Below, one piece after another: positions 1 through 64,000 of a DNA stretch of 64,000 bases (its first letter is position 1; each line of letters begins with the position of its first letter). The stretch comes from a virus (lineage: Duplodnaviria > Caudoviricetes): IMG/VR virus record IMGVR_UViG_2521172628_000001, positions 1 to 64,000 of that record; one strand, 5' to 3'. Under the pieces are notes generated by a model. It saw nothing but the letters and a program-made list of their open reading frames with translations. It was not told the origin of the DNA and searched no databases. Made by a program: the position numbers and the translations under genes.

Positions 1-420
1 TCAGTCGTCGCGTATGCAGTCGGCGAGCACGGCGGCGGCCTCGCCGAGGGTGTGTACGTGCAGGGCTGCGGACCGGAGCCCGGATCCGAGGCTGCCCGTG
101 AGCGCGCCTTGGGCTTGCAGGAGGGCCCGCTCGCAGCGGATCCAGTCGGCGTCGTCGCGCGGCAGGTGGTCTTGGCGTTGGCGTACCTGCTCGGAGAGGC
201 GGCGGATGTGGGGCCGTAGCCGGTCGCGTAGTTGCTCGCAGCGGTCGATGGTGGGGAGGATGCCGGTCGCGCTGGCGGCTTCGGCGATGAGCTGGTCGAG
301 GTCTGCCTGCTGTGCTGTTGCGCGTTGCTCCGTACTGTGTTCCACGTCGACGGCTCCGGTTCGTCGGCCATGCCCCCGGGCCGCGGTGCAGGCGGTCGCG
401 GGGGTCCCGTGCAATTGCAC
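1..420 (-). CDS. Hypothetical protein, DUF6415-like; start uncertain
   Basis: Helical ORF divergent from a GntR gene; LRSAALHVHTLG C-terminal pattern recalled from the family. Confidence 0.5.
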   Translation of the reverse strand: MQLHGTPATACTAARGHGRRTGAVDVEHSTEQRATAQQADLDQLIAEAASATGILPTIDRCEQLRDRLRPHIRRLSEQVRQRQDHLPRDDADWIRCERALLQAQGALTGSLGSGLRSAALHVHTLGEAAAVLADCIRDD

Positions 421-512
421 GATACCGCTGCCTACTGCTCCATACCGCTGTATGGCGCAGCATGCCGCTACCTGTCCCTGCGTGGAGTACCGGGCCGCCC
501 TACGTTGACGCC

Positions 513-773
513 ATGGGTGATCAAGAGCCGGTGGTGGATGCGTCTCGACCCGTCTATGTGTGGCAGCAGGTCGCCGACTGGATCGCTCGCCGTATCGACA
601 GCGGTGAACTCCAGCCGGGCGCCCGGCTGGAAGGTGAGCGGGAGCTGGCCGAGCAGCTTGGCGTGGCCGTGGGCAGCGTGCGGCGTGCTGTGAAGGAGCT
701 GCGGGGAGCCGGGCGGCTGGTCACGCTGGCCGCGAAGGGCACCTACGTCGCCGAGCCGCCCGTCGAGGGCTGA
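513..773 (+). CDS. GntR-family winged-helix protein (DNA-binding domain only), probably leaderless
   Basis: VWQQVADWIARRIDSGELQPGARLEGERELAEQLGVAVGSVRRAVKEL...KGTYV; TACGTT 6 nt before ATG. Confidence 0.88.
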   Translation: MGDQEPVVDASRPVYVWQQVADWIARRIDSGELQPGARLEGERELAEQLGVAVGSVRRAVKELRGAGRLVTLAAKGTYVAEPPVEG

Positions 774-985
774 CGATCGTTCCCGAGGGCGGACCACATT
801 CGCTGGTGCAGCTCGTCGCCAGCCAGAACGGTTTCCCCGGCGCGGTCGTCGATGGAGATCTCCGAGAGGTCGCCGTTGGCCCATCCGTTCGCCAGGAAGG
901 CGACAGCATCGTCGAGCGAGTCGCAGTCTTCTTCGCACTCACTGAAGTGGCGCCAGTAGCGCGCCGTATAGGTCGCTTCGCTCAT
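743..985 (-). CDS. Hypothetical protein
   Basis: MSEATYTARYWRHF... ORF preceded by a degenerate copy of the leader seen at 2856 and 3305. Confidence 0.6.
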   Translation of the reverse strand: MSEATYTARYWRHFSECEEDCDSLDDAVAFLANGWANGDLSEISIDDRAGETVLAGDELHQRMWSALGNDRQPSTGGSAT

Positions 986-1054
986 GCAGTCAGGATGGCA
1001 GATCAGCCGCCCGCGCCGTGAGTCTCTGACAGTGCCCGTCGATAGAATCACGGC

Positions 1055-1255
1055 ATGTCCCCCACTCCCCCGGAGCGCTCTCCGTCGCGCACGGCCGCCG
1101 ACCTTGCGGCCGAGCTCAACGAGCGCATCCGCGCCCTGTGGACCGGACGCGGGCATCCGGCACCGCCCCTGTCGGAGGCGCAGCGGGCCGAGTACCGGCG
1201 GCTGCTCGCCGAACTGGACCGGGTCAAGCGCGGAGACGTGACGACGGCAGCGTGA
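1055..1255 (+). CDS. Small hypothetical protein, probably leaderless
   Basis: TAGAAT 6 nt before ATG; AAELNERIRALW...EYRRLLAE. Confidence 0.6.
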   Translation: MSPTPPERSPSRTAADLAAELNERIRALWTGRGHPAPPLSEAQRAEYRRLLAELDRVKRGDVTTAA

Positions 1256-1342
1256 CAAGGTCGGTTACGGGTTCTCCAGTCAGGTACGGTACGGGCGATG
1301 CCCCGGCTGTTTCCTTCAGCCGGGGCATCGCACTTCTCTCGC

Positions 1343-1927
1343 TCACGCGTCGGCCACGCGCCGGGCGTTCGCCATGTCGGCATCGGTCTGCGGAGTTCCG
1401 CCACCGTTGACGAGGAGGTAGAAGGCGGCCTCGTCCGCCTCGGTGGCGCAGTCCTTCGTCTCGGCAACGAGGAGCGAGCAGTACCGCTCCATGAAGCGCT
1501 GCCCCTTGGGGGTCAAGCCGTTGTGGCGGACATACGGTCCGTCAGCGGTGTCCTCGGTTGTCGCAACGTGGTCCTCGGGGAGCCATGACGCCGGGATGGC
1601 GAACTCGCTGGCGAACCACATGACGGCGGTGGTGAGGCGCTGTTTGCCGTCGACGACCGCCCACATGCCCTGCCCGGTTTGCCACGGGTCCTCGCCCGTC
1701 CATGCCCCATTGCCTCGGTCAGCGAGGATGACGACGCCGGCGGGTAGGCCGCGCAGCCAGGTCTGGACGAGGGCGATGCGCTGATCCTCTCCCCAGACGC
1801 GACCGCGCTGGTACGGCGGGTCGAGGAGGATCTCACCGTCCTTCACGCGTCGCGCGAGCCAGAGGGCCGACTGAAACGACGGGTTCAAGCTGATGTGGTC
1901 GAACGGTTCGAGCGTCTGTCGCGTCAT
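1343..1927 (-). CDS. DUF262 (GmrS/ParB-Srx fold) domain protein
   Basis: PPYQRGRVW and VVDGKQRLTT motifs; C-terminal LVNGGGTP; AAGGAAG RBS. Confidence 0.85.
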   Translation of the reverse strand: MTRQTLEPFDHISLNPSFQSALWLARRVKDGEILLDPPYQRGRVWGEDQRIALVQTWLRGLPAGVVILADRGNGAWTGEDPWQTGQGMWAVVDGKQRLTTAVMWFASEFAIPASWLPEDHVATTEDTADGPYVRHNGLTPKGQRFMERYCSLLVAETKDCATEADEAAFYLLVNGGGTPQTDADMANARRVADA

Positions 1928-1958
1928 TTCCGCTTCCTTGCTCGTGAAGGTCGGTTTC

Positions 1959-2033
1959 TGTTTAACAAGAATCTCGCGCATGCACCCCCTTGTCAACCCA
2001 TCAATGCAGATGGATGCTAGATTCTGTTAAACA
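1959..2033. promoter_or_regulatory. Inverted-repeat operator pair in the divergent promoter region
   Basis: TGTTTAACAAGAATCT (1959-1974) and AGATTCTGTTAAACA (2019-2033) are inverted copies differing by one base. Confidence 0.65.
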
Positions 2034-2053
2034 CTTACCGAGGAGGGGGAACG

Positions 2054-2239
2054 ATGGGGCGACCCGCCACTGGGCAGACCAAGGTCATGGGCTTCCGACC
2101 ACCCAAGCCGCTACGCGACGAGTTCGAGGCGCTCGCCAAGGCCGAGGAGCGGTCACCTTCCGACGCGCTCATCGAAGCCATGCACGACTGGATCAAGAAG
2201 AAGGAACGCGAGCGCGGGGCGGACGGCAACGCCACGTAG
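2054..2239 (+). CDS. Ribbon-helix-helix (CopG/Arc-like) DNA-binding protein
   Basis: MGRPATGQTKVMGFRPPKPLRDEFEALAKAEERSPSDALIEAM; GAGGAGG RBS. Confidence 0.75.
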   Translation: MGRPATGQTKVMGFRPPKPLRDEFEALAKAEERSPSDALIEAMHDWIKKKERERGADGNAT

Positions 2240-2248
2240 GATCCCCCG

Positions 2249-2485
2249 GTGGCACACACCTTCGAAGATCTCGTGCAGCTAGAGCAGGACGCCGTCGACG
2301 CGCACCACCAGTACACGGCCCCCGGCGTCGACGACCTCGACGCGGCCCGGCAAGCCTGGGTCGATGCAGCAGCCCGATTCCAGGCCGCCGTCACGGAGTA
2401 CGCGGCAGCCAAGGGCGAGAGCCGGGTCGAGGTGGAGATGGCCGTCAAGAAGGCCGTCCGGCACCCTGAGACGGCCGACGCCTGA
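2249..2485 (+). CDS. Hypothetical protein
   Basis: TAGGAT just before GTG; high-GC codon usage. Confidence 0.65.
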   Translation: MAHTFEDLVQLEQDAVDAHHQYTAPGVDDLDAARQAWVDAAARFQAAVTEYAAAKGESRVEVEMAVKKAVRHPETADA

Positions 2486-2558
2486 CAGCAGCGCGCCCCG
2501 GCTGCATCACGGCCGGGGCGCCACCAGCGCCAGAGCGTGGGCTGATAGTCCAACCACT

Positions 2559-2858
2559 CTAAGCGCCACCACCGACAACGCCGGGGCGCGACGACAAGCG
2601 GTAGGTGTCGACGGGGAACTCCTCGTCTCCACGGAACACGGCGGCCTCGATGAAGCGGTCCAGCTCGTTCCAGTAGCGCGACCCGGCCGGGGTGTACTGG
2701 TCGGCGGTGAGCATCTCGCACTCGACCAACCACTCTTCGCCGTTCCAGCGCGTCTCCGTGATCCGCACGTCGCAGCGAGCGTGCGGCTTGAGTGGCTCCC
2801 AGCACCAGACGGTGCCCTCACGGATGGGGAGGGGAAGCGGCGGCGCGGAAGTCTCCAT
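2559..2858 (-). CDS. Hypothetical protein
   Basis: METSAPPLPLPIREGTVWCWEP...; starts directly after the 21-bp repeated leader. Confidence 0.65.
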   Translation of the reverse strand: METSAPPLPLPIREGTVWCWEPLKPHARCDVRITETRWNGEEWLVECEMLTADQYTPAGSRYWNELDRFIEAAVFRGDEEFPVDTYRLSSRPGVVGGGA

Positions 2859-3332
2859 GCCGCCAGGATCGCAGACCGTCACGCCTCGCCCGGCCACTCC
2901 GTCAACGTCTCGCCGGTGTCCTCGTCGACGAGGGTGATGCGGGCACCAGGCCTGCCGTGCTCGCCAACCCACGACTTGAACTTGGCCTCCGCCGTCGCCC
3001 TATCCGCCCACCAGCCCTGCATGCACGGCCAATCACCCGTGTCGAGCGTGAGGTGGAAGCGATCGTGCGGGTCCTCGCCGCGCGTGATCGCAAGACACTC
3101 GGGACAGTTCACCTCACCACGCCCCGGAACCTTGTGCGCACGGTGGCCACACCTGGTGACGGCCTGCACGACCTGCCCGGCTGGGGGCTTGACGATGCGG
3201 TGAGTGAGCCGATCGAAGCGGCCCCACCCGGTCGGTTCGTCGCTCGCTGGTGCGCTCATCAGGTTGCCCTCATGGTCGTACCACGTCATCGTCTGGCCAT
3301 CACTCATGCCGCCAGGATCGCAGACGCTCACG
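2856..3332 (-). repeat. Direct repeat pair (2856-2883 and 3305-3332) forming stop-leader-ATG junctions
   Basis: catgccgccaggatcgcagac-NN-tcacg in both copies (26/28 identical); degenerate copy at 983-1003. Confidence 0.85.
2879..3307 (-). CDS. Hypothetical protein with possible Zn-binding Cys/His residues
   Basis: TRCGH...CPEC; flanked by the two junction repeats. Confidence 0.65.
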   Translation of the reverse strand: MSDGQTMTWYDHEGNLMSAPASDEPTGWGRFDRLTHRIVKPPAGQVVQAVTRCGHRAHKVPGRGEVNCPECLAITRGEDPHDRFHLTLDTGDWPCMQGWWADRATAEAKFKSWVGEHGRPGARITLVDEDTGETLTEWPGEA

Positions 3333-3549
3333 TGAGCCGGATCCCGCGGGGCCGGTGCGGCTCGCGGACGATCGCGGCCTTCGCCTCCAGCTCGCCCAGC
3401 TGGTAGTGGACAGCGCCCGCCGACCGGCCGGTCTCTGCGCGGATTTCCGCGACGGTGGGGGCGTCCCCGGTGTCGACGATGTGTCGGCGGATGATGCGGA
3501 GGATGCGCTCCTGGGTGTCGGTGAGGTGCTCGACCTTGTGCTGGGCCAT
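3328..3549 (-). CDS. LexA N-terminal DNA-binding domain-only protein
   Basis: LTDTQERILRIIRRHIVDTGDAPTVAEI...GAVHYQLGELEAKAAIVREPHRPRGIRL matches the LexA wHTH; no protease domain. Confidence 0.8.
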   Translation of the reverse strand: MAQHKVEHLTDTQERILRIIRRHIVDTGDAPTVAEIRAETGRSAGAVHYQLGELEAKAAIVREPHRPRGIRLT

Positions 3550-3557
3550 GCACCGAT

Positions 3558-3573
3558 TAGAGCGCGTGTTCGA
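3558..3573. promoter_or_regulatory. SOS (LexA) box-like site between divergent genes
   Basis: TAGAGC-GCGT-GTTCGA vs actinobacterial consensus TCGAAC-N4-GTTCGA (one perfect half). Confidence 0.6.
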
Positions 3574-3594
3574 ATTTTGGTGCAAGCTGGAGAC

Positions 3595-3933
3595 GTGCCC
3601 GACCTGCCGCCCGACCTGCCCAGACTCCGCACCCTGGAGACCTGGCTCGCCATGCAGCTCGCCCAGGTACGGGACGCCATCGCGGCGGCAGAGACACGCG
3701 AAAAGGAACAGCAGCGCGGCATCGACAAGCGGCCGGCACCGCCCGACTGGTTGCTCGACCACGGCCTCAACCGAGACGGGCCGCCCGCATGCGTGCACGC
3801 CGGCGGCTGCCACATGGCCGGCAAACGCAGCCGCGGCATCGACCGGGCCGCCGCACTCCGGGCGCTCGCCGACGGAACCCCCGCATGCAGCCACTGCCGG
3901 CCAGACTCGGAGCTCGGCTACCTGGACGGGTAG
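3595..3933 (+). CDS. DUF6233-like Zn-binding protein
   Basis: LPPDLPRLRTLETW...VHAGGC...ACSHCRPDSELG. Confidence 0.75.
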   Translation: MPDLPPDLPRLRTLETWLAMQLAQVRDAIAAAETREKEQQRGIDKRPAPPDWLLDHGLNRDGPPACVHAGGCHMAGKRSRGIDRAAALRALADGTPACSHCRPDSELGYLDG

Positions 3934-4175
3934 CGGGGCGGCGGCCGTCACCGCCAGGTGTCACGCGCGTTTGCCGTGGATCGCGCCGCCCCGCAGGCCG
4001 CCCGGCTATACGCCGACTCCGTCGGGTGCCACGGTCTCCCAGCGGCAGACGAGCGAGCCAGTGCGGCCCGCCCGCCTGCGATCGCTAAAATCGACCCCCG
4101 GGTTTCACGCCGGACGGGCGGACGAGCCACCACCAGCATGGCAGAACGGGGCGGCAGAAACTCACGGCAGGCGAA

Positions 4176-4211
4176 ACCCCTCGCCGGGACGGGGGTGACT
4201 CGGCGAGGGGC
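4176..4211 (-). terminator. Hairpin downstream of HNH gene
   Basis: cccctcgccg ... cggcgagggg stem with aaa on the left (U-tract on minus strand). Confidence 0.55.
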
Positions 4212-4226
4212 AAGGCCAGTCTGGCA

Positions 4227-4865
4227 CTACTCGCCGGCCTCTTGCTGGAGAGGGATGGAACACCTGGCGCGCGAGACCGGAAAGGGCGGCAGGTACGGGG
4301 CGCCGCGCACTTCCTGAACGGTTCGCCTGGCTATCGCGGTCATCGTGGACCTCCTGAGGCCGACGCCGGCACCGTGAACCACCGCACCCGCGAGCGATCG
4401 ACGCATGGCTGCAAGGACGACCTCGGTGCCGTCTTCTCTGGTGGCCATCTCGCCGAGCATCTCCCTGAACTGGGGCACATCGTTGATTGCGGCGATCCAG
4501 TCGTTCACTTGCTCCAGCTCGGCACTGGGGCGATCGGCCCGCTTTGAGATCCAGATGGCCATCTCCCACGGGCTGAACCAGTCCGGTGATTCCTCGTGGC
4601 AGGGCGTGCACATCAGGATGATGTTGTCCACCTTGTCGGAACCGCCGAGTCCCGCGGGGATGATGTGGGCGCGTTCCAGTCGGGCGCGCTCCCAGGCCCT
4701 CCTGGCGCTGCGACCTTCCTTCCAGCGCTCGGAGTACCAGCCGCACGTGAAGCAACACGGGTCTTCGAGACCGAGGTGCGGGGCGAAGATCTTGCGACCA
4801 TCCTCATCCGGAGTGTTGGCCCAGTACTGGGCGATGGCCCACTTCGTCGGCTTGGAGTCGGTCAC
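4227..4865 (-). CDS. HNH endonuclease
   Basis: CFTCG...LERAHIIPAGLGGSDKVDNIILMCTPCHEE. Confidence 0.85.
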   Translation of the reverse strand: MTDSKPTKWAIAQYWANTPDEDGRKIFAPHLGLEDPCCFTCGWYSERWKEGRSARRAWERARLERAHIIPAGLGGSDKVDNIILMCTPCHEESPDWFSPWEMAIWISKRADRPSAELEQVNDWIAAINDVPQFREMLGEMATREDGTEVVLAAMRRSLAGAVVHGAGVGLRRSTMTAIARRTVQEVRGAPYLPPFPVSRARCSIPLQQEAGE

Positions 4866-5488
4866 TGCGCGGTCCCCTTTCGAACGACCGTGAAGCCCGC
4901 CTCGTCGTATGCCCTTAGGGCCTGAGAGATGGCACCTACGCTCGGGTTCTTGCCCTTGTTGGCACCTTCGGCGATCCGGAGGTGGGGTTGGATCTGTCGA
5001 ATGGTGAAGCCGCTGTCTCGGAGGGCGGCAGCCTGGACGGTCAGCGCTTCGGTCATGACGGGCTTGCGTCCGCCGACGCGTCCGCGCTTGCGGGCGGCTT
5101 CGAGTCCACTCTTGGTCTTCTTGACGATGTCGCGGCGCCGGTCTTCGGCGAGGGCCAGGGCGAGGTCGAGGATGAGGGACCGCTCCTTATGCTCGCCGGC
5201 CGCGATACCCTCCAGCACCTTGACGGAGACTCCGCGCTCGAAGAGGTCGTTGAGGACGATCAGCCCTTCGAGGAGGTTGCGGCCGAGGCGGTCGACTTCC
5301 TGTACACAGAGCATGTCGCCCTCGCGCAGGTACTCGATAGCCGCAGTGAGGGCCGGACGTTCTTCGGCGCTGAGTTTGCCGCTGATCTTCTCCTCGAAGA
5401 CCTTGAGGCAGATCGGGTCGAGGGCGTCGTGCTGCCGCTGAGTGTTCTGCTTGTCGGTGCTGACGCGGACGAGGCCAACTAGGGCCAT
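4862..5488 (-). CDS. Small serine recombinase (resolvase/invertase family)
   Basis: VRVSTDKQNTQRQ, EVDRLGRNL, GLEAARKRGRVGGRK. Confidence 0.93.
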   Translation of the reverse strand: MALVGLVRVSTDKQNTQRQHDALDPICLKVFEEKISGKLSAEERPALTAAIEYLREGDMLCVQEVDRLGRNLLEGLIVLNDLFERGVSVKVLEGIAAGEHKERSLILDLALALAEDRRRDIVKKTKSGLEAARKRGRVGGRKPVMTEALTVQAAALRDSGFTIRQIQPHLRIAEGANKGKNPSVGAISQALRAYDEAGFTVVRKGTAQ

Positions 5489-5499
5489 CCAGCTCCCCT

Positions 5500-5612
5500 T
5501 TCGTTCATCAAACGTGTTGGTAGGCAATCTGAACACTACCAGGTTGATGAACGAGTTTCTGAACAACTTGACTTGCTGAACGCCGAGTTGCGCAAGATCG
5601 CGTTCAGGTTCA
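5500..5612. promoter_or_regulatory. Putative res site/promoter of the resolvase
   Basis: AT-rich; TCGTTCATCAA (5501-5511) inverted to TTGATGAACGA (5544-5554); further TGAAC/GTTCA half-sites. Confidence 0.6.
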
Positions 5613-5717
5613 CGTCTCGATCGATTGATGGACAGTCACTCCCGGTAGGCCATCGCGAGTGTCCCCGGAACTCATACTCAAGTCGCCGGCCCGCGCGCCT
5701 GCACTAGCGTCGGCGGC

Positions 5718-5996
5718 ATGAACACGTACCGAGGGACCGCGGTCCTCATCCTGCAAGGCGGCCGCCAGTTGACGGCCGAGGCCGATCTCAGCAAGGACGG
5801 GGCCGGCACCTGGTCGGGCACGCTCCTCTTCCCTGCCGCGGCGAAGTCGCTGGGCCTGCTGAACGCGACCGAGGGCGTTCTGCTGGTCGACGACCAGGAA
5901 GGCAGGTTCGTTCGCCCGGACACGTCCGACTGGATCGGCTCCCCCGCCGACAAGGTGCGGATCCGCGTCGAGGGCAACGGCGACGCGCCGTTCTGA
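5718..5996 (+). CDS. Hypothetical beta-rich protein, probably leaderless
   Basis: TAGCGT 7 nt before ATG; ends GNGDAPF; followed by hairpin. Confidence 0.7.
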   Translation: MNTYRGTAVLILQGGRQLTAEADLSKDGAGTWSGTLLFPAAAKSLGLLNATEGVLLVDDQEGRFVRPDTSDWIGSPADKVRIRVEGNGDAPF

Positions 5997-6006
5997 CACG
6001 ACGAAG

Positions 6007-6044
6007 CGCCTCCACTCCCCCGCCGAAGCGGGAGGGTGGGGGCG
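6007..6044. terminator. Hairpin between convergent genes
   Basis: cgcctccactcccccgc-cgaa-gcgggagggtgggggcg imperfect stem. Confidence 0.55.
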
Positions 6045-6149
6045 TCTGTCATTCGGCCTCGTCGTCGGCTGGCGGCATCGGCGGCGGTTCGCGGAAGGGC
6101 CGCGGCGACAGCCAGAACGGCTCGGTCTCTTCGTCCATGGGGCTGCTCC

Positions 6150-6428
6150 TCACTGCTCGCGGATGGTGATGTAGATCGACCACTTGTCGATCAGTCCTCC
6201 GGCGGTGGTGATCTGGCAGGACACCGTGTACGTCTCGTCGACGGTGCCGCCCGCGATCCGTTGGGTGACGCTGGTCTCGTCGAAGGTCGCGGCTCCGTCG
6301 GCGGTGAGCCCCTCGGGAACCGTGACCGTTGCCGAGCTGATCGTGTCGCCCACTTCCGTCAGCCAGTCCCCCCAGTCCCAGGTGTACGGCAGCAGGTCCA
6401 CCGGGTCCTTCGTGAAGTTCTGGGGCAT
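6150..6428 (-). CDS. Phage fibre-tail adaptor-like protein
   Basis: KDPVDLLPYTWDWGDWL...GDTISSAT...YTVSCQITTAGG. Confidence 0.7.
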   Translation of the reverse strand: MPQNFTKDPVDLLPYTWDWGDWLTEVGDTISSATVTVPEGLTADGAATFDETSVTQRIAGGTVDETYTVSCQITTAGGLIDKWSIYITIREQ

Positions 6429-6433
6429 GCGGC

Positions 6434-7681
6434 CTACCTCCGGACAGTCAGGGTGCGGCTCTCGGCCGCAACGGTGAAACGCCGGCGTCCGGCGGGCACG
6501 GTCAGTTGCCTCCGCCCGGCGGGGATCCGGAAGGTCTGCTCCGGGCTGGACTCGATGGTGGACGGCGCGGCGAGAGGGCGGGCGGCGTCGGCTTCCGCCG
6601 TGGGGTTCAGTGTGGCCGCCTTGGAGCCGGTGAGGGGTTGCGCCGCCTCCTCACTGCCGACGGTGGGTAGCGTCGCGGCAGGGGTGACCGCGGTGAGCGG
6701 CTGGGCCTCCTCAACGGATGTGGCAGTACCGAGAGTGGCGGCTTTCGCGCCGGCGACGCCTTGGGCCGTGTCCCCCTCCGTGGCCGGCGTGAGGGTGGTG
6801 GCCTTGGCCCCGGTGAGCGGTTGCGCGGGTTCGGTCGAGGTTGCGGTGCCGGCGGCGGCAGTCTTCGCGCCGGTCTGGGCCTGGGCTTCGTCCTGTTCCG
6901 TGGCCGGGGCGAGTCCTGCGGCTTTGGTTCCGGTGGGTGCTTGTGCTGCGTCCGTCTCTCCGGCCGGGGTGAGCGGCGTCGTCTTGGCGCCGGCGAGCGC
7001 CTGCGCGGTGCCCTGCTCCGTGCCGGGCGGAAGTGTCACGGACTTCGAGCCCGCGAGGCCCTGCGCGGCGTCGGCTTCTGTGGCGGGGGTGAGCGTGCCG
7101 ACTTTCGTGCCGGTGAGCGTCTGTGCGGTTTCGGTGCTGTTGGATGTTCCGAGGGTTGCGCCGGCGGTGACGTCCGCGGCGGTGAAGTCGTCGAAGCGCA
7201 GGGCGCTCGTGGACTCGGCGCGGATGCCCACGCTGGTGCCGGTCGTCACCGCGGTGTTGGTGACGGAGATCCTCAGGACATCGTTGATGTAGCCCTTGAT
7301 GCTGGAGCCGACGACCTCAAGCTTCACGATGTCGTTAGCTGCGGCCGCCACGGCGTAGCTGCCGATGCTGGTGAAGCTGCCGCCGACGACGGAGAAGATG
7401 TTCCACGACGTGCCATCGTTGCGGAGCAAGTAGCCCTGCGTGATGTTGCTGTTGCCGCGGGCCCATACGCCGTGGCTGACGGCCGCGGTGGCGGCGATTT
7501 TGACCTGCACCGAGTGGTCGGCGGTGTCCATCGCTCCGGCGGCACGCAGGATGATCGTGCCGCCCGCGTTCCCCGACGAGAGCTGCTGGGAGACGATCGA
7601 CCAGTCTCCAGACACCTCAACCCAGCCGGCCCCCAGCGAAGTGGAGTCGGCGCGGGCGAAGTTGTCGCTGAATGAAGCCAC
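6434..7681 (-). CDS. Virion fibre-like protein: beta-sandwich N-terminal domain plus about ten 20-aa repeats
   Basis: FSDNFARADSTSLG..W; repeats like TLTPATEADAAQGLAGSKSV. Confidence 0.7.
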   Translation of the reverse strand: MASFSDNFARADSTSLGAGWVEVSGDWSIVSQQLSSGNAGGTIILRAAGAMDTADHSVQVKIAATAAVSHGVWARGNSNITQGYLLRNDGTSWNIFSVVGGSFTSIGSYAVAAAANDIVKLEVVGSSIKGYINDVLRISVTNTAVTTGTSVGIRAESTSALRFDDFTAADVTAGATLGTSNSTETAQTLTGTKVGTLTPATEADAAQGLAGSKSVTLPPGTEQGTAQALAGAKTTPLTPAGETDAAQAPTGTKAAGLAPATEQDEAQAQTGAKTAAAGTATSTEPAQPLTGAKATTLTPATEGDTAQGVAGAKAATLGTATSVEEAQPLTAVTPAATLPTVGSEEAAQPLTGSKAATLNPTAEADAARPLAAPSTIESSPEQTFRIPAGRRQLTVPAGRRRFTVAAESRTLTVRR

Positions 7682-7690
7682 GGCTGCGGG

Positions 7691-8128
7691 TTAGCTGGCT
7701 CGGAAGAAGTCGGCGATGGCCAGGGTGAAGGTGGTGCCATCCGGGGACCAGGTGACGTCGGCCTTGGTGATGGGGATCAGGTCTGCGTCGGTGCCGGTGC
7801 CGCTGTCCGGGTCGTAGACAACGACCATGGCGCCAACCGGGTTGCCGGTCGGTGACGTCCAGGTCACGTCGGCGGCGTCGATCTCGACACGGTCGGCGGT
7901 GTCGTTGACCGTGACCGTGATGCTGGAGAGGGTCTTGCGGCCAACAGTGGTCTGCTCGTTGGTGGTGCCCGCGACAACGTCGGCGAAGGTGTCCTTGTCC
8001 TTGAGGACGGCGTCGGTCTCCAGGCCGCTGGACTCCAGCGGGATCAGGATGAGGGCGTCGCTCGCGGCAGGCAGCGCGGCGAGCGCTGCGGCCCGGCCGA
8101 GCGCAACGTTGAAGGTGATGTTGGCCAT
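7691..8128 (-). CDS. Putative virion structural protein
   Basis: MANITFNVALG...DAADVTWT; GGAG RBS; co-transcribed with fibre genes. Confidence 0.7.
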   Translation of the reverse strand: MANITFNVALGRAAALAALPAASDALILIPLESSGLETDAVLKDKDTFADVVAGTTNEQTTVGRKTLSSITVTVNDTADRVEIDAADVTWTSPTGNPVGAMVVVYDPDSGTGTDADLIPITKADVTWSPDGTTFTLAIADFFRAS

Positions 8129-8142
8129 GATCTCTCCAGTTC

Positions 8143-8778
8143 TTACGCGTACTGACGGCGCTGCGGATCCAGCGCCAGGGACTGCGGGGACGGCGAGTCG
8201 GGATCGCCGGGCTGCGAGGCGCCGTCCTTGCGACACACCAACGCGTCCGGGTCGTAGCTGGGGGCTTGGAGGCTGTAGCCGTCTGGGCAGGTGGGTCCTG
8301 GCGGGCCCTGCTCCCCGGTGTTGCCCTTGACGCCTTGCGGTCCTGCCGGGCCAGCTTCGCCTTGGGGCCCCGCAGGCCCCGCCGGTCCTGCGGGGCCGGT
8401 GGCGCCGACAGAACCGGGCTCCCCAGCCTGTCCGTTGGTTCCGTTGGCGCCGCTCTTGCCATTCGTCCCCGGCGAGCCTGAGGCGCCGGGCGATCCAGGT
8501 TCGCCCTGGTCGCCCTTCTCACCTTTGGGTCCTTGTGGGCCGACGACGCTCTTGCCAGCTTCGCCGCGCGGTCCGGAGACGGGCTTGCCGCCGAGGTCGC
8601 GGACCTGCTGGGAGAGGGCGGCAATGGCCGTGTCTTTATCGTGCAGGTCATCTGCCATGCCTTGGATGCTCAGCACGATCCAGGCGAACGCGGAGCCCAC
8701 CGCGACGGCGGCTATGACGGCCAGGAGGTCGCCGCGGCGCCAACGCCGTTCCTCGGCCCGGATCTGTGCCCGCGTCAC
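8143..8778 (-). CDS. Collagen-like membrane-anchored protein
   Basis: N-terminal TM helix, short coiled coil, long Gly-X-Y run, C-terminal CPDGY...LVC. Confidence 0.88.
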
Positions 8779-9071
8779 GATCCAGACCCCTGCATGAGCA
8801 ACAGGATCACGGGCAGCATGATCCCGATCAGTGGCACTATCACCGAGGCGATCAGCCACCGGCGTGTGGCCACGATCTTCTCTGTGTCCTTCTCCCGCAG
8901 CGTCTCCAGTTGGGAGACGCGGGAGGAGAGAGCCTCGTGCCGCAGGTCGTACAGCTTCTGGTCGACCTTCTCGTCGAGGCGCCGGCCGAGCTGCTGGATG
9001 TCGTCGCGGACGTCGGTGAACCGGTCCTCGAACCTTCTGACAACCTCGCCGAGGGTCGGTTCATCCGACAC
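8775..9071 (-). CDS. Coiled-coil membrane protein of the lysis cassette
   Basis: [13 protein letters not shown]... with C-terminal TM helix. Confidence 0.7.
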
Positions 9072-9086
9072 GTGGGGCTCCTACGG

Positions 9087-9443
9087 TCAGACGCTGGTCG
9101 GGCCGGTGGGCGCCGTGGGCGAGGAAGGGGTGACCTGTACGCGGGTCAGGAGGGTCAGCCCGGCGAGGACGACGGTGTTGATGGCGCCCACGGTGGACTG
9201 CGAGACGTCGTAGCCGAGCGTCCCGACCAGAACGGCCCCTGCTGTGACGATCGCGGTGAACGCTTGCGGGGCGATCGGCCGGGTCATGGCTGCGGCGATG
9301 CCGCCGAGGATCGCGGATACGGCGGCCACGATGGCGCCGGCGGTCTCCGCGCTCAGGCTGGTGACGCCGAGGGACACGATGAGGCCGAGGACGGCTGACA
9401 GCGTGTTCAGAACGACGACGGGCTCTCTGCCGAAGATCTTCAC
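9087..9443 (-). CDS. Holin-like multi-TM protein
   Basis: VKIFGREP...four hydrophobic segments...RVQVTP, directly after endolysin. Confidence 0.78.
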   Translation of the reverse strand: MKIFGREPVVVLNTLSAVLGLIVSLGVTSLSAETAGAIVAAVSAILGGIAAAMTRPIAPQAFTAIVTAGAVLVGTLGYDVSQSTVGAINTVVLAGLTLLTRVQVTPSSPTAPTGPTSV

Positions 9444-9463
9444 GGTGGTTGTCCTTTCGGGGG

Positions 9464-10384
9464 TTAGGCGACGACGGTGAACAGCCCGGTCTGGGCGCCG
9501 AGTTTGGTCAGGCTGGTGATGCCGGGGATGCCGTTCGCGTCCGTGCCGGTGTAGCCGAGGCTCTTCTGGAAGCGGCTGTAGGCGGCGACCGTTGTGGAGC
9601 CGAAGCTGCCGTCGCCTGCATACGTCTTGGCGAGGAAGCCGCGGTGGACGAGTGCGGCTTCGACGAGGTTGGTGCCAGCCATGTAGGTGACGTGGCCCTG
9701 CTTGGCGCCGGGGTCGGTCTTGGCGGCGGTGATGAGGCGGGAGAGGTCGACGCGCGGCTTGGCCGGGGTGGGGGCGGGTACGGCCTTGGGCGGCTTGGTG
9801 GCGAGCTGCTTCTTCACGTCGGCGCGGAAGGCGTCCATGTCGAAGCTGGGGTCGATCTTTCCGGGCTGGCATTCCTTGTGCCCGGCGACGGACTTCTCTG
9901 TCCAGCCGTGCGCCCGGCAGATCGCGGCGGCCCACAGCACGGCCTGCGTGTACTGGCTGACCGGGTACGGGTCTTTGCCGTTGCCGAGGTTCTCGATTTC
10001 CAGGCCGTAGAGGACGTCGTTGCCGTCGGCGTTGGCCTGGTCGTCCTTGGGGAGCGGGGACTTCTCTTCGCGGATGGCGTCGAGGACGTCGAGGTCGACC
10101 AACCCGGCGTGGTTGGTGCGGCCGTTGCCGATGGTCCACAGGCTTTCGGTCTTGCCGAGCCAGGCGTGGCAGAGCGGGCCGGGGAGGTCGGGGCGGCCGT
10201 TGAAGCAGACTTCGCGGTCACCGTGTCCGGCGGTGTGGTGAATCAGCACACCGATGACGGGACCGAAGGTCTTGCCGGTGGCGGTGTCGCGGTTGTGGGT
10301 TCGCCAGCCGGTGTGTTCGTGGACGGTGAGGCCTTCGGCTCTGAGTGCGGCGAGCATCTTGTCTGCTGTGAGTGGTGTGGCCAT
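9464..10384 (-). CDS. Endolysin, N-acetylmuramoyl-L-alanine amidase with C-terminal PG-binding domain
   Basis: IHHTAG, NHAG, GLEIEN, GHKE; DGSFGSTT/NGIPG C-terminal motifs. Confidence 0.92.
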   Translation of the reverse strand: MATPLTADKMLAALRAEGLTVHEHTGWRTHNRDTATGKTFGPVIGVLIHHTAGHGDREVCFNGRPDLPGPLCHAWLGKTESLWTIGNGRTNHAGLVDLDVLDAIREEKSPLPKDDQANADGNDVLYGLEIENLGNGKDPYPVSQYTQAVLWAAAICRAHGWTEKSVAGHKECQPGKIDPSFDMDAFRADVKKQLATKPPKAVPAPTPAKPRVDLSRLITAAKTDPGAKQGHVTYMAGTNLVEAALVHRGFLAKTYAGDGSFGSTTVAAYSRFQKSLGYTGTDANGIPGITSLTKLGAQTGLFTVVA

Positions 10385-10409
10385 GCGGGTCCTCCCGAGC
10401 TCGGATGCT

Positions 10410-10456
10410 CCTTCGAATCGTAGCTGTAGCCACCCATTTCACCTACGATTCATAGG
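10410..10456. promoter_or_regulatory. Two copies of a 15-bp palindrome CCTWYGAWTCRWAGG
   Basis: ccttcgaatcgtagc (10410-10424) and cctacgattcatagg (10442-10456). Confidence 0.65.
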
Positions 10457-10558
10457 CTACAGTTCAATCATCCCTGGCTCGGGGATGGCGGTAGGGGGCT
10501 TTCTTTGCGGGTTGACCCCTGCCGCCTCAACCCGCAAACAACCCGCAGGAGCAGCGCT

Positions 10559-10924
10559 ATGAGCAATCTCGTAGACCACGCCCGTCGCGAACTCGCCCTC
10601 ATCGGCGAGGATCAGGACGTCATCGACGGCATCGCCAAGGTGATCGAAGCGTTTACGAAGGTCGCCGACTCCGGCGGATCCACGCCGTTCGTCATCGCCC
10701 GCATCGAGAAGCTGATGCGCTTCGAGCCCCTGTCGCCTCTCACGGATGACCCGGCGGAGTGGCAGGACCAGTCCGAGGCGTCCGGTGTTCCGCTGTGGCA
10801 GTCCACGCGTAACCCGAGCGCGTTCAGCACGGACGGCGGCAAGACGTACACGCTGCTCGGCGAAGAACCGCAGACCAGCGACAGCGGGCAGCCGGTCCAC
10901 GCCAGTCAGCCGAAGGCGGTGTGA
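10559..10924 (+). CDS. Hypothetical phage protein
   Basis: AGGAG RBS; MSNLVDHARRELALIG...PLSPLTDDPAEW. Confidence 0.8.
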   Translation: MSNLVDHARRELALIGEDQDVIDGIAKVIEAFTKVADSGGSTPFVIARIEKLMRFEPLSPLTDDPAEWQDQSEASGVPLWQSTRNPSAFSTDGGKTYTLLGEEPQTSDSGQPVHASQPKAV

Positions 10925-11952
10925 GCGTGCACCGCCTCACGGTCGACTACCGCAAGGACGAGTCCGAGCGCCGTGGCACCCTCCTGAACAAGGGCTACTT
11001 CCTCAACGACCTGCCCCGACTCATCCTCCTGTGCCGCCTGTTCGGCCACCGACCCGTCGTGGACGGCACTACCGGGTTCCGCGACCGGCCGGGCCATCGC
11101 TGGGTGTGCTGCGACCGCTGCGGTGTACGCCCTGATCCTCAAGGCCAGCTAAACCCGGCAGTCTCCGAGATCGGCGACCAGTACGTGGGTCCGTTCGACA
11201 ACCAACTCGACCTTGGTGCTCAGGCTCGGACGCCCGGCCCGTGGCCGAAGCAGCCCACCGGCGAGCTCGGCGCCCAGGTCATCATCGGCAAATCGTTCCC
11301 CGGCTGGGACGCCGAACTGAAGATCGGCAACGCAGGCAGCGAGCACACCCTCGCCGCCCACCTCCGCCTCCACCCCTTCGGCGCGATCTACCTGCACACC
11401 GAACGCTTCGGGACGTGGCTCCAGCGCCGCCTCAACCCGGTCGGCTACCAGTCCCGCGTCATCTCCATCGGAATCCAGTACGGCGGCATCGACTGGAAGC
11501 TGTGGGCCAAGCGCGACGAGTCGTCCCGCGACGACCCGTGGTGGATGCGCGGCACGATCAAACTCGACCCGCGCGACAAGCTGTTCGGCCGCCGACGGTA
11601 CGAGTACGAGAACGTCGGCGACCCGGTCACCGTCACGGTGCGCATGCCGCACGGCGACGACCACTCCGTGAAGCTTCAGCTCCAGCGGGTCACCGACGGC
11701 CGGAACCGGCGGCGCTTCCACTCCTGGACGGCTGACTGGTCGACCCGGCCGGGCATTCCCACGAAGCAGCACGATCGTGGCCTGACGCTGGGCTCGGCGG
11801 TCGACGTCAGCGCGGAGTCCGTCACCGAGGGCGCGTGGCCCGCTGAGGCTGCTGCGGGGATCGCCGCGCAGATGACGAAGGACCGGACCCGGTACGGCTA
11901 CCGAGCCCCCGTCGTGGTCGACGGCAGCGACTTCGACGTGGAGGTCGACTGA
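10921..11952 (+). CDS. Hypothetical protein
   Basis: 343-aa ORF coupled by GTGA overlap; CRLFGH..CDRCG motif. Confidence 0.8.
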   Translation: MSVHRLTVDYRKDESERRGTLLNKGYFLNDLPRLILLCRLFGHRPVVDGTTGFRDRPGHRWVCCDRCGVRPDPQGQLNPAVSEIGDQYVGPFDNQLDLGAQARTPGPWPKQPTGELGAQVIIGKSFPGWDAELKIGNAGSEHTLAAHLRLHPFGAIYLHTERFGTWLQRRLNPVGYQSRVISIGIQYGGIDWKLWAKRDESSRDDPWWMRGTIKLDPRDKLFGRRRYEYENVGDPVTVTVRMPHGDDHSVKLQLQRVTDGRNRRRFHSWTADWSTRPGIPTKQHDRGLTLGSAVDVSAESVTEGAWPAEAAAGIAAQMTKDRTRYGYRAPVVVDGSDFDVEVD

Positions 11953-11953
11953 C

Positions 11954-12067
11954 GTGACCGTCATCTGCCAGTTGCTCGGTCTCCTGTTCGCGTTCGTGGT
12001 GCTCGCCCCGCACGCGCCCGTCCACTACACCTACCCGCCACCCGCGACCGCCCGGAGCCACCCATGA
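11954..12067 (+). CDS. Small hydrophobic peptide (37 aa)
   Basis: VTVICQLLGLLFAFVVLAP...; fills the gap and ends in ATGA overlap. Confidence 0.5.
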   Translation: MTVICQLLGLLFAFVVLAPHAPVHYTYPPPATARSHP

Positions 12068-12402
12068 GCGACAACCTCGACGAGTTGAAGGCCAAGGGCG
12101 TCGTCTCCCACACCGTCATCGCAGGCGGCTCCCCGGAACAGACCGCCAACGTCACCAGCGTCGAGCTGGACGGCAGCCCCGTCTTCATCGACGACTGGGT
12201 GATCACCTCGCCACCCCCTCCGAACATCACGATCAACGGCACCGACGGGCAGCCCCTCGTCACCATCCACCCCGACGGCACCCTCGACTACGGGCCCGGC
12301 TACACCCCGGACGAAGCCGCCCGCACCTTCTGGGACGCCCTCCGCAGGCTCATGCCCGCACGCTGCCCGGCCTGCGGCCACATCGGACTGGAGACGCCGT
12401 GA
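12064..12402 (+). CDS. Hypothetical protein
   Basis: Coupled ORF; YGPGYTPDEAARTFW..CPACG. Confidence 0.7.
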   Translation: MSDNLDELKAKGVVSHTVIAGGSPEQTANVTSVELDGSPVFIDDWVITSPPPPNITINGTDGQPLVTIHPDGTLDYGPGYTPDEAARTFWDALRRLMPARCPACGHIGLETP

Positions 12403-12923
12403 CGGACCTGCACGGCTGGATCACCCAGCAAGTCGACCGCGTCGAAGCTGTTGCCCGCGCGGCAGCCGACGGCGACTCCGGTGAGTGGTTCGTCGGCCGC
12501 AAGTGGAACGTCTACCGCACTGAAGACCAAGAGCTGGGTACCGGCGTCGAGATCAACCGGCTCGTCGTGTACGGCAACGTGCAGGCGCAGTCCGAACACA
12601 TCGCCCTCAACGACCCGGCCGCCGTCCTCCGCCGCTGCGCCGCCGACCGGAAGATCCTCGACGACCACAACGTCTTCGCCGACGGCAGCACCCACTGCGT
12701 CGGCTGCGGCACCGACTACGAGAGCGGCCCGCACGTCGACAACACCAACGACTGCCCCACCTTGCTCTCCCTCGCCGAAGGCCACGGCCTCACCCCGGAA
12801 ATCCTCGCCAGCCTCGACCGACCCGAACTGCCGCCCCGCCCCGCCTTCAAGCCGCGCGGCCCGGAACCAGACACCAGCCACGTCCCACCCGCCCTCCGAG
12901 GCCCCCACTGGAGATCCCGATGA
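12399..12923 (+). CDS. DUF6221-like protein
   Basis: HIALNDPAAVLRRCAADRKILDDH...CPTLLSLA. Confidence 0.7.
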   Translation: MTDLHGWITQQVDRVEAVARAAADGDSGEWFVGRKWNVYRTEDQELGTGVEINRLVVYGNVQAQSEHIALNDPAAVLRRCAADRKILDDHNVFADGSTHCVGCGTDYESGPHVDNTNDCPTLLSLAEGHGLTPEILASLDRPELPPRPAFKPRGPEPDTSHVPPALRGPHWRSR

Positions 12924-13195
12924 CCGAACAGCCCACCCCCGACAAGCCCCGCGCCTCCATCATCGAGATCATCGCCACCGGCTACAAGCCCACCAACGAC
13001 GGCCCCGGCAGCATGATCATCCCCCGGGAACTCCGCATCAACGGCGTCTCCGTCTACAGCGCCAACCGCGACAACGGCGGCATCAAAGTCAGCGACATTC
13101 GGCTCGGCGACGACATGGTCACCGTCAACGTCACCCTCGTCGCCCGCAAGCTCGTCATCGCCGCCGACGGCGACCTCGACGAGGAGGCGCCGTGA
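12920..13195 (+). CDS. Hypothetical protein
   Basis: Coupled ORF; IIPRELRINGV. Confidence 0.7.
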   Translation: MTEQPTPDKPRASIIEIIATGYKPTNDGPGSMIIPRELRINGVSVYSANRDNGGIKVSDIRLGDDMVTVNVTLVARKLVIAADGDLDEEAP

Positions 13196-14250
13196 CCGAA
13201 CCCACGGCGCCGCCCGGACGCCTCGACGTCTACGGATGGCTCGCTGACCGCGACGGCTGCGGAACCATCCGCATCATCACCCCCCTCACCACACTCCGCA
13301 CCCAAGGCCACACCGCAGGCTGGTCCGAACGCATCGACACCAACCAGCTCCCCACCCGCGCCCTCATCGGCCAACGCATCTGCAAGGACGGCCCCACCCA
13401 AGGCTGGCACGACATCGCGAAAACGTTCGGCCGCCCCAAGCTCATCTACGAGGTCGACGACAACCTGTGGGACGTCGACTACCGCAGCGCGAAAGCCCAC
13501 GAGTTCTTCAACGAACCCGGCGTCGTCGACAACCTCAACAAGAACATCCGCATCGCCGACGCCGTCACCGTCACCACCGACCCCCTCGCCGACCTCATCC
13601 GCCCACACAACCCCAACGTCCACGTCATCCCCAACTACCTGCCCGACTGGCTCCTCCACCACCAACGCCCCCGGCAAGAGGGCAAGGTCGTCATCGGGTG
13701 GGGAGGCTCCCAAACCCACGACATGGACCTCGCCGAAGCCGCACCCCAACTCCGCCGCTACCTCAACCGCGCGCCAGCCCACGTCGAGCTCCACGTCATG
13801 GGCGAACCCAAGCCGCCCCCGCGCCGGCGCGGCGTCATCCGCCCCCACACCCCGTGGACCGAACGGCACATGATCCCCGAAGACCGGGTCCGGTGGACGT
13901 CGTGGAACAAGAGCGTGGCGGACTACTGGCGGGCCATCGACTACGACATCATGCTCGCCCCCCTCCGCCCCCATCCGTTTAACCGCAGCAAGAGTCCGCT
14001 GCGCCCACTGGAGGCGGCGATGCTCGGGATCCCCGTCATCGCTACCGACTACGGCCCGTATGCCGAGTTCGTCGACCACGGCGTCACCGGGCTCCTCGCG
14101 AAGAACGACCACGACTGGGGCCGCCACCTCCGCGCCCTCGTCGAGGACGACGCGATGCGGACCGAGATGGGCGCGAACGCGCGGGCGAAGGCGGCGGCCT
14201 GGACGATCGAAGCGAACGTCGGCGATTGGCAGAAAGTGCTCCTCGGATGA
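13192..14250 (+). CDS. Glycosyltransferase, GT-B fold (GT4-like)
   Basis: DGCGTIRI, YEVDDNLW, ADAVTVTT, FNRSKSPLRPLEAAMLGIPVIATD..PY..VDHGVTG. Confidence 0.9.
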   Translation: MTEPTAPPGRLDVYGWLADRDGCGTIRIITPLTTLRTQGHTAGWSERIDTNQLPTRALIGQRICKDGPTQGWHDIAKTFGRPKLIYEVDDNLWDVDYRSAKAHEFFNEPGVVDNLNKNIRIADAVTVTTDPLADLIRPHNPNVHVIPNYLPDWLLHHQRPRQEGKVVIGWGGSQTHDMDLAEAAPQLRRYLNRAPAHVELHVMGEPKPPPRRRGVIRPHTPWTERHMIPEDRVRWTSWNKSVADYWRAIDYDIMLAPLRPHPFNRSKSPLRPLEAAMLGIPVIATDYGPYAEFVDHGVTGLLAKNDHDWGRHLRALVEDDAMRTEMGANARAKAAAWTIEANVGDWQKVLLG

Positions 14251-14444
14251 GCGCCCCGCTGAACCTGACCGCTGAGCAGCTCCGCACGCTCGGCATCGTT
14301 CTCGACGAGCTGACCGAGATCACCAAGACCCACGGCGTCAGTCTCACCCCGCAGGCCCGGCTGGAGCTGGGGCTGGACGACAACGTGCTGATGGTGTCGT
14401 GGGACGGCAGCGCCTACGTCATCGACGACCGCAACGGAGACTGA
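14247..14444 (+). CDS. Hypothetical protein
   Basis: ATGA-coupled ORF MSAPLNLTAEQLRTL. Confidence 0.65.
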   Translation: MSAPLNLTAEQLRTLGIVLDELTEITKTHGVSLTPQARLELGLDDNVLMVSWDGSAYVIDDRNGD

Positions 14445-14450
14445 CCACCC

Positions 14451-15101
14451 ATGAACCTCCCCATCCCCGCCGCCGGACGCGCCACCTTCCAGGGCGCCCG
14501 CCCGTTCCCGCACCTCGTCCTCGACGACCTGTGGGACCCCGACCAGCTTCGCGAGTGCGCGGCCGAGTTCCCGCCCGCCCACGACCCCCGCTGGACGACC
14601 TACCCCGACCCGAAGGAGTACGGCAAACGCGCCGGCGACTCCCGCATGTGGGGGCCGGCCACGAAGGCGTTCTTCGAGCAGGCCCGGTCCGAGGCGACCT
14701 GCCGGACGCTGGAGGAGCTGACGGGGATCGGCCCGCTCACTGCGGACGATCTCGGCGGCGGGATGCACATGACCGGCGAAGGCGGGCGGCTGGCTCTCCA
14801 TCGCGACTTCAACCGGCACCCCACGCTGCCGCTGGAGCGCCGCCTGAACCTCCTCGTGTTCCTCAACGAGGAGTGGGAGCGGGAGTGGGGCGGCGTCCTC
14901 TACCTCGGGCGCGAGCGGGAGGTGGAGGTGCTGCCGCTGTTCAACCGCACCGTCCTCTTCGCGTGCGGCCCGGAGTCGTGGCACGGGCATCCGGAGCCGA
15001 TCGTCGGCGAGCACTGGCGCAAGAGCCTCGCGATCTACATGTACGCCCCTTTGCGCGAGGAGACCGGCAACGCTCACAGCACCATCTGGGGTGGCGAATG
15101 A
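14451..15101 (+). CDS. 2OG-Fe(II) oxygenase (prolyl-hydroxylase-like subgroup)
   Basis: PFPHLVLDD, HRDFN (HxD), RRLNLLVFLN, SWHGHP, RKSLA. Confidence 0.9.
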   Translation: MNLPIPAAGRATFQGARPFPHLVLDDLWDPDQLRECAAEFPPAHDPRWTTYPDPKEYGKRAGDSRMWGPATKAFFEQARSEATCRTLEELTGIGPLTADDLGGGMHMTGEGGRLALHRDFNRHPTLPLERRLNLLVFLNEEWEREWGGVLYLGREREVEVLPLFNRTVLFACGPESWHGHPEPIVGEHWRKSLAIYMYAPLREETGNAHSTIWGGE

Positions 15102-15775
15102 GCCCGCGCACCTGGGCCGTCACCCCGTCCAACGGGCGGCCCATGCTTGACGACCTGATCGACTCCCTCAAGGAACAGGTCTATGACGTCATCGTGGTGG
15201 CCAACAACTGGCAGCGGCCGGACCCCGCGGACTGGCTCGAATCTTCGGGGCTTCCCGTGGTGGTCGCGGACGGTGGCGCCGATAGGAACATTTCCCGCTG
15301 GTGGAACATCGGCTTCGACCTGGCGGCGCAGCATGCGGGCTGGCTGGGCGACAGCGAGTGGGACGTACTCGTCGTGAACGACGACGTCGTCTGCCCGCCC
15401 GGCCTGGTGGAGACGCTCGGCGCCCGGATGCGTGAGCGAGGCGCGGCAATGGCCTACCCGGATCAGGCGGGCGGCCAGCAGGAGATCCTCCACACGGGGG
15501 CCGCGCCGGTGCCGCTCAGTCAGCGGATCACCGGGTACGCGTTCATGCTCCGCGGCGAGAGCGGGCTGCGGGCGGACGAGGACTTCATGTGGTGGGCAGG
15601 CGACGACGACCTCGGGCTGCGGGCCCAGGCTGCTGGTGGCGCGCTGCTCGTGCCCGGCATCCCAGTCGAGCATCGGGCGCCAGACGTCCAGACGAACGCG
15701 AGCCCTGTCCTGTCGGCGCAGACGGCCAGGGACATGGACACGTTCGTTGCGAAGTGGGGGGTCAGACCGTGGTGA
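15098..15775 (+). CDS. Glycosyltransferase, GT-A fold (GT2-like)
   Basis: NISRWWNIG, LVVNDDVV, ITGYAFMLRG, WWAGDDDL. Confidence 0.82.
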   Translation: MSPRTWAVTPSNGRPMLDDLIDSLKEQVYDVIVVANNWQRPDPADWLESSGLPVVVADGGADRNISRWWNIGFDLAAQHAGWLGDSEWDVLVVNDDVVCPPGLVETLGARMRERGAAMAYPDQAGGQQEILHTGAAPVPLSQRITGYAFMLRGESGLRADEDFMWWAGDDDLGLRAQAAGGALLVPGIPVEHRAPDVQTNASPVLSAQTARDMDTFVAKWGVRPW

Positions 15776-15796
15776 ACGTTGGAGAGGGGCGAGCGG

Positions 15797-16321
15797 ATGC
15801 ATCCTGAAGCGCGTGAGGGGCTGGCCCGTCAACTGGACGCGTCCTGCCTGGACCTGAGCGCCCCGTGGCGGGTGCTGGATCTGGGCGGCCGGGACATCAA
15901 CGGCAGCATCCGGGACCTGCTCCCGGCGGCGAAGTGGACGGGCCTGGACGTCGAGCCGGGACCGGGCGTGGACCTGGTGCACGATGCGACGAGGCCGTGG
16001 CCGGACGCCTTCGAGCGGTTCGACCTCGTGGTGTGCACGGAGGTGCTGGAGCATGTCGAACGCTGGGGTGCGCTGCTACGGACCGCGTCGCAGGCGCTCG
16101 AAGCTGGCGGCCCGGAGGCCCTGTTCGTGACGTGCGCATCGACCGGGCGCCCGGAGCATGGGGCGTCGGGTGGACCGCGCCCGCTGCCGGGCGAGTGGTA
16201 CGGCAACGTCTCCCCGGGCGCCCTACGGAACGCGCTGGAGGGCCTGTTCCGGTACTCGCACGTCGAGTACCGGGCCAACCCCGGGGACGCGTATGCGTGG
16301 GCTCAAGGGGTGCTGCGGTGA
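15797..16321 (+). CDS. Class I SAM-dependent methyltransferase
   Basis: VLDLGGRDING, GLDVEPGPGVD, FDLVVCTEVLEH. Confidence 0.88.
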   Translation: MHPEAREGLARQLDASCLDLSAPWRVLDLGGRDINGSIRDLLPAAKWTGLDVEPGPGVDLVHDATRPWPDAFERFDLVVCTEVLEHVERWGALLRTASQALEAGGPEALFVTCASTGRPEHGASGGPRPLPGEWYGNVSPGALRNALEGLFRYSHVEYRANPGDAYAWAQGVLR

Positions 16322-16737
16322 GCATCGTCGAGTTCCTGCGGGCGCGGTACGCGGAGGCGCGGCAGCGCGAGGAAAATCAGCGGCGTGTTCGCGGCGACTT
16401 CCCGTATGAGGTCAGCATCTGCAAGGAGTTCGACGAGGAGTTCATAGAGATCGGAGCGGGCGGGTTCCGCATGGCGCCTGCCGAGTTCTGGGAGCGGTAC
16501 GGGGAACCCGCAGTCGATCCTGCGGTGCTCGCCGATCTGGACGCCAAGCAGCAGTTGATCAGTCAGATCTTCGCATACGAAGCGAAGATCGATGGCGAGT
16601 GGGGGTGTTGCCACAGCGCCGGGCAGATCGAGGCCGGGATGTGCGAAGGGACTCGGCCGGACGACATCCCCGCGCTGCGGCTCCTCGCGGTGTCGTTCGC
16701 CGCGCACCCGGACTACGACGAAAGGTGGCGGCCATGA
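16318..16737 (+). CDS. DUF6221-like protein
   Basis: IVEFLRAR...VLADLDAKQQL...LRLLAVSFAAHPDYDERWRP. Confidence 0.75.
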   Translation: MSIVEFLRARYAEARQREENQRRVRGDFPYEVSICKEFDEEFIEIGAGGFRMAPAEFWERYGEPAVDPAVLADLDAKQQLISQIFAYEAKIDGEWGCCHSAGQIEAGMCEGTRPDDIPALRLLAVSFAAHPDYDERWRP

Positions 16738-16955
16738 GCGGCCAGTGGCTGGCCCAGGAGGTCAGCGACACCGCAGTCCACACCGTCCCTCTCGACGACG
16801 TCATCGTCCACGAGTTCACCCCCGACTGCCCCTGCGGGCCCCGCGCCCGGTGCATCCCGCGCGAGGGGCGTCCGGACGGGTGGACGTACACCCATCACAG
16901 CGCGGACGGGCGCGAGTTCAACGAACCCGACTACCAAGGGGAGGGGCGACCATGA
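16734..16955 (+). CDS. Small metal-binding hypothetical protein
   Basis: HTVPLDD..H...CPCGP...HHSADGRE. Confidence 0.7.
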   Translation: MSGQWLAQEVSDTAVHTVPLDDVIVHEFTPDCPCGPRARCIPREGRPDGWTYTHHSADGREFNEPDYQGEGRP

Positions 16956-17581
16956 CCGCCTTCGGAGAGATCACCGTCGCGATCCCAGCGCACGTCGCCC
17001 GGGTGGCGAACGGCATGCTCGACCGCGCCGTCGCCTCCGTAAAGAACCAGCTGCTCCCGGCCGCCGACATCAGCATCGCCATCGACGAACACGGCGACGG
17101 CGCGGCCATCACCCGACAGCGGGCCCTGGACGCGGTGAAGACAGAGTGGACCGCCTTCCTCGACTCGGATGATTGGTTCTACCCCGAGCATCTGAAGGTG
17201 CTGGCCGCCGGGGCGCGCATCTTCAACGCCCAGTACGTCTTCAGCTATTACATGGTCCACTTCCCCGACGGGAAGCCCTGGCCCGCCAACGACCCGCTCG
17301 GGCACTTCGGGAAGCAGTTCAACCCGCAGGCACCGCACCAGACGACGATCACCACGCTCGTGCGCACCGAACTCGCACAGAGCATCGGGTTCTTCGACCC
17401 GCCCGAAGGAGCTGAGATCGGCGGGCATCGGGGCGGCGAGGACTGGTTCTTCACCGTCGGCTGCGCACAAGCCGGAGCCAAGATGGTGCACGTCCCGAGG
17501 CGAACCTGGGCGTGGTGCCACCATGGCGCGAACAGCTCCGGGATCCCCGGGCGCGGCGACGCAGCAGCGAGGCGGCCATGA
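16952..17581 (+). CDS. Glycosyltransferase, GT-A fold (GT2-like)
   Basis: ITVAIPAH, RAVASVKNQ, AFLDSDDWFYPEHL, GEDW. Confidence 0.9.
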   Translation: MTAFGEITVAIPAHVARVANGMLDRAVASVKNQLLPAADISIAIDEHGDGAAITRQRALDAVKTEWTAFLDSDDWFYPEHLKVLAAGARIFNAQYVFSYYMVHFPDGKPWPANDPLGHFGKQFNPQAPHQTTITTLVRTELAQSIGFFDPPEGAEIGGHRGGEDWFFTVGCAQAGAKMVHVPRRTWAWCHHGANSSGIPGRGDAAARRP

Positions 17582-17787
17582 ACGGCCCGCAGTGCTTCAG
17601 CGAGGCCGAGCGCCTACTCGCAGCCGCCAACGAGTACGAAGCCGAAGGCGACCTGGAGATGGCAGGCCAGCGCCGCTCCGAAGCGCAGACGCGCGCCCTG
17701 CTCGCCCTGACAGCCAGCCACGCCGCCAGCACTCACCCGCAGAGCACCAGTTGGGACCACGCCATCAACGGACAGGAGCAGCCGTGA
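17578..17787 (+). CDS. Hypothetical protein
   Basis: ATGA-coupled; MNGPQCFSEAERLL. Confidence 0.65.
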   Translation: MNGPQCFSEAERLLAAANEYEAEGDLEMAGQRRSEAQTRALLALTASHAASTHPQSTSWDHAINGQEQP

Positions 17788-18023
17788 GGAGCCGCGACCA
17801 ACTGCTCGGCACGCTGGTGCAACTCCACGACTGGCACCCGAACGAGGCCAACGAACTCATCGACAACTTCGCCCGCGAACTCGCCGAGCAGCAGCGCAAG
17901 GCCATCGAAGGCTTCGACCGCGACGACCACTGGGGCACCCTCTACCGCCCCGAAGACGTCGAAGGACTCCCCAACCTCATCGACCCCCAGGTCCAGCACG
18001 CCAGCAAGGAGACCCAGCCGTGA
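17784..18023 (+). CDS. Hypothetical protein
   Basis: GTGA-coupled; ELIDNFARELAEQQR. Confidence 0.6.
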   Translation: MRSRDQLLGTLVQLHDWHPNEANELIDNFARELAEQQRKAIEGFDRDDHWGTLYRPEDVEGLPNLIDPQVQHASKETQP

Positions 18024-18253
18024 CCCAGCGGATCAGCATGGAAGCCGCCTTCCCCACCTTCCAGAAGAAGACCACCGAACTCTTCGAGGCCAACATGCTC
18101 CTCCAAGCCCAAGTCGACGTCCAAGCCCGCGAACTCGCCGCGCTCCGCGAGGAGAACGAACGCCTCAAGAACGGCGAGCCCGCGCCTGAGGCGCCGGCGG
18201 GCCCAGACCTTGCCGCGCAGCCCCCGTACCCGCCGGCGGAGGACCGCGGTTAG
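18020..18253 (+). CDS. Small coiled-coil protein
   Basis: AAGGAG RBS; last gene of the plus-strand operon. Confidence 0.65.
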   Translation: MTQRISMEAAFPTFQKKTTELFEANMLLQAQVDVQARELAALREENERLKNGEPAPEAPAGPDLAAQPPYPPAEDRG

Positions 18254-19155
18254 GCGACCCGTTCGCCGGCGAACCCCCGGCACGTGATCGTGTTCGACGA
18301 CGAGGCTGCGGACCAGGTTGCGCACAGCACCATGTCGTTGGCGACCGTCGTATCCCGGGTGACGGGGGCTGCGGTGATCGGCCCGACCGGCGTGTAGGTG
18401 GTCACCGAGGTCAGGAAGTTGTGGGTGTAGCGCGCCATCGGCGCCCATGTGCCGGATGCGCCGGTGGTGGCGCAGGCGAGGTAGAACTCGGCCTCCCAGT
18501 ACCCGTCCGTCGCACCGGAGCGCACGGTGACCGCGGGGAAGGTGACCATCGTTGCGCCGCCGGTTCCGCCGAGCTTGCACACGAAGGTGATCGTCGGCGT
18601 GCCCGTCACCCCGAGCGTGCCCCACGCCTTGATCCGGTACACGGCGCCCGCCACCGCATCGTTCGCGGGGACGGTGTAGGTGGCGATCGCGGTCTGGGTG
18701 ACCGTGTTGGCGACGGTGGTTGCGGCGGAGAGGCCGGGCCGGTAGGTGGCGGAGCCGATGGTGAGGTTGCCGTCGACGATCAGGCTGTCGTTGGTGCGCA
18801 TGACGTTGGCGGCGTTGCGGAACAGGTTGCAGTCGGCGCCGATGACGAGCTGGGCGCTGGAGGCGAGTTTCAGGTTGGAGCCGAAGGTGCTGCTGCTGTT
18901 GGGGATCTCGACCCAGGAGGCGCTGGCGGGTGCGGTGCCGTTGGAGAAGTAGGTGGAGTACTGGGTGTCGGACTGCGCGATCGGCTTGCCCGAGTACGGG
19001 CTGCTGGGCCGGGTCGACGAGGTGACGACCTGGAAGCCCGCCGCGGCGTCGACCTTGTCCCAGTTCTGGCCCAGATCCTGCGTGTAGGAGACGAGTTCGG
19101 ACCCGTCGCTCTTCGACTTGTAGAGCGCGAGCCGAGTGGTGGACGGGTCAGGCAC
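18250..19155 (-). CDS. Tail fibre / minor tail protein
   Basis: VPDPSTTRLALYK...GQNWDKVDAAAG; Thr/Ala-rich beta C-terminus. Confidence 0.75.
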   Translation of the reverse strand: MPDPSTTRLALYKSKSDGSELVSYTQDLGQNWDKVDAAAGFQVVTSSTRPSSPYSGKPIAQSDTQYSTYFSNGTAPASASWVEIPNSSSTFGSNLKLASSAQLVIGADCNLFRNAANVMRTNDSLIVDGNLTIGSATYRPGLSAATTVANTVTQTAIATYTVPANDAVAGAVYRIKAWGTLGVTGTPTITFVCKLGGTGGATMVTFPAVTVRSGATDGYWEAEFYLACATTGASGTWAPMARYTHNFLTSVTTYTPVGPITAAPVTRDTTVANDMVLCATWSAASSSNTITCRGFAGERVA

Positions 19156-19699
19156 GGGGAACCTCCAGCAGAGACGACGGGGACGGAAGACGCACGGGCA
19201 GGCCCCCGTACACGAGCTGCCACCGGTGCATGTCAACGGCCTCACGCTTGGCCCGTAGCCCGGCCGTGGTGATGCCGTGGGCGGCGCGGATCGCGTCGAG
19301 CGGGTTCTTGCCCTTCGCGGGCGCCTGGACGACGGCACGCACCTTCTTGGCGTCGGCGATCCGCAGCCGGTGCGCGGCGAGCGCGTCAGTGGAGCTCGCC
19401 GCGTTGAACAGGGTGATCGGTTCGGCGTCCGGCCGATTCGAAGTGACCAGCCCGGCACGGGCGGCGGCGTCATCTTTGTCGGGCTCGTCGGGCAGGTGAG
19501 GCTCGTGCAGCACGATGTCGAGGATCTCGTCCACATCTGACAGCCCGTATTCGGCAGCCCGCCACTCCAGGGTTTCCTTCGGGAAAACGTAGCTACCGCC
19601 AGCGCCGTCCTGGTCGACGTGGTGGACGACCCAGCGGGGTGCGCCCCGGGTGAGGCGTTCGCCGACCGCGTCGACGGTGAGGATGCGGGGGTCAGACAC
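19148..19699 (-). CDS. Hypothetical tail-module protein
   Basis: LEWRAAEYGLSDVDEILDIVLHEP; coupled to neighbours. Confidence 0.7.
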   Translation of the reverse strand: MSDPRILTVDAVGERLTRGAPRWVVHHVDQDGAGGSYVFPKETLEWRAAEYGLSDVDEILDIVLHEPHLPDEPDKDDAAARAGLVTSNRPDAEPITLFNAASSTDALAAHRLRIADAKKVRAVVQAPAKGKNPLDAIRAAHGITTAGLRAKREAVDMHRWQLVYGGLPVRLPSPSSLLEVPRA

Positions 19700-22550
19700 G
19701 GTAGCTCCAGACGCTGATGGACGGCGAACCGGACGACGTCCCGAACGTGACGGTGAAACCGGTCGTGCTCGATGCCGTGACCTGCCAGGTCCGCAGGGTG
19801 GGGTGCCGGAGGGTGACGAGGGGGACCATGGTGGAGGCCATGGTTGGCCCGTAGCCGAGGCCGAGGGAGGTGTCGCCTGCGGTGAAGACGGGTTCGTCGG
19901 CGGTGAAGATGCCGTCGGTCGCTCCTGCTGCGACGTAGTCGGCCCATTTGCCGACGTGCCGGGTGCGGCCTGTGGTGAGCTCCAGGTACTGGCCAGTGGC
20001 GTCGTCCGGGTTCCAGGCGAATCGGCCGCGGTTGGCGTCGGCGTACATGAGGCCGCCATCGACGCCGCCGGAAATGAAGCCCGTGTAGTAGGCGGTACCC
20101 ATGGCCAGTACGTATCCGCCACGCCTGTCCTGGGTGTCTGCTCGGACGACGGCGAACTGAGCGCCAGCGGTGCTGAGGTAGGCGCGGGAGGTGACCTGTG
20201 TGCCGGTGCCGTCGTCATACGGTGAGCTGTTCATGCCGAGGTTGATGTCGGTGCCGGTGCTGAAGGCGTTGATGTAGCCGTAGTCGGTGCCGGTGTTGGC
20301 GTACCAGCGGATCTCGGGCAGGAGGGCGCCGGTGGGGTTGATCTCGATGCGCTTGCCTGCTGTGCCGGATTTGAGCTGGCCGACGATGCTGACGGAGCCG
20401 TCGGCGCCCGCGATCGCGACGGTTTGTGTGCCTGCCGCGTTCCAGGCGCCGATGCCGCCCGAGTTGAGTTCGACGCGGGCGCCGGTGTCGGCGGTCTTGA
20501 TGCGGGCGCCGACGATCCAGTCGGCGTTGATCTGCCCGGCGGTGACCTTGGAGACGGTCAGGTCGGAGATGTGGGCGTCGTCGATCAGGAGGGCGGTCGC
20601 GGACGCCGCGTCACTGGGCCCGCTCTTGTTGCCGGTCTTGTCGACCGCCACCACCCGCACATATCGGGCGCTGGTCTCCTCGATCTGTGCGGTGAACACG
20701 ACGGGGATCTGTGCCTGGATCATCCCCGCGTTGGCGACCGCCTTGCCCTTCAGGGTGGTCGCATCCGGGGTGAAGCCGGGCTCGTAGGAGACGTGGATCT
20801 CCAGGTGATCCAGGTCGGATTCAAGGTTGAACGTCCCACCCGAGCTCTTGCCGAGCTGATGCGTCACCTGCACCGCGATCCGCGACCCGGCCACGCTCGG
20901 AGCGGCAGGAGTCGACGGGGCGATGTTGTCCGACGACGCCGTGAACGTCGTCACCGACGACCAGTCCCCGGTGTTGCCGGTCTTGTCGACCGCCCGGATC
21001 TGAATGTCGTAGCCGACCCCGGGTGACAGGTCTTGCAGCTGAGCCGAGGTCTCACCCCAGGCGACGTACATGACCTGCCACTTGCCGGTCGGTGCAGCGA
21101 ACGGCTGCGCCCACGTCTGCAAGTCCTGCCAGCGCACCTGACTGACTTGCGACCAGGTCGCCGGATAGATCATGTCGGTGTCGACGGCGTACCGGATCTC
21201 GTAGTGATCCCCGTCCAGGACCGTGCTGCCGTCGACGTTGTTCGGTGCGTTCCAGGAGACCACGACCCGGGAGCGGGTCAGGCCGCGGCCGTCGAGGTAG
21301 GCGACCCCGGTGAACGGCGTGACGAACACCGGCTGCCCAGGCACGGAGGTGTCGGCGTTCGGCCGCGATCCGACCGGCTCCATGCTGCTGTTGGTGAGCT
21401 GGCGGGAGAAGTCCCCCACCGTCACCGTCGACGTGGCGTCAGTCTCGAACTCGACGAACTGCGTCAGGTCAATCCACGCCCCGGCCGCGGTGCGGTAGGC
21501 GACCGTGTGCTGCTCGGTGATGGCCCACTGGGTTTCCGTGACCTGGAGTTTGATCGGGTTGATGCGCTGGCCCCGGAACGTGATCTCCGTCGACGTGTCG
21601 ATCAGCCCACTGTCCGGGTCGTACACCCACACCCGGTCCCCGACCACGAAGCTGCCGTGCACGTCGTAGTCCGCGGTGGACAGCTGGAGCGCGTTGCGGG
21701 TCGACGTGAACTGGCTGAGCGCCAGCTGGGCACGCACCGCGGCGTTCGCCGTCGCCGTATCCGACTCCGACACAAGCCGGGTCAGCTTCAGCAGGTTCCC
21801 GTGGATGTCCTTGAAGCCGGTCGCCGGCGAGATGTCCGCCGCCCCGGTCGCGATGCTCGTGCCGTCGCCCTCCGCGAGGAGCACCACCCGCGTGCTGTAG
21901 TCCTCCATATCCCGCGTCACATCCACCGACCCCGGCAAAGCGCGCAGGCTCATGTCCTCGCCGGCATCCCGGGTCGTGATCACGCAGGTCGGCGTGGTGA
22001 CGAACAGGCTGGAGTCGGGGCCCGCGTCCAAGGTGCCGTTGCCGTTGACCCGCCACGACACGGGCACGCTGGCGGTGGACATGGTGTCGCAGACGTAGCC
22101 GATCGCCGCCCGTGGGGACTCGTACTGGTGGTGGCCGGTGTAGGTGCCGGTGACGGAGTACAGGGTGCCTGCGGTGACGGCGCCGGAGGCGGGCAGGAGC
22201 ATGGTGATGGCGGTGGCGAACGAGGCGCTGGCGGGTTCGACGGCGTTTTCGTAGACGGAGCCTTTGCCGTCTTCGTCGCCAAGCCAGAATGCCATGCCGA
22301 CGCCGCCGATGGACAGGTCGTCGGCGGGGGTGCTGGTGCGGCCGTCGTCGCCGATGGTGCGGGTACGCAGGACGCCGACGTAGCGGGCGGTGGTGAGGAG
22401 GTTGTCGCCGTACTGCAGCGGGTCCAACCGGCCGGGGATGATCGCGACATGCCCGAAGAAATCGAGGGCGTCGAGGACGTCGCGGGGCGTATTCGGGAGG
22501 AGTTTGACCTCCCACGAACCGAGACTCTTCAGGACCTCTGAGACGCTCAC
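19692..22550 (-). CDS. Minor tail protein (hub/central fibre) with fibronectin type III-like domains
   Basis: 952 aa; LSPGVGYDIQIRAVDKTGNTGDWS FN3 signature; second gene after tape measure. Confidence 0.85.
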   Translation of the reverse strand: MSVSEVLKSLGSWEVKLLPNTPRDVLDALDFFGHVAIIPGRLDPLQYGDNLLTTARYVGVLRTRTIGDDGRTSTPADDLSIGGVGMAFWLGDEDGKGSVYENAVEPASASFATAITMLLPASGAVTAGTLYSVTGTYTGHHQYESPRAAIGYVCDTMSTASVPVSWRVNGNGTLDAGPDSSLFVTTPTCVITTRDAGEDMSLRALPGSVDVTRDMEDYSTRVVLLAEGDGTSIATGAADISPATGFKDIHGNLLKLTRLVSESDTATANAAVRAQLALSQFTSTRNALQLSTADYDVHGSFVVGDRVWVYDPDSGLIDTSTEITFRGQRINPIKLQVTETQWAITEQHTVAYRTAAGAWIDLTQFVEFETDATSTVTVGDFSRQLTNSSMEPVGSRPNADTSVPGQPVFVTPFTGVAYLDGRGLTRSRVVVSWNAPNNVDGSTVLDGDHYEIRYAVDTDMIYPATWSQVSQVRWQDLQTWAQPFAAPTGKWQVMYVAWGETSAQLQDLSPGVGYDIQIRAVDKTGNTGDWSSVTTFTASSDNIAPSTPAAPSVAGSRIAVQVTHQLGKSSGGTFNLESDLDHLEIHVSYEPGFTPDATTLKGKAVANAGMIQAQIPVVFTAQIEETSARYVRVVAVDKTGNKSGPSDAASATALLIDDAHISDLTVSKVTAGQINADWIVGARIKTADTGARVELNSGGIGAWNAAGTQTVAIAGADGSVSIVGQLKSGTAGKRIEINPTGALLPEIRWYANTGTDYGYINAFSTGTDINLGMNSSPYDDGTGTQVTSRAYLSTAGAQFAVVRADTQDRRGGYVLAMGTAYYTGFISGGVDGGLMYADANRGRFAWNPDDATGQYLELTTGRTRHVGKWADYVAAGATDGIFTADEPVFTAGDTSLGLGYGPTMASTMVPLVTLRHPTLRTWQVTASSTTGFTVTFGTSSGSPSISVWSYRV

Positions 22551-22554
22551 CCGG

Positions 22555-24201
22555 TCACCTCCTCACGCCGTAGACGGCTTCCGGCATCGCAGCCGCGTAC
22601 TGGTTCCGCAGGTCCAACGCCGTGTCCCCGGATGGTGTGGCGGCGCGCATCCTGATGTCGTCGCCGTACAGCAGCACGCCGGCGCCCGGGCTGCCGCCGA
22701 TGACGAAGTGGACCCCGCCGTAGGCGGCGTTGGCAGGTGCGGTGAAGGTTGCGTCCATGAAGAACCAGGCGCCCGAAGCGGGCGTGACCGAGTTCGTGGA
22801 CGTGGTCAGATATGCCTGGGACACGTCGTACCAGTTGATGTTGATGCCGGTGCCGGACGGGATCGGGGCGGGCGCGTACAACCAGCCCGACGCCCGATAG
22901 GACAGCCCGGCCACCGCCGCCGCCTTCCCGGCCTCCGCGCGGGGCGACGAGCCCGCCGTCGAGGTGAGCAGCCCTGACCAGCCGCCGTACTTGGATTGGA
23001 CGCTGGAGCGGGTCAGGGTGGCGTTGACGGGCGTCCAGTCGGAGGTGTCGGTGTCGAAGGTGGGGTTGGCGTTGAGGGTGGGCTGGGAGGCGACGGCGCC
23101 GATGAAGAAGTCCATCGCCGTGGCCGCGGCCTTGGTGATGCCGCCGTTCGCGTGCGCGGTGAACGATCTCGCGGAACCGATCACGAAGACGTTGCCGTCG
23201 GAGTCGTCGGCGGTCGCCGTGATGTACCCGGACGCCGCAGCCGACGTGTTGGTCTCCAGCGTGCTGCGGTAGGCGGCCAGGGTTGCTGCCGTGCCGGTCT
23301 GGAGGTAGCCCTCGACGAAGCGGGAGCCGCGGCGGAGGGTGAGGTCGAGGGTGGCCCGGCCCGGCGACAGGCTCTTGGTGAGGCGGAGGATGACCATCTC
23401 GGGGTCGTTGCGCAGCAGCGTCGCCCCGTCCCACGAGGAGATGGGCGCACCGGACCCGGCGACGCTGACGTTCCATAGCTTCGACCGGTAGGCGCCGCCC
23501 GCATAGGTCTGCACGTCCAGGGACGCGGACGCCGACGTGGTCACGTTCACGAATCCGTTCGACAGTGACCAGCCGGTTGCCGCGAGCGGCACGTCCGCCC
23601 CGTACACCTCCTGCCCGCCCGTCGTCGTCGCCTTCACCCGGCCCGTCAGATACGACGTGGGCAGACACCCCCACCGCGGGGAGGTGTTGGCCGGCACGCT
23701 GCGGTAGACGGTCATGGCTCCGTCGGCGCCGGTGCGGGTCATGGTGGTGGGGTTCGAGCTGCCGGTGTAGTAGCCGTAGTGGCCGATCGGCGGGGCGTGC
23801 CAGCGTTCCCCGGTGAGGGAGAAGTCGTTCAGCCGGACGGCGCCGGTGAGGCGGGACTGGAGGTCGGTTTCGGCGTCGGAGCCGATCCGGTCGAGGGAGA
23901 CCTTCCAGTCGGCGGTGACCATGCTGTTCAGGTACTCGGTGTACGTGCTGCCCGAGGACTTGACCATGTAGTAGCCGTTGCGTTCCGGCTTGTCGGTGAA
24001 CGTGACGGGGATGCACTGTCCGACGGTCAGGGCGTTGATGCCGTCGTGCCGGGCGACGACCTGCGCGCGGGTCAGGGGCGGGTAGGACTCCTGCCCTTCG
24101 AGGTCGAGGGTCCGGCCGTCGCCGCCAGACTCGGTGACGGTGAACGTCTCCCGCAGCGGGATGCGTCCGAGCTGGACGTCGCCCCATCCGTACAGCGCCA
24201 T
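22555..24201 (-). CDS. Minor tail protein (distal-tail position) with carbohydrate-binding-like insert
   Basis: Directly after tape measure; LNANPTFDTDTSDW CBM-like start. Confidence 0.8.
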   Translation of the reverse strand: MALYGWGDVQLGRIPLRETFTVTESGGDGRTLDLEGQESYPPLTRAQVVARHDGINALTVGQCIPVTFTDKPERNGYYMVKSSGSTYTEYLNSMVTADWKVSLDRIGSDAETDLQSRLTGAVRLNDFSLTGERWHAPPIGHYGYYTGSSNPTTMTRTGADGAMTVYRSVPANTSPRWGCLPTSYLTGRVKATTTGGQEVYGADVPLAATGWSLSNGFVNVTTSASASLDVQTYAGGAYRSKLWNVSVAGSGAPISSWDGATLLRNDPEMVILRLTKSLSPGRATLDLTLRRGSRFVEGYLQTGTAATLAAYRSTLETNTSAAASGYITATADDSDGNVFVIGSARSFTAHANGGITKAAATAMDFFIGAVASQPTLNANPTFDTDTSDWTPVNATLTRSSVQSKYGGWSGLLTSTAGSSPRAEAGKAAAVAGLSYRASGWLYAPAPIPSGTGININWYDVSQAYLTTSTNSVTPASGAWFFMDATFTAPANAAYGGVHFVIGGSPGAGVLLYGDDIRMRAATPSGDTALDLRNQYAAAMPEAVYGVRR

Positions 24202-27200
24202 CAGGCCCGCTCCTTGTCGAACTTACGGATGGCTTCCTTGGTGTAGGCAGCCATGTCGTTCGCGAACCGCCTCGCCTCGGCCGGGGTCGGCATGGTGAGG
24301 CTCTTCACGGTCATGTTCACCGTCACGCTCATGCCGCCGCCTGCCCCATTGGTGACGAGCTGCTCGAACAGCGCGGTCTGCTGCGGGTCGAGGATTCGTT
24401 CCGGGCGCCCGGTCTTGTTGACGGCCATCGTCGCGCCGGGCTGGAGGAGCCCGCCGTTGTCGTACTTCGCGGCGGGTGCGAAGCCCCAGCGGCTGGTGAA
24501 CATGGGGTCGTTGTAGCCGCGCGCCGTCTTGCCGTAGTGGACGCCGCGACCGCCGGACGACTCGAAGTTCACGCCGGCGAGGGTGCCCGCGGTGTGACCG
24601 ACGCCCGCATTCGTGATGCCGATCATGAACGGGGAGTTGAGGTTGCGGACCCATCCGGACGGGCCGGGCGGGAACGAGCCCGTTGCCCACCGGCGGTGCG
24701 GGCGCTCCCCGCGGATGACGGACTCGATGGCGGACATGAACCCCGAGCAGTCCCACGACGGGTTGCCGTTGCCCGCCCACTGGTAGGGCAGGCCGGACTG
24801 CGACTTCGCCCACGACAGGGCTTTCTGGACGGCGGGTCCGCCGACGGCCTTCTTGTCCTCGCTGGTGAACCAGCTCATCATCCCGTCCACTGCGCGGTTC
24901 GACAGGCCCTTCAGGAGGCCGCCGATGCCCGCGTTCCCGCCGGGGATCTGAGCGATGAGCGGCCGCACCAGCGCGGACAGCGCCTTCTGCGCGGCAGCCT
25001 TCAGGCCGCCGACGACGACATCCTTCGCCCAGGAGGCGACCGATCCGACGGCGCCGCCGATCGCGCCGGTGACCTTGCCGACGATGCCGCCCTCGGCGTA
25101 GTGCTGGGTGGGGCCCTGGTAGCGGGTCTTCTCTTCCTGCCTCGACGGATTCCCGCCGGTCTTGGTGGGACGATCCTGACCGAGCATGGCGTCGATCGCG
25201 CGATGGCCGCCGAGGCGGTCGACCTGCGGGTTGGACAGGATCCGCTCGCCGGGTTCGAGCATGGCGGGGACCTTGTCGCCCTTGCCGCTGCCGGGGACGA
25301 CACCGCCCTTCTGGAAGCCGAGGCTGATGGTGGGCAGCGAGATCTTGCTGTTGATCTTTCCGGCGATGGAGTTCCACATCTTGCGGAGCCCGTTGTTGTA
25401 GACGTGCGAGACGACCCACTTCACCGGGGCGGCGAACTTGGACTGGATCCCAGCCCACAGGGTGCCGACGCCGTCCCGGAGCGCCTTCACGCTGTTCAGC
25501 ATCGACGTCTTGAAGTCGCTGATCTTCCCGCGCAGCGTGGTGAAGATGCTCGTGGTCTTCGACACGGCGGTGTTCCACAGGCTGTTCCACGTGTTCGTGA
25601 ACGACGTCTTCAGCCCGGTCACCCAGTTCAGGACCGACGTCTTCGCGTTGCCGAGTGCCGTCCGTAGCCCGTTCCAGAACGAGGACCACCGGTCCGTGAC
25701 GGCCTTCCATAGGGCGTTCCAGCGGTCGATGACGCCCTGCTTCAGCTGGTTGAAGATTTCCTTCGTCTTTGTCCACAGGCTCGTGAACCACGAGATGATC
25801 GCCTTCACCAGATCCGGGATGATCGAATGCCCGACCAGCACGTCATACAGGTGCTGGAACTGGTCGACGATCCACTTGACCACGCCCGTCACGGTGTCCA
25901 TGAACTTCGTCAGCCACCCGATCACCGTCGTGATCACGGGTACCAGAATCCCGACCGCGCCCGCCAGCGTGCCCGCCATCATCGACGCCAGCTGGGCGAT
26001 CAACGGCAGCAGCGGAGCGATCACCTGCAGCGCCAGGTTCAGCAGCGACACCGTCAGCTCTGCCAAAGCCGGCAGCAGCGGTATCAGGGCGGTGGTGATC
26101 GGCACCATCGCCGGCGTCAACTGGGCAATGAACTGGCCCAGCACCTGCACGATCGGTACCAGCGCGCCCACTACCGGCTTCAGTCCCTGGGCCAGAGCCG
26201 CCACCACGGGCACCAGTGCCGCGCCGACGGCCGAGATGACCGGAGCGAGCGCCGTGACGATCGCGCCAAGGACGTCACCGATCGGCTTCAAAAGTGGCAT
26301 CACAGCCCGGACCAGGCCGACGAGGATGTCGCCGATGTCCGACAGTACGGGCAGCAGCGCATCCATGATCGGCATCAGTGCTTCGCCGAGAGCTCGCGCC
26401 AGATCGGCCAGCACCGGCCCGAACTTCGTTGCCAGTTCGGTGACCACGGGGGCGAGCGCGGACAGCAGCGGCAGCGCCGCTTGAATCACCGCACCAAGGG
26501 TGCCCGCGACGAGCTTGGCGATCGCGTTGACCGCGGTGAAGATGCTCGTCAGGGCTTGCTGGACATCCGGCATCGCGGTGATGCGGCGCAGCTCCGCGAA
26601 CACCGAGCCGAGCGCGCCCAGTGCGTCTCCTCCGCCGGCCGCCGCGGCCTTCATGACGTTGTTGAGCGTGCCGAAGATGTCGCCGAGCAGGTCACCGAAC
26701 TGTTTGGCGACGTCGATCGCCCCGTTGATCGATTCGGTGAGGCTCCCCGACGCCAGCCCCTGTGAGAGCTTTTGAGAGATCCGGTCCGCGGCACCTGCGG
26801 CGGCCTGCGTGATGCGGTCGAACGCGGGCGCCGCTGCGATGGACAGCTGGGTGAGCCCGGTGAGGAACTGGGCGGGCACCCGGTTGAGGTTGCCGAACCC
26901 GGCGTTGACGCCGTCGAACATCTGCCGGAGCTGACCGGTCTTCGACAGCTCGATGATCGCGGTGGCCGCGTTCTTGGCCATGCGGTTGAGGGTGTCGGCC
27001 ATGCCGCCGAGGCCGCCCCGCAGCGGGGGGATGACGGCGGTGGACAGCTGCGTGAACGTCTGCCCGAGCCCAGCCATGAGCCGGTCCTGCACGTCGAGCT
27101 TCAGCCCGCGCCAGGCGGCGCCCTGGGCGATGACCGCGCCCACGAACTCCCGGGCGTTCGGGGAGAGGCGGGCCATGGCGTCGCCAAGCTTGTTCGCTGC

Positions 27201-28799
27201 CGCGGCCCCGGCTGTCTGGGCGTCGGCGAGTGCCCGGGCGGCGTCCGCTACCGCATCCTGCGCGTCCTTGATCTCCCGGGCCCCGTCGACCGCAGCCTTG
27301 CGGGCAGCCTCCCGGGCGTCGGCGACGTCCCGCTCGGCGAGCATGACCCGCTGCAAGCCGTCCTGGGTGGTGCGGGCCTGGTCGAGCTCCGCATCCTTCA
27401 GTGCCTGCGTCTTGTCAACGACGGCCTGGTTGGCGTCGACGATGCCCTGCTTGGCGTCCGTGACCGTCTTCGAGCCCTCGACGCCGGCCTTGTTGGCGTC
27501 GGCGGTCTGCTGCTGGAGGCGGGCGGTCTCGGTCTGCTGCTCCTCCAGAGCCTGAACGGCCTTGTCGTACTGCAACTGCGCCTTGTCGAACTCTTCCTGC
27601 CCCGCCTTGCCGCCCTTGGCCTTGACCGCGGCGAGTTCCTGTTCGGCGTCCTGAAGGTCCAGCACCTTCTGCCGCTGGTCCAACTGGGCGTCTTCGAGCC
27701 GGTTGTTGAGGTCTTCGAGATCCTGGGCGGCTTCCTTGCGGGCGTCGTTCAGGTCGCGCTGTGCCTGCCGTGCCGCGCGCTGGGCGTCGGCGAGGTCACG
27801 TTCCGCGGAGGCGACCTGCTGGGCTGCGCGCCGGTTGGCGTCCGCGGTGTCCTGCACGGTGTTCTTCAGGTCGCGCTGGGCGTCCTCGATCTGCCGGGCC
27901 GCCGCGACCCGGGCCTCAGCCGCGCGCTGCTCGGCGTCCTTCACACCCTGCTGCGCCTTCGCCAGCGACCGCTGCGCGTTCTCCAGCGCCCGCGTGGACT
28001 TGGTGGCCGCGCTGGCGGACGACGTCGCCGGCGCGAACGCGGCCTTGAAGGCGTCCCCGATCCCGCTGGTGCCGACCTTGACCGCAGCGAACGCCGTCGC
28101 CAGCGACAGCACTGCGGGCGCAGCCACAGCAGCGGCCGGGCCCATCGCGGCGATCGACTGCACCAAGGAGGCGACCGTCGGGAGCGCGCCCACGGCGAGG
28201 GCGGCGAGTTGGGCGATGCGGGAGGACAGGATGCCGATCCCGCCCGCCGCACCACTGGTCCCTCCGCCGCCCAGTCCGCCCAGTCCGCCGAGGAGGCGGG
28301 CGCGAACGTTGACGTTGCGGTCGCGGGTCAGGAAGCGGAGGCTGTTCGCGGCGTCTGTGGTGTCGGCGCGCGCCTGCACAGTCATCTGTCGGCGCCGCAC
28401 AAGGTTGGCGATGGAGTCGGCGGCGACGCGGGTGTCGACGTCGATGCCGATGCGGACGGTGCGCCGCTGAGTGAGGTTGCGGATCTCGTTTGCGGCGACG
28501 CGGGTGTCGACGGAGGCGCGGATGTTGACGACGCGGTCCGCGGTGAGCCGGTCGAGTTGCTGGGTGACGCGCCGCTTGGAGGCCTCGTTGAGGTCGGCGT
28601 CGATGACCGCCTTCAACACGGTGCGGGCGTGGTCGTCGGCGAACCGCCTGAGTTTGGCGAGGGCGACGGTGTCGTCGAGGTCGAGGGTGACGGTGGCCTT
28701 GTTTCGCTTCGACTTGAGGCGGTCCATGGCGCGGTCGTATTCGGACTCGTCGGCGGTTACCTCGACGTATCCCTCGGCAATGCGGAACGCGCCTGCCAT
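24201..28799 (-). CDS. Tape measure protein with C-terminal NlpC/P60-like domain
   Basis: 1532 aa helical/coiled-coil; PYQWAGNGNPSWDCSGF...GHTAG. Confidence 0.92.
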   Translation of the reverse strand: MAGAFRIAEGYVEVTADESEYDRAMDRLKSKRNKATVTLDLDDTVALAKLRRFADDHARTVLKAVIDADLNEASKRRVTQQLDRLTADRVVNIRASVDTRVAANEIRNLTQRRTVRIGIDVDTRVAADSIANLVRRRQMTVQARADTTDAANSLRFLTRDRNVNVRARLLGGLGGLGGGGTSGAAGGIGILSSRIAQLAALAVGALPTVASLVQSIAAMGPAAAVAAPAVLSLATAFAAVKVGTSGIGDAFKAAFAPATSSASAATKSTRALENAQRSLAKAQQGVKDAEQRAAEARVAAARQIEDAQRDLKNTVQDTADANRRAAQQVASAERDLADAQRAARQAQRDLNDARKEAAQDLEDLNNRLEDAQLDQRQKVLDLQDAEQELAAVKAKGGKAGQEEFDKAQLQYDKAVQALEEQQTETARLQQQTADANKAGVEGSKTVTDAKQGIVDANQAVVDKTQALKDAELDQARTTQDGLQRVMLAERDVADAREAARKAAVDGAREIKDAQDAVADAARALADAQTAGAAAANKLGDAMARLSPNAREFVGAVIAQGAAWRGLKLDVQDRLMAGLGQTFTQLSTAVIPPLRGGLGGMADTLNRMAKNAATAIIELSKTGQLRQMFDGVNAGFGNLNRVPAQFLTGLTQLSIAAAPAFDRITQAAAGAADRISQKLSQGLASGSLTESINGAIDVAKQFGDLLGDIFGTLNNVMKAAAAGGGDALGALGSVFAELRRITAMPDVQQALTSIFTAVNAIAKLVAGTLGAVIQAALPLLSALAPVVTELATKFGPVLADLARALGEALMPIMDALLPVLSDIGDILVGLVRAVMPLLKPIGDVLGAIVTALAPVISAVGAALVPVVAALAQGLKPVVGALVPIVQVLGQFIAQLTPAMVPITTALIPLLPALAELTVSLLNLALQVIAPLLPLIAQLASMMAGTLAGAVGILVPVITTVIGWLTKFMDTVTGVVKWIVDQFQHLYDVLVGHSIIPDLVKAIISWFTSLWTKTKEIFNQLKQGVIDRWNALWKAVTDRWSSFWNGLRTALGNAKTSVLNWVTGLKTSFTNTWNSLWNTAVSKTTSIFTTLRGKISDFKTSMLNSVKALRDGVGTLWAGIQSKFAAPVKWVVSHVYNNGLRKMWNSIAGKINSKISLPTISLGFQKGGVVPGSGKGDKVPAMLEPGERILSNPQVDRLGGHRAIDAMLGQDRPTKTGGNPSRQEEKTRYQGPTQHYAEGGIVGKVTGAIGGAVGSVASWAKDVVVGGLKAAAQKALSALVRPLIAQIPGGNAGIGGLLKGLSNRAVDGMMSWFTSEDKKAVGGPAVQKALSWAKSQSGLPYQWAGNGNPSWDCSGFMSAIESVIRGERPHRRWATGSFPPGPSGWVRNLNSPFMIGITNAGVGHTAGTLAGVNFESSGGRGVHYGKTARGYNDPMFTSRWGFAPAAKYDNGGLLQPGATMAVNKTGRPERILDPQQTALFEQLVTNGAGGGMSVTVNMTVKSLTMPTPAEARRFANDMAAYTKEAIRKFDKERA

Positions 28800-29210
28800 C
28801 TACCCTCCCTGCGCGACGCTCACGAGCCCGGGGAACTGGGCCCGGAACTGGGTCAGTGAGACTTCGGTCGTCTCGCTGCTGCCGCCCTGTGCGGGGGCGG
28901 CGGTGGTGCTGGTGCGGGTTGGGGTGGTGCGGGGTTCCGTGCGCTCGCGTTCCTCTTCGGCGAGGGCGGCGAGGACGCCTTGGTAGGCGGTGAGTCGGTG
29001 GACGAGGGCGAAGTAGCGGCGGGCAGAGATCTCGTCGCGTTCCAGGTCGATCCGGTACACGGCGAGGAAGTCGGCGTCGATGTCGTCCAGGTGGTCGAGA
29101 ACCGGTAGGAGTTGTTCGACGCGGTCGCCGATGGCTTCGGCGCAGTCGGGTTCCTTGATCTCGTCGAGCAGTCGCAGCCAGGGGCGGCGGCTGTCTACTT
29201 CGCTTTTCCC
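28800..29210 (-). CDS. Tail assembly chaperone, -1 frameshift extension (gpT-like)
   Basis: Reached from the upstream ORF by -1 shift at G GGA AAA; IDADFLAVYRID. Confidence 0.8.
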   Translation of the reverse strand, partial: GKSEVDSRRPWLRLLDEIKEPDCAEAIGDRVEQLLPVLDHLDDIDADFLAVYRIDLERDEISARRYFALVHRLTAYQGVLAALAEEERERTEPRTTPTRTSTTAAPAQGGSSETTEVSLTQFRAQFPGLVSVAQGG

Positions 29211-29587
29211 TCCTTCGTCTTCCGTCCGAGGGCGAGGTCGAGAACCTTGTTGATGATCCATTCCATCTGGTCCTCGGTGAGGGCCTTGGACTGCTCCAGC
29301 GCCATGTAGGCGTCCTCGCCGAGGACGGCAGTCAGGAGGGGGGCGGTGGCGAGGTCGCGGCCGTGCTCGCGGGCCTCGCGCAGGTACTGGAGGGCGACGC
29401 CGGGCGGGATGGACTTCGGGATCGTGTACGGGTCGTCGCCGACGTAGAAGAGGGGGACGCGCTCCTCGACGACGTCGTCGTTGGCGGCGATCCGCAGGGG
29501 CTCGAAGTCGAGGGCGTCTTCGGTGCTGGTGGGCTTGGCGGCGGCCCTCTTGCGGGCCGCTGTCGTCTGACGTGTGGTGGATGCCAT
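29195..29587 (-). CDS. Tail assembly chaperone (gpG-like)
   Basis: Between tail tube and tape measure; ends just after the slippery site. Confidence 0.85.
   Translation of the reverse strand: MASTTRQTTAARKRAAAKPTSTEDALDFEPLRIAANDDVVEERVPLFYVGDDPYTIPKSIPPGVALQYLREAREHGRDLATAPLLTAVLGEDAYMALEQSKALTEDQMEWIINKVLDLALGRKTKEGKAK
29204..29210 (-). other. Programmed -1 frameshift heptamer GGGAAAA
   Basis: GAG GGA AAA GCG AAG TAG; -1 frame reads GKSEVDSRRPW, the open downstream frame. Confidence 0.85.
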
Positions 29588-29625
29588 GGTCGTGCTCCTC
29601 GGTGCGGGCAGAGGTGGACAGTCGA

Positions 29626-30186
29626 CTAGCTGGTCTGGTCGACGATGTGGATGGGCGCGATGCTCCCGGACACGAAGTGCACTGCGAACTTCGCCGGAAT
29701 CAAGGTCTGCTTGTCCTTGGTGTAGGCCAGGTCGACGCTGTCGACGTTCAGGACCTTCCGGCCGATGATCCGGCGCCGGAACTGCTGCGGCGCATAGCCG
29801 TCGAGGATCACCGCGAAGTAGTTCGGCTGCGTCGCGCTGGACGTGACGTTCGGCTCGTAGGACTTCCAGCCGGCACCCGACGCGGATGTACCTCCGTTGA
29901 GGGTGAGCGACAGGTTCTCCAGCGTCGCCTCGGCCAGCGACGTCTCGATGGTGTAGTCGGCCTTCGTCAGGCGGGAGCCGACGCGCAGCGTGATCTGGTC
30001 GACCTCCAGCTCCGAGTAGGTCTGGTCGGCGCCGAACTTGACGCCGTCCTGGGTGCCGCCGAGGTCCGTCCAGGCCGAGGTGGCCGGGGTGGAGTTGACC
30101 GCGGCGTCGGTCGGCTCCGTCGCGCCGAAAGCGCCCGAGTAGAGGGTTGCCGGCCCCTGAATGAGGTTTCCGGTGTTCACCGACAT
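29626..30186 (-). CDS. Major tail tube protein
   Basis: NLIQGPATLY...WTDLGGTQDGV...LAEATLENL; position. Confidence 0.85.
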   Translation of the reverse strand: MSVNTGNLIQGPATLYSGAFGATEPTDAAVNSTPATSAWTDLGGTQDGVKFGADQTYSELEVDQITLRVGSRLTKADYTIETSLAEATLENLSLTLNGGTSASGAGWKSYEPNVTSSATQPNYFAVILDGYAPQQFRRRIIGRKVLNVDSVDLAYTKDKQTLIPAKFAVHFVSGSIAPIHIVDQTS

Positions 30187-30188
30187 GA

Positions 30189-30407
30189 TCAGTTCTCCTT
30201 GCTTGCGGCCGAGGACGGCTTCTTCGGCGCGACCATCGCGGGCTGCGGCGGTGCTTCAGGGGCCGCCGGGGCCGCGGTTGCGGGGGGCACTTCCTCCTCG
30301 GCGGTCTCCTGGACGAGAAGGCCCTGCCGCTGCAGGTCGAGGTACTCGGCGTCGTCGACCTCGATTTCCTGGTCAGGGCGCATGGTGGTGCGGACCGTGT
30401 GGGTCAT
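30189..30407 (-). CDS. Small hypothetical protein
   Basis: VRTTMRPDQEIEVDDAEYLDLQRQGLL; AGGAG RBS. Confidence 0.65.
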   Translation of the reverse strand: MTHTVRTTMRPDQEIEVDDAEYLDLQRQGLLVQETAEEEVPPATAAPAAPEAPPQPAMVAPKKPSSAASKEN

Positions 30408-30634
30408 CGGTACTGGCTCCTGTCGAGCGGGAACTGGTGGTGGGAGTAGTGCGGGTGGAAGCGGAGCTCGATGGTCTGCTCGGGCGGGATGCTCGGCGGG
30501 CAGGGGATGATGCGGATGTTTCCGACGAGGAGGAACTCCAGCTCGGCGCGGTCGCCGTGCACGAGGACTTTGCCGCCATAGGAGAGGAGTTGCCCGTGCA
30601 GCCGGTCTTCCTGGATCGCCCACATGCGGCTCAC
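30404..30634 (-). CDS. Hypothetical protein
   Basis: GTGA-coupled; VLVHGDRAELEFL. Confidence 0.6.
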   Translation of the reverse strand: MSRMWAIQEDRLHGQLLSYGGKVLVHGDRAELEFLLVGNIRIIPCPPSIPPEQTIELRFHPHYSHHQFPLDRSQYR

Positions 30635-31098
30635 GGCGGCACCTCCGTCCATGCGATGACGAGGCCGGGGATGTCGTAGCGGGCGTAGGGGGATGCGTCG
30701 TCGGGGATGCGGCGCGGATCCCCGACCGTGTATGCCGATTTGATCTGCACGCCCGGGTAGCTGCCCGGGAGTTCGAGGAGGGTCTTCGAGATGTTCGGGT
30801 GGTCCAGACAGGCGGCGACGATCGCCTCCGCCAGGTTCGACGCCTGCCCCCACGGGGGCTTCTGCGAGCCGGGGTTGACCGCCCAGCAGGACACGCCCAT
30901 CACCGGTGTCCGCAGGGGGACGTAGATGTTGGAGGAGCCGCCGGTCACGACGTGGGTGACAAACCCGCCGTCGGCCCACGAGAGGGTGCCGTCCGTCCCG
31001 GGCTTCGGCAGGGTGGTCGACACCCGGTCGCCGACAACGGTCTTCAGCCAAGCTGTCGTGACGAGTTCCGGGGTGGCGTGCAGCGTGGGCGTCGTCAT
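30631..31098 (-). CDS. Putative tail terminator
   Basis: Size and position in head-tail connector module. Confidence 0.65.
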   Translation of the reverse strand: MTTPTLHATPELVTTAWLKTVVGDRVSTTLPKPGTDGTLSWADGGFVTHVVTGGSSNIYVPLRTPVMGVSCWAVNPGSQKPPWGQASNLAEAIVAACLDHPNISKTLLELPGSYPGVQIKSAYTVGDPRRIPDDASPYARYDIPGLVIAWTEVPP

Positions 31099-31466
31099 GC
31101 CGTCCTCCGCTGGAAGAGGGCCGGACGCAGGTACGGCATCGGCGGTGTGCCGGGGTGGTTGACGCGGGCCACGGGGTGGTCGGCGTCGGGCCAGTGCAAC
31201 GCCTTCTTGTTCCGCGGCAGGATGACGTGCGGGGCGGTGCCCATCTCGACGTCGGTGGCGTAGTTGCAGTCGAGGGAGCCGACGCGCAGCACCTTGTCAT
31301 GGCATTCGGAGCGCAGGGAGTCGTGCAGGCGGCCGGAGCGCTTGTGTACGTAGCCGCGGGCGTCGCCGAGGATGGCGGGGCCGATGGTGTCGCCCAGCCA
31401 GTCGTTGATCGCCGCGTCGACGTGTGCGCGCGCTGAGGGGTCGATCCGCACACCGGATCGCGCCAT
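31095..31466 (-). CDS. HK97 gp10-like tail completion protein
   Basis: RSGRLHDSL, YATDVEMGTAPH, VNHPGTPPMPYLRPAL. Confidence 0.8.
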   Translation of the reverse strand: MARSGVRIDPSARAHVDAAINDWLGDTIGPAILGDARGYVHKRSGRLHDSLRSECHDKVLRVGSLDCNYATDVEMGTAPHVILPRNKKALHWPDADHPVARVNHPGTPPMPYLRPALFQRRTA

Positions 31467-31568
31467 GGCCGCCTCCTCTCCGAAGGTGGTCGTTCTGGTG
31501 GCCGCCCGGTCTCCCCGGGCATGTGGCCTGTTCAGTTCTTGATCACGTTGCGGGCATCCGCAAAGCGA

Positions 31569-31898
31569 TCAGGTGGTGCGCCGCAGGTCGACGCGTCGGT
31601 CGACTGCGAGTGCGGGGTTGGTCATCGACGAGACGGCCTCGACGATGTAGACCGCGCCGGTGCGCTCGTCACGCACCCGGTCCTGGTCGGTGATGTCGGT
31701 GTTCGCCGGCACCCGGGCGACGGCGTAGCGGACGATCCGCGGGGTCGGGTTCTCGCGGGTGGTCACCCGCCGCGTCTGCTCGATCAGCGACGCGGGGATG
31801 CCAGTGGCGTGCGGGGTGTTCGTGTCCCGCTCATCGCCAAACGCGTCTTCCTCGGTGCCACGGAGGACGGCGATCGTGGTGGTGGCGACGGCCTGCAT
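31569..31898 (-). CDS. Putative head-to-tail stopper
   Basis: VLRGTEEDAFGD...DITDQDRV; position. Confidence 0.65.
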   Translation of the reverse strand: MQAVATTTIAVLRGTEEDAFGDERDTNTPHATGIPASLIEQTRRVTTRENPTPRIVRYAVARVPANTDITDQDRVRDERTGAVYIVEAVSSMTNPALAVDRRVDLRRTT

Positions 31899-32341
31899 CA
31901 CGCACCCCCCGCATACGGGGTCCACGCCTGCTGGTCGTCCGCGGCCTCCAGCAGCGGATTGCCGACCACGCCCGCCCCCTCCAGGGCCGAGCGGATGTGG
32001 ACGGTCCGCGACCGCATCCACGACACCCGGCGCAGTGCGCGGGCGGCCATGGGTGCGAGGACCAGGCCGTCGCCCTGCAGCGTGGTGGACACCTGGTCCT
32101 GCTGGATCTGCGTGGCATCCAGCCGCGTCTCCAGCCCGAACTGGCCCGCCAGCCAAGCTGCCTGTCGGGCGACGGCCCGGCCCAGCCAGTAGAGATCCCT
32201 CGACCGCATTCGATCCCTGTCGGCGTAGATACGGTTCGAGAAGATCTCGATGTCTGACTGCGCCTGGGCAAGCTGCTGATCCGTCACTGAGACGCCGGTG
32301 GCGTCGATGACGTCCTGCGCGGTCGCCCAGGCGTTGACCAT
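31898..32341 (-). CDS. Putative head-to-tail adaptor
   Basis: WATAQDV...RAVARQAAW...LAPMAARAL. Confidence 0.7.
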   Translation of the reverse strand: MVNAWATAQDVIDATGVSVTDQQLAQAQSDIEIFSNRIYADRDRMRSRDLYWLGRAVARQAAWLAGQFGLETRLDATQIQQDQVSTTLQGDGLVLAPMAARALRRVSWMRSRTVHIRSALEGAGVVGNPLLEAADDQQAWTPYAGGA

Positions 32342-32342
32342 G

Positions 32343-32762
32343 TCAGCCCCTGCCCGCGGTGCCGGTGTCGCCGCCCACGCTCTCGATAACGTCGCGCGGC
32401 GTGGTGGTGTCCTGCGGCTGGTCGTCGACCGATGACGGCACCGTGTTCACGCTGTACGTGAGGATCAGCGACAGGCCGTCGGGGTGGTCTTCGGAGCCGT
32501 CGAACGTGGCCTTGCCGCGCGGGTGCAGGCCGCGCTGGATGGCCTCGTTGGCGACGGCCGCAGCGTTCGCATCGTGGGCCGCCTCCTCGTCGCGGGCAGG
32601 CCACGACGACTTCAGGACCACGAACTCCTTGACGTAGCGGGTGCCTTCGGCGCCGTCCGCCGAGCGTTCGTCGACCTCGACGGCCGCCTCGCCGTCCTTG
32701 GCGGGGAACTGCTTGGTGCGCGCTTCGGCCGTGCTGCTGGTGGTCTTCTTCGCTGCTGCCAT
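32343..32762 (-). CDS. Hypothetical protein after capsid gene
   Basis: GGAGG RBS; EAIQRGLHPRG. Confidence 0.7.
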   Translation of the reverse strand: MAAAKKTTSSTAEARTKQFPAKDGEAAVEVDERSADGAEGTRYVKEFVVLKSSWPARDEEAAHDANAAAVANEAIQRGLHPRGKATFDGSEDHPDGLSLILTYSVNTVPSSVDDQPQDTTTPRDVIESVGGDTGTAGRG

Positions 32763-32827
32763 GGCTCACCTCCCATCTGCCGCCGCACCGCCCGGAGCCG
32801 TCGGGCGGTGCGGGGTTCAGGAGTGGG

Positions 32828-33733
32828 TCAGCCGACGAGGATGGCGGCACCGGCGGGGTGGCCGTAGGCCCATCCGCGGCGGGCGCGCATCTTCAGCAGG
32901 GACTCGTCGGTCAGGGAACTCGTTCCGTCGCGTCCGTCGATGAACACGGACTCGGGGCCGGAGCGGACGCCGAGGAGCATGAGGTCGGTGGAGACGAACG
33001 CCATGATGGGCCGGCCAGCCGGGGACGCGGTGGCCGTCGGCGAGGTGCGGGCGCCGAGCGACCAGCGGATCGGGACGCCGAAGATGGTGTCGGGGGTCCC
33101 AGCCAGGCCCTCGATGAAAATGGGGCGACTCTGGCCATCGAGGATCCCTCGAAGGCTCTTCTTGAAACCGGGGTGGGCGATGGCGAGCATCGTGCCCGGG
33201 TCGTAGTAGTCGCCAGCCTCGACGAATCCGATGGTGCTGGAGAAGTCGGCGTAGGTAGCGCCAGCGGATCCCGAGACGGTGATGTTGCTGCTGCCGGTGT
33301 AGCCGATGTTGTTGTCGGTGGTGGCCAGCAGGTTGTACAGGGACTGGAAGGGGACGCCGGTGCCGGGGGCCGCGGTGACGGCGAGGCACGCGTTGTCGAG
33401 GATCTTCGCGTAGGAGATGCCCCAGTCCTTCATCTTCACCGCGAGGGTGTTGGGGAGGGCATCGTTGATGTCCTCCTCCGCGATGCGGACGACCTTGCCG
33501 AACTTCTTCGCGGTCAGGGTGACGTCGTCGTTGAGGCTGGTGTCCTCGCCGTAGGCGCTGCCCTTGTCGATGACCTCGACGCCCATTCCGGCGGAGCGGG
33601 GGGCGTGGCGGGTGTCGCTCGTCATGGGGAGCCGGTTGGCGACGGCTTCGACGACGGAGGTTGCGGTGATGCGCTGAATGACGGCCGAGTCGTATTCCTC
33701 GGGGATCCAGGCTTCCATGGTGTTGCGCGCCAT
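32828..33733 (-). CDS. Major capsid protein (HK97 fold)
   Basis: WIPEEYDSAVIQ, VTLTAKKFGKVVRIAEEDIND, LRGILDGQSRPIF, TIFGVP. Confidence 0.92.
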   Translation of the reverse strand: MARNTMEAWIPEEYDSAVIQRITATSVVEAVANRLPMTSDTRHAPRSAGMGVEVIDKGSAYGEDTSLNDDVTLTAKKFGKVVRIAEEDINDALPNTLAVKMKDWGISYAKILDNACLAVTAAPGTGVPFQSLYNLLATTDNNIGYTGSSNITVSGSAGATYADFSSTIGFVEAGDYYDPGTMLAIAHPGFKKSLRGILDGQSRPIFIEGLAGTPDTIFGVPIRWSLGARTSPTATASPAGRPIMAFVSTDLMLLGVRSGPESVFIDGRDGTSSLTDESLLKMRARRGWAYGHPAGAAILVG

Positions 33734-33868
33734 TGGGCCCTCCTGCGGGCGGCGTGATGGGGACGGCTGGTGGGCTCTGGCCCCATCACGGGCGCCTTCG
33801 CAAGCAAGGGTGGCGGCCTGATTCGATCACCGAATCAATTCACCTAGCGATGAATATACCTTGGTTTG

Positions 33869-34639
33869 TCAAGCACGACCCAGGGCACGCAGCGCGTGCT
33901 GCTCCGCAGCCGACTTCGGCTTGTCCGGGGCGGCCGGACGCGGCGCCGCCGTGGGCCGCACCTTTGGCTTCGCCTTCGCCGCCGGCTCGAACAGCTCCGG
34001 GTAGTCGGCGCGCAGCCCGTCGATCTGCTCGTCGACGCCGAGGACTTCGCCGTCGTCGTCGATGCTCAGGTCACCGACGTCGACCAGCTTCATCAGCCGG
34101 GCGATGCGGGCCTCGGTCTTCTCCTTGTCGCCCTCGACCGCAGTCGTTGCTCCGGCTTCGATGAGGGCGGCGCGCACGGCCTTGCGGACGGCGATCGGCT
34201 TGTACCGTGCCTCAGCCTTCTCCTCGGCTTCCCGGACGGCCCGCTCCGTCTCGGTCTCCTGCTCCTTGTACTTGTCGCGCAACTCGTTGAGGGTGCGCTG
34301 GACTTCCAGCTTCTCTTCCTTGCGCTTGCGGAGCGTTCGCCGGACCCGCTCCCACTCCTCGCGGGACGGCGGCACGTACTCGCCTGCGGGCTCCGGGTCC
34401 GGGTCGTCGTCCCCCGCGGGCGGCTTGGGCTTCGGCGCGGTGTCCGGCTCCGGGTCGTCGTCGCCTTCGGGCTCCGGCTCAGGGTCCGGGTCGGCGCCGA
34501 CCTCGACGTCGATGTCGTCGTCCTCGGCGCCGCCGGCGATGACGTGGATCGGCCGTCCGTCGGCGCGGTAGCCGAGGATGCTGCTGGGCGGCAGACTGAT
34601 GGCCCGGCGGCGGCTGCGGGTGGTGGTGTGGATGCCCAT
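33869..34639 (-). CDS. Capsid scaffolding protein
   Basis: GYRADGRPIHVIAGG then acidic/Pro-rich linker, coiled coil, LRADYPELF; precedes capsid. Confidence 0.85.
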   Translation of the reverse strand: MGIHTTTRSRRRAISLPPSSILGYRADGRPIHVIAGGAEDDDIDVEVGADPDPEPEPEGDDDPEPDTAPKPKPPAGDDDPDPEPAGEYVPPSREEWERVRRTLRKRKEEKLEVQRTLNELRDKYKEQETETERAVREAEEKAEARYKPIAVRKAVRAALIEAGATTAVEGDKEKTEARIARLMKLVDVGDLSIDDDGEVLGVDEQIDGLRADYPELFEPAAKAKPKVRPTAAPRPAAPDKPKSAAEQHALRALGRA

Positions 34640-34694
34640 CTGTGTTCTCCCATCACGGGGTTGGTGGCAGCCCATCGGCGGGCGCCGGGGCGAG

Positions 34695-35243
34695 TTACTG
34701 CCCCTTCGTGGCGAGGCTGTCCATGTACTGCGCGCGGACCCGGTTGTGTCGCGCATCTGCGAGCGCGTTGTGCACGCCGTCCGGCTGCTGGGGCAGTGTC
34801 GGATTGCCGAGCCGCTCGCACTCCTGCCGCAGGTCGTTGGTCCACATGGGGATGCCGTCCGGAAGGTCGATCATCGGACCGAAGAGCTGTGCAAGGGCGA
34901 CATGGTCATAGGCGCCGTACCAGGCCCACAGTTGCGGGTCGGGCGTGGCCTGGATGAACTTGGCGACCTGGGTGGCGATGGTCGTCCGGTGCTTCACCAC
35001 GGGGTCGGCGTAATGGAACAGCCAGCGCTTCGGCATGTGGATGCGGGCATCTCCGTGGCCCTTCGGGAGGGACGGGACGACGTTCTCCATCAGCCACTTG
35101 TGCTTCCGGATCTTGCGAACGGGCATGTCACGGTTCACCGCGTAGTACTCGCGGCCGTCCTCAGCAACCATGCCGATCGAGATGAGGTCGATGTGACGAC
35201 CGTCCTCGATGAACTCGGTGTCGTAGAAGATGCGCATGGTCAC
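34695..35243 (-). CDS. DEDDh 3'-5' exoribonuclease (Rv2179c/RNase AS-like)
   Basis: FYDTEFIEDG, LWAWYGAYDHVALAQLFG, HNALADARHN. Confidence 0.88.
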   Translation of the reverse strand: MTMRIFYDTEFIEDGRHIDLISIGMVAEDGREYYAVNRDMPVRKIRKHKWLMENVVPSLPKGHGDARIHMPKRWLFHYADPVVKHRTTIATQVAKFIQATPDPQLWAWYGAYDHVALAQLFGPMIDLPDGIPMWTNDLRQECERLGNPTLPQQPDGVHNALADARHNRVRAQYMDSLATKGQ

Positions 35244-35254
35244 GGCTCCTTGAG

Positions 35255-36268
35255 TTACACGGCGGCTGGGAAGCGGCCAGTGCGGAGGGCCCTGCGGGCT
35301 CGGGCCTCGACTGCGGGCAGCAGGTCGGGTTCGATGCGCAGGAGTTCACGGGCGGCACGCAGGCGTGCGGCCCTGGGTTCGGAGGGGCGGGCGCGCCCGT
35401 AGGCGATGTTGCGGTGCGCCTCACGCTGCAGCGCCAGAGGGAACGGGATGCCGCGGGCAGTCCACGTCTCGGACCAGGGGACGGTGCGGCAGCGGCAGTT
35501 GCCATGCAGGGGCGGCCCGTCGACCGCGGGCATTCCGATGCGGCGCTGGCGGGGATCCCACGACAGGCCGCCCGGAAACGGTTCGCCGACGGCGGCAGTG
35601 CGGCCGGTGTAGGCGAGGCAGCGCACGCAGGCGTCCGCTTCCGACACCCACAGCCGCATCGCCTTCACGGCCCTCGTCACCGTGTCCAGGCCCTCGTTGA
35701 CGGCGGCGCCTGTCGTCCAGGCGACGTGCGTGCGCACGGCCGAAACAGCACCCTGCGCGGCGCTGAGGGCGGCCGACAGGTCCACCCACTGCGTGATGCG
35801 GGGTGCCCGGAGTAGCAGCAGGGCCCGGTCGCGGCGCTCGGCCAGGATGGAGGTGAGGCGGCGGGCCTCGTCGCGCAGCTCGCGGCCCGGCACCAGGCGC
35901 GGCACCGGACGGCGCCGCCCGGATGCCGCACGCGCGAACTCGATGCCCTGCCGGGCCCCCAGCGTCAGAGCCTCCCCCAGGGCGCTCTCCAGGATGAACG
36001 CCGCGCGCGGGGCGAGCGCGTCGAGGATGCGCAGGACAGCCTCGCGGGCGGCGGCCAGGATGCGTCGCAGGACGTCGCCGGGCGTGGCGGCCTGTCCGGG
36101 GCCGCCGAAGGCGCGGGTCCAGGCGGCCAGGGTGCGCCGGGCGAGTTCTGCGAGCTGGCTGTCGCTGTCGCCGACGATGTCGTCGGTGATGCGCTTCTCC
36201 AGGTCGACGACCTGGGCGAGATGGTCTTCCTGGGTCAGGCGGAAGAGGTCGCTGCTGCGGTAGGCCAC
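35255..36268 (-). CDS. Minor head (MuF-like) protein
   Basis: WVSEADACVRCLAY...PPLHGNCRC; follows portal. Confidence 0.8.
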   Translation of the reverse strand: MAYRSSDLFRLTQEDHLAQVVDLEKRITDDIVGDSDSQLAELARRTLAAWTRAFGGPGQAATPGDVLRRILAAAREAVLRILDALAPRAAFILESALGEALTLGARQGIEFARAASGRRRPVPRLVPGRELRDEARRLTSILAERRDRALLLLRAPRITQWVDLSAALSAAQGAVSAVRTHVAWTTGAAVNEGLDTVTRAVKAMRLWVSEADACVRCLAYTGRTAAVGEPFPGGLSWDPRQRRIGMPAVDGPPLHGNCRCRTVPWSETWTARGIPFPLALQREAHRNIAYGRARPSEPRAARLRAARELLRIEPDLLPAVEARARRALRTGRFPAAV

Positions 36269-37833
36269 TATTCCTCCTCCTGCGCCCCGGCGAGGACTTC
36301 GAGGTCGGAGAGGGCACCGGACAGGAGTGCTTTGGCCTGGTCTTCGGTGATGGCGCCGAGAGCGGAGGCGGCGGCAATCTTCTGTGCGGAGTCGGCGAGG
36401 GAGGCGAGGATGTCGACGCGGCGCTGCAGTTCCGCGTCGTCGACGCCGGCGAGCCACTTGTCAACCTGCTCGGCCCGGTAGCCGGCTTCCATGAGGGCCT
36501 GCTTGCGCGGCACCCCGGCCTCGATCTTCGCTTTGACGGTCTGCCAGCCCTGGGTGTCGGTGACGGACTTGGCGGGCACCCAGCCGACGGTGATGACGGG
36601 GTTGTCGATGCCGAGGCGGCGCAGCGCGAACGTGAACGCGGCATGGAGGCTCGCGCCGTAGGAGGTCTGCCGGTTTTCGACCTTGGCGATGAACGGTCCG
36701 TCTTCTTCGCGGTAGGACTCGCCGGAGCGCTGGTTGGACTGGGGGTCGAACATGCGCAGCGGGGTGTCGGTGATCTGCGCCATGGCCCGCACGTTGAACA
36801 GGATCGGGTCGAGGAACACGTCGGGTTTGGCGGCGTCGAACTGGCCGACGGCCTTGTAGCCGCGCAGGAGCCACAGTTCGCCGGGGCCGGCTTTCAGGCT
36901 GCTGTCGTCGCCGGTGTCGGTGGGGCCGAGACCGTTGGTGTCTTCGGGCCAGTCGTCGTCGTCCCAGTCGCCGGGTTCCAGGTCGGAGGTGTCGGTGGTG
37001 GCGGCGTCGGTGAGCGCGTACCGCTGCGGGGCACCCTGGTAGTCGACGGTTCCCATGTGGGTGGCCTGCAGTTTGGTGATGGCGTTCTGCGGGCCGTAGG
37101 CGCCGTAGTGCTCGGGTATGCCGTAGGGCCGGTCGGTACGGAAGTGGAAGACGGGCTGCTCGTTCCAGTCGTGCTCAATGATCCACGACTCGGCATCTAC
37201 CTCCGGCTCGGCACCCTCCTCACCGTCCGGTGGTGGCGCAACGGTGACAGTCCACGGCTTCCAGTCGTTGGGCTCAGTCCCAGTGGAGTTCTCGCCGGTG
37301 GTCCAGCGTTCGATGTGATCGTCGTACAGCAACTCGGCCCGCAGATAGGCACCTTCGCACCAGCGCTTTATGGTGAACGCCTTACGGCGCGGGTTCTCCT
37401 CGTCGTAGATGACGCGGACGGTCTGCGGAGAGTTGTAGAACATCTCGACCCGCTGCACGTGGCCGTTGTCGTCCTCGACGGGCAGCACCATCAGGTAGGC
37501 GTCGCCGAACTCGCCGGCCCGGCGGAACAGGTCGGGCATCTCCAGGTTGAGCTGATTGTCCTGCCAGATCTTGGAGATCAGTTCGCTGGTGGCCGGGTCG
37601 GGGCTGGTGACGGAGGCGACCTTCAGCCGGTTGGTGACCGCGTTGACGGGGGTCTTGGCGAAGTTGAGGTCGAACTCGATGTCGTGGGCGCGGAGGGCGG
37701 CGCGGATGCGGCTGGAGGAGAAGACCTCGGGGGCGTCGCCCTTGTAGTAGGTGGCGGCTTTGTCGTATCCGGGGCGCGCCGCGGCGAGCTCCTCGATGCC
37801 GTGCATCAGGTCCTCAAGGCTCACACCCACCAC
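36268..37833 (-). CDS. Portal protein (SPP1 gp6-like)
   Basis: YYKG, NFAKTPVNAVTNRL, IWQDNQL, FGDAY; follows terminase. Confidence 0.9.
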   Translation of the reverse strand: MVGVSLEDLMHGIEELAAARPGYDKAATYYKGDAPEVFSSSRIRAALRAHDIEFDLNFAKTPVNAVTNRLKVASVTSPDPATSELISKIWQDNQLNLEMPDLFRRAGEFGDAYLMVLPVEDDNGHVQRVEMFYNSPQTVRVIYDEENPRRKAFTIKRWCEGAYLRAELLYDDHIERWTTGENSTGTEPNDWKPWTVTVAPPPDGEEGAEPEVDAESWIIEHDWNEQPVFHFRTDRPYGIPEHYGAYGPQNAITKLQATHMGTVDYQGAPQRYALTDAATTDTSDLEPGDWDDDDWPEDTNGLGPTDTGDDSSLKAGPGELWLLRGYKAVGQFDAAKPDVFLDPILFNVRAMAQITDTPLRMFDPQSNQRSGESYREEDGPFIAKVENRQTSYGASLHAAFTFALRRLGIDNPVITVGWVPAKSVTDTQGWQTVKAKIEAGVPRKQALMEAGYRAEQVDKWLAGVDDAELQRRVDILASLADSAQKIAAASALGAITEDQAKALLSGALSDLEVLAGAQEEE

Positions 37834-37861
37834 CCTTCATCAAGGTGATGATAACTGATCA

Positions 37862-37876
37862 CCTTTGAATCAAAGG
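37862..37876. promoter_or_regulatory. 15-bp palindrome upstream of portal
   Basis: cctttgaatcaaagg, same consensus as 10410, 10442 and 41346. Confidence 0.65.
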
Positions 37877-40443
37877 TAACTGCCGCTCGATGCCTGCGGA
37901 ATCCTCCTCGGCTGGTTCGGGATGAAGCGGCGCACCGCCGACCCCACACAGTCGACCAGGTCGTCATTCGGGGCCTTCGGGAAGGCGCACATCTGCTCCT
38001 CCAGCTCCCGCAGTCGCCGGGCGTGAATCACCCGGCCGCGCTGGTAATGGTTCAAGACCCCTTCGGCCCGGGTGAACTTCGGTTCCGTCTGCGACACCGT
38101 CTTCACCTTCACCGGCATGTCGTGCAGGATCGCCTTCCACGTGTCGTGACCTTGGTTCACCTCGATCAGGATCAGGCCGATCTGCGGGAACTCGTCCAGA
38201 AGCGCCAGCACCTTCTCCCGCAGCAACGGTCCCGGCTGGATCTTCACCGCGGTCGCCGCGTGCACCGTGCACCGCTGATGCCGCGCCGACCACGACACCA
38301 CACCCAGGCCCGTGAAGTCGGAGGACTTCTTCGCCGTCACCGCCGGGTCGATCGACAGCATCATGTGCGTCACCGGGTCCGGCCCGGCCTCGTCCGGGTA
38401 GCGGAAGTCGTCCGGCGTCCACAGATCCCCGTCGGCACCCATCGGATCGTTGGCCATGTTTTTGGCAAAACTGCGCGTCGCCTCTATGGCCTTCATGTAC
38501 GAAATGGGCCATTTTGCGGGCCATACGCTGCGCTCAGAACCGTCGTCTCGCTTCACTATCGGCGGCGTGTAGTGGGCACTGAATCCTTCCTCGCGGATCC
38601 AGTCGGCCGTCTCGACACCGCGAGCATGCTTGACCAGCTGGTGCACCACACTCCCCGGCATCGTTACGGTTCCGGAAATGACGACGCGGGCGTACACGTT
38701 GAGCGGCAGGATCGAGTCCACCAGCGTGGTGCGCCGCTTGCGCGCCAGGTCGAGTGAGTAGGACGACTCGTCCGGTTCGATGTCATCGCACAGGATCAGA
38801 TCCGGGCGCCGCTCCTCGACCTTCATGCCGAGGTTGGAGGAGTCGATGCCGCGGGCCGCGAACACGAAGCCGCTGCGGGCGATGAACATCGACTGGGTGT
38901 CGGCCACATTCCCGCCGGACGGCCGCTTGGCCGGCGAGCACAGGTCGGGGTAGTCGTGGCGCAGGAGTGCGTTGCCATCCAACTCCCGCTTAAAGGTGCT
39001 GAGATGCGTTTCCGCCTGCGTTGCCGACGAGGCAAAGGCGGCAGCAAAACGGACGTGACCGTGCGCGGCAGCCCACATCGGCAGGATCAGAAACCACCAG
39101 GTGGAGTTATGGGTGGGGACGAGTCCAGGTCCCGCCAAGTAGAGGTGGTCCTCGGAGTCGATGGAGATGCAGTTCGTGGCCTGGCTCTCCACCTGTTCGA
39201 CGCCAATGATGGAACGGCGGGTGGTGCGTGCCTTCGCGCGAAGGCGTTCCCGCTTCCGCTGCAAGTGGAAGACAGGCAAGTCGGTGGCGAAGCAGATGCG
39301 CCACCTACGGCCTACCGCGCGGCCGTCGAGAACCGCCTCGGACTCCTTGCTCTGCGCAGTGATGCCAAGGGAGCGGACGAGACGCAGCACTCCCTCCGCC
39401 AGGACTGGTGTCGTGGTGCAGAACTCCGCCCAGCCGTTCGTGTCGATGGTGCCGTCCGTGTCCATGAGCCCCTGGAGGAGGGCGAGGCGCTGCTCAACCG
39501 ATGCGGTGAGGTACTCCTCAGGTATCAGCTTTTCGAACGTCGGCGCGTGGTTACTGGCCACCGATTTGATCGGCATGACCTTGCGGAGCTGGGCGACCAA
39601 CCCTGGCGTTCCGTACAGGTACCGAGCCGTCCGCTTGCGACACTCCTGCCCCTCGGCCTCCATCCTCTCGATGACGCCAGAGTCCGCAGAGGTGAAGGCC
39701 ACACCGGTCGAGTGGCCGTCTCCGAGCCACGCACCAAGAACGTAAGGGGAGATTGGTAGACGAGCTTCGGGATACTCCACCGCCTCGTACCGAGGGACCG
39801 AGTAGCGCGTCTCGATTCGAGATCGGCTGGAAGGGAGGCGCCAGTTCTTGGCGATCTGGCCCGTCTCTCGGACGTGGCGGGGCTTGTCGCTCCACCGATC
39901 GCGGACTTCCCACTCGTGGGCTTCGTCCGCGATCACGCTCTCTCCGCCAGAGAAGGTCACCCTGTATGCCGGCCGGTTTTCCCAGTGCGGGGATACGGCG
40001 ACAACACGGACAGGCTTACCGGAGGGTGAGAAGACCTCGTCGCCGGGCTTGATGTCTCCGTGAGCCACCCAGCCTCGATTAGCGGTGAGGACGGGCGTGT
40101 CGATGGCGAGGGCTTTCCCCATGTTCCGCGGGGCGATGTAGGCGTCCCGGTTCTTGCCCGGTTCGGTCGGCCGGCGCACCCAGGAACGGGCGGCCCGGCA
40201 CCAGTCGAGGTGTGCGTCCCCGAACGTGATCTGGCCCTGCGCGTCACGGAGGTGGTGTCGTAGGTAGGTGGCAGCGAAGCACATGGGGTCGAGGCGGGAG
40301 AAGATGCGGCGGGCCTCCGATCGCACGGAGGCGTCCTCGTTGGTCAGGAGGGTGGCGTCGAAGCCGGCCAGCCAGCGTTGGAAGTCGAAGGTCTCGGCGT
40401 CGAGGCCTTCGAGGTAGCCGGGCGCGCGGACCGCGGTCGCCAT
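37870..40443 (-). CDS. terL: Terminase large subunit containing an intein
   Basis: Walker A APRNMGK/S split by intein; RPDLILCDD; SIDPA and DDLVD nuclease motifs. Confidence 0.93.
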   Translation of the reverse strand: MATAVRAPGYLEGLDAETFDFQRWLAGFDATLLTNEDASVRSEARRIFSRLDPMCFAATYLRHHLRDAQGQITFGDAHLDWCRAARSWVRRPTEPGKNRDAYIAPRNMGKALAIDTPVLTANRGWVAHGDIKPGDEVFSPSGKPVRVVAVSPHWENRPAYRVTFSGGESVIADEAHEWEVRDRWSDKPRHVRETGQIAKNWRLPSSRSRIETRYSVPRYEAVEYPEARLPISPYVLGAWLGDGHSTGVAFTSADSGVIERMEAEGQECRKRTARYLYGTPGLVAQLRKVMPIKSVASNHAPTFEKLIPEEYLTASVEQRLALLQGLMDTDGTIDTNGWAEFCTTTPVLAEGVLRLVRSLGITAQSKESEAVLDGRAVGRRWRICFATDLPVFHLQRKRERLRAKARTTRRSIIGVEQVESQATNCISIDSEDHLYLAGPGLVPTHNSTWWFLILPMWAAAHGHVRFAAAFASSATQAETHLSTFKRELDGNALLRHDYPDLCSPAKRPSGGNVADTQSMFIARSGFVFAARGIDSSNLGMKVEERRPDLILCDDIEPDESSYSLDLARKRRTTLVDSILPLNVYARVVISGTVTMPGSVVHQLVKHARGVETADWIREEGFSAHYTPPIVKRDDGSERSVWPAKWPISYMKAIEATRSFAKNMANDPMGADGDLWTPDDFRYPDEAGPDPVTHMMLSIDPAVTAKKSSDFTGLGVVSWSARHQRCTVHAATAVKIQPGPLLREKVLALLDEFPQIGLILIEVNQGHDTWKAILHDMPVKVKTVSQTEPKFTRAEGVLNHYQRGRVIHARRLRELEEQMCAFPKAPNDDLVDCVGSAVRRFIPNQPRRIPQASSGSYL
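39106..40113 (-). mobile_element. Class 3 intein (336 aa) with LAGLIDADG homing endonuclease
   Basis: Starts ALAIDTPV, ends PTHN/S; HEW, TNCISID, PTHN; LGAWLGDG and LQGLMDTDG. Confidence 0.9.
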
Positions 40444-40444
40444 G

Positions 40445-40684
40445 TCAGGCCTCGTCGACCTCGACGTCGAACTCTTCGACTTCGGTTTCGACGCGCAGCA
40501 TCACCATGCCGACCGGCGGCGGGACTTGGCCGTCGGCGGGGCGGATGCGAATGGCGGCGACGATCTCGTAGCCCTGCGCCTTGATCCGGTCGCGGAGGTG
40601 CTGGGTGAGGGCGCTGCGGTATCCGCCGTCGTGCACCAGCCAGGACGGCACGAGGGATTCGATGTAGTGGATGCTGCGGGTCAC
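40445..40684 (-). CDS. Hypothetical protein
   Basis: Coupled ORF between terminase genes. Confidence 0.6.
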   Translation of the reverse strand: MTRSIHYIESLVPSWLVHDGGYRSALTQHLRDRIKAQGYEIVAAIRIRPADGQVPPPVGMVMLRVETEVEEFDVEVDEA

Positions 40685-41298
40685 GCGTCACCGCCGTCGA
40701 TGATCTGCTGTTCCTCCAGCTGCATCTTCGCCTTGGCGTCGCGGACCATCTCTTGCAGTTCGACGTCCTGCTGGGTGACTTCGGTGACGGTGGCGTCGAC
40801 CTTGACGGGCATGTCGAGGCCGAGGAGCCGACAGATGGAGTCGCTGACCTTGCGCCGCTGTTCTTCGATGCGGCCGAGGCGGTCGACGGCTTGGAGGATG
40901 AACGTGTCGTCCTCGACGGGCTCTTCGTCGCCGGTGTCGGAGTTGAGGGCTTTGATGACGCGCCCGTTGTTGACGGTGATGTGCTTGCGGCCCATCACCC
41001 TCCGCACAGAGTCCTCCATGTTGATGAGACGTTCGAGGGAGGCTTCAAGGCGGGCGAGCTGGATGGTGCGGTACTCCTTGACGCGGGGGTCGACGCGGCG
41101 GCCGACTTCGGCTTCGAGGAGGTCGTGGACGGTGCTGAAGGGGAGGCGTTCGCCGCCGGTGGGGCCGTCGGGTTGGGAGGTGAGGCGTTCGATGCCGCGG
41201 AGGCTGTTCCCTTGGGCGATGAGGTCGAAGACGAGGGTGGCGAGTTCGGCGCGGCGTGCTTGGTTGACGCGCCTGTAGGGTGCGGGTCCTCCTGGCAT
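40681..41298 (-). CDS. Putative terminase small subunit
   Basis: N-terminal HTH (GNSLRGI), RLLGLDMPVK; upstream of terL. Confidence 0.72.
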   Translation of the reverse strand: MPGGPAPYRRVNQARRAELATLVFDLIAQGNSLRGIERLTSQPDGPTGGERLPFSTVHDLLEAEVGRRVDPRVKEYRTIQLARLEASLERLINMEDSVRRVMGRKHITVNNGRVIKALNSDTGDEEPVEDDTFILQAVDRLGRIEEQRRKVSDSICRLLGLDMPVKVDATVTEVTQQDVELQEMVRDAKAKMQLEEQQIIDGGDA

Positions 41299-41345
41299 GT
41301 CGGCCTCTCCTTCACCGTGGGCTGGCTCGAATCACATCGCCTTCG

Positions 41346-41360
41346 CCTTCGAATCGTAGG
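41346..41360. promoter_or_regulatory. 15-bp palindrome upstream of the packaging operon
   Basis: ccttcgaatcgtagg; reads TACGAT (-10-like) on the minus strand. Confidence 0.65.
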
Positions 41361-41446
41361 ACATTGTGGAGTAATCGATGTAGAGACCCTGCCGGAACGT
41401 CCACATCGGGCGCATCATTGAAGGCGGCCGAGACGAGGAGGCAGGC

Positions 41447-41644
41447 ATGGTCAGCGCTCGCGGAGGACGGTACGGATTCGTGTACCGGACGCGGCAGGAC
41501 GTGTATCGCGCGCTGCGCCGCCAGGGCATGACGAAGTCGAAGGCTGCGCGCATCAGTAACGCGGGCCGCACCTTCCCGCAGCGCAGCGCCATGGCCCGCA
41601 AGGCGGCGAAGACTCGCCAGATGCGGGGCAGGAAACGCCGCTGA
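41447..41644 (+). CDS. Small very basic protein
   Basis: GAGGAGG RBS; YRALRRQGMTKSKAARISN; followed by hairpin. Confidence 0.72.
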   Translation: MVSARGGRYGFVYRTRQDVYRALRRQGMTKSKAARISNAGRTFPQRSAMARKAAKTRQMRGRKRR

Positions 41645-41658
41645 GGAAGCGGATGACA

Positions 41659-41698
41659 GAGGCCCCGGGGCGGCTGCGGCGGCACGCTCCGGGGCCTC
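41659..41698. terminator. Hairpin between convergent genes
   Basis: gaggccccgg ... ccggggcctc. Confidence 0.6.
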
Positions 41699-41704
41699 GC
41701 CGCA

Positions 41705-42322
41705 TCAGGGGCAGGTCTCTTCGTACTTGACCGCGGTGAATGTCACCGGCTGCCCGTTCAGCTTCGCTCCGGCCTTCGGGTCCTGCGTGCACACCTTCCA
41801 GTTCGACGCGACGACGATGATCCGGCCCTCGCCGCTGGCGTCCTTGACGGTGATCGAGGTGCTGGAGTCGAGGGAGGACCGGGCGGCCTTCACGGACTTG
41901 CCGGCAAAGTTGGGCATCGTGGCGCCAGCTTCGGCGGGCGCGGACTGATCCTTGGCGGGGCAGGTCTCGTCCAACTTGACGGTGCCGAAGTCGAGCTTCG
42001 CGCTGGCGTCCGCCTTGACCCCTGCTGTGGGCGTCTGTGTGCAGACTTTCCAGTCGCGGTCGAGGATCTGGTTGCGGTCGCGGCCGGAGGCGTCGTGGCT
42101 GTCGAGGTTGTAGAACCCGGCGGCTTGGGCTTCGTCTTGGGCGGATTGGAGGCCCTTGCCGACGAAGTTGGGGACGGTCTTGGTCTCGCCGGCGGTTTTG
42201 CCGCTGCTGGCCGTTGCCGTGGTTGCGTTGGTGGGGCTGCTGCTGGTCTTCTCGGTTGGGCCACAGGCGGTGAGTGCGGCGATCCCGAGGACGGCGGCGG
42301 CGGCGAGTGTGTGGTGGCGCAT
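41705..42322 (-). CDS. Lipoprotein with two PASTA-like domains
   Basis: Signal peptide with LTAC lipobox; VPNFVGK..WKVCTQTP and MPNFAGK..WKVCTQDP. Confidence 0.85.
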   Translation of the reverse strand: MRHHTLAAAAVLGIAALTACGPTEKTSSSPTNATTATASSGKTAGETKTVPNFVGKGLQSAQDEAQAAGFYNLDSHDASGRDRNQILDRDWKVCTQTPTAGVKADASAKLDFGTVKLDETCPAKDQSAPAEAGATMPNFAGKSVKAARSSLDSSTSITVKDASGEGRIIVVASNWKVCTQDPKAGAKLNGQPVTFTAVKYEETCP

Positions 42323-42458
42323 GGGTCCCCCTGGTTGGTGCGGGTTGAGGGGGCGATCGTAGGTGCGGCGTGGGCGGGTTGGTGGCCCTGTGACGGGCCT
42401 GTGACCGGATCGGGTGGTGCACGTTGACGGCCCCACTCGGCGGGAGTGGGGCTCTGGG

Positions 42459-42695
42459 TCACGCGGTTTCGCCGACGGCGGTCTCGCATCCGCGGCAGGC
42501 CGGGATCTTCCCGGCCCGGATCTGGCCGAGCGTGTAGGCGTCGGTCTTGTATCCGCTGTTCCCGCAGGCGGCTTGCAGCAGGTCCCACCACCGGTTGTCG
42601 ACGGGGCGTTGGACGCGGTGTGTGGTGCGGCCGTTGACGAATCGCACGCCGCGGATCGGGTACTGCTCGGCGGCCGTCGGGGTGGGCGCGGTCAC
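42459..42695 (-). CDS. Small Zn-finger-like hypothetical protein
   Basis: TTH...AACG...CRGC. Confidence 0.6.
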   Translation of the reverse strand: MTAPTPTAAEQYPIRGVRFVNGRTTHRVQRPVDNRWWDLLQAACGNSGYKTDAYTLGQIRAGKIPACRGCETAVGETA

Positions 42696-42925
42696 TCGCC
42701 GCCGTCCTTCTGCCACACATTCTCGTACCGCTGCCAGCGCTGGGTCTCGACGTCCCACTGCTCGACGGCGATCCGGACGACGCGGCTCATCCCGGCCTCG
42801 ACGCGTTCCTTCTCGTCCTCGACTGCGCGGTAGGCGGCGGGCTTCGACCGGTGCTTGGTGTAGACGGGGGCGCCCGGCGTCGTCAGGACGAGCCGCCAGG
42901 GCTGGGAGGGCTTCTTCGCGGTCAT
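42692..42925 (-). CDS. Hypothetical protein
   Basis: GAGGAG RBS; coupled. Confidence 0.65.
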   Translation of the reverse strand: MTAKKPSQPWRLVLTTPGAPVYTKHRSKPAAYRAVEDEKERVEAGMSRVVRIAVEQWDVETQRWQRYENVWQKDGGE

Positions 42926-42928
42926 GGC

Positions 42929-43060
42929 TCACTCCTCGTCTCGGTCGTACAGGTCGTCCCAGTGCCGCCGGTCGGCCCGCCCGGCTTCAGCGGCGTCTTC
43001 CTCCCACCAGTCGGCCGGGCGGGGCTCCAGCGGGACGGCGGGGACGGTGTCGGCGGTCAT
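42929..43060 (-). CDS. Small acidic peptide (43 aa)
   Basis: MTADTVPAVPLEPRPADWWEED...; TGATG coupling. Confidence 0.5.
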   Translation of the reverse strand: MTADTVPAVPLEPRPADWWEEDAAEAGRADRRHWDDLYDRDEE

Positions 43061-43401
43061 CAGCAGAACTCGCGGCGGTCGAAGCAGTGGCCGCCTGACG
43101 TGGTGTAGCGGTGCTCGTTGTCGAACCTCCAGCGGCGCCGCAGGGGAAGTCCCCGCTCGTCGGTGGTCTCGGTCATCGTCTCCCGCATCTCTTCCAGCGG
43201 GACCTCCCTGCCGTGTTCGGCGCGGATGGTCACACCGTCACGGTCGAGGAAGGCGGTCCAGTCGCCCAGAGTGGTCAGGCCCTGATCTGGGTGGGCTCGG
43301 AAGAGGAAGCGCACCCCTCCCGCCGACTGGCCGATGTGAAGGCCCTCGCCGTCGGGGCTACCGCCCGGGAACGGGCCGAACGCGTAGTAGTTGACGGCCA
43401 T
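43060..43401 (-). CDS. Hypothetical protein
   Basis: MAVNYY...LHIGQSAGGVRFLF...EF. Confidence 0.7.
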   Translation of the reverse strand: MAVNYYAFGPFPGGSPDGEGLHIGQSAGGVRFLFRAHPDQGLTTLGDWTAFLDRDGVTIRAEHGREVPLEEMRETMTETTDERGLPLRRRWRFDNEHRYTTSGGHCFDRREFC

Positions 43402-43670
43402 CAGGCTTCCTTCCGTTGGAGGCCGGGCAGGTCTTCCCAGCCGTACATGCGGTGCGGGTTGTGGGCGGCCAGCTGCTTGTTGGCGCGCGCGATCGAGGCG
43501 AGCGCCCGCTGTCGCCCTTCCTCGTACCGGGGCAGCCGGCACAGGCTGAGGCTGCGGCCCGCGTCGGCCGCATCCTTCACGGCCTGGCGGATGTGGGGCG
43601 GGAGTTGCCGGGCGGACAGGTCGGCGACCGCATCCGGGACCGGGACGGGGGTGCGCGGGAAGGCGATCAC
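43401..43670 (-). CDS. Hypothetical protein
   Basis: Coupled; ANKQLAAHNP. Confidence 0.6.
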   Translation of the reverse strand: MIAFPRTPVPVPDAVADLSARQLPPHIRQAVKDAADAGRSLSLCRLPRYEEGRQRALASIARANKQLAAHNPHRMYGWEDLPGLQRKEA

Positions 43671-43948
43671 GGCTGGGCCTCGATCTGGGTCTGCGAGATG
43701 AGTTGGTGCGGCTCCAGGGAGACCCAGTCGCATCCTCCGTGCGCGTGAACGGCACCGCTCTCCTCGTCCTGCCACGTCCGGTCGAGGTCGAACGGGATGC
43801 GCTTGGCAGCCTCAACGAACGGGCCCTTCGCGGCTTCCTTGCTGGCGTAGACGCCGAGGACCTCGCCGCCTTCGTGGTCCTCGCCGGTGGAGAGGACCCA
43901 GACGATCGGTCCGGCCGACTGCGGCTCACGGTTAGCGATCTCCTGCAT
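43667..43948 (-). CDS. Hypothetical protein
   Basis: AAGGAG RBS; VWVLSTGEDHEGGEVLGVYAS. Confidence 0.7.
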   Translation of the reverse strand: MQEIANREPQSAGPIVWVLSTGEDHEGGEVLGVYASKEAAKGPFVEAAKRIPFDLDRTWQDEESGAVHAHGGCDWVSLEPHQLISQTQIEAQP

Positions 43949-43958
43949 GGCGAACTCC

Positions 43959-44354
43959 TTACGCGGCGGCGGTGTAGGCGGCCTGGAAGTGGGCGGGGCT
44001 GGCGAGGAACGCGGTCCGCTTGTACGTGACGAGCCCGACATAGAGGGCAAGATCGAACGGCGAGTAGACGAACGCGCGGATCCATCGCCCGGTGGTGCGG
44101 TGCTGGACCCAGCAGCGGGTGGGTTCCTGCTCGTTGGCGGCGCGGTAGGCCTTGGCGACGTGCTTGCCGTAGTGCGACTGGTAGCCGTCGCGGAGGTCTC
44201 CGGCGCCGAGCCGGTCGAGGATGTCGCCGGTGCGGACGAGGGTCCCGGCTTCGAGCTGCCGGATGACGTCGCCGCTGATGGCCCGGTACTGGAGGGGCTT
44301 GGAGACGGCCTGTGCGGCGGCGTGGACTCGGCGGAGCTGGGCGGCGGCATTCAT
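43959..44354 (-). CDS. Hypothetical protein
   Basis: GAGGGG RBS; SHYGKHVAKAYR. Confidence 0.7.
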   Translation of the reverse strand: MNAAAQLRRVHAAAQAVSKPLQYRAISGDVIRQLEAGTLVRTGDILDRLGAGDLRDGYQSHYGKHVAKAYRAANEQEPTRCWVQHRTTGRWIRAFVYSPFDLALYVGLVTYKRTAFLASPAHFQAAYTAAA

Positions 44355-44480
44355 GCGGGTCCCCCTCGGTGCTGCGTGATCACATAGCAAGTGACTAGCG
44401 ATCACTAGTTGCGCTGTTGCTGACTCAGACACTACGCCTGAGGCATCGCCACCGCAACCCGCTTGCGATACATTGATGCC

Positions 44481-44768
44481 ATGACGTCGACCCCGCCCAC
44501 CGAGCCGCCCTCCCTGGAGGACATCGCGGCAGCCGGCAACCGCCGCCTCCGCGACGCCGACCGCCTCAAGAAGTCCAGCGACGACCTGAGGGACCTCGTC
44601 CTAGCCGCCCTCCGCGAAGGCCACCTGAAGCCGACCGAGGTCGCGAAAGCCTCCGGCTGGACGGGAGCCCACGTGCGCAAGATGGCCCGCGACGCAGGCA
44701 TCGAGCCTGATGAGCGGTACCGCGAACGGGCCGAGCGACTCAAGAAGGCCCAAGCCGCCACCGAGTAG
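44481..44768 (+). CDS. Small HTH protein, probably leaderless
   Basis: TACATT 6 nt before ATG; KPTEVAKASGWTGAHVRKMAR. Confidence 0.75.
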   Translation: MTSTPPTEPPSLEDIAAAGNRRLRDADRLKKSSDDLRDLVLAALREGHLKPTEVAKASGWTGAHVRKMARDAGIEPDERYRERAERLKKAQAATE

Positions 44769-44821
44769 CCGCTTCCCTGATTCCCGCCCGCCTCCCCCAC
44801 CTGCCGCGCGACACTGCCCGC

Positions 44822-45013
44822 ATGACCCTTCGATACACGGTGCAGGGCGACACCGAGCAGGAGACGGCGGCCGGACTTCGGCTGCTGCTGACGCTGGGAT
44901 TACAGCCGGCGATGCCGCCCCGGCAGCTGACCGACCAGCGGTGGATGGCGCGGGCCGTACCGACTGAAGCCCCGGCCGGAGACGATCCCGGCCGGGGCTT
45001 CGACGTGCCTTAG
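44822..45013 (+). CDS. Small hypothetical protein, probably leaderless
   Basis: GACACT 6 nt before ATG; RWMARA. Confidence 0.55.
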   Translation: MTLRYTVQGDTEQETAAGLRLLLTLGLQPAMPPRQLTDQRWMARAVPTEAPAGDDPGRGFDVP

Positions 45014-45022
45014 ACGGGTTCG

Positions 45023-45139
45023 TCAGTCCTCCTCCGCCTGGTCGGTGGGGCCCTGCGTCCTGCGCGCGGTTCGATTCAGCAGGGACACGATCAACCCGAG
45101 GCAGGTCAGGACTCGTTCGGCGATTTCCAGAGCTTGCAT
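45023..45139 (-). CDS. 38-aa peptide with hydrophobic core
   Basis: AAGGAGG RBS; MQALEIAERVLTCLGLIVSLLNRTARR... Confidence 0.5.
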   Translation of the reverse strand: MQALEIAERVLTCLGLIVSLLNRTARRTQGPTDQAEED

Positions 45140-45240
45140 GAGTGAGTTCCTCCTTGACAGCAGAAAGACCCCACCGCTTTCGATGAGGTCTTGATGGGGC
45201 GCGACGGGAAGCGCCAGGCGGCACCGCGGCCAGCAAAGAC

Positions 45241-45263
45241 GCCCCCGCCGTATTGGCGGGGGC
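45241..45263. terminator. Hairpin after the transfer-module operon
   Basis: gcccccgcc-gtatt-ggcgggggc. Confidence 0.6.
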
Positions 45264-45279
45264 TTCTGGTTCTCCTCCC

Positions 45280-45726
45280 CTAGTGCCGGTTGGTGGTCTT
45301 GGACCAGACGGCCCGGGTCTGGGTGATGCGGGTGTCGTGGTGGACGGGCCCGGTGTACGTCTGGTGGATCTCAGTGGGTGCCGCTTCGCCGGCGCGGCGG
45401 ATGAGCCGGGCGATCGCGAGGGTGAGGGCGGCGAGGCCGCCGAGGGATACGCCGATGACGGTGGGGTCGGCGAAGTCGGAGGCGATCATGACGATGCCGC
45501 CGCCTGTGCACACCATGAGCGACATCCCCCCGAAGGCGATCATGCGGACGCTGTCGTCGGTGGCCTTCTGGCTCATCGCCGGGCGTTCCGGGCGCGGCGC
45601 AGGGGGTGCGGTGCCGGTGCGCCTGGCTTCGTGGATGGCGTTGTCGATGGCGGCCTGGATGACGGCGTCGGCGAGGGGGTTGGGGGCCTGCCCGGTCGTG
45701 GCGGGCGGCTCGGGCAGGTCATACAT
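45280..45726 (-). CDS. Two-TM membrane protein (Spd-like architecture)
   Basis: Pro-rich N-terminus, two hydrophobic helices, EIHQTYTGPVHHD tail. Confidence 0.7.
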   Translation of the reverse strand: MYDLPEPPATTGQAPNPLADAVIQAAIDNAIHEARRTGTAPPAPRPERPAMSQKATDDSVRMIAFGGMSLMVCTGGGIVMIASDFADPTVIGVSLGGLAALTLAIARLIRRAGEAAPTEIHQTYTGPVHHDTRITQTRAVWSKTTNRH

Positions 45727-45749
45727 GGCGGGTGGGTTCCTTTCGGGGG

Positions 45750-46520
45750 TCAGGCGGCTTTGGGGGCTCTGCCGTTGCCGCGGCATTCGGGGCAGACGAC
45801 GAGGATCTGTTCGCCGCCGAAAGCGCCGTGGAGTTTGCCGTTGCCGGAGCATTTCCAGCACTTGCCGGCGGCGATGGCTTTGGCGGGCGCCATGCCCTTG
45901 TTCTTCTTGATCCACTGCTCGTCGGTGAGTCCGGAGTCGGTGACGACCTTCGACGGCATCGCCTCCTTCTCCTTCGGGCCGGCGGCGGGTGTGGCGGTGG
46001 CGGTCTGGGCGTACCAGGCGCCGCCGACGGTCTTGCCGCCGTGCTTGTTCCGTTCGTGGGTGCGCAGGGCTTTCGTGGCTTCGCGGGCGTCGCGGTAGCG
46101 GGGCTTTTCCTTCTTGCCGCAGGGGCAGGCCCAGCCGACGAGGCCGGTGCGCTTGTCGTTGAGCCGGGCCGCCTTGTTGATCTCCCAGCGGGAGACTGTC
46201 TCCTTCGTGGCGGGTGCGGGGCAGGGCTTGGAGCCGGTGAAGGATCCGTCCTTGCCCTTGGTGAAGATCTGCCCGTTGCCGTGGCATTTGGGGCAGCCTT
46301 CGTGGGTGGCGCGGAGGATGGCGGCGTCCTTGCGGGAGCGCAGGACGTCTTGGTGGTCGGCGAACCGGGTGACGACCCTGAGGGCCATCCAGGCGCCGAG
46401 GCGGGCGTGTAGCGGGCCGCGGCGGGGGATCTTGACGCGGGATACGGGGCGGCGGCTTCGGGTGGCGGTCGTGCGGCGCGCCGGGGCCTTCCGGCGGGTC
46501 GCGGTGCGCGTTGCGGCCAT
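45750..46520 (-). CDS. Basic protein with DnaJ-type CxxCxGxG Zn fingers
   Basis: CPKCHGNG, CWKCSGNG, CPECRGNG; GAGGAG RBS. Confidence 0.8.
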   Translation of the reverse strand: MAATRTATRRKAPARRTTATRSRRPVSRVKIPRRGPLHARLGAWMALRVVTRFADHQDVLRSRKDAAILRATHEGCPKCHGNGQIFTKGKDGSFTGSKPCPAPATKETVSRWEINKAARLNDKRTGLVGWACPCGKKEKPRYRDAREATKALRTHERNKHGGKTVGGAWYAQTATATPAAGPKEKEAMPSKVVTDSGLTDEQWIKKNKGMAPAKAIAAGKCWKCSGNGKLHGAFGGEQILVVCPECRGNGRAPKAA

Positions 46521-46567
46521 GAACGGGACTCCTCAGGCGAGTGATCGATTTGTTGCGGTTTGCGAGG

Positions 46568-46719
46568 TGCTCAATGGGTGCTCACGGCTGCTCCGTTGCA
46601 GGTCAGGGCTGCTCAGTGACCTGCTCAATGGGTGCTCAAGATCTTGTTGAGCAGTTAGCTGAGCAGCGGGTTGAGCGGCTCTGACCTGCGGTTGAGCAGC
46701 GCTGAGCACCTCTTGAGCA
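46568..46719. repeat. Symmetric TGCTCA/TGAGCA repeat array, clt-like
   Basis: Six TGCTCA-type hexamers mirrored by six TGAGCA-type, mostly 10-12 bp apart, right after the FtsK/TraB gene. Confidence 0.85.
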
Positions 46720-46728
46720 GGGAATTTT

Positions 46729-48741
46729 CTAGGTCAAAGCGGTCAGGGCTTCGAGCTTGAAGCCGCGCGGATTGTTCTCGCCGTTCAGGTAGCCGAGCGT
46801 CACGGGAGACCCAGCCCCGGCGTCCTTCAGCAGCTTGCGAAGCTCGGCCGCACCAAGGTCGCCGTACAGCTCCGGGTTGAGATCACCCAGTGCCTCGGTG
46901 AGCGTCTCGGTCTTCATCCGGTCCACGCCCGCATCGGCCATGACCTCGATCGCATCGAGCACGATCTGCCGATCGCCGGAGATCCGCTTCGACTCCGCTC
47001 CCCCGTCGGCGAGATGCAGCAGTCCAGCCGCCTGAAGCGTGTCGCGGTCGAACCACGGCCGGCCTGCGGCGACCCGGTCGGCGACGGCCCGCTTGATGCC
47101 GTCCCGGGAGTGCTCGTTCCACCCGTACAGCAGCGGGCGGTCGAGCCCCGGGCCCTTGATGTAGGACTGGCCGGCGTCGTTCTTGATGTCCTTGTTCTGG
47201 GCGGGCACCAGGCGGTCGGGGCGGTAGCCCTTCGCTGCGGACCCCTGGCCGAAGACGATGCGGATGTCGTCCCAGCGGGCGGCCAGCATGACCCTGAGAG
47301 TGAAGGAGTCGGCGATCGCGTCCCCCATGGCCTCGCTCGTAGCGTCCTGACCTGCTGCAATCGGATAGATCCCGGACTGCTTGGCCAGGCGCAGCAGTTC
47401 GATGAACAGCTCCTTCGCCTTGGGGCTGAGGTAGATGAACTCGTCTACGAACGGGAAGATCGCCGGATGCTCGCGGGTGGGGATCCACGTGTCGCCCATG
47501 TCGAGCCGGTTCCGCACGGTGTTGCGGGCCGTGGCCATCTTGACCAGGTAGCCGAGCCACTCCTCGCACGCCTTGTTGCCGCGGATCGGAGGCGTGGCCA
47601 TGACGCCCTCAAACTCGCGCAGCCCGTCCTTGACGGGATCCAGGTCGAGGCCGATCGCGTTGTGGCAGGCGGTGATGACCTCGGCAAGGTCGCGGAGCAC
47701 GCCGGTGGTCTTGGCCGCGCCAGACACTCCGATGACGAGAATCCGCAGGCCCTCCAGGACCAGATCGAGCGGGGATCCGTCCATGCAGCGACCGAAGTTG
47801 TGCGCCTCGGTGATGTCGAGACTGTTCGGGGCGTGAATCGCCGGCTTCGTCATGGCCTCGAACGGGTTGCCGGTGACGAGACGCAGCACGATGTGCGCGG
47901 ACTCGGCCGGGTCGGGGTCGATGAGCGTGCCGCCCTGCTTGATGTTGAAGTGGGAGTCCAGCTGCTCGGCGACCGCGTTGACCTTGCCGGGGGTGGAGCC
48001 CTTGAGGACGACGTCGATCTCCCAGAACTTGCCGCGGAAGCCAAGCGCGCGCACCGCACGGGTGCCGATGCCTTCGTAGGCGAGCGCCCGTGACACGCAC
48101 TCCTCGACCTGGTCGGGCGACTGGGCGAGGGCGAGCGGGAACGGCTCGTCGCTGTTGGGGTCGTCCTGCTCGGCGATGATCTGCTGGGGGGCGAGGCCCG
48201 GGTTGTTGATCCGGTAGCGGCCGTAGATGGCGACTGCGGCGGCGGCGACTGCGGCGGTGAGGCTGGGCGGGATCTTCCACGACCAGTCGGCGGCGGTCAT
48301 GCCGGCGAACTTCACGAGCGCCCACCAGCCGGCCAGGTTGAGCCCGGCGACGGCGGCGGCGGACCAGCCGAGGAACCGCCACCGCTTCTTGCGGATGATG
48401 TCGACCTTGTTCCAGTCGGCGCCGCGGGACATGCCGCCCAGCACCTCTTGGAGGTCGTGGGCGCGCACGTACCGCCAGCCGAGGACTCCGACCGCCTTCA
48501 GGCCGGCGCCGAAGTAGCGGACGGACAGGCCGGAGAAGCGGGCGGTCTTCGCGACGGCGACCATCGCGGCCCCGCCCGTCTTCGTCAGCACGGGCAGGCG
48601 CGGCTCGTAGGGGACGACGATGCCGGGAGCGATGTCGTCGACGTCCTCGCCGGACAGGTCGTCGGGCACGAGCAGCTCGCCGGGGATCACCTTGCTGGTA
48701 TCCCAGTCGGCGGGGAACTCGGGGTGCTGGTCGAGGCTCAT
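46729..48741 (-). CDS. FtsK/SpoIIIE-family DNA translocase, TraB-like
   Basis: Two TM helices, variant Walker A GVSGAAKTT, LDLDPVK, Walker B FVDEF, AAGQ, C-terminal wHTH-sized domain. Confidence 0.82.
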   Translation of the reverse strand: MSLDQHPEFPADWDTSKVIPGELLVPDDLSGEDVDDIAPGIVVPYEPRLPVLTKTGGAAMVAVAKTARFSGLSVRYFGAGLKAVGVLGWRYVRAHDLQEVLGGMSRGADWNKVDIIRKKRWRFLGWSAAAVAGLNLAGWWALVKFAGMTAADWSWKIPPSLTAAVAAAAVAIYGRYRINNPGLAPQQIIAEQDDPNSDEPFPLALAQSPDQVEECVSRALAYEGIGTRAVRALGFRGKFWEIDVVLKGSTPGKVNAVAEQLDSHFNIKQGGTLIDPDPAESAHIVLRLVTGNPFEAMTKPAIHAPNSLDITEAHNFGRCMDGSPLDLVLEGLRILVIGVSGAAKTTGVLRDLAEVITACHNAIGLDLDPVKDGLREFEGVMATPPIRGNKACEEWLGYLVKMATARNTVRNRLDMGDTWIPTREHPAIFPFVDEFIYLSPKAKELFIELLRLAKQSGIYPIAAGQDATSEAMGDAIADSFTLRVMLAARWDDIRIVFGQGSAAKGYRPDRLVPAQNKDIKNDAGQSYIKGPGLDRPLLYGWNEHSRDGIKRAVADRVAAGRPWFDRDTLQAAGLLHLADGGAESKRISGDRQIVLDAIEVMADAGVDRMKTETLTEALGDLNPELYGDLGAAELRKLLKDAGAGSPVTLGYLNGENNPRGFKLEALTALT

Positions 48742-50087
48742 GACTCGTCCTTCTGGCGGGTGTTCGCGGCGCGCTTGGCGTCGGCTGCGAGGGTTCGAGC
48801 GACGGGGTGGAACTTGGGTGTGTCGTTGCGCTTACGGCGGGGCGGAACGGGCCGGTAGGAGGAGGCACTTCGGGCCGCCTTCACTTGGATCGCACGCTGC
48901 GCGTTTGTGGTCTTGCTGAGAGTGTTCACAGGGGTGCCGGAGAGGGCTGCTTCAACGCGCGCCTCGGCCTTGCGGCGGGAGCTGATGGACTCGATGGACT
49001 CACCCGGGTCGCAGCCCTGGATGTTGCGGTAGGCGCGCGCCCAGACGGCCTCGGTGACGGTCACCTCGCCGACGGCCGCAGCGATCTTCTCGGCCTCGTC
49101 CCACACCTCCGGGAACTCCTCAGCGCGGGCGGCGGCCAGCATCTCGGCGGCTTCCTTCGCGGCCTGATCGGCGGCTTCCTTCTCGGAGCCCTTCCGGTCC
49201 TCCTCGGCCGCTTTCGCCGCGGCCTCCGCCTTGGCCGCCTTCTTGGCCGCCGCACGCTCGCGCCGGGTGAGCACGCCCTCCCGCTTGCGGAGTCGCCCGT
49301 TCTCGTGGAGGTCCCACACGCCGGGGCCAGCGATGGAGGCGAACGCGGTCGCAACAGCGGTGCCGGGGTCGAAGGAGTGGAGGCCGTGGTAGAGGTTCAC
49401 GCCGGCCGCGAGGAAGGCGAGCAGCCACACGATGGTCCGGTAGTGCCACACCGGGCGCCTGGAGACGGCTGCCGCGCGGGCTCCGCGGTGAACAACCCAG
49501 GCCGCACCTTCGAGCATGATCGGGGCAGCTGCCATCCATGGAGCCTTCGGGTTCCAGAAGAACGACATCTGGACGGGCAGGGAGACGATGCCGCAGACGA
49601 TCGCGAACTTGATCGCATAGGACCGCCACTTGTCGTCGGCCGCCTGAATCTCAGCCGCTGCGGCGGCCTCGGCGGCCTGCTGCTCCTCGACCTCGCGAGC
49701 CTCTTCCCACTGGGCACGCTCGGCGGCGGCCCTACGCCGGTTGTTCTCGGCGATCCGGGCGTCGGATGCCGATGCGGCTTCGCGGTCCTTGCGCTCCTGC
49801 CGGTCGTTGGCGAGCCGGGCCTTGCGGGCATTCTCCTCGGCCTCTGCGCGGATGGCGTCGGCCTCCGCCCGAGCCTTGATCAGGCGCTCTTCCTTGGCAG
49901 CCTCCGCGGCAACGCGCCGCTCTTCGGCTTCGGCCCACGCCTTGGCGCGCGCGACCTCGGCGTCAACGGCCGGCTCGGGCTGGGGGGTGCGCTGTTCCTC
50001 GGCGGGTTCGGGTGTGGCGGGCCGCCAGTCCCCGAGTACGGGCATGGTCGGCCTCTTGTGGCCGTTCAGGGGCGGGCTGGCGGTCAT
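48738..50087 (-). CDS. SpdB/DUF2637-like membrane protein
   Basis: Coiled coil, four TM segments (PIMLEGAAW, AAGVNLYHG), basic C-terminus; ATGA-coupled to the TraB-like gene. Confidence 0.72.
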   Translation of the reverse strand: MTASPPLNGHKRPTMPVLGDWRPATPEPAEEQRTPQPEPAVDAEVARAKAWAEAEERRVAAEAAKEERLIKARAEADAIRAEAEENARKARLANDRQERKDREAASASDARIAENNRRRAAAERAQWEEAREVEEQQAAEAAAAAEIQAADDKWRSYAIKFAIVCGIVSLPVQMSFFWNPKAPWMAAAPIMLEGAAWVVHRGARAAAVSRRPVWHYRTIVWLLAFLAAGVNLYHGLHSFDPGTAVATAFASIAGPGVWDLHENGRLRKREGVLTRRERAAAKKAAKAEAAAKAAEEDRKGSEKEAADQAAKEAAEMLAAARAEEFPEVWDEAEKIAAAVGEVTVTEAVWARAYRNIQGCDPGESIESISSRRKAEARVEAALSGTPVNTLSKTTNAQRAIQVKAARSASSYRPVPPRRKRNDTPKFHPVARTLAADAKRAANTRQKDES

Positions 50088-50111
50088 GGTGGTTCGGTGT
50101 CCTTTCGTTGA

Positions 50112-50306
50112 TCAGCGGGAGCGGCGGCGGGTGGACCTGTATCCGAAGGGGCCGGGAAGGTCGACCGAGGTGGTGGTGCGGCCAGTGCTGGACCAGGTGC
50201 GCTTCGGCCCGTTGCGCGGGCCGACGGTGATCGACCACGACTTGGCGTTGACGTTGATGCGGACGCCGGGCAGGACCCGGAAGCTCTTGCGGAACGTGAT
50301 CGGCAT
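50112..50306 (-). CDS. DUF4236-like small basic protein
   Basis: FRKSFRVLPGVRINV...SVDLPG. Confidence 0.75.
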   Translation of the reverse strand: MPITFRKSFRVLPGVRINVNAKSWSITVGPRNGPKRTWSSTGRTTTSVDLPGPFGYRSTRRRSR

Positions 50307-50311
50307 TGCGG

Positions 50312-50578
50312 TCACCGCTTCCCGAAGCGGCCGTTGCCGAGGACGCTGAAGGACCGCATTGCACTGCCGCCGTTGTCGTCGGTGCGCTCGACGAGAACGT
50401 GGCCAGAGCGGCGCTCCACGCTCCAGCCGCGGCGCTCGTACTCGCGCAGCTCGGCCTCACCGATCGTGCTGTGGTCGACCGGCTGCTGCCGGGCCGCGCG
50501 ACGCTCACGCCGGGTCGGCGGGGTGCCAGTGGCGTCAGGTGTGTCGGACTGCGGGTACTTCGGTGTGAACCAGCCCAT
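50312..50578 (-). CDS. Hypothetical protein
   Basis: GAGGAG RBS; MGWFTPKYP. Confidence 0.65.
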   Translation of the reverse strand: MGWFTPKYPQSDTPDATGTPPTRRERRAARQQPVDHSTIGEAELREYERRGWSVERRSGHVLVERTDDNGGSAMRSFSVLGNGRFGKR

Positions 50579-50595
50579 GACGGGCTCCTCTCAGG

Positions 50596-50892
50596 TCAGG
50601 CGGGCGCGCCGGTGCGCGCACGGTGGAATTCACGGATGAACTCGTCTGTCAGGCCGGAGCCGACCGCCGCCCCGACCGGCCCGATGCCGGTCACGGAGGC
50701 GGCCCACAACTCCAGCCACGCGGCCCTGGTCGCCACGTAGTTGACGATCGGCCGGGCGCAGCGCACGGTCAGGACGACGGCGCCGAGCCCGGCCATCACC
50801 GCCAGGGCGAGGGCCTTCAGCGCCCACCGGCCGGCCTGAACGGCGGCACGATGGAGCCGACCGGGCTTCGCGGTGATCAGATACGGGCGCAT
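50596..50892 (-). CDS. Small membrane protein
   Basis: Hydrophobic helix ALKALALAVMAGLGAVVL. Confidence 0.6.
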   Translation of the reverse strand: MRPYLITAKPGRLHRAAVQAGRWALKALALAVMAGLGAVVLTVRCARPIVNYVATRAAWLELWAASVTGIGPVGAAVGSGLTDEFIREFHRARTGAPA

Positions 50893-51030
50893 GAAGGCCT
50901 CTCTCGGGGCTGGTGCGGAGTGGCAATGCTGCTGGTCGTGCAGGGCGCCGCACCAGCGATGCGGTCCCCGGCAAGGCCAGGAGGTGCCGGGCGGGGCAGG
51001 GGGATGGACCCCGCCCGGCGGATCAGGGGG

Positions 51031-51225
51031 TCAGGACGCGGTGACGCGGAGATGGCGGCGGAGACGAACGTCCTGGCCCTGCCGGGAGCCGTCCGGGGTG
51101 GGATGCCGCCCATTCCAGTCGTCGTCACCCGGGCCGGCGCCCTGCCAGGCGCGGGACGGCTTCGGGCCGCGCGAGTCATCGGTACGGGCCACACCGCCCT
51201 GCTGCGTGTTCCGCCAGGCGGCCAT
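51031..51225 (-). CDS. Hypothetical protein
   Basis: TGATG-coupled ORF. Confidence 0.45.
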   Translation of the reverse strand: MAAWRNTQQGGVARTDDSRGPKPSRAWQGAGPGDDDWNGRHPTPDGSRQGQDVRLRRHLRVTAS

Positions 51226-51434
51226 CAGGCGGCGGCCGGGTAGTCGAAGCCGTCGAGCTGCGCCTGCAGCTCCGGGTCGGCGGCGAGGCGGATCTCCGCC
51301 CGGCGGGCCCGGCTGGCAGCCGCGTACTCGGCGAACAGGTCGGAGATCGACAGCGCCGTCGGGACGAAGACGCGCGCACGCTCGGCACCGCCCGTCAGCG
51401 TGGCGTGGTCGGCGGAGAACAGGTACGGGGACAT
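51225..51434 (-). CDS. Hypothetical protein
   Basis: AAAGGA RBS; EIRLAADPEL. Confidence 0.65.
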   Translation of the reverse strand: MSPYLFSADHATLTGGAERARVFVPTALSISDLFAEYAAASRARRAEIRLAADPELQAQLDGFDYPAAA

Positions 51435-51479
51435 GACGGGGTCCTTTCAGGACGTGGGGGTGCAATGGGGTAGGGCGGG

Positions 51480-51656
51480 TCAGTTGATCTGGACGTAGGT
51501 GACGGTGCGGCTGACGTCGAAGTTGACGATCGAGTCGCAGTTGCCGCACTGGAAGCCGCAGCGGTACTTGTCCATCGCGGCGTCGCAACAGCGCGGGGTC
51601 TCGGCGAGGCCGAGCTCGTCACCCTCGTCCAGGGCGCTGATGTCGATCTGAGACAC
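51480..51656 (-). CDS. Small Zn-ribbon protein
   Basis: GAGGAG RBS; PRCCD...FQCGNC. Confidence 0.6.
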   Translation of the reverse strand: MSQIDISALDEGDELGLAETPRCCDAAMDKYRCGFQCGNCDSIVNFDVSRTVTYVQIN

Positions 51657-51774
51657 GGCTGATCTCCTCGGTTGGTCATGCCGGGATGGGTGGACTGACG
51701 CTGGTCTGGCTAGGAGGCCGCCCCGTCGGGGGTGGTCGGAGCGGCCTTCGAGCCGGGCCAGGGCCCGGGGCGGG

Positions 51775-51981
51775 TCAGTAGCCGGTGCGGTTGAGGGCGG
51801 CGCTGGACTCGCGGGCCGCGTCGGCCACCTCGCGGAGACTGGCGGCGGTGCCGCGCTGGATGTCGGCGGCGATGTCGTGGCCCTGGGAGTCGAGGTCGGC
51901 GGCGACTCGCTCCAGGCCGTTCGCGTAGCCGTCGTACTCGGCGGCGATCGCTGCACGCTGCTCAGCGGTGTAACGGGGCAT
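51775..51981 (-). CDS. Hypothetical protein
   Basis: GAGGAG RBS; MPRYTAEQRAA. Confidence 0.65.
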   Translation of the reverse strand: MPRYTAEQRAAIAAEYDGYANGLERVAADLDSQGHDIAADIQRGTAASLREVADAARESSAALNRTGY

Positions 51982-52153
51982 GGCGGGACTCCTCGGGAAG
52001 GTAGGGGTGGGGCGGGGGTGGGATGCCTCGGTGGCGGGACTGGGGGATTGTCGGACCGCCACCGAGGCGGTCTATGGGGTCAGCGGGTGGGGTGCTCGCT
52101 GCGGTCGTTGACCTCGCGCAGGCGGCGCATCATCCGCTCGTAGTCGGCGGCAC

Positions 52154-52327
52154 TCACTGCTGCTCGCCGTCCTGGTCCGGCACGACGACCAGGAACCGGT
52201 CGGAGCGGATCTCGGCAACCACCGTCGCGGGAACACCTGCGTCACGGAACTGCTGCGCCTGCTCCTCCGCCGGACGACTGCCGCGAGGATGACCCATCGG
52301 GGAGGTGGCGAGGATGCGGCGGCTCAT
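52154..52327 (-). CDS. Hypothetical protein
   Basis: ATGA-coupled; GVPATVV...DRFLVV. Confidence 0.6.
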   Translation of the reverse strand: MSRRILATSPMGHPRGSRPAEEQAQQFRDAGVPATVVAEIRSDRFLVVVPDQDGEQQ

Positions 52328-52779
52328 CGCGCAACCTCGACGAGGTCGAGCCGTCCGGCGGCCTTCAGCCGGCACAGGCAGTCCCGCATCTCGTCCTGCG
52401 CGGACAAGCAGCGCTCGATGTTCCCGGCCTGGGAGGCGGCCGAGCAGCGGGCCGAGGCGTCCCGGTAGCGGGTCGCGGCCTCGAAGGGGGCGATCAAGTC
52501 CAGGCGGCCCGCGGCACCCAGCGTCAAGACCGACTCGACGACCGTGTCGTGCGCCGCCTTGAACGAGTCGAACTCCGCCGGCGACCACTGCGAAGCGGGC
52601 TTCCCGGCCAGCTCGTCGCGCCGGGCCGACGCCGCTTCGAAACGGCGCACCGCACGGACGATCGGGAGCGGGAGCGGGGCGGTACAGACGTAGGACGCCG
52701 CGTCGTGGGCCTTGCGGTCGGCCAAGGACATGCCCTGGTCGTCGGCGCTCTGGGGCGCCGGTACGATCTGCGTAGCCAT
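52324..52779 (-). CDS. Hypothetical protein with internal duplication
   Basis: AAGRLDL occurs twice; first gene of the minus-strand transfer operon. Confidence 0.7.
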   Translation of the reverse strand: MATQIVPAPQSADDQGMSLADRKAHDAASYVCTAPLPLPIVRAVRRFEAASARRDELAGKPASQWSPAEFDSFKAAHDTVVESVLTLGAAGRLDLIAPFEAATRYRDASARCSAASQAGNIERCLSAQDEMRDCLCRLKAAGRLDLVEVAR

Positions 52780-52947
52780 GAGGGGACCCTTCAGAGATTC
52801 CTCGTGGTTAGGCCCTGGCCTGGGAGTGGAGTCCCGGTGCTGGGGCCGTCTTCGTTTGTGGGGTGCGGCCTGTGGAGCGGTCGCTGAAGCTTCGGGCGGT
52901 GGAGCGCCGTTCGCTTCAACACCATCCTGAAGCCAGTCTGAGGCTCT

Positions 52948-52994
52948 GTCAACACCCTCTTGAGAACTGGCGTGTTGACTTCTACTCTGAGCTC
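52948..52994 (+). promoter_or_regulatory. Leaderless sigma70-type promoter with inverted-repeat operator
   Basis: TTGAGA-17nt-TACTCT-6nt-ATG; GTCAACAC...GTGTTGAC inverted repeat around the -35. Confidence 0.7.
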
Positions 52995-53330
52995 ATGACA
53001 GATGCGTTCGCGGAGTCCCTGGAGGCGAAAGTCGCCCAAGTTGAAGCCATAGACGACCTGCTCGCGCGAGGCCGCGCCGCGATCGAGGCCCGCCAGTTGC
53101 TGGCGGTCAGCGACCGCGATCTCTACGCGATTCAGCAGGCCGCCTTGCAAGGACTGCGTGAGGGACGCACGTGGGCGCAGGTGGGCGAACTGTTCGGGCG
53201 CACACATGCCTGGGCAGAAGCCATCGCCAAGGGGCGCAGCGCGAAGCGGGGAAAGACTGACCATGCCGCCGAGTCAACGCCTCGCGCGGGCGCGGCAGAA
53301 GGACGTGACCCCGACATCGATCAGTCGTAA
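52995..53330 (+). CDS. HTH regulator divergent from the transfer operon
   Basis: GRTWAQVGELFGRTHAWAEAIAKG. Confidence 0.78.
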   Translation: MTDAFAESLEAKVAQVEAIDDLLARGRAAIEARQLLAVSDRDLYAIQQAALQGLREGRTWAQVGELFGRTHAWAEAIAKGRSAKRGKTDHAAESTPRAGAAEGRDPDIDQS

Positions 53331-53411
53331 CAGCAGCACCTAGACACGGCGGCGCCACCGAGTGGACACCGCCACGCCAGACCCGAGCGCAGCGAGCACG
53401 GGAGCAGCAGA

Positions 53412-54050
53412 GTGGATGTCGTCGGCACCTGGACAGGCCGATCAGCATGCCTCCTCCAAGAGGCGATGCGGATGACGAACGAGGCGTTCGGCGAACGCCT
53501 CGGGATCTCTCCCCGCACTATCACCCGGTGGCATCAGGCGCCGGAGATGACCCATCGAATCGAGGTCCAGCAGATCCTCGACACGGCATACGAGCAGGCA
53601 GGTGAGGCGGTGCAGCGACGGTTCGCGCTTCTCATGAGGCCCGCCGAGCCGCGCGTGACCGCGCAGGCCCTGCGGGTAGCGATAGCCGTCGTGCTGCGCG
53701 GAAATGATGTGCTGCTGGTTTGCCGGCGCGGGGACGGCGAGCTGCGCTGGCAGTTCCCGGCCGGCATGGTCAAGCCGGGCGCCACACCGGAAACGGTCGC
53801 CGTCCAGGAGACACACGGCGAGACGGGCGTGCACTGCATCATCCGCGAGCAGCTGGGTGAACGCGTCCACCCGGTTACCGGTGTCGTCGCGGCGTACTTC
53901 CTCGCCGATCACCTGGCGGGCGAGGCGCGAAACCTCGACCCGCTGGAGAACGTCGACGTGACGTGGGTGCCGCGTTCGGCGCTGACCCGGTTCATTCCGC
54001 AAGACCAGATCTTCCCGCCGATCCTGAGCGCCTTGGAGGCCATCGCATGA
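53412..54050 (+). CDS. XRE-like HTH fused to a degenerate Nudix domain
   Basis: MTNEAFGERLGISPRTITRW; WQFPAGMVKPGATPETVAVQETHGETG. Confidence 0.85.
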   Translation: MDVVGTWTGRSACLLQEAMRMTNEAFGERLGISPRTITRWHQAPEMTHRIEVQQILDTAYEQAGEAVQRRFALLMRPAEPRVTAQALRVAIAVVLRGNDVLLVCRRGDGELRWQFPAGMVKPGATPETVAVQETHGETGVHCIIREQLGERVHPVTGVVAAYFLADHLAGEARNLDPLENVDVTWVPRSALTRFIPQDQIFPPILSALEAIA

Positions 54051-54460
54051 CGACCGAGACGACCACCGAGAAGCCGGGCATCTCCGCCGCGATCATCGTC
54101 AGCTCTGGGCGCGTCCTGATGGTGCGGCGCCGCGTCTCCGAGGGCGAGCTGATGTGGCAGTTCCCGGCCGGCGCTATCGAGGCCGGCGAGTCCGCGGAAG
54201 AAGCTGCCACCCGGGAGACGGAGGAGGAGACCGGCCTGACCGTGAAGGCGATCCGCCTCCTCGGGGAGCGGGTCCACCCGAAGACACAGCGGCTGATGTC
54301 GTACACGGCCTGCGAGCCCGTCTCCGGCGAAGCGCACGTGGCCGACGATGACGAGCTCGACGCGGTCGCCTGGGTGAGCCTCGACGAGATCCCCGAATAC
54401 GTGCCCTACGGCCTGTTCGGCCCGGTGCAGGAGTACCTGGATGAGGTGCTGGCGGGCTGA
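54047..54460 (+). CDS. Nudix hydrolase (MutT-like)
   Basis: Canonical Nudix box GAIEAGESAEEAATRETEEETGL. Confidence 0.92.
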   Translation: MTTETTTEKPGISAAIIVSSGRVLMVRRRVSEGELMWQFPAGAIEAGESAEEAATRETEEETGLTVKAIRLLGERVHPKTQRLMSYTACEPVSGEAHVADDDELDAVAWVSLDEIPEYVPYGLFGPVQEYLDEVLAG

Positions 54461-54737
54461 GTTCCGGCCACTCTCAACGCGCGGTCGATATGTCCGCGGC
54501 GAGGGGAGGGAGGCGCGACAGATCCTATCGGATCAGGCAAACCCGCAATCAGCCCAGCTAGACGCCCAGATCGGCAACGGTCTGGATCTGAAGCCGGCCG
54601 TGTAGGCGGAGGCCGAAAGTGGCCTAGCGTCAGCGGCGGAAAAGCGAGCGGCCCGGTGCGCGAACACCGGGCCGTTTCGACCAGCGAGCGTCAACTCGCT
54701 GATCATCAACCACTCCCCGCAAGAGAAGAGGTTCCCT

Positions 54738-55049
54738 GTGAGCTTACTGGCTGACACCCCCACCGCGCCTGCGGCTTGCGTCACGCCCGACCTGACCGCC
54801 GAATGGCTGATGGCCGCTCCGCTTGAGGTGCTGCTCGTCGACCTGGGCGTCGAGCTGTTCGACTCGAAGATCACGGACCGGACGTTCTTCGGCGCGGTCG
54901 TGCAGTACGCGGACGGCCGGCTCTCCCTGTCGATGCCTGTCGGGCGCAGCGAGTTCGAGCACGACACGGTGGCCCGCTACCTGCTCGCGCAGGCTTTCGG
55001 CGTTGGCCTGCCGCCCCTGCCGGAGCCGTTCGAGACGACGGAGTTCTAG
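54738..55049 (+). CDS. Hypothetical protein
   Basis: FFGAVV...LSMPVGRS..EHDTVARYLL; preceded by several hairpins. Confidence 0.65.
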   Translation: MSLLADTPTAPAACVTPDLTAEWLMAAPLEVLLVDLGVELFDSKITDRTFFGAVVQYADGRLSLSMPVGRSEFEHDTVARYLLAQAFGVGLPPLPEPFETTEF

Positions 55050-55244
55050 CCGCCAACACCTGGGCGGAATAGGCCATTCGGCCACAGAATTCACATAGAA
55101 TTGCAGGAAAACGGCGACGGCCGGACGGGGCTCAATCCGTCCGGCCGTTTCGCGTAGAGCGGGTCATCACCCCGCTGCCATCACCTGCCGTCCGACCCTC
55201 GCCAGAAAGTCGAGCAACACCATGACGATACCGATGACGCCGCA

Positions 55245-55622
55245 ATGTCGCCACCAGGCGGTGGCGAGTTGAGGATCTTCCGATCCAAGCCGAAGAGCGG
55301 CTGGACGCCCACCAGCAACGAGCACGTCGCCCGGAACTACGTCCTGAGCCTGAAGGCGAAGGGCCTGCTGGTCACCTTCCTGTCGCAGCCGGACGGCGGC
55401 GGAATGACGGTCGAACGGCTCGCCTATCTCCACAAGGCTGCTGGCGGCAAGGGTGAGGGCGAGCACGCGATCCGCGAGGCCCTGAAGGAGCTGCGATCCG
55501 CCGGCTTGGTGACGCACGTGAAGGAGAAGGGCAAGGGCGGTCGGTGGCAGACGACGACCCTCGTGAGCGACACACCGGAGGGCCTGTTGCGCCTCCTCAA
55601 AGAGGTCTCACCGGACCCCTGA
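55245..55622 (+). CDS. Winged-helix protein resembling the N-terminus of phage replication initiators; start uncertain
   Basis: LSLKAKGLLVTFLSQPDG...GEHAIREALKELRSAGLV. Confidence 0.7.
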   Translation: MSPPGGGELRIFRSKPKSGWTPTSNEHVARNYVLSLKAKGLLVTFLSQPDGGGMTVERLAYLHKAAGGKGEGEHAIREALKELRSAGLVTHVKEKGKGGRWQTTTLVSDTPEGLLRLLKEVSPDP

Positions 55623-55820
55623 TTTTCCGGGGTCCGGAGGCTCCGGATGCCGGACTGTCCGGAGTCCCGTGGCTGGGGGGTCAACTACCTAAGACGTCTA
55701 CAGGAAGAAGGCTGGACTGGAATATCCGCTCCTCGAAGAGGAGAAGCCTGCCTCTCTTCCCGCCGCTGTTCGCGCAGGCGCGCGCGACCTGGCCTGGGGT
55801 CGCCGTGTACGGTGCCCGCC

Positions 55821-55985
55821 ATGAGCACTCCGCCCACCCCGGCCCCGACCGCCCCGCGTACCCCGTTGCCCCGTCTGGCGGCTCGCTCGTCGGCGGGTTC
55901 GCCGCTGCTGGCCCGGGTCGTGCGCCGGGGGCCGGAGGAGGGTCCGAGGCCGGTGGCGGTGGCCGCGTTCCAGTCGGCCGTGTGA
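55821..55985 (+). CDS. FxSxx-COOH-type peptide (54 aa)
   Basis: RTPLPRL...LARVV...VAVAAFQSAV-stop; TACGGT 7 nt before ATG. Confidence 0.72.
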   Translation: MSTPPTPAPTAPRTPLPRLAARSSAGSPLLARVVRRGPEEGPRPVAVAAFQSAV

Positions 55986-55993
55986 ACGCAGCA

Positions 55994-56028
55994 GAAGGCC
56001 CCGCGCCCGGGATGGGTGCGGGGCCTTC
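55994..56028. terminator. Hairpin terminator between convergent genes
   Basis: gaaggccccgcgccc-gggat-gggtgcggggccttc. Confidence 0.7.
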
Positions 56029-56043
56029 GTCGTGCGCCGGTGC

Positions 56044-56403
56044 TCACTTCTCGCCCGCCCGGTCGATGTCCCAGTTGCGGTCGTTGGCGGCCAGTTCGGC
56101 GACACTGGGGTGGTCGGCGTGTGCCGCGTTGATCTGGTCGCGGATGGCTTCGTATCCGGTGAGCCGGTCGCGCCAGTTGGTGGGCTCGGGTCCGGATTTG
56201 CCGAAGTGGGCGCGGAGTTCGGCAACCAGGACGTCGTCGCCGGGGTTGTCGTGGTCGTGGCCGAGGGCTTCGCAGAGGATGTCGCGGAAGCGGTCGGCGG
56301 CTCCGGCTGCGGTGCGTCGGGCGGCATGCTGGTCTTCGAGCTCGGCGTGCAACTGGTCGAGGTCGTCGCTGGTCATCTGGTCGAGGGTTTTGCGGTCGGT
56401 CAC
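56044..56403 (-). CDS. Hypothetical protein
   Basis: TLDQMTSDDLDQLHAEL; PSVAELAANDRNW. Confidence 0.65.
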   Translation of the reverse strand: MTDRKTLDQMTSDDLDQLHAELEDQHAARRTAAGAADRFRDILCEALGHDHDNPGDDVLVAELRAHFGKSGPEPTNWRDRLTGYEAIRDQINAAHADHPSVAELAANDRNWDIDRAGEK

Positions 56404-56549
56404 AGGTAGTCCTCGCTCGGCTTGATCGTTGTCACGTCGCGCACGACCAGCGTTTCCCCGCACATTTCCTGCCGGCCTTGCTCGCAGAGTCGGTCGAGGG
56501 CGGCCGGGTTGGTGCGCCAGTTCGGCTCGGCGTCGGGTGGGGCAGTCAC
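56400..56549 (-). CDS. Small hypothetical protein
   Basis: GTGA-coupled on both sides. Confidence 0.5.
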   Translation of the reverse strand: MTAPPDAEPNWRTNPAALDRLCEQGRQEMCGETLVVRDVTTIKPSEDYL

Positions 56550-56866
56550 GGCTGGCTCCGGTTGATTTCGCGGGCGATCGCGAGGGCCGCAGCAGCGTCT
56601 TCGGGCATGGGGGCGTCTTCGCGGAGTTCGATGGGCGTCCAGCTGCGGAGCCATTTCGCGAGGTGGCGGGCGGTGGTGGGGTTGAGGAGTCCGGCGAGTT
56701 GTCCGGCCGGGGTGCCGACGGCGTTTTCGATTCCGTGGCCGAACCAGTGGTGCTTCGGAGCGATTCGGGAGTGCCAGTACGGGTTGGTGTTGATGTCGCG
56801 GTCGGCGTCGTCGGCGAGGTCGAGGAGGGTTTGCGCGGCGGTGGCAAGTTCCTGGGCGGGGGTCAT
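56546..56866 (-). CDS. Hypothetical protein
   Basis: MTPAQELATAA...LAKWL...ALAIAREIN; AAGGAG RBS. Confidence 0.7.
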   Translation of the reverse strand: MTPAQELATAAQTLLDLADDADRDINTNPYWHSRIAPKHHWFGHGIENAVGTPAGQLAGLLNPTTARHLAKWLRSWTPIELREDAPMPEDAAAALAIAREINRSQP

Positions 56867-56921
56867 GGTGCTCCTTCGGGTCGGCGGTGGGCCGGGCCGG
56901 TGAAGGCCCGGCAGGCGGGGG

Positions 56922-57482
56922 TCAGGTGCGGGGGAAGTCGCGGGCTTTGAGCTTGGCCATGCGTCCGTCGAGGTGGTGCCAGACGAGGCCCTCGTAGGGG
57001 CGGCTCGCGAACCAGGCGCGGAGGCCGTCGTAGTCGCGCGGTGCGGCTTCGCAGTCGATGCGTTCGGACAGTGGCGCCCAGCCGTGGGGCATGAGGAGGT
57101 GCTCGTCGAACTGGTCCGGGTTGCCGTTGATCTTCGGGCCGAGGAGTTCGTAGGTTCCGGGCACCCGCGCGGCGCTGTTGGCGAGTGCCTCGGCGTGGAT
57201 CTTCGCGAACGACGACTGCGCCATCGGCTCCCAGCCGAAGAGCTTCCCCGTCGTCTCGTCGTGGGCAACGACCTTGTAGCCGGGCGGGAGCTCCTTGCGG
57301 GGCTTGACCTCGCGGCGAGCCCACCAATGGCCGTTGTCGTCGAGCATCGTGCAGGTGCCGTCCCACTTGCGGGTGGGTCGGCCTTCTCCGGCGAGGACCC
57401 ATTCGCAGCCGGGGGTGACGTCGGGGAGGACGTGGGCTCGGTCTTCGGGGTTGCGGATGAAGAGGGTTGGGATCTTGTTCAT
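56922..57482 (-). CDS. RNA ligase-like nucleotidyltransferase (DUF5565/RLIG1-like)
   Basis: KIPTLF, TRKWDGTC (KxDG), TYELLGPKINGNP, EGLVW, AKLK. Confidence 0.78.
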   Translation of the reverse strand: MNKIPTLFIRNPEDRAHVLPDVTPGCEWVLAGEGRPTRKWDGTCTMLDDNGHWWARREVKPRKELPPGYKVVAHDETTGKLFGWEPMAQSSFAKIHAEALANSAARVPGTYELLGPKINGNPDQFDEHLLMPHGWAPLSERIDCEAAPRDYDGLRAWFASRPYEGLVWHHLDGRMAKLKARDFPRT

Positions 57483-57880
57483 GCGGCTTCCTTGGTGTCG
57501 GTTCGGGCCCACGACGGGGCTGTGCGGGCGCTGTGCGGCTTGGGGGTGGTGTGGTGGCTGTCGGGGCCGTCTGGCGGCTGCGGGGCGCTGTGGCGCGGAC
57601 TGTGAGGGCGGGACGGGCCTGTTGTGCCGGAGCCGGGACGCGGCACCCGAACCGACCGAGGGCGCAGGAGCCCCTGTGGGGGCCGTTCCGGGCTTCGAGC
57701 CTCCCGGTCTGCCTTCCGGCCTCCCGGGAGCCTCCAGCGGCCGTACAGCCACGCGCACGGCCGTCCCGCGCCCCTCGCGGACCGCCACCATGCGAACGGC
57801 GGGAACGGCTCGCCTTGATGCCCGCAGCACAAGGCGGCAACCGCAACCACCAACGCGAGGTAGGCCAGCAGGGCGGTCAC
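57479..57880 (-). CDS. Hypothetical protein with N-terminal TM helix
   Basis: Coupled; ends PSWARTDTKEAA. Confidence 0.5.
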   Translation of the reverse strand: MTALLAYLALVVAVAALCCGHQGEPFPPFAWWRSARGAGRPCAWLYGRWRLPGGRKADREARSPERPPQGLLRPRSVRVPRPGSGTTGPSRPHSPRHSAPQPPDGPDSHHTTPKPHSARTAPSWARTDTKEAA

Positions 57881-58116
57881 GAGTCGTCCTCGCCGAGCAG
57901 AGACGCGATCTCCCGCATCCCGGCCAGCCGCCGCTCCGTGAGGGCAAGCGCCGCAGCGTCCTGCGCGATCCGGTGGGCGCTGCCGTGGCGGCCGACCGCA
58001 AGGTCGTCGGCGTACTGCCGGGCGGCAGAGGCAAGTCGCTCGGCGTCGCGCTTGAGTTCGTCAATGGTGAGCTGGAGTTGGCGGGCGACGAAGCGGCGGG
58101 TGAGGTCGTCGGCCAC
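57877..58116 (-). CDS. Hypothetical helical protein
   Basis: AAGGAGG RBS; coupled. Confidence 0.6.
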   Translation of the reverse strand: MADDLTRRFVARQLQLTIDELKRDAERLASAARQYADDLAVGRHGSAHRIAQDAAALALTERRLAGMREIASLLGEDDS

Positions 58117-58118
58117 GG

Positions 58119-59177
58119 TCAGGCCTCCTTCGGGTGCGGCACCCCACCAGCAGGCGGGGCGGCGGGTACGCCAGGGCACCTCCCGTGCACGGCGACCCCC
58201 TTGCGGAGGCCGGAGTGGAGGTGCGCTGGGTGGGGGTCGTGGCGGACGCACGGAACCGTCTCGGTGGTGTTGGGGATGTCGGCGGCCACACGACGCAGCT
58301 CGGGCCAGCGGAGCGCCACGGCAGCGATGCGGCGAGGGTCATCGGCCAGGAGGCCGCTGCGCTCATCCTCGGCGCAGTTGTCCCACAGCCACTGGGACAG
58401 CCGGGCAACCTCGTCCTCGGCGGTTTCGTCTGCTCGGTCGACGCTCGCGGGCAGCACAGCGGCGATCGCGGCCGCCTGGATCTGGTAGTCGTGCGGCTCC
58501 AGGCTGTCGAAGTCGAAGCCGTCGATCTGGGCCAGAACGCGCCGGATGCGGTCGCGCAGCGCGATCTCCTCCTGCGCGTCGGCCAGCAGTTGCCGTCCGC
58601 AGCGTGCGCCCTTCAGCCACTCCCGTACATCGGCCGTCGTCGGCTGACGGCCTTCCCGGTCGGCGATCACGCAGCATTCCTCGACGAACGCGAGCGCGTC
58701 CTGGGCGCGGTACAGCTCAGTGCCGAGTTCGTCGGCGAGGTCGCGGGCCTCCTGCGCGGTCAACTCGGCGGCAGTCGGGTCTCCCTCGGCGGCCCGGTCG
58801 GCCGGCGCGGGCAGCACCGCAAGCACCGCGTCGGCGGTCGCCGCGTAGGCGGGCACGAGGCCGGTCTCGTGCAGTGGCACGAGGTGACCCGGGTGGTCGG
58901 AGGCGTACAGAGCCTCGGCGATGCGGTCGCGGAGGGCGGCCCGGTCCGCAGGCGGCGCCACAGCCGGGACGGTGCGCGCCCAGTGATCCGGCGAGATCAG
59001 TTCGGCGGCGAAGTCCATCACCTTCGTTGCCTGCGTCGCACCACGCGTGTGGTCGCGGTGAGCGCGGATCTTCCCAGCGAGTTCCTGGGCGAACAGGGCG
59101 AGAGCGCCGTCGATGACGTCCTCGGGAACGTTGTGCCGCCACAGCAAGTCGCGGGCGGTGTCGGGCTGGTCGGTCAT
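58119..59177 (-). CDS. Mosaic hypothetical phage protein
   Basis: Repeated ALRDRI / VLPA..DRA modules. Confidence 0.72.
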   Translation of the reverse strand: MTDQPDTARDLLWRHNVPEDVIDGALALFAQELAGKIRAHRDHTRGATQATKVMDFAAELISPDHWARTVPAVAPPADRAALRDRIAEALYASDHPGHLVPLHETGLVPAYAATADAVLAVLPAPADRAAEGDPTAAELTAQEARDLADELGTELYRAQDALAFVEECCVIADREGRQPTTADVREWLKGARCGRQLLADAQEEIALRDRIRRVLAQIDGFDFDSLEPHDYQIQAAAIAAVLPASVDRADETAEDEVARLSQWLWDNCAEDERSGLLADDPRRIAAVALRWPELRRVAADIPNTTETVPCVRHDPHPAHLHSGLRKGVAVHGRCPGVPAAPPAGGVPHPKEA

Positions 59178-59197
59178 CGGGGTGTCCTTTCGGCGCG

Positions 59198-59425
59198 TCA
59201 GGCGGGGGTGTTGTCGCGGGGCGGTTCGAGTCCGAGCTGGACGGCGGCTAGGGCGACGGCTTCTCGGATGGATAGCCCGTCTTCGGAGGCGGCCCGGAGG
59301 GCGAGCGCGCGGGTGTGGAGGTCGTCGGCGAGGGCGAGTTGCTCGGGGGTGAGGGCGCCGCGTCCGGTGCGCCGGTGGGGCCTCTCGGGGCGGGTTGGCG
59401 GCCAGGGGTCTTCGGTGTTGGGCAT
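59198..59425 (-). CDS. Hypothetical protein
   Basis: GAGG RBS; RPHRRTGR. Confidence 0.55.
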   Translation of the reverse strand: MPNTEDPWPPTRPERPHRRTGRGALTPEQLALADDLHTRALALRAASEDGLSIREAVALAAVQLGLEPPRDNTPA

Positions 59426-59538
59426 TTAGGCCTCAATTCGGTGAGCGGTGGGGCCGTAGGCGGCCGTTCGGGGGTAGTTGAGGGTGACGGCCCGGAGAGG
59501 GGGGTTAAACGCCTCAGGGAGTTAACTGGCGGGTAACT

Positions 59539-59829
59539 TCAAGCGGCGGCTCCCTCGGTGCCTGCCGCCAGCTCCGCCTCCAGCCGCCGGATCTCCCCGT
59601 CGGCCGCCTCCCGATGCCGCTCCAAAGCCCGCGTCGTATCCGTCAACCGCTGCCGGGTCTTCGCATCCAGCCGGCGCTCCTCCCGCCAGCACTCCGCCAG
59701 CAGCAGGCCCTCCGGGATCGACAGCGTCCCGGCCGCCGCCTTCAGCAGCAGGGCCTCCACCGCGGCCTCACGCTGCTGGCGTGCCCGCTGGTTCGGCTTC
59801 AACGCGTGGCCGTTCGGGCGCCGCCTCAC
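59539..59829 (-). CDS. Hypothetical protein
   Basis: Coupled helical ORF. Confidence 0.6.
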   Translation of the reverse strand: MRRRPNGHALKPNQRARQQREAAVEALLLKAAAGTLSIPEGLLLAECWREERRLDAKTRQRLTDTTRALERHREAADGEIRRLEAELAAGTEGAAA

Positions 59830-60017
59830 GACGGCCTCCGGTGATACCCCGGCTCGGTCACGATCCGGCCGCGCGCATCCAGCACCCCATCCGCGCGGGC
59901 CAGCAGGCGCAGCGCTCGGCGTAGCACGTCGGCCCGGTCCTCACGACGCCGGGCATACGCGGCCAGGATCGCGGCACTGCCGTCATCCGGCTGCCAGCGC
60001 AATGGCGGGCGCGTCAC
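59826..60017 (-). CDS. Hypothetical protein
   Basis: GTGA-coupled; VLRRALRLLARADGVLD. Confidence 0.55.
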   Translation of the reverse strand: MTRPPLRWQPDDGSAAILAAYARRREDRADVLRRALRLLARADGVLDARGRIVTEPGYHRRPS

Positions 60018-60325
60018 GACGCGGCCTCCGACGTGGCGTGCTGCTCGCACTCCCAGTTGGCGCCGATGTTCTCCCGGTAGTACTTCATCGTGATCAGCTC
60101 GACAGTGAGCCCCGCCTTCTCGGCCTGCTCCCGGTCGCGCTTCTTCGGGGCGAAGTGCTGGCGCGCCTGGTCGGCGGTGGCCAGCACCCAGCCGGTGCCG
60201 CCCTTGGCTTCGACGACCGCGACGACGACGGAGACGATGCAGCCGCAGGGCTCGCGCTCCAGCCAGCCGCATTCGTCGAGGGGTACGGGCTTGCCGTCGA
60301 TCGTGACGGTCGGGTTGATGCTCAT
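60014..60325 (-). CDS. Hypothetical protein
   Basis: GGAG RBS; VPLDECGW..PCGC. Confidence 0.65.
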   Translation of the reverse strand: MSINPTVTIDGKPVPLDECGWLEREPCGCIVSVVVAVVEAKGGTGWVLATADQARQHFAPKKRDREQAEKAGLTVELITMKYYRENIGANWECEQHATSEAAS

Positions 60326-60434
60326 CGGGTGTTCTCCAGACGGATCGGGATTCAACGTGCATTTCGGCGACACCGGTCCCCCGGTACGGTTCCGGCAGCC
60401 CCGGGGCGTTAGCGGCGCCCCGGGGTGCGGGCGG

Positions 60435-60992
60435 TCACGGGGCGGGCAGGTAGTGGACCTGGAGCGCCTGGTCGTCGCCCTCGGCGGCGTGGTTCATGAG
60501 CCAGGCGCACTCGGCACCCTCGGGCTCCCACTCGAAGACCACCCACTGCGACTTCAGCTCTGCCAGCTCGTCACGGATGTCGGCCTCGTCTTCGACGCCC
60601 GCCTGCTCCCGCAGGTAGGTGGCCACCGCCGCTTCAGCCTTGTCTCGATCGCCGGTGATCGCGGCCATGTCGCCTTCGTCGAACTCCAGGACCAGCACGC
60701 CGTCGTAGGCGTAGTCCATGGCCGGGTGCTGAAGTCCGGGCTGGAAGCGGCCCATCGGCAGCTCGGGCACGGGGCCGACCTCGTCGAGGTAGTGCAGGCC
60801 CTCGTGGTCGGCGGGGATGTGGATGCTGGAGCGGGTGCCGTCGAGCCGCACCAGGGCGACGAGGGTGCCGCTCGGTGCGATCTTGGTTCCGGTGATCACG
60901 CCGGGGTGCTCGGCGGGGCGGGCGTTGTAGTACGCGTAGGTGACGCGGCGGCCGACTTCAGCCTTGGCGATCAGCTCGGTCGTGGTGTTCAT
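60435..60992 (-). CDS. Hypothetical protein
   Basis: AAGGAG RBS; typical codon usage. Confidence 0.72.
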   Translation of the reverse strand: MNTTTELIAKAEVGRRVTYAYYNARPAEHPGVITGTKIAPSGTLVALVRLDGTRSSIHIPADHEGLHYLDEVGPVPELPMGRFQPGLQHPAMDYAYDGVLVLEFDEGDMAAITGDRDKAEAAVATYLREQAGVEDEADIRDELAELKSQWVVFEWEPEGAECAWLMNHAAEGDDQALQVHYLPAP

Positions 60993-61022
60993 CGGGTGCT
61001 CCTTGGGTTGGGGTTGGGCGGA

Positions 61023-62429
61023 TCAGGCGGCGGTGGCTTCGTCGCCGGCTGCGCGCTGGTGGAGTTCGCGGAGGGCGGCGGCGGCCTGTTGGCGGACGAC
61101 GCCGTTGCCGAGGGCGCGCAGCATGGCGGCCCGCGTGAGGCCGGGGGTGTCGGTGACCCAGCCGTCGGGCAGGCCCATGAGCCATTCGGTGAAGACGGGG
61201 CTCAGTCGTCCCAGAAGGTCAGTGGGCCAGGGGGCGGGGCGTCCGAGGACTCGCTCCCACCGTCGGATGGCGGGTTCGTAGTCACCCCAGTCGAGGTCGG
61301 GGTCTCCGTCGCGGAGGTCGAGAACTGTTCGACGATCCGCCTGCTGGCGGGCGGCAGTTTGTCGTCCGCCGGTAGGTTCGCCGGCCGCTCCCCCGTCACC
61401 AGCTTCGCGATCTCCGTCAGTCCGAGGCTGCTGGACTGTCCGCCGCCGCTGCGCCTGCCGTTGGCCGTGGATGAGGTGAGCGCCCTGGCGCTCTTCTCCT
61501 GAGCGCTCGTCGTTGGCGTCGGTAGCAGTCGAACCGCATCGAGGAGCGTCATCCCGTACCCCTCGCTGTACGGCGTCCCGTCCGGCCGGTAGTTCGCGGT
61601 CGTCCCCGGGAATGAGGCTGCTGGTGTCGGCAAGAGCTTCACTTCGCCCTGCGGCCGGCTCTCGTCCGTCCGCTCCGCACCCAACTCGTACATCGTTTCG
61701 GTCGCCGACCCACCCCTTGTGGCCCGCGGTGTCGGCAGCAGCGAGATCGCGGTCCGCAGGTCCATTCCCCCGTCCCCGTGCGATCCCGAACCGTTCGTGT
61801 CCGAGGTTCGCGGTGTCGGCATGAGCCGGCCAGGCGCGGATGATGATGCGGCGACGGCGGTGGGGGGCGCCGACTTCATCCGCTCCGAAGCGACCCCATT
61901 CCGCATCGAGCCCGAGGCTGGCCAAGTCGCCAAGTACGGCTCCGCATGCCCGCAGTAGAGGCTCAGAACGTCCGTCTCCCACGCAGTACGCGCAGGGTTC
62001 CATGTCACTGGCAGCCGGTGCCGAGAGGAGCCCTTCGACATTTTCGATGATCACCAATCGTGGTTGGAGGATGGCGACGGCGCGGGCCATGTGGGTCCAC
62101 AGCCCGGACCGGGAATCGGGTGCGAGGCCGACGCGGCGGCCCGCCGAGGAAACGTCCTGGCAGGGGAAGCCGCCGGTGAGGATGTCGATGGGGCCGTGCT
62201 CGTCGAGGACGGCCTGCCAGTCGACCTTCGTGATGTCGCCCAGGTTCGGGACGGTCGGCCAGTGGCGGGCGAGGATCTTCGCCGCGTACTGGTTCTTGTC
62301 CTCGCGGCCCTTCTTGTCCGGCGGCTCGTACTGCGAATGCCAGATCACCTCGGCGTCGTAGACGTCCATGACGGCCAGGTCCAGGGCGCCCGTGCCGGTG
62401 AACAGGGATCCGATACGCAAGGCGCTCAC
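61023..62429 (-). CDS. C5 cytosine DNA methyltransferase
   Basis: SLFTGTGALDL (I), GGFPCQD (IV), IENV (VI), PHRRRRI (VIII), EWLMGLPDGW and LGNGVV (IX-X). Confidence 0.92.
   Translation of the reverse strand: MSALRIGSLFTGTGALDLAVMDVYDAEVIWHSQYEPPDKKGREDKNQYAAKILARHWPTVPNLGDITKVDWQAVLDEHGPIDILTGGFPCQDVSSAGRRVGLAPDSRSGLWTHMARAVAILQPRLVIIENVEGLLSAPAASDMEPCAYCVGDGRSEPLLRACGAVLGDLASLGLDAEWGRFGADEVGAPHRRRRIIIRAWPAHADTANLGHERFGIARGRGNGPADRDLAAADTAGHKGWVGDRNDVRVGCGADGREPAAGRSEALADTSSLIPGDDRELPAGRDAVQRGVRDDAPRCGSTATDANDERSGEERQGAHLIHGQRQAQRRRTVQQPRTDGDREAGDGGAAGEPTGGRQTAARQQADRRTVLDLRDGDPDLDWGDYEPAIRRWERVLGRPAPWPTDLLGRLSPVFTEWLMGLPDGWVTDTPGLTRAAMLRALGNGVVRQQAAAALRELHQRAAGDEATAA
61202..62041 (-). CDS. 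Nested alternative-frame ORF with four L(L/M)PTP repeats; start and expression uncertain
   Basis: 279-codon open frame inside the methyltransferase variable region. Confidence 0.45.
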   Translation of the reverse strand: MSKGSSRHRLPVTWNPARTAWETDVLSLYCGHAEPYLATWPASGSMRNGVASERMKSAPPTAVAASSSAPGRLMPTPRTSDTNGSGSHGDGGMDLRTAISLLPTPRATRGGSATETMYELGAERTDESRPQGEVKLLPTPAASFPGTTANYRPDGTPYSEGYGMTLLDAVRLLPTPTTSAQEKSARALTSSTANGRRSGGGQSSSLGLTEIAKLVTGERPANLPADDKLPPASRRIVEQFSTSATETPTSTGVTTNPPSDGGSESSDAPPPGPLTFWDD

Positions 62430-62713
62430 GCGGCTTCTCCTTGCTGGGGTCGGTGGCTGGTGCGGCTGGCGGGGTTGCCGCCGCAGCGGGCGCAGGTGCA
62501 GGCGTCCGGGGGCGGGGTCGGGCCGGTGGCGGCGGTGCCGAGCGGCCAGCCGCCCGTGTGGGCAATCCGGTAGGCGGGGGCCGGGACCGCGGCCAGGGCG
62601 GGCTTCGGCTTGGCCGTTTCGGGGCGCGGGGCCGCGTTCACGAGGGCGAGCAGGTAGTCCTTCAGGTCGCCCTGCTGGCGCATGACGGCGATGTCTTCGA
62701 TCTCGGGCTTCAT
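62426..62713 (-). CDS. Hypothetical protein
   Basis: EDIAVMRQQGDL...GGWPLGT..CTCARC; coupled. Confidence 0.65.
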   Translation of the reverse strand: MKPEIEDIAVMRQQGDLKDYLLALVNAAPRPETAKPKPALAAVPAPAYRIAHTGGWPLGTAATGPTPPPDACTCARCGGNPASRTSHRPQQGEAA

Positions 62714-64000
62714 CAGGTGGCCGCCATGTCGACGAAGGATGCGTAGTGGAGTTGGGCGGCGACGGTCACGGTGCCGATCTGGCCGCCCCGGTGCTTGTCG
62801 ACGATCAGATCGGCTTCGCCGGCGCGGGGGCTTTCGCGCTCGTAGGCGTCGTCGCGGTGGAGGAGAATGACGATGTCGGCGTCCTGCTCGATGGAGCCGG
62901 ACTCGCGCAGGTCGGACTTCATGGGCCGCTTGTCCTGGCGCTGTTCTGGCCCGCGGTTGAGCTGCGCAAGGATGATCACCGTGATGCCGAATTCGCGGGC
63001 GAGGAGCTTGATGCCACGGCTGAGCTTCGACACCTCGTTCTGCCGGTTCTCCGCCTTGGGGGCGGTCATCAGCTGGAGGTAGTCGACGATGACGAGGCGG
63101 AGCCCGTCGGTGCGGACGTGCTGGCGGACCTTGGCCCGGAGCCCGGGCAGGGTCAGGTTGGACACGTCGTCGATGAACAGGGGAGCCGCGGCGATGCGCT
63201 GGCCGGCTTCGGCGGCGCGGGCCACACCGGCGTCGTCGACGATGCCCTGCTTGAGGTGGTGCAGGGCAACGCGGGCCTCAGCGCACAGCACACCGTTGGC
63301 GATCTCGTCTTCGCTCATTTCCAGGGTGTGGAGCAGGCAGGCGATGCCGTTCTTGACTGCGGCGGCGCGGGCAAACCCGGTGGCGATCGTCGACTTGCCC
63401 ATGGCGGGCCGCGCTCCGATGACGACCATCTGGCCGGGCGCCCAGCCGCCGCAGAGCAGGGCGTCCAGGTCGATGAAGCCGGTCGGGATGCGGTCCTCCT
63501 TGGAGGGCGGGGTGATGCAGCGCTCCAGGGCCGCGCCGATCAACTCGCGGACGTGCTTGGCCTGCCGGGCGGCGTCGGGCTTGGCGACGCCGTCGAGGGC
63601 GTCCTGGAGGGCGGCGACGTCGGTGTCGGGGTCGAAGGCGGCGCTGTTGCCGCGGCTGGCGGCGTCATGGCCGAGGGCGACGATGCGGGCAGCGACGGCC
63701 TTCTTGGCGACGCGCTCGGCGTGCCAGGCGGCGGCGCCGGGCTGCGACCAGCGGTAGAGCTCGGCGAGTTCGTGCTCGGTCATGGGACGGACGGGCATAT
63801 GGCCGTCGGCGTACCAGGCTTCGAGCTGGCGGGCGATGGGCAGCCAGCGGATGTCGCCGTGCTTGAAGCGGGTGCGGAGTTCTTCGACGGCGAACCACAC
63901 CCACCGGTACTGCTCGGTGGTGATGTCGGCGGGGTCGAAGCCTTCGGCGGCGAGTTCGTCGACGATCTCGGGGCGTTCCATGGCGGAGGCGGCGATGACG
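62713..64000 (-). CDS. dnaB: Replicative DNA helicase (N-terminus probably beyond the window)
   Basis: IPTGFIDLD, GARPAMGKS, VIVDYLQL, AQLNRG, SDLRESGSIEQDAD, KHRGG. Confidence 0.95.
   Translation of the reverse strand, partial: VIAASAMERPEIVDELAAEGFDPADITTEQYRWVWFAVEELRTRFKHGDIRWLPIARQLEAWYADGHMPVRPMTEHELAELYRWSQPGAAAWHAERVAKKAVAARIVALGHDAASRGNSAAFDPDTDVAALQDALDGVAKPDAARQAKHVRELIGAALERCITPPSKEDRIPTGFIDLDALLCGGWAPGQMVVIGARPAMGKSTIATGFARAAAVKNGIACLLHTLEMSEDEIANGVLCAEARVALHHLKQGIVDDAGVARAAEAGQRIAAAPLFIDDVSNLTLPGLRAKVRQHVRTDGLRLVIVDYLQLMTAPKAENRQNEVSKLSRGIKLLAREFGITVIILAQLNRGPEQRQDKRPMKSDLRESGSIEQDADIVILLHRDDAYERESPRAGEADLIVDKHRGGQIGTVTVAAQLHYASFVDMAAT

Follow-up and report, generated by a model that had tools for sequence, protein, structure and literature searches.

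An orphan FxsA-like precursor gene carried as cargo in the variable slot of a Streptomyces prophage

Why would a phage carry the precursor peptide of a host modification system, when the enzyme that matures it is nowhere in the phage? The question is raised by a 54-aa open reading frame with an FxSxx-COOH carboxy terminus, found in a window of 64,000 nucleotides at the start of an IMG/VR provirus record of 80,260 nt (CheckV completeness estimate 81%). An initial annotation, made from the letters of the window, described the peptide as an orphan in a prophage, with a promoter and a terminator of its own, and proposed that it may mimic the host precursor so as to jam or exploit the host system. 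The text of PMC7159879 predicts for the Fxs peptide the role of a toxin, or of a signal amplifying an NTPase/TIR conflict system; that of bioRxiv 10.64898/2026.10.19.760177 proposes an antiviral molecule or an alarm that diffuses to neighbouring cells, and describes the Fxs system as functionally uncharacterised. Fxs is predicted to be part of an immune system, of the suicide or alarm type, in multicellular actinomycetes. Neither source mentions, in its text, any copies on phages, decoys or mimics, and the words "decoy" and "mimic" have 0 occurrences in the text of bioRxiv 10.64898/2026.10.19.760177. A literature search, at the level of main texts for the conflict-system papers, found no paper on phage-borne FxsA genes. 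PADLOC has no Fxs model and gives only generic viperin and PDC matches, for FxsB and the ATPase.

The peptide gene lies deep inside a genuine siphovirus-like Streptomyces prophage. The minus strand carries late genes for minor tail, tape-measure (1532 aa), major head, scaffold, portal, large terminase and FtsK-like proteins and, on the right side, early genes for an RNA ligase, DnaB, a DnaC-like loader, RecT, YqaJ and a beta clamp; the early region also holds a P22 AR_N antirepressor domain and an HTH regulator. The RNA ligase gene (phrog_14301, 6.7e-46) is located ~1 kb from the peptide gene. At the left end of the record are found an amidase, a resolvase, an HNH protein, a LexA-type binder and GmrSD_N. 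Phage genes continue for more than 20 kb on both sides of the peptide gene, which bears out the prophage setting proposed earlier; an origin of the region in host flanking DNA was considered and rejected on the same ground.

The peptide ORF, designated P0001, occupies positions 55821..55985 of the plus strand, with an ATG start at 55821 and a TGA stop at 55983-55985. Its full translation, MSTPPTPAPTAPRTPLPRLAARSSAGSPLLARVVRRGPEEGPRPVAVAAFQSAV (MSTPP...PVAVAAFQSAV), agrees with the 54-aa frame ending in VAVAAFQSAV-stop that had been described. The GC content at codon positions 1/2/3 is 0.75/0.75/0.87. The start is likely the ATG at 55821, or else a GTG at 55812. A longer frame of 112 aa, listed by the ORF finder from an ATG at 55647, was rejected as the gene because the in-frame stretch 5' of P0001 (55647-55820) has a GC3 of only 0.62. 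NCBI and UniRef both list an identical protein of 54 aa, encoded on a single contig of 589,358 nt; at 90% identity, P0001 forms a singleton cluster, and a word-indexed protein search returned the query alone.

The assignment of P0001 to the FxSxx-COOH family has to be considered with both its strong and its weak side. The NCBIfam equivalog profile TIGR04268 matches the peptide at E 1.1e-5 over profile positions 5-44 (of 44), ending precisely at the C-terminus, but the score of 25.6 bits remains under the curated cut-off of 28 bits, and no FxsB maturase is adjacent within the 80,260-nt record. A six-frame search of the record gave P0001 as the only TIGR04268 match among 9 scored candidates (E 5.1e-6, 23.7 bits). 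The last five residues follow the pattern F-x-S-x-x (FQSAV) and are followed by the stop, and 43-44 residues align with 16 precursors that precede FxsB. P0001 is 55-61% identical to all 16 of these precursors, located directly 5' of FxsB, with gaps of one residue only; blocks common to P0001 and the 16 are RxPLxRLAAR and SxxLxRVV. The peptide thus retains the leader blocks R-x-P-L-x-R-L-A-A-R and S-P-L-L-x-R-V-V as well as the FQSAV-COOH core. The family match expected by the initial annotation is therefore obtained as to profile E-value and identity to FxsB-adjacent precursors, but not as to the curated score. Pfam and PHROGs contain no family for P0001, and tblastn against 50,697 GenBank phage records gave no match for it or for two other phage-borne peptides, a weak test with such short, low-complexity queries.

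Relatives of the peptide were found by profile and by pattern. HMMER, run exhaustively over 1.84 billion representatives (E<=0.001), returned four proteins: the query, an unrelated repeat protein, P0003, which is 83 aa long and has the same last 11 residues as P0001, and P0004, which is 58 aa long, is named FXSXX-COOH protein by its source (JGI) and scores 26.4 bits with TIGR04268. In species-representative genomes, 55 stretches fit a degenerate DNA pattern that encodes V-A-[AG]-F-Q-S-A-x-stop. The closest subfamily consists of 13 Streptomyces loci (...ERVPLVRLAAR...SGALTRVV...RGPARVSVAAFQSAV), in all of which an FxsB homologue starts at the peptide stop or within ~100 nt of it; these homologues are 77-100% identical to FxsB of the canonical S. 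canus locus (L002). Among metagenome loci of the same subfamily, FxsB directly follows the precursor in three further cases out of three. The order of genes in L002 is precursor, FxsB+HExxH fusion, FxsC (TIR-like) and a KGGVGR ParA-like ATPase, which is the architecture described in the text of PMC7159879 and bioRxiv 10.64898/2026.10.19.760177. Its FxsB forms one protein with an aKG-HExxH beta-hydroxylase domain (586.7 and 190.5 bits), and its FxsC consists of a TIR-like N-terminus (220.8 bits) and a C-terminal domain (191.9 bits). The canonical S. canus precursor itself reaches only 29.3-30.5 bits with TIGR04268; the subfamily of P0001 is therefore marginal to the profile, and 25.6 bits fits a diverged member.

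On the evidence of these alignments, P0001 is best regarded as a divergent homologue of FxsA, although it misses both the curated score and the adjacency to FxsB, and it is very probably a genuine homologue that the phage carries as orphan cargo. It could be argued that there is no gene at all, and that an open frame arose by chance in DNA of 69% G+C, its Pro/Ala/Arg-rich translation resembling the profile by accident. Such an explanation could draw on the sub-threshold score, on a GC2 of 0.75, unusual in coding DNA, and on the lack of a ribosome-binding site. However, the match is position-specific right through to the C-terminus, alignments with the independent homologues P0003 and P0004 and with the 16 canonical precursors need no large gaps, and the remaining scored six-frame candidates of the record did not match the profile; we find a chance frame hardly credible.

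The gene stands at the end of a plus-strand island, inserted between the minus-strand late and early genes. The part of the island 5' of the peptide (53412..55622; Pfam, PHROG) encodes an HTH-NUDIX protein (53412-54050), a NUDIX protein (54047-54460), a hypothetical protein (54738-55049) and a winged-helix replication-initiator-like DNA binder (55245-55622); the NUDIX genes match PDC-S07 in PADLOC, and P0001 closes the island as a whole (53412-55985). The winged-helix protein is common to four related IMG/VR phages (L057-L060), with 66-93% identity. About 170 nt of non-coding DNA after its gene is also common to this phage and the four relatives, and forms a conserved plus-strand element at 55622..55787, defined by alignment (A2), blastn ends, RNAalifold and inverted repeat I1. 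The element opens with a long hairpin (I1, arms 55609-55671) directly 3' of the upstream gene, and RNAalifold gives 46 pairs, 9 of them with compensatory changes. Possibly, it carries a promoter for what lies behind it. Rfam has nothing near the peptide locus (best E 0.42), and the window contains no tRNA genes.

The four relatives all cease to be homologous at 55775-55787 (blastn), 34-46 nt 5' of the P0001 ATG. What follows is a variable cargo slot of this phage group, at 55788..56900, in which blastn against the four relatives finds a single 43-nt match (L059, at 56545-56587); homology returns with the RNA ligase at 56932. The slot holds, besides P0001, two minus-strand genes, a NuM1-like one with a match to Streptomyces phage ZL12 (56047-56376) and a 106-aa ORF (56549-56866). 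The four relatives have other ORFs downstream in the same slot, encoded on the plus strand and including small membrane proteins. None of the four whole phage records, two of them 100% complete, has an FxsA-like ORF. Because the homology breaks so close to the start and 0/4 relatives have a homologue, P0001 counts as accessory: it is cargo of a variable slot, with a conserved element in front of it. It is also dispensable, as it is missing from the four closest relatives and is a singleton at 90% identity. A tblastx comparison of viral peptide loci with the record gave high-G+C noise only and was discarded.

Expression signals around the gene agree only in part with what had been proposed. The leaderless-type promoter of the initial annotation was not confirmed: a sigma-70 consensus scan of 55000-56600 gave 0 sites, and the candidate, a -10-like TANNNT hexamer (TACGGT, 55809..55814, plus strand), was found by eye only. 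Direct reading finds no Shine-Dalgarno sequence 5' of the ATG. Since TACGGT is placed six bases before the ATG and a Shine-Dalgarno sequence is absent, a leaderless start is geometrically possible. The proposed terminator is better substantiated. A G+C-rich hairpin of 15 bp, terminator-like (55994..56028; fold and inverted repeat I2), separates P0001 from the convergent minus-strand gene ending at 56044; its energy is -41.7 kcal/mol (z -4.5), which 0/200 shuffles equal. However, it has no T-tract, and for this reason it was not called by a terminator consensus scan that is based on one.

The partners with which FxsA genes are associated are missing from the element. The whole 80,260-nt record contains no match to FxsB (TIGR04269), to Radical_SAM (PF04055) or to HExxH (TIGR04267). 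With S. canus FxsB as the query, tblastn against the whole record gave a best E of 0.09, and with S. canus FxsC and the ParA-like (FxsT-like) ATPase a best E of 0.38 or none. The P0001 locus thus lacks the nearby FxsC and KGGVGR NTPase of an fxs or TIR-ParA cluster, both of which are present in L002. The absence of a radical SAM gene, noted earlier for the window, holds for the full record, and a cognate fxsB elsewhere in the element was not found by TIGR04269, PF04055 or tblastn.

How unusual such an orphan is can be judged from a chromosomal baseline of 201 Streptomyces species genomes, with at most 33 TIGR04268 candidates scored per genome. TIGR04268 was over its cut-off in 86/201 genomes and FxsB in 131/201, and the Fxs module is in this sense widespread. 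Co-location was assessed with all 111 over-cut-off peptides, 21 of the listed sub-threshold peptides and 150 listed FxsB matches (74 more were unlisted). Among the matches listed, FxsB is found within 10 kb of 72 of the 111 precursors; of the remaining 39, inspected in stretches of up to 18 kb (shorter at contig ends), 38 have an FxsB homologue within 760 nt. This gives 110/111 over-cut-off chromosomal precursors with FxsB within 10 kb. The lone exception is on a 3.8-kb contig, and its match is limited to TIGR04268 profile positions 1-29. As to the own host of the P0001 prophage, the presence of fxsB is a prior expectation, taken from the 131/201 genomes only.

Orphan copies were counted in other phages, as the initial annotation had suggested, and they proved recurrent. 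Eight IMG/VR records were found with a C-terminal IUPAC DNA pattern; each has an FxSxx-ending ORF of ~55 aa that matches TIGR04268 at E<=0.01, over the cut-off in 5/8, and as one ORF is identical in two records, there are 7 distinct sequences. Because these copies were found via the C-terminus, the intactness of their cores is partly ascertainment. FxsB is present in 0/8 of the records, and any radical SAM domain in 0/5 of those tested. Shine-Dalgarno-like sites precede four of the copies. The genes occur in different surroundings. One (G209) is placed between tape-measure and major-head genes, on the opposite strand, and another (G207) has genes for an integrase and an exonuclease in its vicinity, while in two large phages, G208 (147,889 nt, 100% complete) and G211 (158,018 nt, 97% complete), the peptide gene is inside an array of 32-33 tRNA genes, on the same strand. 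A tyrosine integrase, the only type covered by the search, was found in 0/5 phage records tested, including G208 and G211. In the phage records examined, the peptide gene has no conserved neighbour that resembles a receptor partner. Two metagenome contigs, judged on the fetched stretches only, also carry likely orphans. The first (L070) has two genes in common with this phage (62% and 40% identity), and its peptide gene, preceded by a GGAGG site, likewise belongs to an opposite-strand island; the peptide of the second (L071) scores 31.0 bits with TIGR04268.

A lysogen in which both kinds of copies are present gives the closest view of the relation between phage and host peptides. Profile A4, built from P0001 and five relatives, was searched in 401 Streptomyces genomes and gave 11 matches in 10/401, of which 9 are beside FxsB, 1 has no FxSxx ORF and 1 is an orphan. 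The orphan (G255:C557:22591-22734; TIGR04268 37.8 bits) lies on a 24-kb prophage-like contig with genes for an exonuclease, RusA, WhiB, a DnaC-like loader, an RNA ligase, a PAPS reductase and an excisionase-type HTH protein; three genes of the contig are homologous to the early region of this phage (68%, 46% and 30% identity). It is convergent with the end of the early operon, in the same relative place as P0001. Another contig of the same genome, linked to the first solely via one draft assembly, encodes FxsB-HExxH (602.9 bits) with a precursor of its own in front (36.9 bits). The orphan and the resident precursor are 60% identical (BLASTP), 71% over the last 46 residues, and their last 11 residues, RVAVAAFQSSV, are the same; FQSSV is the variant typical of that host clade. 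The identity of the G255 orphan to the other orphans is 50-57%. As it is nearer to the canonical precursors, the comparison argues for orphan phage copies being separate captures, or tracking their hosts, over a single phage gene lineage. A second sample, of 401 Streptomycetaceae genomes, gave 20 new loci, 18 of them beside FxsB and 2 spurious low-complexity matches, and no further orphan, so that the total over both samples is 1.

What could such a peptide do for the phage? The reading preferred here, to which we assign a probability of about one half, is that P0001 is a functional phage-carried look-alike of host FxsA, acting via the host Fxs machinery. A phage encodes it, and its sequence resembles that of one component of a predicted host immune locus. 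As the phage itself has no maturation or effector genes, the peptide would depend on host machinery alone. The host FxsB-HExxH maturase would recognise it either as a substrate or as a competitor of the resident precursor. In this way the phage would disturb the FxsC/FxsT (TIR-ParA) suicide or alarm system at its peptide arm, and the system would be dampened or pre-empted in the phage's favour, through competition for FxsB or through a supply of peptide that keeps it quiet. P0001 probably needs and engages host FxsB, and because leader and core are both kept, a competent substrate is favoured over a dead decoy. A role in lytic infection is favoured by the occurrence of the peptides in large phages with no tyrosine integrase found. 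The kept leader and core, together with this occurrence, make us lean to counter-defence as the net effect, a suggestion to be taken as tentative.

The difference between chromosomal precursors (110/111 with FxsB) and phage copies (none in the eight IMG/VR records or in the P0001 record), and also the matched core in G255, suggest that phage-borne orphans reflect a recurrent phage strategy and not an accident. The same facts lend circumstantial support to the mimicry and engagement of a host system that the initial annotation had put forward. A wider proposal can be formulated, although we regard it as doubtful: that actinophages, temperate and probably virulent, repeatedly acquired host-matched FxsA genes, processed by host FxsB, for counter-defence or signal-hijack. 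The processed phage peptide would then silence, desensitise or usurp the diffusible-peptide arm, and phage cores would track host cores. Several points speak against these interpretations. P0001 scores below the curated cut-off of the family, has no consensus promoter and no Shine-Dalgarno sequence, and is dispensable. Only 1 orphan came out of the two samples of 401 genomes, fxsB in the host of the P0001 prophage is a prior expectation, and the immune role of Fxs is itself a prediction. Moreover, if the mature peptide is an alarm or a toxin, a processable phage copy would raise the signal, contrary to counter-defence.

The gene may instead serve lysogenic conversion. An extra processable precursor would lead host FxsB to make more of the antiviral or alarm peptide, or to make it constitutively, and the lysogen and its mycelial kin would be primed against other phages, the gene being a superinfection-exclusion moron. 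An opposite-strand island with HTH regulators between lytic modules is a typical site of prophage-expressed morons, the relatives fill this slot with other cargo, small membrane proteins included, the product of the G255 gene, with a core identical to that of its host, would be the authentic peptide, and the text of the two sources cited above models the peptide as an antiviral molecule or alarm. However, this does not suit the copy between tape-measure and head genes in G209, nor the orphans in the tRNA arrays of two 148-158-kb phages, G208 and G211, in which lysogenic conversion is unlikely because no tyrosine integrase was found (the tyrosine type alone was searched). Lysogenic conversion is thus an unlikely explanation overall, although one to be taken seriously.

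The gene could also be of no use to anyone, a fragment of a host fxs locus taken up by illegitimate recombination and still undecayed. A neutral passenger is in keeping with what is seen of P0001, which lies exactly at a homology breakpoint, forms a singleton cluster, is missing from the four closest relatives and has no Shine-Dalgarno sequence or consensus promoter; nor do the orphans form one clade, the G255 copy being closest to canonical precursors. Against this, P0001 is intact in its full length, start, leader blocks and core, and no FxsB fragment lies alongside it. It is 55-64% identical to every known relative, with DNA similarity limited to ~80 nt at 74%, and therefore was not acquired recently from any of the genomes sampled. 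At least 7 different intact copies of ~55 aa in other phage records, each without FxsB, and the retention of the gene within the tRNA arrays of G208 and G211, both large and diverged phages, also oppose the passenger explanation, which we consider quite improbable. Finally, the peptide might act unmodified and independently of FxsB, by binding a TPR, ParA or TIR sensor or another host protein directly, or as a phage-phage signal. The lack of a maturase in any phage record is in line with such an action, as are the peptide-binding TPRs that Fxs-linked NTPases bear according to the text of PMC7159879. Yet P0001 keeps the leader blocks and core that define FxsB substrates, which would be hard to explain without engagement of the maturase, and a conserved receptor-like neighbour is lacking across the phage records examined; unmodified action seems to us a poor candidate. 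The wider proposal, of actinophages that repeatedly acquired host-matched FxsA genes, would, if true, bring to light the first RiPP-precursor mimic in phage-host conflict and make Fxs accessible to functional study for the first time. With its copy of the peptide alone, the phage gene is a natural genetic probe of Fxs, of whether it is antiviral or not, and of whether its peptide is a toxin, an alarm or an off-switch. New here are the Streptomyces prophage member of the divergent subfamily, the anatomy of its slot, the baseline of 110/111 and the host-matched pair in G255.

It is worth comparing P0001 with systems already known. FxsA/FxSxx-COOH precursors (TIGR04268; SjiA, NF040585), matured by FxsB (TIGR04269), a radical SAM/SPASM enzyme that installs a cyclophane cross-link on their core, are alike in their size of ~55 aa, in the leader blocks and in the F-x-S-x-x carboxy terminus, with 55-61% identity. 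P0001 differs from them in a score under the cut-off (25.6 bits), in an 80-kb element without FxsB, HExxH, FxsC or ParA-like ATPase, and in being prophage-borne, whereas 110/111 chromosomal copies have FxsB within 10 kb. Among the TIR-ParA (FxsC/FxsT) apoptosis-type systems with an FxsAB module, as far as the text of their descriptions goes, P0001 falls in the family of the toxin, signal or alarm arm; the phage element differs in that it has the peptide only. Central variable regions of temperate actinophages hold prophage-expressed defence genes, or morons. P0001 resembles these as a small stand-alone gene with its own terminator-like hairpin, opposite to the lytic strand and in a variable slot, but it is a precursor peptide dependent on a host enzyme and not a defence protein. 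Some phages supply their own copy of a host antitoxin, and this is the analogy for the counter-defence reading. Pseudo-ToxI of phage PhiTE, a phage copy of a host immune component, reportedly silences ToxIN, and Dmd of T4 is said to be a phage-encoded antitoxin mimic with demonstrated activity. P0001 is similar to both as a look-alike of a small, labile or regulatory part, with the effector missing; they are RNA or protein antitoxin mimics, whereas P0001, if the analogy holds, would be a RiPP precursor that has to be modified by the host first.

Non-coding DNA of about 170 nt, lying 3' of the winged-helix gene, is kept in five phages, namely the prophage studied here (window 55609-55787), where it precedes the gene of the FxsA-like peptide, an orphan FxSxx-COOH-type precursor, and four relatives sharing the winged-helix gene (L057-L060, approximately 6370-6545). 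The element opens with a long hairpin, whose pairing is maintained across the five phages by compensatory changes in 9 of 46 predicted pairs. The plus-strand cargo directly 3' of it differs from phage to phage: L057 and L059 have a gene for a zinc-ribbon membrane protein at this position, and L058 has one for a J-domain-like protein. The element may combine a terminator with a cargo promoter, or it may be an origin bound by the adjoining replication-initiator-like protein. The prophage also has a DNA polymerase III beta clamp of its own (record 70652-72022; 8652-10022 of L061, the right-hand stretch of the same record), with three of three Pfam domains present, and the clamp gene adjoins RecT/YqaJ and a DnaB/DnaC-like pair.

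At the left end of the record (window 1343-5566), genes for a GmrSD_N-domain protein, a LexA-type DNA binder, an HNH protein, and a resolvase-domain recombinase are found; they may mark the end of the prophage that serves integration and immunity, or they may form a separate defence island. Between the lysis and tail modules (window 14451-16321), the plus strand carries genes for a 2OG-Fe(II) oxygenase (PF13640) and for a SAM methyltransferase, which are possibly cargo that modifies peptides or nucleic acids.

In two phages that have an FxsA-like gene and genomes of about 150 kb, 32-33 tRNA genes are packed into 16 kb (L075, G211:C1:49000-65000; L078, G208:C1:35000-51000). In both, the FxsA-like gene lies within the array and on its strand. 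Among these tRNAs is one with anticodon CTA, reading TAG and labelled Pyl by ARAGORN, and the array of G208 also includes one with the four-base anticodon ctaa.

Two NUDIX hydrolase genes stand side by side (window 53412-54460) in the same island as the FxsA-like peptide. The first is a fusion with an Xre-type HTH, and both match the PADLOC candidate PDC-S07. It is conceivable that the NUDIX proteins are nucleotide-hydrolysing partners of the peptide, because FxsC, the TIR-like protein of canonical fxs loci, is taken as an NAD+-degrading TIR in a 2026 preprint (bioRxiv 10.64898/2026.10.19.760177). The presence of the NUDIX genes in the relative L057, where the peptide is absent, counts against such a partnership, however.
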